Assembly: GCA_947625705.1 (NCBI GenBank)
Contig: CANQPG010000026.1
Coordinates: 1 to 18,884, forward strand
DNA length: 18,884 nucleotides
Source: an uncultured Peptococcaceae bacterium
GTDB taxonomy: Bacteria > Bacillota > Dehalobacteriia > UBA4068 > UBA4997
Reading direction: 5' to 3'
Within the stretch, counting starts at the first letter, position 1, and every line of letters starts with the position of its first letter. The notes beneath the pieces were generated by a model. That model searched no databases and was not told the DNA's origin. It worked only from the letters and a program-made list of their open reading frames with translations. The translations under genes were made by a program, and so were the position numbers. This document shows positions 1 through 18,884 of the stretch, one piece after another.

Positions 1-2
1 AG

Positions 3-497
3 CTTTCGGGGATCCTGGGGCTTGCCGCAGGTACCGATTACATCTTCTGCGACGAGACGTTCGACGGGCTTGACCCCGTGATGCGGAACGCCGTAAAAAG
101 TCTGTTCGCGGCGGAGGTGGCGGATCGGGAGCTGACCCCGGTCATCGCGTCGCATAACCTGCGCGAGCTGGAGGATATCTGCGACCATGTGGGGCTGCTG
201 CACCGCGGCGGCGTGCTGCTGGAGAAAGACATCGACGATATGAAGCTGGGCGCGGGCAAGGTGCAGTGCGTGCTGCCGGAGGGCGCGGATATTGACAGCC
301 TGGGGCTGGATATCGTGGTGCGGGATAAGCGCGGCTCGCTTTTGACGATTATCGCGCGCGGCACCCCGGAGGAGATCGCCTCTAAGGTGTCGGCACTGCG
401 GCCGATATTTATGGAAGTTTTGCCGCTGACGCTGGAAGAATTTTTCATCATGGAAACGGAGGTGGCCGGTTATGACGTTAAAAAACTCTTCATCTGA
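3..497 (+). CDS. ABC transporter ATP-binding protein, C-terminal part (5' end lies outside the window)
   Basis: The frame is open to the window edge. From nt 3 it reads LSGILGLAAGTDYIFCDETFDGLDPV (Walker B hhhhDE plus D-loop), then TPVIASHNLRELEDICDHV (H-loop His). TGA at 495-497. The ATG at 78 in the ORF track is internal. Confidence 0.85.
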   Translation, partial: LSGILGLAAGTDYIFCDETFDGLDPVMRNAVKSLFAAEVADRELTPVIASHNLRELEDICDHVGLLHRGGVLLEKDIDDMKLGAGKVQCVLPEGADIDSLGLDIVVRDKRGSLLTIIARGTPEEIASKVSALRPIFMEVLPLTLEEFFIMETEVAGYDVKKLFI

Positions 498-2754
498 GCA
501 GGCGGCGGGCGGTATCGGCCTTTTTAAGCTGCTGACCAAGATCATTCGGCGCAACATCTGGCTGCCGCTGCTGGCGCTGATCGGCTTTCTGCTGAACCTG
601 CCGGTGGTGACGGCGCTGATCTATAACGCGATCGACAACGAGAACGTTTATTATACATATCAATCCAGTTATTTTGCCGAAGAAGTGATGATGGCGTTTC
701 AGATCTGTTCGTCGCTGATCATCATTGTGGGGGCGCTGCTGGCGGCGGTCACGCTGTTCCGCTATCTGCACGTGCGGAGCCAGGTTGATTTTTACCACAG
801 CCTGCCCGTTCGGCGGGAGAAATTCTTTGCGGCCAACTGGCTGGCGGGCTTCCTGGTGTTCTTTGTGCCTTACGCGGCGGCGCACCTGCTGAACCTCATT
901 ATGCTGGCGCTGTTCGGTATGCTGCCATACCTGCCGATGGATATGTATTTCACCTACATTCTGTTCAATATGCTGGGCTATGCGCTGATGTTCTCGCTGA
1001 CGGTGCTGGCCATGCTGCTTTCCGGTAATATGCCCGGTGCCCTGAAGATATTGACGAGTATCTATGGCCTTTGCCCGGCGATTGCGGGTTTGCTCACGGC
1101 GCTGGCCGGTATCTTCTACACCAATTATGTGGCGTTTTCCGATACGCTGACCAACGGCCTGCTGCATGCCTCGGTGCTGGAGCGTTACTGCTGGGTCAGC
1201 TGGTTTTCGATGGAGGGCAACGCGGCGATCTGCGTGCAGGACTGGATAATCGGTATTCTGCTGCTGGTGGTGACGGTGGCGGTATCCGTCCTGCTGTATC
1301 AGAAGCGCAAGAGCGAGTGCGCGGGCAGCACGCTGGCGTTCCGCTGGCAGAAGCCGCTGTTCAAATACCCTTATGTGGTGCTGTTTGGCCTGCTGGGCGG
1401 CATACTGTTCTATGCCATGGGCAATATGGACTTCCTCTGGGCGGCGTTCGGCGCGATCATTGCCACGCTGTTTATGGCGCAGCTGCTGGAGATCTTCGTT
1501 AACAGCGACTTCCGCGCGATCCGCCGGGGCTGGCGGGCGGCGTTCTGCTCCGTGCTGGTGGTGGGCGCGATACTGGCGTACTTTGGCATGGACTTGGGCG
1601 GCTTTAACAAATGGCAGGCCGAGGCCGACGCGGTGGAGAGCGTGCAGGTATCCTCCAGCCTGCTCAATCTGGGCACGAGTGATTATTATAATGACCACCG
1701 TTACAACTGGTATGATAATGAAACCTACTGGCGCTGGTCGAGCAGCGATTATGCCGAAAAGCAGGGCATGATCACGTTCAATGACCCGGCCAACGTGGCC
1801 GCGCTGGTGAGCATTTTGAATTCGCCCGAGACGGAATATGAGTGCCAGTATAACGAGAATGATTATTACAATTATTACAGCGACAGGCAATGGGTGGAAG
1901 TTGTATATCACCTGAAAAACGGCCGCACCAAGGTTCGGAACCTTTCCTGCGGCGGCGTGGTGGCCAACGAGCAGGCGTATCTGACGCTGCTTGCCAGCGA
2001 CGAATGGCGCGGGCAGCTCTTCCTGAACAGCGGCGATTATGACGGCAGAAACGTGCTGCTGGAGGATCTTTACAGCTTTGTGAACGTCGAACATTCGTCT
2101 TATACCGCGCCGGAGCTTTCGGAGGAGCGAAGCAAAGCGCTTTATGAGACGTACAAGCGCGAGTATAACGCGCTTTCCGCCGAGCAGCTGCTGAAGAGCC
2201 TGCCGCTGGGGCGGGTGCAGGTCGGCTTCTACACCGAAAAGGTGGAGCAGGACCACTATACCGATTATAGAGATCTCGAGTATTGGACGCTGTATATCTA
2301 CCCCGGCATGACCGAGACGATCGGGAAATTGCAGTATATCTACGGCGAGGACGCGCTGGACGCGAGTTATCCCGCGGGCAAAATTGCCTCCGTGCGGGAA
2401 ATGCGCAAGGTGATGGACTGGCGGCAGGACGAGGGCGATCTGCCTTATTACCGCAGCGACGTTTATGAGACGGAGGAGGTGCGGACGCTTGATCCCGCCA
2501 CGGACGCGGCGGAGATAGCCAAAATTTACGCCGCCACCGCTTCGGAGGATCAGCTGAACTATGCCGGGTATTACGGTATGACGCCGTTTTTGGCCGAGAC
2601 CTATTACGAGTTTACTTATAAGACGGGCTCACTGGACGATTATGAGTATGCCGTGGAACACGGCTATGAGGCCGTCTACACCGAAGAAGCGCCGCAGCAG
2701 GTGAGCGAGGGCGTGGAGACCATCTGGACGGAAGACCGCTATCCGATAAAGTGA
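472..2754 (+). CDS. Multi-pass membrane protein, putative permease partner of the upstream ABC ATPase, with a large hydrophilic C-terminal domain
   Basis: 760-aa ORF. Its ATG overlaps the ATPase 3' end by 26 nt. The N-terminal half is a series of hydrophobic helices (IWLPLLALIGFLLNLPVV, LIIIVGALLAAVTLF, WLAGFLVFFVPYAAAHLL and others). The C-terminal ~380 aa is rich in Tyr/Asp/Glu/Asn. The permease role is inferred only from adjacency and topology. Confidence 0.7.
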   Translation: MTLKNSSSEQAAGGIGLFKLLTKIIRRNIWLPLLALIGFLLNLPVVTALIYNAIDNENVYYTYQSSYFAEEVMMAFQICSSLIIIVGALLAAVTLFRYLHVRSQVDFYHSLPVRREKFFAANWLAGFLVFFVPYAAAHLLNLIMLALFGMLPYLPMDMYFTYILFNMLGYALMFSLTVLAMLLSGNMPGALKILTSIYGLCPAIAGLLTALAGIFYTNYVAFSDTLTNGLLHASVLERYCWVSWFSMEGNAAICVQDWIIGILLLVVTVAVSVLLYQKRKSECAGSTLAFRWQKPLFKYPYVVLFGLLGGILFYAMGNMDFLWAAFGAIIATLFMAQLLEIFVNSDFRAIRRGWRAAFCSVLVVGAILAYFGMDLGGFNKWQAEADAVESVQVSSSLLNLGTSDYYNDHRYNWYDNETYWRWSSSDYAEKQGMITFNDPANVAALVSILNSPETEYECQYNENDYYNYYSDRQWVEVVYHLKNGRTKVRNLSCGGVVANEQAYLTLLASDEWRGQLFLNSGDYDGRNVLLEDLYSFVNVEHSSYTAPELSEERSKALYETYKREYNALSAEQLLKSLPLGRVQVGFYTEKVEQDHYTDYRDLEYWTLYIYPGMTETIGKLQYIYGEDALDASYPAGKIASVREMRKVMDWRQDEGDLPYYRSDVYETEEVRTLDPATDAAEIAKIYAATASEDQLNYAGYYGMTPFLAETYYEFTYKTGSLDDYEYAVEHGYEAVYTEEAPQQVSEGVETIWTEDRYPIK

Positions 2755-2780
2755 GAGCAGGGCGTGGATAATATACGAAA

Positions 2781-2808
2781 GGCGGGGTGTTATACCCCGC
2801 CTTTTTGT
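2781..2808. terminator. Bidirectional rho-independent terminator between convergent genes
   Basis: GGCGGGGT (2781-2788), loop GTTAT, ACCCCGCC (2794-2801), then TTTTTGT. It is preceded by AAA, so it can serve both strands. Confidence 0.8.
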
Positions 2809-2816
2809 ATGTATTA

Positions 2817-3521
2817 TTATTGTACTATTGGCGCTTCTATCGGGGCGGTCTCGTTCCAGCCCCAAAACTCGGTGGTGACGGTGAGGGTGCTTTGCTGCTC
2901 GCCGGCGTGGGCGGCGGCGGCAATTTCCGCCTGGCGTATCTGGCGGTCGTCGCGGGTGATCCAGAGCGTGCAGGTGAGCGAGTCGAAGTATTTTTCGTAA
3001 TAGCCGGCCTCAGTCTTGGGCGTGAAAGTGACCTTCCAGCATTTCTCCTCGTCGATGCTTTCCTCGTCCTGCTCCGCCGCGTCATTGATGGCGGCCAGCT
3101 TAAAGAACGCGCGCGGGTTGATCTCGTTCAGCAGCGAGTCGTTGGTCAGAAGCTCGCCGTCGGAAATTTCCAGCCATTGGTCGGTGATGGTATCCTGGCG
3201 GAACGTAGTCTGCCCGATCTGATACATATTGACCGCCGTCCCCAGCACCTCGCCCTGCACGTGGCAGTCCGCCCCGCATATCTCACCGGAAAGTTCGCCC
3301 AGCGGCGTGCTTTCGCCGTTCAGCGCAAGCCTGCTTTCCGTATGGAACGAGATACTTTCGGCGGCGAGCAGGTTATCCACGGCGACGGCGGCAAGCTCGG
3401 CGGGCGGCAGCTTCGGCGCGGTGAAGCTGGGGCGCAGCCACATCACCAGCAGCAGCACGATCAGCAGGATTCCCGCGGCGGGCAGCAGAATTTTTTTGGC
3501 GTTCAATTTGGCGGTTTGCAT
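2817..3521 (-). CDS. Hypothetical N-terminally membrane-anchored (or secreted) protein
   Basis: 234-aa ORF. Strong RBS on the minus strand (AAGGGGGA, about 7 nt before the ATG at 3521). N-terminus MQTAKLNAKKILLPAAGILLIVLLLVMWL is a signal-anchor. The rest is hydrophilic with no motif I recognise. Confidence 0.7.
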   Translation of the reverse strand: MQTAKLNAKKILLPAAGILLIVLLLVMWLRPSFTAPKLPPAELAAVAVDNLLAAESISFHTESRLALNGESTPLGELSGEICGADCHVQGEVLGTAVNMYQIGQTTFRQDTITDQWLEISDGELLTNDSLLNEINPRAFFKLAAINDAAEQDEESIDEEKCWKVTFTPKTEAGYYEKYFDSLTCTLWITRDDRQIRQAEIAAAAHAGEQQSTLTVTTEFWGWNETAPIEAPIVQ

Positions 3522-3705
3522 GCAAAATCCCCCTTATAGCAGGCAGTTTGGCGGCAATCTTTGCCGCAGTGCCTAAAATTATGCCGGAGTTTTTGAGAAA
3601 ATTCCTAAAAGGCGGAGAATTTTTGCAGGGTTTTGTTGTTTCTGCGAGAATAAATAACAACAAGAATAATTTTCCGTAATGGCAAACCGGCCGGGGGGTG
3701 GTTAG

Positions 3706-4275
3706 ATGTCTGATCTGCCGCAGATTTATCCTAAGGGCTGCCGGGTCAAGGAATTGATATCGGCGGAGCGTCTGGCGCTGATGGTGGCTGACGTGGCGGC
3801 CGAAATTGACGCCTATTACGCTTCGATCGGCGCACCGGAGATATTGCTGGTGGGGATATTAAAGGGCGCGGGCGTTTTCCACGCCGACCTTTTAAGAAAG
3901 CTGAAGACGCCGGTGCAGGTGGATTTCATGCAGGCTTCCAGCTATACCGGCACGGCCAGCAGCGGAGAATTAACGATACATAAAGACTTGGCGGCCGATA
4001 TTTCCGGGCGGCATGTGCTGCTGGTGGAGGATATTATCGACACGGGGCTGACGCTTTCCCTGCTGCTGGAGCGTTTGAAGCAGCGCAGCCCGGCCAGCCT
4101 TAAGCTCTGCGCCGCGTTTGATAAGCGGGAGGCCAGGCGCTATCCGCTGGAGGCTGATTTCGCGGGGCTTACCGTTCCGGATAAATTCCTTGTGGGCTAT
4201 GGCCTGGATTACCGGGAGTATTTCCGGGGGCTGCCGTATGTGGGCGAATTGAGTTTTGACGAAGCCGAGGCATAA
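3706..4275 (+). CDS. hpt: Hypoxanthine(-guanine) phosphoribosyltransferase
   Basis: 189 aa. PRPP-binding loop VLLVEDIIDTGLTL, and the C-terminal FLVGYGLDYREYFR string typical of 6-oxopurine PRTs. G-rich RBS (GGGGGGTGG) upstream of the ATG. Confidence 0.9.
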   Translation: MSDLPQIYPKGCRVKELISAERLALMVADVAAEIDAYYASIGAPEILLVGILKGAGVFHADLLRKLKTPVQVDFMQASSYTGTASSGELTIHKDLAADISGRHVLLVEDIIDTGLTLSLLLERLKQRSPASLKLCAAFDKREARRYPLEADFAGLTVPDKFLVGYGLDYREYFRGLPYVGELSFDEAEA

Positions 4276-4326
4276 CAGGTAAAATAACGTAAATTAAGTA
4301 TAATCAAACTAAGGGAGGCAATCGAC

Positions 4327-4914
4327 ATGATTGAAAAAGAGCAGGTTCTTTGGCAGGTGGCGCAGCAAATGACGCTTAACCTGCAGGCAAACAATAAAAA
4401 GCTGGCGGAGGTGCCGGGCGACTATCTGGCTAAGGTGGCGGAGAAAGCCGGTATTTTCGCGGTGTTCTATTCCGGGCGCGAGCTGGGGCTGGGCCTTGGC
4501 AAATCGCCGGAGCTTTCGATGCTTTATGTGGACGCGACGAAAGATATCCCGCGCCACCTTTGGGGCGAGGACACCGGGGCGACTGGCTTGCGCCGGTCTC
4601 TGGCCGCGCTGCTGACTTTTAAATATGATTTGCAGGCGCGCCCCAGAAGCAATGACCCCGATGACGTTGACCGTTTCGATAACTATGCGCTGACGCCCGA
4701 AAGCGAGGCCAAGCTGACCGAGTGGATGCAGGAAAATCTGTATATCGGCGTGGTGGCCGCCACCCCCGATACCATCAATCAGCTGATCCCGGCGATGATC
4801 ACCGCCAACGCGCCGGTGCTTAACCTGACCAACAATGTTAACAACCAGTACGGCGCCGAGGTGAAGCGCTGCCGCAAGCAGATGACCGCCGCCGCCCGTG
4901 CGTATCAGGAATAA
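4327..4914 (+). CDS. GIY-YIG-like nuclease-superfamily protein (uncharacterised subgroup); function tentative
   Basis: 195 aa. RBS AAGGGAGG about 8 nt upstream. GIFAVFY ... LYVDATKDIPRHL resembles the GIY...YIG...R core. LRRSLAALL ... E..L.EWM ... PVLNL matches my memory of an uncharacterised GIY-YIG subgroup. Not verified by search. Confidence 0.6.
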   Translation: MIEKEQVLWQVAQQMTLNLQANNKKLAEVPGDYLAKVAEKAGIFAVFYSGRELGLGLGKSPELSMLYVDATKDIPRHLWGEDTGATGLRRSLAALLTFKYDLQARPRSNDPDDVDRFDNYALTPESEAKLTEWMQENLYIGVVAATPDTINQLIPAMITANAPVLNLTNNVNNQYGAEVKRCRKQMTAAARAYQE

Positions 4915-4944
4915 CCTGCTCTTTTAGTTAATTTGGCATAAAAA

Positions 4945-4985
4945 AATAATAAATCGGTATCTTAAATACCGATTTATTATTTTTT
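4945..4985. terminator. Bidirectional rho-independent terminator
   Basis: Perfect 16-bp stem AATAATAAATCGGTAT (4945-4960) / ATACCGATTTATTATT (4966-4981), loop CTTAA. Flanked by an A-run upstream and a T-run downstream. It sits between convergent genes 4327-4914 (+) and 5044-5190 (-). Confidence 0.8.
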
Positions 4986-5043
4986 CAGCGCTTAAATTCG
5001 TCTTGTTCCAATAGGCACTTTCAGGGGAATTGCCGCGGTTCAC

Positions 5044-5190
5044 TTAGCGGCAGTTGTTGTTGTTCTGCTGGTTGCTCTGCTGATTCGATTTCTGATTGGT
5101 CTGCTGGTTATTCTGCTGGTTGGTCTGCTGATTGCTCTTCTGGTTGGAGTTCTGGTTAGACTGCTGGTTGTTCATACGGTTGTTGTTCAT
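5044..5190 (-). CDS. 48-aa Asn/Gln-repeat micro-protein (not in the supplied ORF track because it is under 60 aa)
   Basis: Hand translation of the minus strand gives MNNNRMNNQQSNQNSNQKSNQQTNQQNNQQTNQKSNQQSNQQNNNNCR*. RBS AAAGGGGTGA ends about 7 nt before the ATG (5190). TAA at 5046-5044. The 4945-4981 hairpin follows downstream. Confidence 0.55.
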   Translation of the reverse strand: MNNNRMNNQQSNQNSNQKSNQQTNQQNNQQTNQKSNQQSNQQNNNNCR

Positions 5191-5440
5191 TTTGGTTTCA
5201 CCCCTTTATATGATTATTTCGCAACCACAGTCCTATTATGTCTTCTCCGCCGCCGCATTATGTATGCCGAAGCGAGGATTTTGCGCCAAAATCTGCCGGA
5301 ATATTCCCCGCCTGCCGGCGCATAATAAGCAGCGGAAGTCCGCAGATGACAAAAGGGCAAGGCCGGGTAAAAAGCGTATGCGTGCCGTCAGTCCTCTATT
5401 GTCAGCGGACTTCTGCTTTTTTATTTTAGGAGGTTTTAAT

Positions 5441-6040
5441 ATGAAGCTTTTAATTGCCAGCGGCAACCGCCACAAGGTGGCCGAGATCGCCAAGCTTTTG
5501 CAGAGGACAAGCTGGGAGGTCTGTTCTTTGAGCGATTTCCCTGATGTGGAACTGCCGCCGGAGGACGCGCCGGATTTTGCCGGCAACGCCCGTATCAAAG
5601 CCGCCTATGCTGCTCATGTCACCGGGCTTTGGACGCTGGCGGACGATTCGGGTCTTGCCGTGGATTATCTGGACGGCGCCCCCGGTGTGCGCAGCGCCCG
5701 TTATGCCGGCGAGCAGAAAGACGATAACGCCAACAACCAAAAGCTGCTGCAGGCTTTGCGGGACTGCCCCAAGGATAAGCGCACCGCTCGCTTTATCTGC
5801 GCGCTTTCGCTGGTATCGCCCACGGGTGAAGAGTTTACCGCCCAAGGCGTCTGCGAGGGGACGATCGGTTACGCGGAGCGGGGCGAGCTGGGCTTTGGCT
5901 ATGACCCGCTGTTCATCATGGCGGACGGCTTACATACCATGGCGGAGCTGGATATGGCGGCCAAAAATCAGGTCAGCCACCGGGCGCGGGCGCTGGCGGC
6001 GCTGCTGCCGACGCTCTTGGAAATTGCCAAAGGTGAATGA
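5441..6040 (+). CDS. rdgB: Non-canonical purine NTP pyrophosphatase (RdgB/HAM1 family)
   Basis: Start chosen at ATG 5441 (RBS TAGGAGG 7 nt upstream) rather than the track start at 5132. Family strings present: MKLLIASGNRHKVAEI, ADDSGLAVDYLDGAPGVRSARY, RTARFICAL, GFGYDPLF, KNQVSHRARA. Confidence 0.9.
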   Translation: MKLLIASGNRHKVAEIAKLLQRTSWEVCSLSDFPDVELPPEDAPDFAGNARIKAAYAAHVTGLWTLADDSGLAVDYLDGAPGVRSARYAGEQKDDNANNQKLLQALRDCPKDKRTARFICALSLVSPTGEEFTAQGVCEGTIGYAERGELGFGYDPLFIMADGLHTMAELDMAAKNQVSHRARALAALLPTLLEIAKGE

Positions 6041-6041
6041 T

Positions 6042-6079
6042 ATAAAGAAAAACACCTTATTTAAGGTGTTTTTCTTTAT
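6042..6079. terminator. Hairpin terminator immediately after rdgB; also the likely left junction of the integrated element
   Basis: Perfect 18-nt inverted repeat ATAAAGAAAAACACCTTA (6042-6059) / TAAGGTGTTTTTCTTTAT (6062-6079). The right arm is T-rich. The recombinase stop codon (6078-6076, minus) lies inside the right arm. Confidence 0.75.
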
Positions 6080-7590
6080 GGCGCACCCAATGGCGCAAAA
6101 TCCGAACATATCATTGAGCCGCTTTCGGCGACCTTTTCGGCTTCGGGCAGACTGATTTTTTTACTGTGGCCGTTAAAGTTAAGCTGCAGCAGAAGCTTGC
6201 CGTCATCATACACATAGACTGCCTGCAAGAATGTTTCGACTATGTATATTCGCCATGACACGTCGCTGTAATCCGCGGTGCGGAAACGCTGCAGGAACCA
6301 GATCACAGTATCGCGGGATATGCTGACGTTTTCCAAGCGTTCTTTGGTTATACCTTTTTCCAGCGCCGCCCGCTCGGCTTCCAGCTCCATTATGTGGCTT
6401 TTCAGGCTATCGGTCACAAAGCCGCTGTCGATAAGCGCCATGGAGTTTTTGATAGCAGATTGGGTTTGCTTCAGACGTTTTTCCAGCGCGGTGGCGTGGC
6501 TGCTGGCGGACTGTTCTGCCTGCCATGCCATAAAGGTGTCGGCTATGCCGTTGATCAGGCCGTCGTCTTGAATAATATCGACCAATGCTTTAATAACTGC
6601 GTCCTCAATGAGCTGCTTGGATATGCTCTGACGGGCGCATTTCTTTTTGCGGCGGCCATTGCAGGTGTAATAATGGTAAATTGCGCCGCTTTTGCCGGTG
6701 CCGCTGTCGCCGGTCATCGCCTCGCCGCACTCGCCGCAGAATATTTTGGTCGTCAGCAGGAAACCGCCCTCGGTTTTCTTGGCCGCCGGCGCTTCGTGGT
6801 GTTTTTTCAGCATGGCTTGCACCTTGTTAAAAAGTTCTTTGGTCACGATTGGGGTTATGGCGTTTTCGTCGTAAATATCATCATAGCGGTAGACGCCGAT
6901 GTACTTCTCGTTTTGCAGAATACGCCGCAGGGAATTCTTGTTAAAGAGGTTTCCCCTGACGGTGCGATACCCCTCGTTGTTGAGATCGGTGTAAATATCA
7001 ACAGCGGGGCGGCCGGCGGCGTATTCCTCGAAAATGCGGCGCACGATCGGCGCGGTGGCCGGATCCGGCTCGTAACGCTTTTCAGCGTTTTGCCGCAGAC
7101 CGAAAACCATGCGCCCCAGCGTTTGCCGCTTTAAGGCGCTGTCATAATTGCCGCGCTTGACGTTTTGGGAGAGGTTGGCGGAGTAGTATTCGGCAAAGCC
7201 CTCCATGACGCTTTCCAATATAATACCCTCCGGGCCGTCCGGGATAAGCTCTTTGGCATAAAGCACCTGAACGCCGTTTTGCTTCAGCTTGTATTTGTAA
7301 ACGGCGCTGTCGTAGCGGGAGCGTGCGAAGCGGTCATTCTTCCAGCAGAGTACCACCGAGAATTGGCCTTTGGCGCTGTCGCGGATCATGCGCTGAAATT
7401 CCGGGCGTTTATCTGACGTGCCGGAAAGGGCGCGGTCACAGTATTCACCCACAACGGTAAGGCCGTGCTTTTTGGCAAATTCGTGGCAATCGCGGAGCTG
7501 CCCCTCTATGCTTTCTTCTCGCTGGCCGTTATAGGAATAGCGGGCATATATAACTGCGAAAAGGGTTGTATCAGAAATGATATTGTTCAT
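6076..7590 (-). CDS. Large serine recombinase (phage integrase type)
   Basis: 504 aa. N-terminal resolvase catalytic domain (AVIYARYSYNGQREESIEGQ with the nucleophile Ser context, then WKNDRFARS). Recombinase domain, Zn-ribbon CGECGE...YHYYTCNGRRKKKC, and a coiled-coil-like C-terminal region. Confidence 0.9.
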   Translation of the reverse strand: MNNIISDTTLFAVIYARYSYNGQREESIEGQLRDCHEFAKKHGLTVVGEYCDRALSGTSDKRPEFQRMIRDSAKGQFSVVLCWKNDRFARSRYDSAVYKYKLKQNGVQVLYAKELIPDGPEGIILESVMEGFAEYYSANLSQNVKRGNYDSALKRQTLGRMVFGLRQNAEKRYEPDPATAPIVRRIFEEYAAGRPAVDIYTDLNNEGYRTVRGNLFNKNSLRRILQNEKYIGVYRYDDIYDENAITPIVTKELFNKVQAMLKKHHEAPAAKKTEGGFLLTTKIFCGECGEAMTGDSGTGKSGAIYHYYTCNGRRKKKCARQSISKQLIEDAVIKALVDIIQDDGLINGIADTFMAWQAEQSASSHATALEKRLKQTQSAIKNSMALIDSGFVTDSLKSHIMELEAERAALEKGITKERLENVSISRDTVIWFLQRFRTADYSDVSWRIYIVETFLQAVYVYDDGKLLLQLNFNGHSKKISLPEAEKVAESGSMICSDFAPLGAP

Positions 7591-7636
7591 AAAAACACCT
7601 GATTTTGCCGCCGGGCTGGCGGCTATTGATACTTTA

Positions 7637-8371
7637 TCAAAAATTACGCTTAATTGCTTCTATGATAGTAACGACAGCGGCAATACAGTTGATTATTGAA
7701 TGAAGCAATAAATACAAGTTAAAGCCATTGATGTAGAAATAAATAGCCGTTCCGACAGTGTTGATTAGGAGAATTGTAATTGCGGTTGCTAATATCCCTA
7801 TGTTAAGACTGGAATTGTTTATGCCAATTTCTTTTGCTGATCCTGCACTAATAGCTGTTATCCAACAAGTTAGAAAAAGAGATAATATATAAAAGAAAAT
7901 ATGATTTACACCGAAAGCAATAGAGTTAATTACACTGCTTAACAAAAGAAAAATGGAAATACCAACCCACCAACTGCATAGATTTGAGTAGATAATAACA
8001 GGTAATGAATAATGACCATAAATGGTTGTACTAAAAATCAAAACAACAAAATAGAGTACGGTGCCTAATATTGATATTCCAATGTATGCTAAAATAAGAT
8101 ATTCAACCAATGAATATGTGTGATTGCTTTCTTTGCTGCTGCCGTTACCTGAGCCGCCGCTGTTTTGCCCAGTTTTATCATCAAAGTTATAAGGACAAAC
8201 ACCATTAGTGTGCAGGTGTGCCGGATAGCCGTGGTGGTAATGATATTCGCCGGTGGATCTGTCATAGTGGCCGCCGTTTTCGTCGGTGCTTCCGCCATGA
8301 GCCAGCGCAACCGTCTGAAAACACAGCAGGCAGCACAGACATAGCAACAAAATGCGGCACGGTGTTTTCAT
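7637..8371 (-). CDS. Signal-peptide protein with a YHYH-type His-rich motif fused to a multi-pass AT-rich membrane domain
   Basis: 244 aa. RBS GGAAAGGA upstream. Signal peptide MKTPCRILLLCLCCLLCFQTVALA. Then HGGSTDENGGHYDRSTGEYHYHHGYPAHLH, a Gly/Ser linker, and about 5-6 hydrophobic helices. Confidence 0.75.
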   Translation of the reverse strand: MKTPCRILLLCLCCLLCFQTVALAHGGSTDENGGHYDRSTGEYHYHHGYPAHLHTNGVCPYNFDDKTGQNSGGSGNGSSKESNHTYSLVEYLILAYIGISILGTVLYFVVLIFSTTIYGHYSLPVIIYSNLCSWWVGISIFLLLSSVINSIAFGVNHIFFYILSLFLTCWITAISAGSAKEIGINNSSLNIGILATAITILLINTVGTAIYFYINGFNLYLLLHSIINCIAAVVTIIEAIKRNF

Positions 8372-8395
8372 TTTGGCTTATCCTTTCCGATACCC

Positions 8396-9058
8396 TTATT
8401 TGCCCACGCAGTCCTTGCAGGGCGCATAGCCCATGTTTTCGGCTGCGGCCTTGGTGATAGCCATGACTTGACGATCCCGTATGTGGTAGCAATCGGCCGT
8501 ATGATAACTCCGACCGCTGGCGGTTATGTAATACTCGCCGGCGATGGGCGCGGCGGTAACCTCCGGGGCGGCAAGCTGATCAGCGGAAGTGTCGTTGAGC
8601 TGCGCTGCCAACACCGGAAATACTGCCAACATTAGAACAAAAGCAAAAATCAGTATATTGCGCCGCAAATGGTTAGGCGGTTTCAAAAGCTTGTCGGCAA
8701 AGTAGGCGGCCTCGGCTTCTTGCTGAACGCAGGCCGCCGGGGAGATGACGTCGGTGGAGATATGCCCCAGCAGGATATGCCCAATTTCATGCGCCAAAAG
8801 GCGGGGCAGCATATCCGGCGGCAGATTTTCCCGCATGAAGATCAGTTTTGTTTGGCCGAGTTGCTGCGAAAAGGCGTCTTTGTGTCTGATATACTCCTTT
8901 AACTCAAGCTGGCGGATAATGGCGTCATTTTCATTGTTAAAAAGAAATATTTGCCAGCCTAAATTGTTGATGTAAGCGCTTAGATTGGTAAAATTTGGCT
9001 GGGAGCCTAACGCTCGGCGGACTTGCCGCGCCATTTTGCTGATTTGCCGTTTGTCCAT
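8396..9058 (-). CDS. ImmA/IrrE-family zinc metalloprotease with a transmembrane helix and a C-terminal Cys/His domain
   Basis: 220 aa. HEIGH in LLAHEIGHILLGH. TM helix ILIFAFVLMLAVFPVLAA preceded by LRRN. C-terminal YHTADCYHIRDRQVMAITKAAAENMGYAPCKDC resembles Ada-type / secreted Zn-binding motifs. Lies directly downstream of the XRE repressor, as in immR-immA pairs. Confidence 0.8.
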   Translation of the reverse strand: MDKRQISKMARQVRRALGSQPNFTNLSAYINNLGWQIFLFNNENDAIIRQLELKEYIRHKDAFSQQLGQTKLIFMRENLPPDMLPRLLAHEIGHILLGHISTDVISPAACVQQEAEAAYFADKLLKPPNHLRRNILIFAFVLMLAVFPVLAAQLNDTSADQLAAPEVTAAPIAGEYYITASGRSYHTADCYHIRDRQVMAITKAAAENMGYAPCKDCVGK

Positions 9059-9132
9059 TGTAAACCCTCCTGAAAGTTGTTTACAACAGATTTCGACAAA
9101 ATGCTACAATATCATTTTTGCGGCAGTATAAG

Positions 9133-9663
9133 TTATTTATCAGTGTTTTTATTTTGGGAGCGTAATTGCTCGTAGAGCTTTTCGGCAGCTGCGATTTGTT
9201 CTGGGGTGGGCGGCGGCATAATGCGGTTATCGCCGCCATAGGCCACAAGCCTGACGCCTTGCTTTTTTGCCTCTTGCTGCTTTTTCAGTGCAGCAAGAGC
9301 TATTTTTTCTTTTTCTGCTTCGGTAAGCGCCGGAGGCTGCTGGGGATTTTCCATAAGCAGCAAGCTATCCAACATATTATCTGCGGCCTTTTGCCCGGTG
9401 GGCGAAAGCTGCAGATATTTTTTTATGCCCTCCGGCAGGGAGGCGTCGGCAAAAATGGCGGTGGGCTGATCAGCACGCCCCAGCAGATAATCCACCGAGC
9501 AGCCGAGGTAGTCAGCTAATTTTATCAGCGTTTCACCATTGGGCAAAGCTCCATCTTTTTTCCATTTGGTTGCAACTGGGGAAGATAAACCGATTGCCTT
9601 AACTACGGGATTGGGTTTTGTATTTTTTTTTATACATAAATCGTAAAATCGCTCCCAGAACAT
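9133..9663 (-). CDS. XRE-family HTH repressor (CI/ImmR-like)
   Basis: 176 aa. N-terminal HTH (KAIGLSSPVATKWKKDGALPNGETLIKLADYLGCSVDYLLGR). No recognisable S24 Ser-Lys peptidase segment in the C-terminal half. Divergent from the early operon. Confidence 0.85.
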   Translation of the reverse strand: MFWERFYDLCIKKNTKPNPVVKAIGLSSPVATKWKKDGALPNGETLIKLADYLGCSVDYLLGRADQPTAIFADASLPEGIKKYLQLSPTGQKAADNMLDSLLLMENPQQPPALTEAEKEKIALAALKKQQEAKKQGVRLVAYGGDNRIMPPPTPEQIAAAEKLYEQLRSQNKNTDK

Positions 9664-9679
9664 ATAGACCTCCGAAAAA

Positions 9680-9756
9680 AACTAACAAAAGTTAACAAAA
9701 GGCGTTGACAAACTAATAAAAGTTAGTTATAATATACCCAAGTTAATCATTTAACC
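9680..9756. promoter_or_regulatory. Operator-like repeats in the repressor/early-promoter intergenic region
   Basis: AACTAACAAAAGTTAAC (9680-9696) and AACTAATAAAAGTTAGTT (9711-9728; AACTAA/TTAGTT inverted arms) are 31 bp apart. The second fills the -35/-10 spacer. A third palindrome, GTTAATCATTTAAC, lies at 9742-9755. Confidence 0.45.
9705..9733 (+). promoter_or_regulatory. Consensus sigma-A-type early (rightward) promoter
   Basis: TTGACA (9705-9710), exact 17-nt spacer, TATAAT (9728-9733). About 85 nt upstream of the first rightward ORF. Confidence 0.6.
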
Positions 9757-9819
9757 TAAGTATACCAAAGAGGTAAAAAAAAAGCAATATTCTGGTATTG
9801 CCGGAGGGGAGGTGACAAG

Positions 9820-10122
9820 ATGGCAGTTGTAAATAGCGGAGATTATGTAGTAGAAGATTTTGAAGTGGTTGAGCTTTCTGAAAAAGGTCTGGCTTTTATA
9901 GCGGCATTGGAGGCAGGAATTGAAATGCCTGTGTTTTTGCAGTTTTGGGAGCTTTATCAAGCGAGGTTAGCCGAGCAAGCTGAAAGAGTGCTCGACGAGC
10001 AAACCCAAGCAAAAGGTTATAAGCGGCATGACTATGGCAAGTATTTGCAGGCAGTAATGTATACGCTGGTTGGTTTCACGGCGGGTCTGATATTCGACAT
10101 AGCGCTGACCATTATCAGATAA
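9820..10122 (+). CDS. Hypothetical small protein with a C-terminal hydrophobic helix (first rightward gene)
   Basis: 100 aa. Strong RBS GGAGGGGAGGTG ending 6 nt before the ATG. C-terminal MYTLVGFTAGLIFDIALTII. Overlaps the 3' end of the convergent ORF 9967-10293 by 156 nt, so one of the two may be shorter or not real. Confidence 0.55.
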   Translation: MAVVNSGDYVVEDFEVVELSEKGLAFIAALEAGIEMPVFLQFWELYQARLAEQAERVLDEQTQAKGYKRHDYGKYLQAVMYTLVGFTAGLIFDIALTIIR

Positions 10123-10293
10123 ATAGAAAAGGCCGCTCCAAGCGTGGTTGGGCGGAATGGTTATGGGAGATATAAAGCCAAGATTGATTAGGTTAGCAAC
10201 ATCTTTGCGGTCCAAGGCCATTTTGGTGGATTGGGTCAGAGAACGCAAAATAGCTTCTTCTTTGGCAGTTAATTGTATTTCCGAGTAATTCAT
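9967..10293 (-). CDS. Hypothetical protein with a C-terminal hydrophobic helix, convergent with and overlapping 9820-10122
   Basis: 108 aa. RBS GAAAGGAAG about 8 nt before the ATG (10293). Its own candidate promoter lies upstream. The non-overlapping N-terminal 57 aa (MNYSEIQLTAKEEAILRSLTQ...) looks protein-like. Confidence 0.5.
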   Translation of the reverse strand: MNYSEIQLTAKEEAILRSLTQSTKMALDRKDVANLINLGFISPITIPPNHAWSGLFYLSDNGQRYVEYQTRRETNQRIHYCLQILAIVMPLITFCLGLLVEHSFSLLG

Positions 10294-10317
10294 GAGTGCT
10301 TCTTCCTTTCGCTGATT

Positions 10318-10346
10318 ATTATAGCACGGCGGGCGGGGACAAACAA
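10318..10346 (-). promoter_or_regulatory. Candidate leftward promoter with extended -10
   Basis: On the minus strand: TTGTTT (10346-10341), 17-nt spacer ending in TGC, then TATAAT (10323-10318). This gives TGnTATAAT, about 25 nt upstream of the ATG at 10293. Confidence 0.4.
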
Positions 10347-10364
10347 GTTAAGGGAGGTGATGAT

Positions 10365-10568
10365 ATGGCAGTTGGGCAGAACATCAGGGCGAGACGCGAG
10401 GCTATGAATATGCAGCAGATGGAGCTGGCGGACAAGCTGGGGGTTACGAAAGCGTTTGTTTCGCAGATTGAAATGGGGCGCAAGCAGCCGCCGGTTTGGT
10501 TATGCGCGGCGGCTGCAGAAATTCTTGGCTGCACCATTGATGAGCTGGTAAACGGGAAAGCGAGTTAA
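10365..10568 (+). CDS. XRE-family HTH protein (Cro-like)
   Basis: Start taken at ATG 10365 (RBS AAGGGAGGTGA, 5 nt spacing) rather than the track start at 10296. 67 aa. MAVGQNIRARREAMNMQQMELADKLGVTKAFVSQIEMGRKQP is a canonical HTH_3 pattern. Confidence 0.8.
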   Translation: MAVGQNIRARREAMNMQQMELADKLGVTKAFVSQIEMGRKQPPVWLCAAAAEILGCTIDELVNGKAS

Positions 10569-10587
10569 GGAGAGGGGCGACGACAGA

Positions 10588-10863
10588 ATGTTTTTCAAAA
10601 AACAACGTAAGGCTGATTATGATGTATCCAGGTCTCAATTTCAATTAAGAGTGTGTGAAGACGAGATGTATAGGCTGCGCTTTATAAACGGGCGATTGCG
10701 AAAAATACTTCGTGACATAAGACCTGTTGATATAGCTATTCAGTCAGTAAGTCGGCGAATTGTTCGCAATGAACAATGTACGAATGATAAAGAATATGCG
10801 GAGTTGGTAAGAGCCTTTGCTTCATTGGTTGAGGCAAGGGGTAGTTATCAGATAAAGGAATGA
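10588..10863 (+). CDS. Hypothetical phage early protein
   Basis: 91 aa. RBS AAGGAGAGGGG upstream. In line with the operon. No motif recognised. Confidence 0.6.
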   Translation: MFFKKQRKADYDVSRSQFQLRVCEDEMYRLRFINGRLRKILRDIRPVDIAIQSVSRRIVRNEQCTNDKEYAELVRAFASLVEARGSYQIKE

Positions 10864-10868
10864 CGGTA

Positions 10869-11276
10869 ATGTTAAGCACTTACAGCAGCTTGAAGCGGCG
10901 CACGCCGCTGAAAACCAAAACACCGCTTAAGGCCAAGACGCCGCTGAAGCGGAAAACACCGCTGGCGGGCAAAAGCGCGCTGAAGCGGGGCAAGGGGTAC
11001 GCTAAGCCTAGTGCGCCCAGCATTATGCAGGAGGAAAAGCGGTGCTATTTGACCGGGAAAACGGAGAATTTGGTCAAGCACCACATATATCCGGGGGCGC
11101 GGCGCAAGGCAAGCGACGAATGGGGCTGTTGGGTGTGGCTGACCGCGGCGGCGCACACGGGCGCGGCGGGGGTGCACAGCAGCGCGGAGCGTATGCGGGA
11201 GCTGCAAGCGGAATGTTATCGGCGCTTTGTGGCGCTTTATGGCGTCGACAAGTTTGTGGAGGTTTTCGGTCACTGA
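10869..11276 (+). CDS. HNH/NinG-like phage protein with an N-terminal basic K-T-P-L-K repeat
   Basis: ATG 10869 has AAGGAA 8 nt upstream; the alternative ATG at 10860 forms an ATGA overlap with the previous stop. RRTPLKTKTPLKAKTPLKRKTPLAGKSALKR is followed by CYLTGK..LVKHHIYPG....AAAH, which resembles His-Me finger / NinG-type proteins from memory. Confidence 0.55.
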   Translation: MLSTYSSLKRRTPLKTKTPLKAKTPLKRKTPLAGKSALKRGKGYAKPSAPSIMQEEKRCYLTGKTENLVKHHIYPGARRKASDEWGCWVWLTAAAHTGAAGVHSSAERMRELQAECYRRFVALYGVDKFVEVFGH

Positions 11277-11416
11277 TGAGATGCGTGAGCAAGCATAAAA
11301 AAGTGCGCCCCGCTGGCGGCAACCAACGGGACGCGAGGTAAGAATAAAACATTTGAACTGCTTGTATTTTATCGCTTGCGGGCGAAAAAGTCAAGCATTG
11401 ATTTGGAGTGAGAGGA

Positions 11417-11635
11417 ATGGCTAAAAAGGTTACGTTTGATATTTATTTTGTGGGTGCGGACGGGCGGCCAACCAAAACGCCGCCGAAGCTTGATGTGACG
11501 AACATACCCAGAGCCGCGCTTACCCCGGCCTGCCCGATACTGCGCGACATGATAAGAAAAGCTATGGCCAACCCGCAAATGCGGCGGGAATTTGAGGAAT
11601 GGCGGGCAGGGAGAGGTGATCTCAATGCCACGTGA
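11417..11635 (+). CDS. Hypothetical phage early protein
   Basis: 72 aa from ATG 11417 (GGAG about 9 nt upstream). The track start at 11408 is a GTG. No motif recognised. Confidence 0.55.
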   Translation: MAKKVTFDIYFVGADGRPTKTPPKLDVTNIPRAALTPACPILRDMIRKAMANPQMRREFEEWRAGRGDLNAT

Positions 11636-11798
11636 GCGTTATGTTGGACAAGAGCGACGGCAGCAGCACCGTATGGCAATATGCCGGAAATGCGGCAAAA
11701 ACTGGGTGATCGCTGCCGCTCAGGAAGTGCCGGAGAGCGGGTATTTATGCCCGCACTGCCGGGCTAAGCGAAAGGGGGACAAGCCCCATGAGAAGTAA
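11625..11798 (+). CDS. Small Zn-ribbon protein (CxxC...CxxC)
   Basis: Start taken at ATG 11625 (RBS GAGAGGTGA, 5 nt spacing), overlapping the previous gene by 11 nt. 57 aa containing CRKCGKN...CPHCRAK. Confidence 0.55.
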   Translation: MPRERYVGQERRQQHRMAICRKCGKNWVIAAAQEVPESGYLCPHCRAKRKGDKPHEK

Positions 11799-12102
11799 CT
11801 GCACGGAATACATATTCCGCATGGAGAACGGCACGCCGATTAAGCCGGTGAAAGTGGCGAAAGCCAACGCCAAATGCAAACACTGCGGTAGGAAGATCCG
11901 CTTTATCCGCTCGGAATTTGGGCAGCTGATCCCGGCGGAGGACAAGCTGAATATTGTTGATCCGGGCGCCTCGCCGTTTGACGCAGAAAAGTTCATAACC
12001 CGCGACGGCATGGAGCTGAGCGGCGTTATTGTGGAACGTGGCCGCAGCGGCTGCCGGTTGGGGTTTAAGGTACATAAGTGCAGGGAAAGGAGCGTGGAGT
12101 GA
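11788..12102 (+). CDS. Hypothetical phage early protein (one CxxC)
   Basis: 104 aa. RBS AAGGGGGA 9 nt upstream. Overlaps the previous stop by 11 nt. Contains CKHCGRK. Confidence 0.6.
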   Translation: MRSNCTEYIFRMENGTPIKPVKVAKANAKCKHCGRKIRFIRSEFGQLIPAEDKLNIVDPGASPFDAEKFITRDGMELSGVIVERGRSGCRLGFKVHKCRERSVE

Positions 12103-12360
12103 ATGGCTAAACCAAAAGCTGTTCTTTCGGTATTTTTAGACCAGAATTATAAAACAGCGGTAACCGCGGAGGGAAATATAGAAGACATGATTTACTGCTG
12201 TAGTGTAGGCTTCTTAAGCCTTGCCCAAACAATGATGGCAAAAGGTTCTCCCAAAGAAAAAGTGCACGACTTTTTTAGCGGGTTGATAGATGTCACAATC
12301 GACGCTGCCGTTGAAGAGTATGAGAACAAAAAAGGGGGAGTGTCTGATAATGCAGACTAA
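12103..12360 (+). CDS. Hypothetical phage early protein
   Basis: 85 aa. The ATG immediately follows the previous TGA. GGAG upstream. No motif recognised. Confidence 0.6.
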   Translation: MAKPKAVLSVFLDQNYKTAVTAEGNIEDMIYCCSVGFLSLAQTMMAKGSPKEKVHDFFSGLIDVTIDAAVEEYENKKGGVSDNAD

Positions 12361-12838
12361 ACATATGACCGCCGTGCTGGCGGTAATTATTCTTCTGCTG
12401 CTGGGCATTGTGCTGCTGGCCGGGGCGCTCGATCACACGGTTACGGCGGCGCTGGCAAGCGAAAAGAGCGCCGTGCCGATCATGGCCATTGAGACCCCGG
12501 CCATAGCCAAGCCGGACAAGCCGCAGGAGTTGTGGCGCATAACCGCGTACTGCGGCTGTGCCACCTGCTGCGGCGAGTACGCCAACAACCGCCCGGAGGG
12601 AAAGGTAGTCGGTGCGGCCGGTGTGGAACTGGTGCAGGGCGTCAGCTGCGCGGCCAGAGGGCTGCCGCTGGGTACGGTAGTGCGGATTGAGGGAATAGGC
12701 GAGTTTATTGTGCAGGATCGGACGGGCAAGGAGCAAGCCGAGATGTACGATAACAAGTTGATCGACCTGTATTTTACCGACCATGAGGCAGCGAAAGTGT
12801 TTGGGCGTACGAACAGGGCGGTGGAGGTGCTGAGATGA
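12350..12838 (+). CDS. Membrane-anchored 3D-domain (MltA-like double-psi beta-barrel) protein
   Basis: Start taken at ATG 12350 (GGGGAG upstream) rather than the track start at 12290. TM helix MTAVLAVIILLLLGIVLLAGA. ITAYCGCATCCG...GLPLGTVVRIEGIGEFIVQDRTG...LIDLYF matches the 3D-domain pattern. Confidence 0.75.
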   Translation: MQTKHMTAVLAVIILLLLGIVLLAGALDHTVTAALASEKSAVPIMAIETPAIAKPDKPQELWRITAYCGCATCCGEYANNRPEGKVVGAAGVELVQGVSCAARGLPLGTVVRIEGIGEFIVQDRTGKEQAEMYDNKLIDLYFTDHEAAKVFGRTNRAVEVLR

Positions 12839-13113
12839 CCGACCAAAGGGAGATTAAGAGATACCGCTGTATAAAAGAGTGTCAGTTTGATAAATGCGAT
12901 GACGATGGATTTTTTATTGAGAACGAATATGAATATGTTTTGCCCGGTAGCATTTGGCAAGAAAGCACATTCTTAATCGCTGGCGGAGCAGACAACGTGC
13001 ATCTTGACAGAGAGGACGGAAAGCCAAACACAATAGAATGGTGTGAGCCAACAAAAGAAACGCTGTCAGAATGTTTTGAGCAGATAGAAAGTCTTTACAT
13101 AGACGAGCATTAA
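12835..13113 (+). CDS. Hypothetical acidic phage protein
   Basis: 92 aa. ATGA start/stop overlap with the previous gene. RBS GGAGGTG. Confidence 0.65.
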   Translation: MTDQREIKRYRCIKECQFDKCDDDGFFIENEYEYVLPGSIWQESTFLIAGGADNVHLDREDGKPNTIEWCEPTKETLSECFEQIESLYIDEH

Positions 13114-13128
13114 CGGGAGGTGCCGGAA

Positions 13129-13374
13129 ATGACCAACAATGATGTGGCAATGATAATTAAGCGGCTGCAAGGCCGGACGGCCAAGCAGGGACAGGCTCTG
13201 GCGGACGTCACCGACAAGGCCGACAAACTGGAAGAGCGGCTGCGGAACACGGAGCAGGCGCAGGCCAAAGCGAGCAAGGCGCTTGCGGCTCGGCGGCGTC
13301 GGTTGGTGGCGTGGGCGCTGCTGATTTTGACCTGCATTGGTGTCGGTATGGTGCTGGGCTTTGCGACGGTGTGA
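13129..13374 (+). CDS. Hypothetical coiled-coil protein with a C-terminal TM helix
   Basis: ATG 13129 with GGGAGGTG 6 nt upstream; the track start at 13120 is a GTG. Charged helical region, then WALLILTCIGVGMVLGFATV. Confidence 0.6.
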   Translation: MTNNDVAMIIKRLQGRTAKQGQALADVTDKADKLEERLRNTEQAQAKASKALAARRRRLVAWALLILTCIGVGMVLGFATV

Positions 13375-13394
13375 TATAAGGAGGATTGAAAACT

Positions 13395-14000
13395 ATGAAA
13401 AAACTGACTGTTAAATTGACTTTTATCGAAGAACTGCTGGGTACAAGCCCGGCGAATGAAGATATTTACCGCGATTTTGTGGGCAGCAAAGCACCTGACG
13501 CGGCAACCGTGGAAGATGAAATAGCTGCTGTGGGCGTTGACGGCGTGGTTGAAAAGGGTAAGACCGTTTTCCCGCGCATGGTGGACGGCACGCCGTTTGT
13601 GTATGATTACCAGATCAAGGGCTTTTTCAAAGATACCGCCGGGGCGCTGCGTAAGGTTGAGGGTACAAAATCCAGCAAGATCAAGGCGTTCAAAAAGGAG
13701 ATTGACAAACTGATCTTCCCGGAGCCGCGCTGTATACCGATTGTGTTTGCCGGTGCGACCGGCGAATGTCAACGACCGCTGCGGGCTTCTACACCGCAGG
13801 GTGAGCGCGTTGGTCTTGCTATCAGCGAGGCGATCCCGGCGGGAGCCTCGATTGAATTTTCGGTGATTTGCTTATCTGATAACCACGCTGAAACCGTAAA
13901 AGAATGGCTGGATTATGGTAAATTCAGCGGTTTGGGTCAGTGGCGTAACAGCGGTAAAGGACGTTTTACATGGGAGCTGCTGGCCGAAGAAGACCTCTAA
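13395..14000 (+). CDS. Hypothetical phage protein with a C-terminal GxGx5GxG glycine-rich loop
   Basis: ATG 13395 with AAGGAGGA 9 nt upstream; the track start at 13386 is a TTG. 201 aa. Ends ...KFSGLGQWRNSGKGRFTWELLAEEDL. Confidence 0.7.
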   Translation: MKKLTVKLTFIEELLGTSPANEDIYRDFVGSKAPDAATVEDEIAAVGVDGVVEKGKTVFPRMVDGTPFVYDYQIKGFFKDTAGALRKVEGTKSSKIKAFKKEIDKLIFPEPRCIPIVFAGATGECQRPLRASTPQGERVGLAISEAIPAGASIEFSVICLSDNHAETVKEWLDYGKFSGLGQWRNSGKGRFTWELLAEEDL

Positions 14001-14355
14001 AGCAATGGCGTGGCCTAGCCTTGAAGTGTTTTGCACGGCGAAGCAACGCAACGGCTAAGTGCAGTTTAGTTTTGCAATGGAAACGCCAAGCTTAGCGTAG
14101 CGTGGCAATGGAAGCGCTTAGTTTAGTGCAGCTTAGCGATGGTAAGGCGCCGAATGGTGACGTTTTGCGGGGGCAAGGCGCTGTGTGGTATTTAATGGCA
14201 AAGGAATAGCATTGCAAGGACTGGCGTAGCGTGGCAATGGAACAGCAAGGTGTTGCTGATCTAGGCATTGCATGGCAAAAGGTTTGGCCAGGCGAAGTTT
14301 TGCAGCGAATTGTACGGCCAAGGTAAGGCAAAGCAGCGAGGGGCAGCGATTTGAT
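14001..14355. repeat. Region with stops in the six-frame track, carrying degenerate direct and inverted repeats (GCAATGG core)
   Basis: Exact 19-nt direct repeat GCGTAGCGTGGCAATGGAA at 14095-14113 and 14224-14242. GCAATGG also at 14002 and 14074. The reverse form CATTGC at 14210 and 14266. TAAGTGCAGTTTAGTTTTGCAATGG (14056-14080) resembles TTAGTTTAGTGCAGCTTAGCGATGG (14118-14142). The plus-strand frame I translated by hand hits about nine stops, and the track shows no plus-strand ORF before 14272. Confidence 0.6.
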
Positions 14356-14898
14356 ATGCAGCACTTAGGAGATATAACCAAACTTAACGGCTGGGATATG
14401 CCGCCGGTGGACGTGATCATCGGTGGCAGCCCGTGCCAGGACCTATCGGTGGCAGGAAAGGGCGCAGGGCTGGACGGAGAGCGCAGTGGTTTATTTTTGG
14501 AGCAAATCAGAATTGTTAAGGAGATGAGGGCAGCAGATGAGCAAAGAGGCCGAACAGGTCAGTTTATACGACCTCGGTTTATGGTCTGGGAAAACGTCCC
14601 CGGAGCGTTCTCCAGCCACGGTGGACAAGACTTCCGGCGCGTCCTCGAAGAGGTCATTAGGATCGCGGAGCCGGAAGCCCCCGACGTTCCACTACCTGCA
14701 AAAGGAAAGTGGCCAATGGCTGACTGCTGGTATGGCGATGGCTGGTCCGTTGCCTACCGAGTACACGATGGACAGTTTTGGGGAGTGCCCCAGCGTCGCC
14801 GTCGTATCGCACTTGTCGCAGATTTTGGAGGACACGCCGCACCCGAAATACTGTTTAACCGCCGCCGGGTGTGCGGGGATATTAAAGCGATCTGCTGA
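14356..14898 (+). CDS. Cytosine-5 DNA methyltransferase fragment carrying motifs III, IV, VI and VIII only (catalytic half)
   Basis: MQHLGDITKL (motif III), GGSPCQDLS (motif IV, 14422-14448), FMVWENVPG (motif VI, 14590-14604), GVPQRRRRIALVADF (motif VIII, from 14791). No FxGxG motif I in or upstream of this frame. The start could also be ATG 14272, inside the repeat region. Confidence 0.7.
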   Translation: MQHLGDITKLNGWDMPPVDVIIGGSPCQDLSVAGKGAGLDGERSGLFLEQIRIVKEMRAADEQRGRTGQFIRPRFMVWENVPGAFSSHGGQDFRRVLEEVIRIAEPEAPDVPLPAKGKWPMADCWYGDGWSVAYRVHDGQFWGVPQRRRRIALVADFGGHAAPEILFNRRRVCGDIKAIC

Positions 14899-15886
14899 AC
14901 GCGGCAAGGAAATGCCCTTGGAACTGGAAGCAGTTTTAACATACCAGCGCGATCATTACGATGAGATACTCGCCCTTTTAACGTCAGCATTTGAAAACGC
15001 AGCAGGGTTTAATTTCAAGGCTGGTGCAAAAGCCGGAAGTATCGGGTATGCGCCCGATTGCGCGCCGACATTACAGGCAGAAAGACAAAGCGGCGTGTTG
15101 GTTTATGAAAATCACAGCCAAGACAGCAGATATAGAGGGCCGTTGAATGTAAGCCCTACAATGTCGCGGAAATGGGGAACTGGCGGAAATAATACTCCCA
15201 TTGTTGTCGCGACCGGGCAAGCAAACGCAGAGATAACGGAGGATATGTCTCCAACGCTGAATTGCAACCATGAGCAGCCTATTGTGATTTACGGTATATC
15301 CGCACATAACAGCAAAGCAATGCTATCGGATAATCCGCATAACGGCATTTACCGGGCTGATACCGCACGTACGCTGGACAATAACGGCGGCAATCCGACC
15401 TGCAATCAGGGCGGCATACTGATAATGCAGCCTTATACCACAAGCAAAGTGGCACATACACTGCGACCAAATTCTTGCTACCCTTATCGTCTGGACGCGG
15501 CTACCTATGTTATAGAGCCGTTCGGTTATACGCGCCGCTTTACACCGCTGGAATGTGAGCGCTTACAGGGCTTCCCGGACGGCTGGACGGATATAGGCGA
15601 GTGGACGGACAGCAAAGGGAAACTCCATAAGGCGAGCAGCGATAGTGCAAGGTATCGGGCGCTGGGCAATTCCATAGCCCTGCCGCCGTGGAAGTGGGTG
15701 CTGAAACGCATTTCCGCCTTGTATGAGCGCGACGTCACGATGGGCAGTTTGTTCGATGGTATCGGCGGTTTCCCCTTGATTTGGGAGCAGTTGAATGGCG
15801 CGGGAAGCTGCCTTTGGGCAAGCGAGATTGACGAATTTTGTATCGCCGTGACCAAGCGGCAGTTTGGACGGGAGGTGAGCGAATGA
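14537..15886 (+). CDS. Cytosine-5 DNA methyltransferase fragment carrying TRD, motifs IX and X, then motifs I and II (+1 frame relative to 14356-14898)
   Basis: 449 aa. GAGGG 6 nt before the ATG. LSQILEDTPHPKYCLTAAGCAGILKRSAERGKEMP and NPHNGIYRADTARTLDNNGGNPTCNQGG are TRD-type strings. RRFTPLECERLQGFPDGW is motif IX, ALGNSIALP is motif X. Then MGSLFDGIGGF (motif I, 15749-15772) and WASEID (motif II). The start is uncertain because the first 362 nt overlap the previous ORF. Confidence 0.7.
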   Translation: MSKEAEQVSLYDLGLWSGKTSPERSPATVDKTSGASSKRSLGSRSRKPPTFHYLQKESGQWLTAGMAMAGPLPTEYTMDSFGECPSVAVVSHLSQILEDTPHPKYCLTAAGCAGILKRSAERGKEMPLELEAVLTYQRDHYDEILALLTSAFENAAGFNFKAGAKAGSIGYAPDCAPTLQAERQSGVLVYENHSQDSRYRGPLNVSPTMSRKWGTGGNNTPIVVATGQANAEITEDMSPTLNCNHEQPIVIYGISAHNSKAMLSDNPHNGIYRADTARTLDNNGGNPTCNQGGILIMQPYTTSKVAHTLRPNSCYPYRLDAATYVIEPFGYTRRFTPLECERLQGFPDGWTDIGEWTDSKGKLHKASSDSARYRALGNSIALPPWKWVLKRISALYERDVTMGSLFDGIGGFPLIWEQLNGAGSCLWASEIDEFCIAVTKRQFGREVSE

Positions 15887-18390
15887 GTTTATCGTATAGA
15901 GAATTTCTCCAAACCAAGATGGAGATAGCGCCGGAAAGCGGTTTCGATATTCCGCCGGAAGAAATCAACCCGGCGTTGAAGCCGCATCAGCGGGTAGCCG
16001 TCCAGTGGGCTATAAAGGGCGGCTGCCGGGCGTTGTTTGAGGCTTTTGGTCTTGGCAAGACGGCGCAGCAGCTCGAATGGGCGCGGTTAATCACCAAGCA
16101 CCGGGGCGGCAAGGCGCTGATCGTACTGCCGCTGAATGTTAAACGGGAGTTTCAGAACGACGCTGTGAAGCTGCTGGGGCTTGACGAGCCGGTTTATGTG
16201 CGTAATATGGCCGAGGTCAAAGCGGCTGCCGGTAATATTCTGCTGACCAATTATGAGCGGGTGCGCGACGGAGATATTCAGCCGGAATACTTCACCGCTG
16301 CCAGCTTGGACGAGGCTTTGGTTTTGCGGGATTTCGGCAGCAAAACATACCAGACCTTTTTGCAGAAGTTCAGGCAGGTAAGGTATAAACTGCTGGCCAC
16401 GGCCACGCCGGCGCCAAATCGGTATAAAGAGCTGATCCATTACGCCGGATATTTGGGCGTTATGGATACCGGACAGGCGCTGACGCGCTTCTTCCAGCGG
16501 GACAGCACCAAGGCGAACAATTTGACGCTTTACCCGCACAAGCAGATGGAGTTCTGGCTGTGGGTGAGCAGCTGGGCTTTGTTTATAACGAAACCCTCGG
16601 ATCTGGGGTTTGATGATGAGGGCTATGCGCTGCCGCCGCTCAAGGTAAATTACCACCGTGTGGCCGTCGACCAAAGCACGGCCGGTTTTGAAAAGGACGG
16701 GCAGGCCAGACTGTTCCGTTCAGCTGCTTTATCCTTGCAGGACGAGGCTAAGGAAAAGCGCGACAGCATAGCGGCCAGAGTGGCAAAAATGGTTGAGATC
16801 GTCAATGCTGACCCCGGCGAGCATTTTATTCTGTGGCATGATTTGGAAGCCGAGCCCCACGCGATTAAAAATGCGCTGCCGGAAACCGTGGATATTTACG
16901 GCAGTATGGATATTGAAACCCGCGAAAAGCGGGTCAGTGATTTTGCCAACGGCAGGTGCCGGCTGTTCGCCACCAAGAAGTCTTTATCCGGCAGCGGCTG
17001 CAATTTACAGCGCCATTGTCACCGTGCGATATTCTTGGGCATAGATTACGAGTTTAACGATTTCATTCAGGCCATACACCGCATTTACCGCTTTTTGCAA
17101 AAAGACGAGGTCATTATCGACGTGATCTACACCGAGTCTGAGGATATGATCTTGGAGGCTCTGCAAAAGAAGTGGCGGCAGTTTGATGAAATGACCGAAC
17201 AGATGGTGGCTATAGTTAAAAAATACGGTCTGTCCGGCCAGCATATTCAAGAGAGTTTAGGCCGCAAAATGGGGGTGGAAAGAACGGAGGTTAAGGGAAC
17301 ATATTTTACCGCTATTCATAATGATTGCGTGCAGGAATGTGCCAATATGGCAGATAACAGCGTCGGTCTGATACATACCTCGATACCGTTTGGCAATCAT
17401 TACGAATACTCGGCCAATTATAACGATTTCGGTCATAACGAAAACACGGAGCGGTTTTTCGAGCAGATGGACTATCTGACGCCGGAGCTGCTGCGGATCT
17501 TGCAGCCGGGGCGTGTGTTCGCCTGCCACGTTAAAGACCGTGTGCTGTTCGGCAACGCTACCGGCACGGGTATGCCGACGATCGAGCCGTTCCACGCGCT
17601 GTGCATTGAGCATTACACGAAGCACGGCTTCATGTATTTTGGCATGATAACCGTCGTGACCGATGTCGTGCGTGAGAATAACCAGACATACCGGCTGGGG
17701 TGGTCTGAACAATGCAAGGACGGCAGCAAGATGGGGGTTGGCTGCCCGGAATATATCCTGCTGTTCCGCAAACTGCCCACCGATACCAGCCGAGCCTATG
17801 CCGACGATCCTGTTACCAAGAGCAAGCAGGACTATACGCGGGCACAATGGCAAATTGACGCGCACGGCTATTACCGTTCCTCCGGCGATCGCCTGATCAG
17901 CAAAAAGGAATTGGAGAGCGTGCCGGTGGACAGGCTGCAGGCCGTTTACCGGGAATACAGCCGCCATAACGTATACAGCTATGCCGAACACGTGGCGTTA
18001 GCCAAGAAGCTGGACGTTGAGGGGAAACTCCCCGCCAGTTTTATGGTGGTGGCTCCCGGCTCATGGAGTGATGAGGTTTGGGACGATATAAACCGTATGC
18101 GGACGCTTAACACCAACCAGAGCAAGCGACGCCAGCAGCTGCACGTCTGCCCGCTTCAGCTGGATATTGTCGAGCGGATAATTAACCGCTATTCCAACCA
18201 GGGTGACGTGGTATTCGACCCGTTTGCCGGGTTGTTCACCGTGCCGTATATGGCCGTAAAGATGGGGCGCATTGGCGTGGGCGTGGAGCTTAATCTGGAT
18301 TATTTCCGGGACGGCGTCGGTTATTTACAGGCTGCCGAGGCGAAGATCAGTGAGCCGACGCTGTTTGATTTTTTGGATATTGCCAATTAA
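15883..18390 (+). CDS. SNF2/SF2 helicase fused to a C-terminal amino (N6-A/N4-C) DNA methyltransferase domain
   Basis: ATG 15883 (RBS GGAGGTGA) overlaps the previous TGA as ATGA. Helicase motifs: LKPHQ, GLGKT (16048-16062), DEAL (16309-16320), ATATP, QAIHRIYR. MTase domain of beta-class order: HTSIPFG (17380-17391 = SIPF) upstream of HVCPLQLDIVERII...VVFDPFAGLFTV (18214-18240). Confidence 0.85.
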   Translation: MSLSYREFLQTKMEIAPESGFDIPPEEINPALKPHQRVAVQWAIKGGCRALFEAFGLGKTAQQLEWARLITKHRGGKALIVLPLNVKREFQNDAVKLLGLDEPVYVRNMAEVKAAAGNILLTNYERVRDGDIQPEYFTAASLDEALVLRDFGSKTYQTFLQKFRQVRYKLLATATPAPNRYKELIHYAGYLGVMDTGQALTRFFQRDSTKANNLTLYPHKQMEFWLWVSSWALFITKPSDLGFDDEGYALPPLKVNYHRVAVDQSTAGFEKDGQARLFRSAALSLQDEAKEKRDSIAARVAKMVEIVNADPGEHFILWHDLEAEPHAIKNALPETVDIYGSMDIETREKRVSDFANGRCRLFATKKSLSGSGCNLQRHCHRAIFLGIDYEFNDFIQAIHRIYRFLQKDEVIIDVIYTESEDMILEALQKKWRQFDEMTEQMVAIVKKYGLSGQHIQESLGRKMGVERTEVKGTYFTAIHNDCVQECANMADNSVGLIHTSIPFGNHYEYSANYNDFGHNENTERFFEQMDYLTPELLRILQPGRVFACHVKDRVLFGNATGTGMPTIEPFHALCIEHYTKHGFMYFGMITVVTDVVRENNQTYRLGWSEQCKDGSKMGVGCPEYILLFRKLPTDTSRAYADDPVTKSKQDYTRAQWQIDAHGYYRSSGDRLISKKELESVPVDRLQAVYREYSRHNVYSYAEHVALAKKLDVEGKLPASFMVVAPGSWSDEVWDDINRMRTLNTNQSKRRQQLHVCPLQLDIVERIINRYSNQGDVVFDPFAGLFTVPYMAVKMGRIGVGVELNLDYFRDGVGYLQAAEAKISEPTLFDFLDIAN

Positions 18391-18425
18391 GCGAATGAAA
18401 CTGGACTTTTAAAGGAGGAAAAACA

Positions 18426-18746
18426 ATGAGAGACATTATTAAAGCAACAAAAACAGATGAAACTCACTTTGACCTTATGCTTAATGGAGATGCTATGGAA
18501 ATTCTGCAGGTTGTAGAGAAAGTTTTGCTGCAGGTGGCGCAAAGTCAGCGCGCGACCGGTAATACGAGGGATAGAGTGGCTTTGGGGTATAAGCTTTTGT
18601 GTAATGTTGCCGTCGACGAAGCGTTTAGAGATGAAAACAACTCGGACAAGATGGGGTTTGAGTTCAAAAAACCGGAAATGTCCGAAGATATAAAGGCTGG
18701 TTTGACCGAGGCTCTTTTTGATATGTTGCGGCGCGGTATGCGGTAA
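18426..18746 (+). CDS. Hypothetical phage protein
   Basis: 106 aa. RBS AAAGGAGG 7 nt upstream. No motif recognised. Confidence 0.7.
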   Translation: MRDIIKATKTDETHFDLMLNGDAMEILQVVEKVLLQVAQSQRATGNTRDRVALGYKLLCNVAVDEAFRDENNSDKMGFEFKKPEMSEDIKAGLTEALFDMLRRGMR

Positions 18747-18767
18747 AAGCGGGGAGGACGACCATCA

Positions 18768-18884
18768 ATGACACGGGCAGGCGGTAAGCCGGACGCGCCC
18801 AGTATCTGCTGGAAATGCGCCAGAGCTGGCGGCGGCTTAGGCTGCCCCTGGGTGGACGAGAGCAAAGCCGTTCCGGGCTGGCAA
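18768..18884 (+). CDS. Cys-rich phage protein, N-terminal part (continues beyond the window)
   Basis: ATG 18768 with GGGGAGGA about 9 nt upstream. Reads MTRAGGKPDAPSICWKCARAGGGLGCPWVDESKAVPGWQ and is open to the window edge. Confidence 0.5.
   Translation, partial: MTRAGGKPDAPSICWKCARAGGGLGCPWVDESKAVPGWQ

Follow-up and report, generated by a model that had tools for sequence, protein, structure and literature searches.

Genes and features of the lysogeny module

The window, by which we mean the whole stretch of 18,884 nucleotides that was analysed, contains the immunity region of a prophage of a gut Clostridia genome, in which a repressor gene and a putative protease gene lie between a divergent switch and an integrase. 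The features of this region are:

6076–7590, minus strand: prophage integrase, a large serine recombinase, at the element's edge, with Resolvase, Recombinase and Zn_ribbon_recom domains
7637–8371, minus strand: variable cargo slot, occupied here by a YHYH-domain protein that has a signal peptide and a polytopic membrane body (38.3 bits for NF033223 YHYH_alt, cut-off 30)
8396–9058, minus strand: ImmA-like protease gene with its stop codon, product 220 aa and membrane-anchored (ORF list, ribosome-binding site, homologues)
9133–9663, minus strand: partner XRE-type repressor, 176 aa, with the C-terminal motif RLVAYGG (HTH_26 and HTH_3 only)
9679–9733, no strand assigned: switch region with two copies of AAACTAAYAAAAGTTA (9679–9694 and 9710–9725), putative operators by inferred role
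10296–10568, plus strand: Cro-like HTH protein, small and divergently encoded, of the early lytic operon (matches to PHROG families of transcription regulators at E about 1e-10)

The repressor encoded at 9133–9663 matches HTH families only; no S24 domain was found in it, and an RstR-like match falls below the cut-off, in agreement with the original prediction that the partner of the protease has no autopeptidase of its own. The S24 domain is also absent from the partner repressors of relatives, and the C-terminal motif RLVAYGG, or more generally A-[YFW]-[GD]-[GV], is common to 12 of 13 partner repressors. This motif is the sole lead towards the presumed site-specific cleavage of the repressor. 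In the switch region the AAACTAAYAAAAGTTA repeats overlap a perfect (12/12) rightward sigma-70 promoter (TTGACA-17-TATAAT, 9705–9733), and the second copy is located inside the palindrome AACTAA-N6-TTAGTT. Small divergent HTH genes are found at the position equivalent to that of the Cro-like gene in three related loci (L045, L048 and L049).

To the left of the integrase (6076–7590) are ordinary host genes. The cargo gene (7637–8371) has a G+C content of 38% as against 52% for its neighbours, and its slot is filled by unrelated genes in relatives. The arrangement in which a Cro-like gene diverges from an XRE repressor gene that is followed by the protease with its helix and tail, by one or more variable genes and by a serine or tyrosine integrase recurs in about ten loci (the window, L001, L002, L004–L006, L045 and L047–L049); in L048, holin and amidase genes adjoin the integrase. 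The protease gene adjoins an autopeptidase-less XRE repressor inside the lysogeny/immunity module of a mobile element, as is characteristic of ImmA, and the shared gene order bears out the prophage context that had been proposed for it.

A peptidase, a helix and a zinc module in one protein

The open reading frame of the protease is as originally described in coordinates and strand (8396–9058, minus strand, by the ORF list), and a ribosome-binding site, AGGAGGG, is positioned 7 nt 5′ of its ATG. The protein begins with an M78 (ImmA/IrrE) peptidase domain, continues with one strongly hydrophobic helix and ends with a 46-aa Cys/His tail. Its parts, all on the minus strand, are:

8669–9058, minus strand: aa 1–130, M78 (ImmA/IrrE, COG2856) zinc-peptidase domain, predicted cytoplasmic (Pfam, AF2, Foldseek)
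8777–8791, minus strand: aa 90–94, HEIGH catalytic zinc motif with H90, E91 and H94 (direct reading)
8678–8719, minus strand: aa 114–127, EAEAAYFADKLLKP, COG2856-type downstream motif with the third zinc ligand, a Glu (direct reading)
8603–8656, minus strand: aa 135–152, single transmembrane helix ILIFAFVLMLAVFPVLAA with HLRRN just before it (hydropathy, AF2, relatives)
8537–8602, minus strand: aa 153–174, acidic linker containing Pro, Ala and Thr, predicted disordered (AF2 pLDDT below 50 at 164–171)
8399–8536, minus strand: aa 175–220, Ada_Zn_binding-like domain, predicted extracytoplasmic (invariant ligands, AF2, Foldseek, profile)
8501–8503, 8489–8491, 8417–8419 and 8408–8410, minus strand: predicted zinc ligands of the tail H186, C190, C214 and C217, respectively

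Homologues are found with E-values down to 1e-100, and all three parts are kept down to about 22% identity, which rules out chance as the origin of the three-part protein.

Membership in the M78 family is defined by an HExxH zinc motif and a downstream E-x-x-A-x-x-F-A-x-x-L-L-x-P motif that holds the third ligand. The window protein has both, as HEIGH and EAEAAYFADKLLKP, and the glutamate within the latter is what we take to be the ligand from established knowledge of IrrE structures. In an alignment of 147 relatives (A2), both histidines (H90, H94) are invariant, conservation reaches 90% or more at E91, A117 and F120, and the downstream motif has the consensus ExEAxxFAxxVL. The Pfam model Peptidase_M78 (PF06114) scores 22.4 bits on the window protein, marginally above its gathering score of 22, and matches 144 of the 147 family members at E ≤ 0.01 (best E 1.7e-11); PHROG metallo-protease families match the protein at E 3e-8 to 5.6e-12. 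The AF2 model of the catalytic domain has a pLDDT of 91 (that is, above 90), and its best Foldseek matches in the PDB are the Mtb XRE-COG2856 regulator 6cz6, PprI (8slm) and IrrE (3dte), with probabilities of 0.94–1.00 over about 135–140 columns. The best BFVD matches of the domain are likewise annotated as IrrE proteins. Motifs, Pfam score and an IrrE-like fold together uphold the ImmA-type assignment that had been made from the sequence, and a weak match to Peptidase_M48 hints at a broader zincin kinship.

The hydrophobic segment ILIFAFVLMLAVFPVLAA averages 2.59 on the Kyte-Doolittle scale over 19 residues and is flanked by four K/R residues before it and none after it. AF2 models a continuous helix at aa 130–155, followed by a disordered linker (pLDDT 47–73) that separates two confident domains. 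Exactly one such helix is present in 143 of the 146 best full-length relatives (median Kyte-Doolittle value 2.5). In relatives the mean number of K+R is 2.9 on the N-terminal side of the helix versus 1.2 on the C-terminal side; the N-terminal count is the higher one in 110 relatives and the lower one in 11. These figures sustain the single transmembrane helix with an N-in/C-out charge bias of the original prediction, and the bias, taken with a cytoplasmic substrate, suggests a topology in which the peptidase faces the cytoplasm and the tail would be exposed on the outside. The linker of the family is rich in T/S/A/P/E and 0–50 aa long; in L007 and L009 it extends to about 95 aa. A few relatives, L016 among them, have the helix and lack the tail, so that the anchor alone may be the essential feature.

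The tail as a divergent Ada-like domain

The ligands of the tail are spaced H186-x3-C190 and C214-x2-C217, which is the four-ligand pattern of PF02805 (Ada_Zn_binding) except that the first Cys is replaced by His. All four, and also G182, are invariant across 147 representatives with a pairwise identity of at most 50%; the zinc-binding pattern read earlier from the window protein is a property of the family, and the C-terminal extension, for which a survey of homologues had been suggested, is conserved among relatives. The invariance of H90, H94, H186, C190, C214 and C217 indicates that the active site and the outer zinc site are both maintained by selection.

Modelled alone, the tail has a pLDDT of 86, and its top three Foldseek matches are the N-Ada structures 1wpk, 1u8b and 1zgw (TMq 0.60–0.65); BFVD matches are annotated as 'Metal binding domain of Ada'. 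A broader profile of the tail (A5) has N-Ada as its sole match in the PDB, at E 0.005–0.009, and a small profile (A3) has no match there. PF02805 gives 14 bits on the window tail, below its cut-off of 23, and matches 4 of the 147 relatives at E ≤ 0.01; nuclease-borne relatives found by the tail profile score 25–42 bits for the same model, above the cut-off. A PF02805 search of the window's own genome returned sub-threshold matches only. By sequence and modelled fold, the tail is a divergent Ada_Zn_binding domain. An NCBI label considered for the tail motif, 'sunset domain', was dropped; NCBIfam is without a match on the tail and a literature search was without a relevant result.

Ada carries its methyl-acceptor, Cys38, at a position that presumably corresponds to H186, judging from the ligand spacing and from established knowledge of Ada. 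With an invariant His in place of the acceptor Cys, methyl transfer is not expected, and a first zinc ligand that is His rather than Cys points to a structural or binding module rather than a repair domain. The net charge of the tail in the family averages +1.6 (range −5 to +7), which is merely mildly basic, so that DNA binding is not obvious.

In the window's bacterial class the tail domain is confined almost entirely to exported proteins, for the most part secreted SNase and MBL-fold proteins. Among carriers of this class other than the protease, 17 of 18 place the domain after a signal peptide, a lipobox or an N-terminal anchor, and five SNase fusions and three MBL-fold fusions are included. 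N-Ada as the top match by fold and by profile, along with the SNase fusions, supports the Ada-like nature of the tail and its proposed link with secreted DNA-acting proteins. Its proposed extracytoplasmic location agrees with the carriers of the same class and does not extend to Actinobacteria, where tandem repeats of the domain appear to be cytoplasmic; the location of the domain is therefore context-dependent. Multi-repeat homologues of the tail match PF02805 and DUF6233, and a literature search on DUF6233 found no description. The module is also present on neighbours of the protease in the cargo slot, namely an SNase in L002 and a 162-aa anchored protein in L045.

Distribution of the family

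The architecture represents an abundant family that is common in metagenomes and in prophages of gut Clostridia, and is no oddity of one phage. A profile search at E ≤ 1e-30 finds at least 174 clusters (50% identity), at least 150 clusters have the gene as one unbroken reading frame, and the family is present in 7 of 73 species genomes of the window's bacterial class. The profile hits total 6869. A homologue search with the tail region alone returned the two closest relatives only, and a related-locus search with a further alignment (A1) returned six loci only. A tblastn search of a phage collection gave no full-length match to the protease and four weak matches to the tail, none of them pneumococcal. 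The tail match in phage Funu1 lies in an unannotated stretch. A literature search for a membrane-anchored ImmA found no description, and an ImmA-type protease that combines a helix with an Ada-like outer module is apparently undescribed in the literature searched.

Relation to known systems

The protease resembles ImmA of the ImmR/ImmA pairs of the Bacillus subtilis element ICEBs1 and phage phi105 in its HExxH M78 domain, in the position of its gene beside an S24-less XRE repressor within a divergent Cro-type switch arm that ends at an integrase, and in site-specific cleavage of the repressor, which is presumed for the window family. In its classical form ImmA is small, soluble and cytoplasmic and is activated via RecA or RapI, whereas the window protease has a hydrophobic transmembrane helix behind its catalytic domain and a predicted extracytoplasmic zinc module. 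IrrE/PprI–DdrO of Deinococcus and CapP–CapH of CBASS offer a second comparison, since they share the peptidase fold, the pairing with an XRE repressor and an extra C-terminal sensor part on the protease, and CapP (7t5t) gives a weak sequence match. The sensor parts of IrrE/PprI and CapP, however, are HTH and GAF-like, cytoplasmic and detect internal DNA damage; the module of the window protein is Ada-like and predicted to lie across the membrane.

In its logic the proposed system is like BlaR1/MecR1, in which one membrane protein has a ligand domain outside and an HExxH protease inside that removes a DNA-bound repressor (BlaI/MecI). The two are not specifically homologous: BlaR1 is polytopic with four transmembrane helices, belongs to M56, has a penicillin-binding sensor and controls a resistance gene, but the window protease has one transmembrane helix, an M78 domain, an Ada-like tail and a place in prophage control. 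The tail resembles E. coli N-Ada (PF02805; 1adn, 1u8b, 1wpk, 1zgw) in its small beta-beta-beta-alpha zinc fold, in the X-x3-C ... C-x2-C spacing and in a common (A)xxGYxPCxxC end; unlike N-Ada, it has His rather than Cys38 as first ligand, is not followed by an AraC-type domain, is predicted to be extracytoplasmic and scores below the Pfam cut-off. SzaL, SpaL and ThaL of pneumococcal prophages are comparable by their published description as surface-exposed or transmembrane zinc (metallo)proteins in ImmAR-type lysogeny modules, and they modulate prophage activation on competence or cell density (PMC12637031). They set a precedent for an ImmAR switch that receives information from outside, although their genes are separate from immA, whereas in the window family the protease itself would be surface-exposed.

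A possible outside-in switch

The architecture and its context are consistent with a membrane-tethered ImmA-type anti-repressor of a temperate phage that would act as an outside-in switch with BlaR1/MecR1-like logic, a reading to which we give about an even chance. The cytoplasmic M78 domain (aa 1–130) would be within reach of the XRE repressor encoded just upstream, the helix (aa 135–152) would cross the membrane, and the flexible linker would hold the 46-aa His-Cys3 zinc module at its outer side. A ligand bound to this module would alter the clustering or orientation of the cytoplasmic protease domains, which would then cut the repressor; loss of the repressor would free the strong rightward promoter (9705–9733) and allow lytic growth. 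A candidate ligand is a polyanion, for example extracellular DNA, since it is this module that is usually appended to the C-terminus of secreted nucleases. Repressor cleavage, signalling across the membrane and the identity of the ligand are the elements of this scheme that we infer. Surface-exposed proteins of the lysogeny module that modulate induction in pneumococcal prophages provide a precedent (PMC12637031), and an entry in the reference list of that paper reports that PprI senses ssDNA (PDB 8sln).

Topology and domain co-occurrence suggest, as did the original prediction, that induction could be tied to a signal from outside the cell or from the envelope instead of RecA. A single-pass helix allows signalling of the oligomerisation type only, which counts against this best explanation. 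A fuller form of it is a tentative and rather unlikely proposal: in this one-component switch the outer Ada-like module would bind extracellular DNA or an envelope or matrix polyanion, clustering would activate the M78 domain to cut the repressor independently of RecA, the cue would be the lysis of neighbours or incoming DNA, and nearby secreted nucleases with the same module would tune that cue.

Single-pass membrane proteins are poor conformational transducers, and it is possible, if doubtful, that the helix and module serve as an anchor only. The protein would then be an ordinary anti-repressor with an intracellular trigger (RecA-ssDNA or similar, as for ICEBs1 ImmA), held off the nucleoid-bound repressor for low basal cleavage or for stability, and its module would fasten to wall or matrix polymers and have no part in sensing. 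The rare relatives with a helix and no tail (L016), the retention of the helix in 143 of 146 relatives and the response of classical ImmA systems to DNA damage (PMC12323379; PMC12637031) are all compatible with this account. The four zinc ligands and G182, however, are invariant in 147 diverged representatives, which is beyond the needs of a passive spacer; the tail is a defined module common to secreted nucleases, and a plain lipid anchor or a bare helix would have been sufficient for tethering.

In these divergent switches of the Cro type the gene always comes immediately after the S24-less XRE repressor and ahead of the integrase, the canonical immR–immA position, which makes it distinctly improbable that it is no induction switch at all and instead a lysogenic-conversion or exclusion factor. 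Its outer module would in that case intercept incoming or extracellular DNA, as superinfection exclusion or a block to transformation, and the M78 domain would work on another substrate or take on regulation of the antitoxin type known from RosmerTA-like systems. Defence and toxin-antitoxin systems do employ ImmA-like domains (PMC10440598), there is an interplay of prophages with transformation (PMC12637031), and the neighbouring slot holds surface or secreted cargo that sometimes has the same module (as in L002 and L045). A conserved toxin-like partner is nevertheless absent, the downstream slot varies, and the retrieved stretches of the loci that share the gene order showed no other ImmA-like gene, which leaves nothing else there to induce the S24-less repressors. 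An artefact, in which the hydrophobic stretch does not form a membrane helix or the ORF arose by chance or fusion and the tail is a cytoplasmic zinc ribbon as in the actinobacterial repeat proteins, is so improbable as to be almost negligible, given the hydropathy of the segment and its conservation, the AF2 helix and linker between two confident domains, and the single, uninterrupted gene of so many clusters.

Biological significance

Most known prophage switches read the interior of the cell, by RecA-dependent self-cleavage or through soluble anti-repressors, and the few that read peptide or quorum signals do so via separate receptors. If the outside-in reading is true, an anti-repressor and a membrane-spanning, outward-facing binding module in one protein would link an external cue to prophage induction by the simplest wiring possible. 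The idea is directly testable, as two genes and one promoter suffice in a laboratory host. The study of the tail also points to an Ada-like zinc module that is exported, widespread and borne by secreted nucleases, which suggests a use of the Ada fold that we have not found discussed. The dormancy switch of a prophage may respond to something outside the cell, and since the family is common in prophages of gut Clostridia (at least 174 clusters; 7 of 73 species genomes), such a switch could shape phage blooms in the gut.

The prophage and its immunity region

The left end of a prophage lies in the window. Up to about position 6040 the genes are host-like (phosphoribosyltransferase, GIY-YIG, Ham1), and the prophage is truncated because the contig ends soon past 18390. 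Its features are:

6076-7590, minus strand: large serine recombinase
7637-8371, minus strand: YHYH-domain membrane protein, made up of a signal peptide, a head with the YHYH_alt metal motif and a polytopic body in the membrane
8396-9058, minus strand: the protease, an ORF of 220 aa in three parts
9133-9663, minus strand: XRE repressor, matching HTH families only
9705-9733, rightward into the lytic genes: promoter TTGACA-17-TATAAT (12/12 sigma-70) in a 156-nt gap
10296-10568, plus strand: Cro-like HTH gene
14537-15886, plus strand: C5 cytosine methylase gene
15838-18390, plus strand: SNF2-helicase/N6-N4 methylase fusion of 850 aa, matching phage helicase family phrog_16

The two methylase genes overlap by 49 nt. 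A strong ribosome-binding site, AGGAGGG, lies 7 nt 5′ of the protease ATG. The YHYH gene has a G+C content of 38%, versus 52% in its neighbours, and its slot is filled by unrelated genes in relatives.

Loci in other genomes that carry relatives of the protease (L001, L002, L004-L006, L045, L047-L049) share a recurring order, in which a Cro-like gene diverges from an XRE repressor gene that is followed by the M78-TM-tail gene, one or two variable genes and an integrase of the serine or tyrosine recombinase type. Phage replication or lysis genes lie close by, and in L048 the integrase is adjoined by holin and amidase genes. No second ImmA-like gene was seen within the stretches fetched around the loci. 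The immR-immA-int layout is likewise that of ICEBs1 and phi105-type elements, but the protease here is a membrane-spanning form.

Two copies of AAACTAAYAAAAGTTA overlap the promoter (region 9679-9733), and the promoter spacer contains the palindrome AACTAA-N6-TTAGTT, with an imperfect second copy 31 nt upstream; these repeats are probably the operators of the XRE repressor. Domain searches found no S24 domain in this repressor. Comparison of partner repressors (the window, L001, L002, L004-L006, L012, L013, L045, L047-L049) revealed two motifs common to 12 of 13, KYRxLNxxGK in the central part and h-[IV]-A-[YFWAK]-[GD]-[GVI] in the C-terminal part, the latter exemplified by LVAYGG, IAAWGG, MIAFGG and MVAYDV and present in the window repressor as RLVAYGG at aa ~139-146. 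The protease may dock at, or cleave, the C-terminal motif.

Architecture of the protease

The three parts of the protease are:

aa 1-130: M78 peptidase domain, with HEIGH at aa 90-94 and a downstream motif EAEAAYFADKLLKP at aa 114-127
aa 135-152: hydrophobic segment ILIFAFVLMLAVFPVLAA
aa 175-220: tail with a Cys/His motif

Judged from sequence, HEIGH and EAEAAYFADKLLKP together form the COG2856/M78 peptidase signature. Pfam Peptidase_M78 matches at 22.4 bits (cut-off 22), and the PHROG matches are to metallo-protease and transcriptional regulator families (E 3e-8 and 5.6e-12). The hydrophobic segment averages 2.59 on the Kyte-Doolittle scale over 19 residues, with four K/R directly before it and none after. 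The original observation of an ImmA-type HEIGH domain, a helix with a positive-inside flank, a Cys/His tail and a partner repressor without S24 was confirmed in every particular by ORF, motif, hydrophobicity and domain checks.

The AlphaFold2 model, computed from a 147-sequence alignment (mean pLDDT 91.4), has a compact domain at its N-terminus and an unbroken helix at 130-155; disorder follows at 164-171, and residues 176-220 form a small beta-beta-beta-alpha domain. In a Foldseek search of the PDB, COG2856 proteins rank first (~135-140 aligned columns, probability 0.94-1.00), namely the M. tuberculosis XRE-COG2856 regulator (6cz6, 6cyy), D. geothermalis PprI (8slm, 8sln) and IrrE (3dte). Searched against a library of predicted structures from viruses, the model matches two sets of entries: its N-terminal part finds phage entries named 'IrrE protein', its tail entries annotated 'Metal binding domain of Ada', and no entry covers both parts well.

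An Ada-like zinc tail

Folded alone (pLDDT 86), the tail finds as its best three PDB matches the N-terminal domain of E. coli Ada (1wpk, 1u8b, 1zgw; TMq 0.60-0.65, rmsd about 2.9 Å), with weak E-values, as would be expected of 49 residues. A 59-sequence tail profile run against the whole PDB matched N-Ada alone (E 0.005-0.009), the alignment covering the common end eA..gY.PCk.C.P. The tail itself scores 14 bits with Pfam Ada_Zn_binding, below the cut-off of 23, and relatives found by the profile clear it at 25-42 bits. Fold and profile agree with the Ada-like character originally proposed, and by these comparisons the tail belongs to the Ada zinc domains as a divergent member.

The zinc ligands of Ada are spaced C38-x3-C42 ... 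C69-x2-C72. The tail mirrors this spacing (H186-x3-C190 ... C214-x2-C217), but at the place of Ada's methyl-acceptor cysteine it has an invariant His, and a structural or binding zinc site is therefore expected rather than repair activity.

Family size, conservation and topology

The protease architecture is no oddity but that of a large, abundant family. Six relatives (27-74% identity), all three-part, came from a word-based search; their profile, run against 1.84 billion cluster representatives, gave 6869 matches at E<=0.001, 1212 at E<=1e-10 and 174 at E<=1e-30. The best 150 are nearly all 200-250 aa and align end to end. In an alignment of 147 of these (21-75% identity to the protease), 144 of which match Peptidase_M78, the invariant columns are H90, H94, G182, H186, C190, C214 and C217, so that the C-terminal extension, with its ligands, is shared among homologues. 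Exactly one hydrophobic segment follows HExxH in 143 of 146 relatives. The linker between helix and tail is T/S/A/P/E-rich and spans 0-50 aa across the family (~95 aa in L007 and L009). Variants include a copy broken by a TAA stop (L015, 12192-12680), a 155-aa form with peptidase and helix and without the tail (L016), and a protein of 274 aa in which two M78 domains stand in tandem and the helix is missing (P0041).

The gene is patchy, as expected for a prophage gene: within the window's class, 7 of 73 species genomes carry it, and so do at least 4 of 401 genomes evenly sampled from its phylum, a lower bound since seven candidates were scored per genome.

Three lines favour an N-in/C-out topology. 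The relatives carry on average 2.9 K+R in the 15 residues before the hydrophobic segment versus 1.2 after it, with the N-side count higher in 110 and lower in 11. The N-terminal domain lacks a signal peptide, and the repressor presumed to be its substrate is cytoplasmic and bound to DNA. Thirdly, 22 of 73 genomes of the class have the module by the tail profile, and 17 of the 18 non-ImmA carriers read place it after a signal peptide, lipoprotein box or N-terminal anchor. Conservation across the family argues that active site, single helix and outer zinc site are jointly kept by selection.

The 18 carriers comprise five SNase fusions (L022, L032, L035, L037, L038) and three MBL-fold (Lactamase_B) fusions (L034, L041, L044), all Pfam-confirmed, one SH3 fusion and otherwise small exported proteins. 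The SNase and MBL-fold carriers are secreted or lipoproteins, and their C-terminal Ada_Zn_binding domain reaches or nears the Pfam cut-off. No discussion of an exported use of the Ada fold was found in the literature searched. As a caveat to an outside location, three high-G+C, actinobacterial-looking proteins, P0082 (487 aa), P0109 (899 aa) and P0130 (711 aa), carry 7-9 tandem copies (VWVVDGxPxYHxxGC...AVEDGFxPCxxC) joined by Pro/Ala-rich linkers, match both PF02805 (Ada_Zn_binding) and DUF6233, and are probably cytoplasmic, having either no signal peptide or two helices with a very basic stretch after them.

At two loci the variable-slot gene past the membrane ImmA has its own Ada-like module: a secreted Cu_amine_oxidN1-SNase nuclease (L002, 2438-3436) and a 162-aa N-terminally anchored protein (L045, 7553-8041). 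Protease and slot gene may there share a ligand.

A predicted membrane-tethered anti-repressor

The structural interpretation is supported, and the functional one, a prediction from sequence, is plausible. In the best-supported reading the protease is a membrane-tethered anti-repressor, whose cytoplasmic M78 domain would cleave the adjacent S24-less repressor and whose outer Ada-like module would provide the input. The main rival holds that helix and tail do no more than keep the protease at the membrane and that the trigger is intracellular; rare relatives such as L016, with helix and without tail, fit this view, but the invariance of the zinc ligands speaks against a passive tail. The leading candidate ligand of the tethered anti-repressor is, speculatively, DNA outside the cell or another polyanion like it, because the module is habitually found with secreted nucleases and its fold goes back to one that binds DNA. 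The tail has only a mild basic charge (net +1.6 on average). A polymeric ligand on which it oligomerises would, also speculatively, suit a single-pass protease.

The nearest working analogy is BlaR1/MecR1, in which a sensor on the outside is coupled to a zinc protease on the inside, by which a repressor is removed; it has no specific homology to the protease of the window. The closest published concept is that of SzaL, SpaL and ThaL, surface-exposed or transmembrane lysogeny-module proteins of pneumococcal prophages that modulate prophage activation upon competence or cell density, which are separate proteins (PMC12637031). Searchable literature yielded no description of a transmembrane or membrane-anchored ImmA, nor of DUF6233; the protease family represents an abundant and directly testable variant of the ImmR/ImmA switches.

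Follow-up and report, generated by a model that had tools for sequence, protein, structure and literature searches.

A prophage locus in the 18,884-nt stretch of DNA analyzed here (the window) probably encodes a C5 DNA methyltransferase that is circularly permuted between motifs II and III and divided over two overlapping reading frames, ORF A and ORF B, with a further conserved frame, ORF X, embedded in the first. We consider this the best explanation of the locus and hold it with good confidence; catalytic activity, a heterodimer of the two chains, and the translation and role of X are predictions made from the sequence. Both the permuted order and the split are found again in hundreds of gut-bacterial prophages that are related to this one.

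Both ORFs lie on the plus strand. ORF A (14356..14898; 180 aa) is the catalytic half and carries motif III (MQHLGDITKL, 14356-14385), motif IV with the catalytic Cys (GGSPCQDLS, 14422-14448), the ENV of motif VI (WENVPG, 14587-14604) and the QRRRR of motif VIII (QRRRRIALVADF, 14791-14826), ending with a stop codon at 14896-14898. ORF B (14537..15886; 449 aa) opens inside ORF A, in the +1 frame relative to it. Its internal start region (14518..14539) consists of a Shine-Dalgarno sequence, AAGGAG, spelled by the Lys-Glu codons of ORF A's 'KEMR', followed by an ATG at 14537. Over the resulting 362-nt, putatively dual-coding overlap (14537..14898), the ORF A frame runs from motif VI to VIII plus the sequence 'ADFGG..APEILF', and the +1 frame gives the N-terminal part of ORF X and ORF B. 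ORF B then continues through the conserved core of ORF X (14780..15001; GECPSVAVVSHLSQILEDTPHPKY..AGCAGILKRSAERGKEMPLELEAVL.., predicted helical), a variable target-recognition region composed of TRD modules (15002..15532), motif IX (RRFTPLECERLQGFPDGW, 15533-15586) and motif X (ALGNSIALP, 15659-15685). An 18-aa linker (PWKWVLKRISALYERDVT, 15686..15739) joins the old C-terminus, after motif X, to the old N-terminus, before motif I. The last segment (15740..15886) holds the relocated motif I (MGSLFDGIGGF, with its FDGIGGF; 15740-15772, 18 aa past motif X) and motif II (WASEID.., WASEIDEFCIAVTKRQF; 15815-15865) and ends with a stop codon at 15884-15886. The motif strings quoted in the original prediction, made from the letters alone, are all present where it had placed them. 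That prediction did not mention the 362-nt out-of-frame overlap of the two ORFs.

Profile searches assigned both ORFs to the C5-methyltransferase family and gave coordinates that wrap around. PF00145 (cut-off 22 bits) aligned ORF A residues 3-100 with profile positions 46-130 (78.2 bits) and ORF B residues 318-392 with positions 269-322, corresponding to motifs IX-X (45.8 bits). For phrog_363, ORF A residues 3-170 aligned with positions 100-228 and ORF B residues 397-443, which contain motifs I-II, with positions 51-95; phrog_16427 also aligned with ORF B, and phrog_38038 and phrog_116 matched inside the target-recognition region. Individual enzymes gave the same picture: ORF B residues 404-445 aligned with M.HhaI residues 16-55 (motifs I-II) and ORF B residues 315-351 with M.HhaI residues 254-290 (IX-X), and in the canonical enzyme of Streptococcus phage Javan105, residues 48-106 matched 14353-14529 (frame 1) and residues 3-45 matched 15728-15862 (frame 2). 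TIGR00675 likewise produced wrap-around matches, with the halves scoring 80.3 and 42.5, under its cut-off of 100.65; a single-chain relative, P0082, scored 121.9. A weak PDB sequence match was to plant DRM2.

The conserved motifs are all intact, spread over the two ORFs: FxGxG (I), the acidic residue (II), GDI (III), PCQ (IV), ENV (VI), QxRxR (VIII), RxxTxxExxRLQGFP (IX) and GNS (X). Rather than running collinearly from I to X on one polypeptide, they follow the order III-IV-VI-VIII / TRD-IX-X-I-II, which is the topology of class B permutants, with the termini between motifs II and III and the old C-terminus joined to the old N-terminus. The wrap-around matches of PF00145, phrog_363, M.HhaI and Javan105 bear out the central reading of the original prediction, a C5-methyltransferase broken between motifs II and III, which had named PF00145 as the profile on which to look for wrapping. 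Its view that the two ORFs complement each other, so that no part is absent or present twice, also held: the string '...WASEIEAFPIEVTRKRFPSILHVGDITKL...' is contiguous in non-permuted relatives, such as that of Anaerotruncus colihominis. Together these data argue that the locus encodes a genuine, circularly permuted C5 DNA methyltransferase, predicted to be active.

As had been noted originally, no motif I lies upstream of ORF A, and no further copy of motifs I/II was found anywhere in the window. The spacer directly upstream of ORF A (14001-14355) had been described as stop-ridden repeat DNA. It does contain stops in all six frames; the repeats are weak and degenerate, with 31-nt spacing, and Tandem Repeats Finder reported none. 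Rfam, tRNA, promoter and terminator scans gave no explanation for the spacer, and its repeat unit had no exact match among viral contigs.

Of the 120 best homologs in the database, nearly all have the permuted order, usually on one chain. Relatives were encoded on 394 viral contigs in IMG/VR, and motifs IX-X-I-II are contiguous in at least 31 GTDB species genomes, mostly of gut Clostridia. The isolate Intestinibacillus massiliensis Marseille-P3216T (L119) is one carrier of the single-chain permuted form. Across the homologs the ORF A part begins M-x-H-L-G-D-I, motifs I-II always lie ~40 aa from the C-terminus, and the linker junction '..YER.ATMGSLFDGIGGF' is conserved throughout the family. 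Homologous loci with the same motif order, which the original prediction had proposed to look for, are thus found among nearly all top homologs and on hundreds of independent contigs, and in the permuted homologous loci we found no normal motif I/II segment upstream of motif III, the arrangement that it had said would speak against a permutation. The closest relative of ORF A is the single-chain P0082, encoded on locus L089 and 97% identical over the conserved part; P0002 shares the architecture of ORF B at 77% identity, and the public protein collection lacks ORF A itself. At the nucleotide level, searches with the locus returned a single stretch of 74% identity among phage records and nothing among plasmids. 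The prevalence of single chains among family members had gone unmentioned in the original prediction.

The first ~145 codons of ORF B constitute ORF X, which is conserved and present even inside single-chain and non-permuted relatives. In single-chain relatives the +1-frame stop density per codon was 0.0005 in the overlap, vs 0.080 before it and 0.037 after it, so that stops in the ORF X frame are depleted ~70-160-fold. When codons were shuffled synonymously given the ORF A protein alone, the +1 frame stayed open in 0-25% of trials per gene; openness in one genome is therefore weak evidence, and the argument for ORF X rests on many diverged lineages. Synonymous diversity in ORF A drops from 0.72 to 0.33, with codon choice almost fixed at codons 150-157, and over X residues 111-130 the single-chain genes are 0.58-0.65 identical in the X frame vs 0.26-0.28 in the A frame. 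The X domain occurs in 4,579 representative clusters, almost always as residues 1-145, and the alignment conservation of its core is 0.8-0.9. An open frame and synonymous constraint across diverged lineages, the marks of a functional same-strand overlapping gene, are both found here, and ORF X is probably a conserved, dual-coding embedded gene that would be translated from its own start. The original prediction contained nothing on these ~145 codons as a separately conserved embedded ORF.

The alternative that fares best accepts a two-subunit permuted enzyme but holds that dual coding is not functional over most of the overlap, with ORF B starting at an internal Met, for example the ATG at 14768 (MDSFGEC..), and the upstream +1 similarity arising as a by-product of ORF A conservation. 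Several features of the early overlap are consistent with such a start: X residues 1-80 are predicted to be disordered (pLDDT <57), ORF A codons 60-140 show only mild extra constraint (synonymous diversity 0.59 vs 0.72), gene callers placed later starts in some homologs (P0075, P0081), and two of 41 single-chain genes, L027 and L061, lack an open +1 frame before codon 98 or 76. However, 38 of the 41 distinct single-chain genes keep this frame open from codon ~57 onward, where 1.3-5 stops would be expected. Among 31 representatives chosen at <85% nucleotide identity, +1-frame codons 57-63 include a start codon in every case, even though the ORF A residues there vary, and 30 have an SD-like sequence 5-14 nt upstream of it. 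Codons are also fixed early in the overlap, such as AAC for Asn-87 (27/27) and CCT for Pro-113 (26/27). We therefore regard a later start as unlikely.

Structure prediction was informative mainly for the X core. AlphaFold2 assigned pLDDT values of 86-97 to ORF B residues 101-150 and of 82-92 to the core when X was modeled alone; the model of ORF B alone had a mean pLDDT of 49.6 and was poor outside the X helices. X had no match in Pfam, PHROG, NCBIfam, PDB-sequence or Foldseek searches, and a Foldseek comparison of its model with PDB structures returned nothing under E=5.9, so that any role given to X is only a guess. A winged-helix DNA-binding fold, raised by a phmmer match of ORF B residues 46-117 to WalR (E=0.003), was discarded as chance; the match was gone with a 62-sequence X profile, which had no PDB hit at E<=10. 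A likeness of the sequence 'LSQILE..KY.LS' to the segment after motif VIII in canonical C5 enzymes was considered, but profile and structure searches failed to support it and we dropped it.

To assess selection we compared the window with L090, at dS ~0.25-1.1. The dN/dS ratio was 0.05 for ORF A codons 1-57, 0.05 for ORF B codons 120-160 (the continuation of X outside the overlap), 0.34 for the target-recognition region, 0.10 for motifs IX-X and 0.30 for motifs I-II. Across the overlap dS fell to 0.18, vs 1.09 upstream, a ~6-fold suppression of synonymous change in ORF A. The terminal I-II segment is thus conserved and under purifying selection, and is not the non-conserved remnant at 15749-15886 that the original prediction had named as a threat to its reading. 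The target-recognition region is unlike that of the closest relatives, L089 and L090, which indicates exchange of TRD modules.

Because both ORFs are under purifying selection, we conclude that the locus is no pseudogene. A dead gene, in which mutation has broken a single-chain permuted methyltransferase and the N-terminus of ORF B is an accidental open frame, would fit the fact that most relatives, including P0082, are single chains. It would also fit the one-G homopolymer difference that separates some split from single-chain forms, at G5-G8 runs where assembly errors are possible, and the rarity of +1 stops imposed by the ORF A protein sequence alone. Against it, strong selection has acted on both halves since the window and L090 diverged, with dS reaching ~1, the catalytic motifs are all intact, and the dN/dS of 0.05 falls in the part of X that lies beyond the overlap. 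The split is also kept in loci ~47% identical (L001, L002) and in isolate genomes, namely of Faecalibacterium tardum CLA-AA-H175 (L116) for the permuted form and of Brotocaccenecus and Youxingia for the canonical-order form. Moreover, the C-terminal half is in the +1 frame in 19 loci, vs the +2 frame in 2. Loss of function is thus a distinctly improbable account of this locus.

Even less probable is the production of one full-length enzyme through a programmed +1 frameshift of the ribosome, or through slippage during transcription, close to the end of ORF A. ORF B is in the appropriate +1 frame, and a fusion near 14890 would restore the order of the single-chain relatives. However, our search of the window for frameshift signals revealed neither a slippery heptamer nor a homopolymer of more than 5 in or close to the end of the overlap. 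The synonymous constraint shows that reading of the +1 frame begins well before motif VIII, and a shift so early would delete that motif. X is moreover equipped with a conserved SD and start codon of its own, and called proteins nearly always carry it at the N-terminus. An assembly artefact, in which collapsed tandem copies or a mis-joined contig created the order, might be suspected from a single metagenome-type contig with a repeat-rich spacer immediately upstream, but is effectively refuted by independent loci: the same order occurs in hundreds of independent assemblies, including complete or isolate genomes and RefSeq proteins such as WP_243150019.1, and at both junctions L089 and L090 run collinear with the window.

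A survey of REBASE (Albert et al. 2018, PMC5944983) listed 27 natural permutants, all permuted in the variable region, in agreement with the original remark that permuted C5 enzymes are rare. The same study engineered cp62M.MpeI and cp58M.SssI, with a new N-terminus between motifs II and III, which were the most active permutants made, and found that the fragments Mpe[62-279] and Mpe[280-61], whose topology is that of ORF A plus ORF B, complement each other in vivo (PMC5944983). The window shares the topology of the cp62M.MpeI-type permutants, with the N-terminus between II and III and motif X joined to motif I. Those permutants were built in the laboratory from CG-specific enzymes of mycoplasma and spiroplasma, whereas the window holds an enzyme from a different clade that occurs naturally in a prophage, with an extra X module and two genes that overlap out of frame. 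We found no published description of such a split overlapping pair or of a natural II/III permutation.

Natural enzymes resemble the window in part. M.BssHII, M.Alw26I, M2.Eco31I, M.Esp3I and M2.BsaI are likewise natural C5 permutants in which motif X precedes motif I. In these type H (M.BssHII-like) enzymes, however, the break lies in the variable region and motifs IX-X come before I-VIII, whereas the N-terminus in the window is at motif III, with the TRD, IX and X after VIII as in canonical enzymes. M.AquI is a natural two-subunit C5-methyltransferase that is split, as in the window, between motif VIII and the target-recognition region, but its alpha subunit holds motifs I-VIII. Here motifs I-II are on the TRD-bearing chain, and the cofactor site must therefore form across two chains. 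In M.EcoHK31I, the alpha gene contains, in a different frame, the coding sequence of the beta polypeptide, and an alternative frame for a second, putative polypeptide is also what we observe, both in the +1 overlap of the window and in single-chain relatives, where X is fully nested. The beta polypeptide of EcoHK31I carries motif IX, whereas X has no recognizable methyltransferase motif and matches no methyltransferase profile or structure, and motif IX of the window lies in the non-overlapping part of ORF B. X also differs from it in extent (~145 codons) and prevalence (thousands of clusters), and in split loci it continues into the TRD-IX-X(-I-II) half. Plant DRM2 is a C5-methyltransferase with rearranged motifs, VI-X preceding I-V; it has another break point and is eukaryotic and unsplit. 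Canonical-order relatives within the clade (Javan105, QBX13763.1; Anaerotruncus colihominis DSM 17241, L137) are ~50% identical to the window in III-VIII, have both the 'ADFGG..APEILF' signature and an ORF X embedded in the +1 frame, and occur in split and single-chain forms; unlike the window, they have motifs I-II at the N-terminus, in normal order.

We suggest that the permuted chain would start just before motif III, pass through the catalytic motifs IV-VIII, the TRD and motifs IX-X, and end with the AdoMet-binding motifs I-II. In the prophage the enzyme would comprise two polypeptides, ORF A (III-VIII, with the catalytic Cys, ENV and QRRRR) and ORF B (X-TRD-IX-X-I-II, the first X being the ORF X module), the latter translated in the +1 frame from its own Shine-Dalgarno sequence and ATG inside ORF A. 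On assembly, the beta1-beta2 unit of ORF B (motifs I-II) and its motif X helix may complete the Rossmann-like sheet of ORF A, and the TRD and motif IX of ORF B would form the DNA-recognition domain. ORF X would be the older overlapping gene, giving a free ~150-aa product in single-chain genes and fused before the TRD half in split genes, and could serve the enzyme as an assembly or accessory module. The permutation may have originated by tandem duplication and subsequent truncation; motif I/II remnants upstream of motif III, as expected of tandem-duplication intermediates, were not found in the permuted loci.

Since translation of ORF X would begin at a start of its own, a single-base change further downstream could switch the architecture without killing the enzyme. 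More tentatively, then, and with slightly more doubt than belief, we propose that the X overprint is clade-wide and that a one-base change toggles between a single chain with free X and the two-subunit form, with a poly-G (G5-G8) toggle that could be phase-variable in some lineages; G7/G8 tracts occur in those of the L067 and L081 type. The window would be a fixed example of the two-subunit form and the first natural II/III permutant, with an AdoMet site across two polypeptides. Poly-G frame toggles are seen in relatives, so that the architecture of the enzyme may vary in phase instead of being simply switched ON or OFF.

Nature appears to use the permutation topology that engineers found most active, the II/III break, where the 2018 REBASE survey had listed the variable region only. 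Cofactor-binding and catalytic motifs on different polypeptides are unreported for natural C5 enzymes, and the family offers hundreds of natural sequences for studies of how the C5 fold can be rewired and for the design of split or targeted methyltransferases. Long overlapping genes on the same strand are seldom backed, in bacteria or phages, by comparative evidence as strong as that for ORF X. ORF X is also a tractable system for work on overprinting. Gene callers retain only one ORF where two overlap, and loci of this kind are therefore probably mislabeled as truncated in methylome and restriction-modification annotations of gut Clostridia and their phages.

The gene downstream of ORF B (15883..18390, plus strand) provides operon context and is not part of the C5 enzyme. 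Its ATG overlaps the ORF B stop codon (ATGA), and its product is a fusion of an SNF2-type helicase and an N6/N4 DNA methyltransferase (Pfam SNF2-rel_dom, Helicase_C and N6_N4_Mtase; phrog_16). The same helicase-methyltransferase neighbor is found in L089.

The catalytic half of the permuted cytosine-5 (C5) methyltransferase, ORF A, lies at 14356-14898 (plus strand, frame 1). Its translation begins MQHLGDITKL (motif III), followed by GGSPCQDLS (IV; 14422-14448), WENVPG (VI; 14587-14604) and QRRRRIALVADF (VIII; 14791-14826). ORF B, at 14537-15886 in frame 2 of the same strand, carries RRFTPLECERLQGFPDGW (IX; 15533-15586), ALGNSIALP (X; 15659-15685), MGSLFDGIGGF (I; 15740-15772), 18 residues past ALGNSIALP, and finally WASEIDEFCIAVTKRQF (II; 15815-15865). 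Translation placed each string, in this order, exactly where the original prediction had put it. Profile matches across the two ORFs wrap around, as that reading entails. With PF00145 (Pfam), A 3-100 matches profile positions 46-130 and B 318-392 matches 269-322; with the canonical phage profile phrog_363, A 3-170 matches positions 100-228 and B 397-443 matches 51-95. M.HhaI residues 16-55 align with B 404-445 and residues 254-290 with B 315-351. The N-terminus of the canonical-order Streptococcus phage enzyme Javan105 splits in two on the window, residues 48-106 matching 14353-14529 and residues 3-45 matching 15728-15862, with just two canonical residues unmatched and no segment duplicated. 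The string ...WASEIEAFPIEVTRKRFPSILHVGDITKL... is contiguous in canonical Clostridial relatives, as had been predicted, and no second copy of motifs I/II was found elsewhere in the window. Upstream of ORF A, 14001-14355 has stops in every frame and no motif I, in agreement with the earlier reading. These alignments confirm the observation: the wrap-around is real.

Searching with the last 362 residues of B returned at least 8,000 candidates, and almost all of the top 120 proteins have the window's permuted order. The permuted homologs among these 120 start M-x-H-L-G-D-I-T, place PCQ, ENV and QRRRR near residues 25, 78 and 144, and carry a C-terminal FDGIGGF with ~40 residues to the end; NCBI names, where given, are plain 'DNA cytosine methyltransferase' (e.g. 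WP_243150019.1, Acutalibacter). Scanning one genome per GTDB species, we found contiguous IX-X-I-II at 31 or more loci, in Oscillospiraceae, Dysosmobacter, Acutalibacter, Faecalibacterium, Lachnospiraceae, Christensenella and other taxa. One PHROG family, phrog_16427, covers IX-X-I-II without a break, and relatives of ORF A are encoded on 394 IMG/VR contigs. We looked in the permuted loci for motif I/II upstream of motif III and found neither such a segment nor a remnant of one in any locus examined. The permuted order is a family trait, not an accident, and the original prediction is supported as a whole.

Albert, Varga, Zsibrita and Kiss (2018; PMC5944983) scanned 20,677 REBASE entries for motif X ahead of motif I and found 27 natural permutants, every one M.BssHII-like and broken in the variable region, whereas the break in the window lies between II and III. 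In the same study, the engineered cp62M.MpeI and cp58M.SssI, with a new N-terminus between II and III, were by far the most active permutants, and the fragment pair Mpe[62-279] + Mpe[280-61] gave an active enzyme in vivo. This engineered pair is III-VIII plus TRD-IX-X-I-II, a topology equal to that of A + B. In full-text literature searches, we came across no natural II/III permutant described since then. Natural two-polypeptide C5 enzymes include M.AquI, divided I-VIII / IX-X, and M.EcoHK31I, whose beta chain is read in another frame within the alpha gene. The feature in the window is a new natural variant of these known kinds: permuted, split and overlapping-frame C5 methyltransferases.

The original prediction had not noticed that A and B share 362 nt, B being read in the +1 frame relative to A, so that A's 'FMVWENVPGAFSS...WGVPQRRRRIALVADFGGHAAPEILF' read in +1 gives B's 'SLYDLGLWSGKTSPERS...GECPSVAVVSHLSQILEDTPHPKY'. 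Diverged homologous loci (L001, L002, L004, L005) share this two-ORF overlapping arrangement. Among 86 loci classified, most are single-chain; the C-terminal half is in the +1 frame in 19 and in the +2 frame in only 2. In nearly all 86, single-chain loci included, no stop interrupts the +1 frame between A codons ~57 and ~200-236, and the +2 frame is open for ~30 codons only. We refer to this embedded frame, which supplies the first ~145 codons of B, as ORF X (distinct from motif X). Half of the enzyme is hidden in public annotation because gene callers suppress overlapping genes: ORF A is missing from a 15-billion-protein collection, in which only ORF B is called from this contig, and at other loci callers retained B or X and discarded A.

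Across 41 distinct single-chain genes, +1 stops per codon fall from 0.080 before codon 57 to 0.0005 in codons 58-199 and return to 0.037 thereafter, and the +2 frame has no comparable gap. Shuffling synonymous codons gave 1.3-5 expected stops in this stretch and left it stop-free in 0-25% of trials for each gene; an open +1 frame in one genome is thus weak evidence, but its recurrence over many diverged lineages is not. In 31 representatives sharing <85% nucleotide identity, synonymous diversity is 0.72 in A codons 0-57, 0.59 in codons 60-140 and 0.33 in codons 140-175. The codons of I-A-L-V-A-D-F-G are almost invariant in this set (ATC, CTT, GTC, GCA, GAT, TTT, GGA), as retaining S-L-S-Q-I-L-E in the +1 frame requires. 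For the window compared with L090, its closely related split locus, dS drops from 1.09 in A codons 1-57 to 0.18 across the overlap. Identity at X residues 111-130 among 14 single-chain representatives is 0.58-0.65 for the X frame versus 0.26-0.28 for the annotated A frame; residues 11-40 show the opposite pattern, with the A frame more conserved. A start codon at +1-frame codon 57-63 is present in 31/31 representatives and a Shine-Dalgarno-like sequence 5-14 nt upstream in 30/31, built from A's 'KEMR' codons where A residues are variable. Gene callers have, independently, reported X as a stand-alone hypothetical protein of 140-155 aa in >200 clusters. A profile search matched 4,579 representative clusters (E<=1e-3), with X nearly always occupying residues 1-145 of proteins 140-730 aa long. 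AlphaFold2 predicts residues 1-90 of X to be disordered and ~100-155 to form confident helices (pLDDT 82-92 alone, 86-97 inside ORF B); X matched nothing in Pfam, PHROG, NCBIfam, PDB or Foldseek. That ORF X is a real coding sequence, an addition the prediction did not anticipate, is well supported by these patterns. At L106, and in the proteins P0238 and P0044, both frames accommodate an 18-nt insertion within the motif VIII region, which reads 'WGTSDKPLPQRRRR' in the A frame and 'GEHPISLYHNGVGESHLSQILE' in the X frame; P0044 is apparently one ORF that begins in the A frame, continues in the X frame and has no motif VIII.

The canonical Javan105 gene (L088; MK448667.1 28484-30001), which is low in GC and ~51% identical in III-VIII, has a +1 ORF X ('...ESILSQILMEKVPEKYYLSPRACLGILKRANARGKELPEILRLALERG'). 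ORF X is also nested in single-chain canonical Clostridial genes (L137, L140, L149, L159, L168, L169) and fused ahead of TRD-IX-X in split ones (L124, L126, L127, L142, L145, L155, L165). Because non-permuted relatives hold X and many are split too, the overlap is older and wider than the permutation, and X itself predates it. L137 is from Anaerotruncus colihominis DSM 17241, and many canonical-order relatives likewise have a split gene, with X at the head of the TRD half.

Some near-identical genes differ in architecture by one or two G (L171/L172; L067/L081; L084, L062 and L066 versus L042). Split L171 and single-chain L172 are 99.3% identical, with linker runs of G6 and G5, and in a large IMG/VR group a G7/G8 run distinguishes the two forms. 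Such differences could reflect a slipped-strand, phase-variable switch between architectures, or could be homopolymer assembly errors. The G5-G8 runs sit just past X, and the window has no such run. Programmed frameshifting, which would join A and B, finds no support in the window, where there is no homopolymer >5 or slippery heptamer near the end of the overlap. L090 is split like the window at 88% nucleotide identity. Between the two, dN/dS is 0.05 in A codons 1-57 and in B codons 120-160 (the non-overlapping tail of X), 0.10 in IX-X, 0.30 in I-II and 0.34 in the TRD; against single-chain L089 it is 0.085 in IX-X-I-II. The split is not decay, given these low ratios, an indel-free alignment of the window, L089 and L090 across 14800-14935, and a stop codon ending A that arose by substitution and differs between the window and L090. 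Past ~14935, L089 departs from the other two, which indicates a module exchange that put the TRD into the X frame.

In the two-chain enzyme that we propose, A would contribute the catalytic-domain strands beta3-beta7 along with Cys (PCQ), ENV and QRRRR. B would bring the DNA-recognition domain (TRD, IX) together with the helix of motif X and the AdoMet-binding unit beta1-beta2 (I-II). Because I-II are on B and the catalytic motifs on A, the cofactor pocket would be complete only in a putative A·B complex, whose assembly and activity we infer. ORF X leads B in the window and would be a free product in single-chain relatives, if translated there. By the fusion ('Rosetta stone') argument, X most likely serves the enzyme as an accessory or assembly module.

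The neighbouring genes resemble one end of a prophage. Its probable boundary, at 5132-9663, has a Ham1-family ITPase gene (5132-6040) followed by three minus-strand genes: one for a serine integrase (6076-7590), one for an ImmA-like metalloprotease or regulator (8396-9058) and one for a repressor of the Cro/CI HTH type (9133-9663). A 204-aa ORF (13386-14000) with no match in Pfam or PHROG directly precedes the 355-nt non-coding spacer (14001-14355) that separates it from ORF A. The spacer contains weak degenerate repeats placed ~31 nt apart, and two copies of the unit GCGTAGCGTGGCAATGGAA are exact; scans for Rfam families, promoters and terminators gave no signal there, nor did viral contigs yield an exact match. 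The closest relatives lack the spacer, and their ORF A begins 3 nt (L089) or 87 nt (L090) past the preceding gene. L090 also lacks the 204-aa ORF: upstream of its ORF A is a homolog of 13120-13374, and nothing corresponding to 13386-14355 separates the two. Downstream, the ATG of an 835-aa SNF2-type helicase / N6/N4 DNA methyltransferase fusion (15883-18390) overlaps B's stop (ATGA). This fusion has weak similarity to DISARM DrmD; its gene is paired with the methyltransferase in L089 too, and L002 has a similar 830-aa gene upstream of its methyltransferase.

Follow-up and report, generated by a model that had tools for sequence, protein, structure and literature searches.

Overlapping reading frames in a prophage encode the putative two chains of a circularly permuted DNA cytosine-5 methyltransferase

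Introduction

Natural cytosine-5 (C5) DNA methyltransferases formed by two chains include M.AquI and M.EcoHK31I (PMC3404938, PMC2836561). Engineering work on M.MpeI has explored related rearrangements. With a permutation between motifs II and III the enzyme keeps full activity, and M.MpeI bisected after motif VIII still methylates as the fragments [62-279] and [280-61] (PMC5944983). A 2018 survey of REBASE did not detect the II/III topology among natural enzymes, and it was the most active topology in experiments (PMC5944983). M.EcoHK31I, M.AquI, and the engineered class-B permutants of M.MpeI are the closest precedents for the locus described here. Our literature search found no earlier description of its overlap or of natural II/III permutants.

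The window, that is, the whole stretch of DNA analyzed, comprises 18,884 nucleotides of an uncultured Peptococcaceae genome. It contains a prophage-located gene pair whose two overlapping open reading frames (ORFs), termed alpha and beta, encode a rearranged DNA cytosine methyltransferase. We consider it likely that a single C5 methyltransferase is produced here as two polypeptides from overlapping same-strand frames, probably on one transcript. This reading rests on sequence comparison, and translation, heterodimer formation, and activity are inferred.

Gene organization and motif content

The features of the locus, in window coordinates, are as follows.

14356..14898, + strand: alpha ORF (frame A), the predicted catalytic half of a C5 DNA methyltransferase, with the motif III region and motifs IV (PCQ), VI (ENV), and VIII (QRRRR)
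14431..14439, + strand: motif IV of alpha, Pro-Cys-Gln with the catalytic cysteine, in the context GGSPCQDLS
14518..14530, + strand: putative Shine-Dalgarno region of beta, with AAGGAG at 14518-14523 and GAGGG at 14526-14530, made by the K-E-M-R codons of alpha
14537..15886, + strand: beta ORF (frame B, +1 relative to alpha), with an N-terminal domain, the target-recognition region, motifs IX and X, and then motifs I and II
14537..14898, + strand: dual-coding overlap of 362 nt, read in frame A as motifs VI-VIII and in frame B as residues 1-120 of the N-terminal domain
14537..14959, + strand: N-terminal domain of beta, about 141 aa
14587..14604, + strand: motif VI of alpha, W-E-N-V-P-G, with SGKTSPE in frame B over the same bases
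14791..14856, + strand: motif VIII of alpha and its tail (QRRRRI), read as QRRRRIALVADFGGHAAPEILF in frame A and as SVAVVSHLSQILEDTPHPKYCL in frame B
15533..15685, + strand: motif IX (RRFTPLECERLQGFPDGW) and motif X (GNSIALP) of beta, after the variable recognition region
15749..15838, + strand: motif I (LFDGIGGF, AdoMet binding) and motif II (ASEIDEF) at the C-terminus of beta, the placement that defines the circular permutation

A preliminary description, made without database searches, had reported ORF A ending at 14898, ORF B starting at 14537 in the +1 frame, their 362-nt overlap, and a GAGGG element 6 nt before ATG 14537. It had also noted the two protein-like readings of 14791-14856 and three minus-strand ORFs crossing the overlap, which measure 61, 71, and 78 aa. 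All of these details hold. The extent given for ORF A stands only in part. The longest frame does run from 14272 to 14898 (208 aa), but the true start of alpha is most likely ATG 14356 (MQHLGDITKL...), since homologues begin at M-x-H-L-G-D-I-T and in several of them the frame opens only there.

Alpha matches PF00145 over profile positions 42-130 (Pfam, E=6e-22) and TIGR00675 (E=1e-22). Beta comprises 449 aa (1,350 nt), 988 nt of which lie past the end of alpha, and it matches PF00145 over positions 269-322 and a second stretch (Pfam, E=7e-12). Database searches return homologues of beta in the thousands, many spanning 98-100% of its length. Motif content was observed directly: all C5 methyltransferase motifs of PF00145 are intact and divided between the two ORFs, and LFDGIGGF (beta residues 405-412) and ASEIDEF (428-434) are invariant in the alignments. 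For the upstream repeats, Tandem Repeats Finder reported no array. Matches in a promoter and terminator scan were no commoner than in shuffled sequence.

The motif order, III-VIII followed by recognition region-IX-X-I-II over two ORFs, does not meet the definition of a canonical single chain ordered from I to X. Motifs I and II come after motif X, which makes the enzyme a circular permutant whose new ends fall between motifs II and III. The definition of a class (Type) B permutation is met: beta runs through GNSIALPPWKWVLKRISALYERDVTMGSLFDGIGGF and ASEIDEF to its stop codon, while alpha and the fused relatives begin with M-x-HLGDIT. The definition of Type H, a cut inside the variable region that places IX-X before I-VIII in one chain, is not met. 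In non-permuted relatives, the motif I-II block lies upstream of alpha and in its frame. The preliminary description had overlooked motifs I and II at the end of ORF B, and with them the permutation.

In the proposed mechanism, alpha would supply catalytic motifs IV, VI, and VIII. Beta would begin at an internal ATG, served by a ribosome-binding site within alpha's own K-E-M-R codons, and would supply a family-specific N-terminal domain, the target-recognition region, motifs IX-X, and the AdoMet-binding motifs I-II. The two chains would then have to assemble to rebuild the methyltransferase fold, as an inferred heterodimer with inferred C5-transfer activity. Relatives with a recognition region fused to alpha keep the overlapped domain as a separate ORF of about 140 aa.

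Conservation of both frames across the overlap

Conservation in both frames is a direct observation. Frames A and B are stop-free in 56 of 56 overlap-bearing homologous genome loci, and the other four frames are open in 1, 5, 14, and 0 of them. The +1 frame contains 7.17 stops per 100 codons upstream in the same gene and none in the overlap. In an independent set of viral loci from IMG/VR, the upstream rate was 7.37 stops per 100 codons, and the 5,957 codons of the overlap contained 2; frame B is stop-free in 53 of 55 viral relatives. When the codons of frame A were shuffled synonymously, only 7.1% of the shuffles remained stop-free in frame B. Frame-B identity in the overlap is 0.426, against 0.251 ± 0.002 in shuffles, and the upstream control gives a +1-frame identity of 0.301 against 0.274. 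At columns sharing the same frame-A residue, codon identity reaches 0.556 in the overlap and 0.360 upstream.

The preliminary description had argued that frame B does not look like noise and had proposed a frame-B database search and a test for suppressed synonymous variation as checks. The first argument is borne out by the finding that only frames A and B are kept open. In the search, residues 1-135 of frame B match thousands of database relatives, covered from residue 1, and synonymous change is suppressed across the overlap. No phylogeny-aware codon model stands behind the synonymous result; the loci are related by descent, and locus counts overstate their independence.

The excess conservation of frame B sets in at the ATG and peaks at LSQILE / KYxL / ACxG. 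It amounts to +0.2 at the extreme N-terminus and over residues 45-70, is modest in the middle of the domain, and falls near zero over ENV. Across motif VIII and its tail (14791-14856), it lies +0.20 to +0.41 above shuffles. At the motif VI block (14587-14604), the excess is only +0.03, so that this block is dominated by frame A, which is also the more conserved frame overall. The WxGKxSPE stretch of beta resembles a shadow of alpha's ENV motif.

Conservation of the start site was likewise observed. In most loci, the frame-B ATG falls within -6 to +9 nt of its position in the window and is preceded by AAGGAG, and most relatives carry the AAGGAGATGAG context 8-14 nt upstream. In the relatives, the +1 frame opens only 3-15 nt ahead of this ATG. 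The putative beta start codon and Shine-Dalgarno site are thus conserved. The locus satisfies the expectations for a conserved same-strand overlapping pair, namely two open frames, reduced synonymous variation, second-frame conservation above a shuffle null, and conserved initiation signals. We conclude that the 362-nt overlap is a real dual-coding segment, far beyond chance, with translation of both products inferred.

Split, fused, and de-overlapped relatives

The recurrence of the arrangement is also observed. The same split occurs in an independent assembly (L083) at 79-87% protein identity, with 87% over the N-terminal domain, and in a more distant relative (L082) whose ORF B is 47% identical. 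The window and L083 differ at 7.7% of nucleotides in the overlap, compared with 16.6% and 17.6% in the flanks. The overlap changes in this closest pair are mostly synonymous in A and non-synonymous in B (13 vs 5), which indicates that over short distances there is only weak constraint on the N-terminal part of B. Among split relatives with an ORF B identity of 43-47%, a helix specific to frame B is shared just beyond the alpha stop (YQRDHYDEIL / YQADHCPEII).

Other members join the two halves in one ORF. Fused relatives such as P0049 and L003 open with motif III (MIHLGDIT..) and finish behind motif II. Two fused genes come from cultured strains, Acutalibacter sp. 1XD8-33 (L003) and Anaerotruncus colihominis DSM 17241 (L078). 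They retain a short frame-B ORF, which is stop-free in 22 of 22 cases and shows an identity of 0.419, compared with 0.255 in shuffles. In members with a recognition region fused to frame A, the overlapped domain survives as a free ORF of 130-150 aa. Frame-swapped hybrids are found in L001, L014, L022, L024, L035, and phage FP_Toutatis, and one of the hybrids occurs in a cultured phage. Given such hybrids, some members may be decaying. In a nested clade (L061, L063, L075, and L076), a homologue of the whole domain is encoded downstream of alpha, and the overlap is small or absent (0-55 nt measured stop to stop). This clade has lost WxGKxSPE and kept the middle block IPYxxLDL..G..DLFG...WE..SP..LNTG, without overlap there. 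A search of the de-overlapped clade for a -1-frame remnant of motif VIII yielded a single weak match (E=0.025, L061). This match is not decisive, since most of it can be accounted for by KYxLS, which reads as EIxF in that frame.

These relatives bear on two alternatives that the preliminary description had listed beside the overprinted two-subunit arrangement. One is a simple frameshift, by mutation or through assembly, in a once-continuous permuted gene, such that upstream frame B would be untranslated and its conservation a by-product of frame A. In its favor, single-ORF (fused) relatives exist, the hybrids resemble indel products, and frame A is the more conserved frame overall. Single-ORF homologues lacking frame-B conservation had been named in advance as the outcome that would refute dual coding, but in the fused relatives too frame B stays open and is conserved, beginning at a fixed ATG. 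When codons are shuffled synonymously so that frame A is preserved, frame B loses its openness as well as its similarity. Moreover, the identical split recurs in an independent assembly and in the diverged relatives that share the frame-B-specific helix, and one clade encodes the frame-B domain without overlap. This explanation is already largely refuted, and we give it scarcely any credence.

The second alternative is programmed +1 frameshifting near the end of ORF A, which would fuse alpha to the downstream part of beta, possibly alongside separate chains. The two frames do differ by +1, and the fused relatives show that a covalent link between alpha and the recognition region works in this family. 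No positive evidence for a programmed shift was obtained: 14857-14898 of the window contains no recognizable slippery or stop-codon shift site, and the alpha stop moves among split relatives, by +9 nt in L083 and by about +90 nt in L082, so that the prfB-like definition is not met. A late shift also leaves unexplained an open, conserved frame B with an ATG and Shine-Dalgarno site 360 nt upstream, as well as the short frame-B ORF retained in fused relatives. We regard programmed frameshifting as very unlikely.

The overprinted two-subunit arrangement, the remaining option of the preliminary description, is supported by the open frame B, the conserved start and Shine-Dalgarno site, the synonymous suppression, and the relatives. 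Dual coding extends over about 115 codons in >100 diverged bacterial and phage loci. On comparative sequence evidence alone, the gene pair belongs to a large family found on mobile elements in gut Clostridia, in which dual coding is maintained by selection on both proteins.

The N-terminal domain of beta

The overlapped part of beta contains no methyltransferase motif, and its domain has no family match in Pfam, NCBIfam, or PHROGs, nor in the PDB. It matches 1,693 cluster representatives at E<=1e-3, nearly always at the protein N-terminus, where it heads proteins of 132-730 aa. The preliminary description had named a string, LSxILE..KY(Y/C)L..C.GIL.R...RGK..P, which agrees with the consensus of this methyltransferase family. 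The idea that the variable region of canonical C5 methyltransferases usually begins with LSxILE-KYYLS found no support in a profile search against the PDB and is not used here.

AlphaFold predicts residues 1-91 of beta as disordered and residues ~95-155 as three confident helices. For beta alone, mean pLDDT is 50.8, with residues 1-91 below 45 and parts of motifs IX-X-I also confident. The model of the fused relative P0049, built on a shallow 28-sequence alignment, reached a mean pLDDT of 35.4 and is unusable. Given this low confidence for both proteins, structure lends no support to assembly of the chains. A Foldseek search of the beta model against the PDB returned nothing below E=2.9. A likeness of residues 46-117 to the WalR / OmpR winged helix (PDB, E=0.003; NCBIfam, E=0.026) was rejected because a 55-member family profile has no PDB match at E<=10 and no member matches the corresponding Pfam family.

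These properties allow a narrower reading, in which both frames are translated and function is confined to the final third of the overlapped domain, beginning at about LSQILE. The first 90 residues would then be a tolerated disordered leader, present solely owing to the location of a usable start codon. The predicted disorder is compatible with it, as are the modest mid-domain excess with its near-zero value over ENV, the loss of WxGKxSPE in the de-overlapped clade, and the faster change of B than A in the closest pair. However, the de-overlapped clade retains the middle block though nothing overlaps there, and the frame-B excess reaches +0.2 at the extreme N-terminus and across residues 45-70. 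We consider this reading unlikely. We read the overlapped domain as an independent functional module that most likely serves the enzyme in assembly or as an accessory, a role that is inferred. Its retention in the fused relatives and in the de-overlapped clade, and its occurrence in 1,693 clusters, speak for selection on the domain itself.

A further possibility, which we would sooner question than assert, concerns the origin of this module. The N-terminal domain may have been born or extended by overprinting on the catalytic half and may now be a standing partner, a hidden protein of ~140 aa even in relatives annotated as single-chain, with the overlap serving as an indel junction. If so, >1,000 phage and mobile-element methyltransferase loci carry an unannotated gene. 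Single-base indels at the overlap would then reconnect the recognition module to either frame and generate the fused, split, and hybrid forms.

Implications

In bacteria and their phages, few long same-strand overlaps gain acceptance, since the evidence is usually thin. The locus described here is a rare, well-supported long overlapping gene pair in bacteria. Its natural controls, namely fused, split, and frame-swapped members and an overlap-resolved clade, make it a strong model for how overlapping genes originate, persist, and are undone. Gene callers retain only beta and omit the ORF bearing the catalytic cysteine; such loci are likely mis-annotated or flagged as pseudogenes, which would bias surveys of phage methyltransferases. 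The present family shows that the II/III permutation topology, absent from REBASE in the 2018 study (PMC5944983), does occur in nature, and widely so. Split and permuted pairs that arose by natural evolution are also useful starting points for targeted-methylation tools based on fragment complementation.

Comparison with known systems

M.EcoHK31I, together with M.EaeI-type enzymes, is likewise a two-polypeptide C5 methyltransferase in which one chain is read from another frame of the DNA encoding the other (PMC2836561, PMC3404938). In M.EcoHK31I, however, beta lies wholly inside alpha and carries motif IX only, and alpha comprises motifs I-VIII, X, and the recognition domain. The present locus does not meet the definition of that type, a small subunit wholly within the large one and bearing motif IX. 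Its overlap is partial (362 nt of the 1,350-nt beta), the overlapped domain lacks a methyltransferase motif, and beta combines the recognition region with motifs IX, X, I, and II in what is a permuted enzyme.

M.AquI resembles the pair in placing the catalytic motifs in one chain and motifs IX-X in the other (PMC3404938). An M.AquI-type split, in which two separately translated chains divided between motif VIII and the recognition region are both needed for activity, would be in keeping with the ORF structure and the conserved internal start. M.AquI differs in its canonical motif order, and the source consulted reports neither a long dual-coding overlap nor an extra N-terminal domain (PMC3404938).

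The natural circular permutants of Type H, M.BssHII, M.Alw26I, M2.Eco31I, M.Esp3I, and M2.BsaI, share the position of motif X ahead of motif I. Unlike the present pair, which is cut between motifs II and III, they are cut within the variable region, with IX-X before I-VIII (PMC5944983). The engineered cp62M.MpeI and cp58M.SssI have the topology of the fused relatives, with a new N-terminus between motifs II and III, and in Mpe[62-279] + Mpe[280-61] the cut behind motif VIII matches the alpha/beta pair; both engineered forms are active in E. coli (PMC5944983). In contrast to the natural locus, these M.MpeI and M.SssI forms are artificial and have neither overlapping coding nor an added N-terminal domain.

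Long same-strand overprinted genes of viruses offer a final parallel. As here, an ancient, ordered frame is paired with one that is restricted to a family and for the most part predicted to be disordered, and synonymous change is suppressed in the shared region. The present case differs in being a bacterial mobile-element gene whose two products apparently belong to one enzyme, and in a family that contains natural fused, split, frame-swapped, and de-overlapped versions.

The gene pair and its motif order

Two overlapping reading frames on the plus strand of the window carry the motifs of a C5-methyltransferase. Their positions, which the preliminary description had read from the sequence alone, are confirmed by an ORF listing and the raw sequence:

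14272-14898, plus strand: ORF A (alpha), longest form
14537-15886, plus strand: ORF B (beta), frame +1 relative to ORF A
14537-14898, plus strand: overlap of the two ORFs, 362 nt

Alpha matches Pfam PF00145 (E=6e-22, profile positions 42-130) and contains motifs IV (GGSPCQDLS, intact at 14422-14448), VI (WENVPG), and VIII (QRRRRI). Its predicted true start is most likely the ATG at 14356 (MQHLGDITKL); the frame first opens at the equivalent position in several relatives, and the closest relative also starts there. Beta opens with about 140 residues without a family match, here termed the N-terminal domain, followed by the variable region and motifs IX (RRFTPLECERLQGFPDGW) and X (GNSIALP). Its C-terminal part then holds motif I (LFDGIGGF), motif II (ASEIDEF), and the stop, an unexpected placement. 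Because beta ends with motifs I and II after motif X, the enzyme is both split in two and circularly permuted. As inferred from this motif order, the permutation break is between motifs II and III.

Relatives and gene architectures

In a protein search, ORF B has thousands of relatives, and many of them span 98-100% of its length, including residues 1-135. These comprise ORF-B-like proteins, single-chain proteins, and chimeras in which a frame-B-like beginning passes into a frame-A-like continuation. The single-chain type reads MIHLGDIT...PCQ...ENV...QRRRRIALVADFGG..EILF and stays in frame A across the recognition region and the two later motif blocks, IX-X and then I-II. Three segments (ORF A, ORF B residues 1-135, and the ORF B C-terminus) were mapped onto 80 genome loci, mostly from Oscillospiraceae and other Clostridia, with several cultured isolates and one complete genome among them. 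Permuted fused, permuted split (the window type), canonical-order split, and canonical-order fused architectures all occur. In nearly all loci, whatever the architecture, the +1 frame across motifs VI-VIII is open for 130-150 codons with an ORF-B-like translation. Fused and split forms are intermixed in a neighbour-joining tree of frame A, and the overlap appears in every clade. Confirmed stretches of the family number at least 565 in species-representative genomes and at least 594 in viral contigs.

The split recurs in a closest relative, L083, which stems from a different sequencing run (ORF B 79% identical overall, 87% over the N-terminal domain), and in the more distant L082 (ORF B 47% identical):

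L083, 283-834: alpha
L083, 464-1786: beta
L082, 2320-2961: alpha
L082, 2501-3706: beta

Just past the alpha stop, these split relatives share a frame-B-specific helix (YQRDHYDEIL / YQADHCPEII; AlphaFold pLDDT 84-95). The comparison indicates a split that is old and reproducible. At both loci (L082:2196-2500, L083:196-463), the gene caller retained only beta, and alpha, with the catalytic cysteine, went uncalled. By implication, window 14356-14536 is probably affected in the same way, and systematic mis-annotation of loci in this family is probable.

Separately, six permuted relatives (L016, L017, L030, L034, L040, and L043) are interrupted once more, by a stop or a frame change. The break falls within the recognition region, at a point between alpha's frame and the IX-X-I-II block, and could reflect either further splitting or decay.

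Evidence for dual coding in the overlap

Sixty loci were codon-aligned on frame A. In this alignment the +1 frame contains 7.17 stops per 100 codons ahead of the ORF B start and none within the overlap in 56 of 56 overlap-bearing loci. Stops in that segment are confined to a clade in which the domain is encoded elsewhere, and A and B are the only two of the six frames to stay open. When synonymous codons were permuted within each sequence, leaving frame A and codon usage unchanged, shuffled sequences averaged 2.6 +1-frame stops each, and only 7.1% were stop-free. Pairwise identity in frame B was 0.426 against 0.251+-0.002 after shuffling, compared with 0.301 against 0.274 for the upstream control. 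Where the frame-A residue matches, codon identity reaches 55.6% in the overlap versus 36.0% upstream. Nucleotide divergence between the window and its closest relative is 7.7% in the overlap and 16.6% and 17.6% in the single-coding flanks. The pattern was replicated in 55 independent IMG/VR viral loci (7.37 +1-frame stops per 100 codons upstream; 2 in 5,957 codons of overlap). Counts are uncorrected for shared ancestry; despite this, frame-A identity between loci over the overlap is only 58% on average, a level at which synonymous sites are nowhere near identical by descent. The earlier impression that frame B does not look like noise is thus upheld by its homologues, its open frame, and the shuffle and synonymous tests.

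The frame-B excess is uneven. It begins at the ATG, vanishes at the ENV motif, which frame A dominates, and peaks at +0.3 to +0.43 around LSQILE / KYxL / ACxG.

Initiation of frame B and the N-terminal domain

The GAGGG noticed earlier 6 nt upstream of the ORF B ATG is present in the raw sequence, with AAGGAG a little further 5'. In most loci, the first in-frame ATG of frame B lies within -6 to +9 nt of the window position. The +1 frame opens only 3-15 nt upstream of that ATG, which is preceded by AAGGAGATGAG; the same bases supply the frame-A codons for K-E-M-R. A domain search of 1.84 billion cluster representatives identified 1,693 proteins at E<=1e-3 (132-730 aa), in which the domain almost always runs from residues 1-10 on. 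The conserved ATG and this N-terminal position fit independent initiation, as far as sequence comparison can tell, and not late-frameshift entry into frame B. Programmed +1 frameshifting, by which alpha would be fused to beta, is not supported: there is no recognizable shift site, the position of the alpha stop is not fixed, and both the conserved start 360 nt upstream and the short ORF of fused relatives are left unexplained.

All 22 fused loci keep that short frame-B ORF free of stops; it mostly extends 126-171 codons from its ATG and retains an identity of 0.419 (0.255 shuffled). In L061, L063, L075, and L076, nested among canonical-order split forms, alpha precedes beta with an overlap of 0-55 nt stop-to-stop. 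Their beta N-terminal domain aligns full length with the overlapped domains of sister clades, sharing the pattern IPYxxLDL..G..DLFG...WE..SP..LNTG..P....LSxILE..KYYLS..AC.GILRRA.ERGK.LP. The sole loss in this de-overlapped clade is the WxGKxSPE stretch, which mirrors ENVPG elsewhere. The simplest reading, which carries moderate confidence, makes the overlap ancestral to the family, with a single later resolution in which the shared segment was duplicated; looking for a motif VIII ghost in the clade's other frame did not decide the matter.

The overlapped domain thus appears, from these alignments, to be a module in its own right. A simple frameshift or assembly error, one option of the preliminary description, is contradicted by the stop and shuffle tests, by frame B's own conserved start, by a split that recurs in the independent L083 assembly, and by retention of the domain in fused and de-overlapped relatives. 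A milder variant, which would confine function to the last third of the domain, is still possible. Substitutions in the closest pair include more B-changing than A-changing ones, which favors it, whereas the middle block is still conserved in the de-overlapped clade.

Neither the single sequence nor a 55-member profile of the domain matched Pfam, NCBIfam, PHROGs, or the PDB. A WalR winged-helix identity was rejected, being a borderline match of the window copy only and not common to the family. AlphaFold predicts beta residues 1-91 to be disordered and 95-155 to form three confident helices. In being restricted to one frame and largely disordered, this N-terminal part is similar to other overprinted proteins.

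Frame anomalies in relatives

Frame-swapped hybrids were observed in L081:2105-3516 (gp14/gp15 of the cultured Faecalibacterium phage FP_Toutatis), L001, L014, L022, L024, L035, and protein P0025. An indel within the dual-coding segment switches the reading midway, with the opening half taken from one frame and the closing half from the other, and the chimeras remain long ORFs because both frames are open. FP_Toutatis gp14, for example, comprises motifs III-VI followed by ..LSQILE..KYFLS..RGKALP.

Among 80 viral relatives identified through protein similarity, nine (L095, L100, L108, L119, L129, L131, L133, L149, and L160; further contigs L164-L283) have a motif IV that reads GGT GGT TCA CCT TGT TAG N (G-G-S-P-C-stop). 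The gene then resumes in the +1 frame (QDLSIAGKRAG.., motifs VI-VIII; median 199 codons open), as if 4 nt, TAGN, had been inserted between the Cys and Gln codons. Up to and including the TAG, an 18-mer, GGTGGTTCACCTTGTTAG, is invariant while its flanks vary; at least 120 IMG/VR contigs contain it, spanning many samples and 64 distinct contexts. The motif may represent a recoding site (stop plus +1 shift), an additional split, or an inactivation that has been conserved.

Three genome loci (L059:441-470, L062:2299-2330, and L080:4214-4245), including one from an isolate of Pseudoflavonifractor capillosus, have in common a 1-nt deletion directly after PCQD (CAGGAC|TCAG), which moves what remains of the catalytic half into the -1 frame. 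Either a pseudogene has been inherited here, or the deletion marks another site of recoding or splitting.

Genomic setting

Upstream of alpha and beta lie an integrase and an ImmA/XRE pair, and directly after beta lies a second methyltransferase gene:

6076-7590, minus strand: large serine recombinase/integrase, adjoining the ImmA/XRE genes
8396-9058, minus strand: ImmA-like metalloprotease
9133-9663, minus strand: XRE-type repressor
15883-18390, directly after beta: SNF2-type helicase fused to an N6/N4 DNA methyltransferase (PF00176, PF00271, PF01555)

The minus-strand cluster (6076-9663) indicates that the window belongs to a prophage or integrative element. With the fusion beside the C5 pair, the element has two different adjacent DNA methyltransferases. 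The ATG of the fusion, preceded by GGGAGGTGA, overlaps the beta TGA (ATGA), an arrangement that suggests putative translational coupling.

Degenerate direct repeats with a GCAATGG core (at least 5-7 copies, 31 nt start to start) occupy 14045-14273, in the 355-nt gap upstream of alpha. Tandem Repeats Finder did not report them. They could be protein-binding sites, iterons or operators.

A two-chain model and its precedents

The best-supported model is a two-chain enzyme. Motifs III-VIII would come from alpha; beta would contribute the N-terminal domain, the recognition region, and motifs IX-X followed by I-II. The two chains, translated from overlapping frames, would together rebuild the fold. 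It is an inference that both frames are translated, that the chains assemble, and that the enzyme is active, as is any role given to the N-terminal domain. When circularly permuted at the II/III junction, M.MpeI was as active as wild type, and bisection behind motif VIII into the pair [62-279] + [280-61], whose topology is that of the window's alpha and beta, still protects DNA (PMC5944983). The model is therefore feasible on experimental grounds. Among natural two-chain C5-methyltransferases are M.AquI and M.EcoHK31I, and in the latter the beta coding sequence lies within that of alpha, in a different frame (PMC3404938, PMC2836561).

No description of this alpha/beta overlap was found in the searchable literature. 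In a 2018 REBASE survey, all natural permuted C5-methyltransferases were cut in the variable region (PMC5944983); judged by its motif order, the present family is a natural and abundant example of the II/III permutation. Overprinted, split, and permuted C5-methyltransferases each have precedents. What appears to be new is the II/III permutation point, the partial overlap with a non-methyltransferase domain, the persistence of that overlap in fused relatives, and the depth of its conservation.
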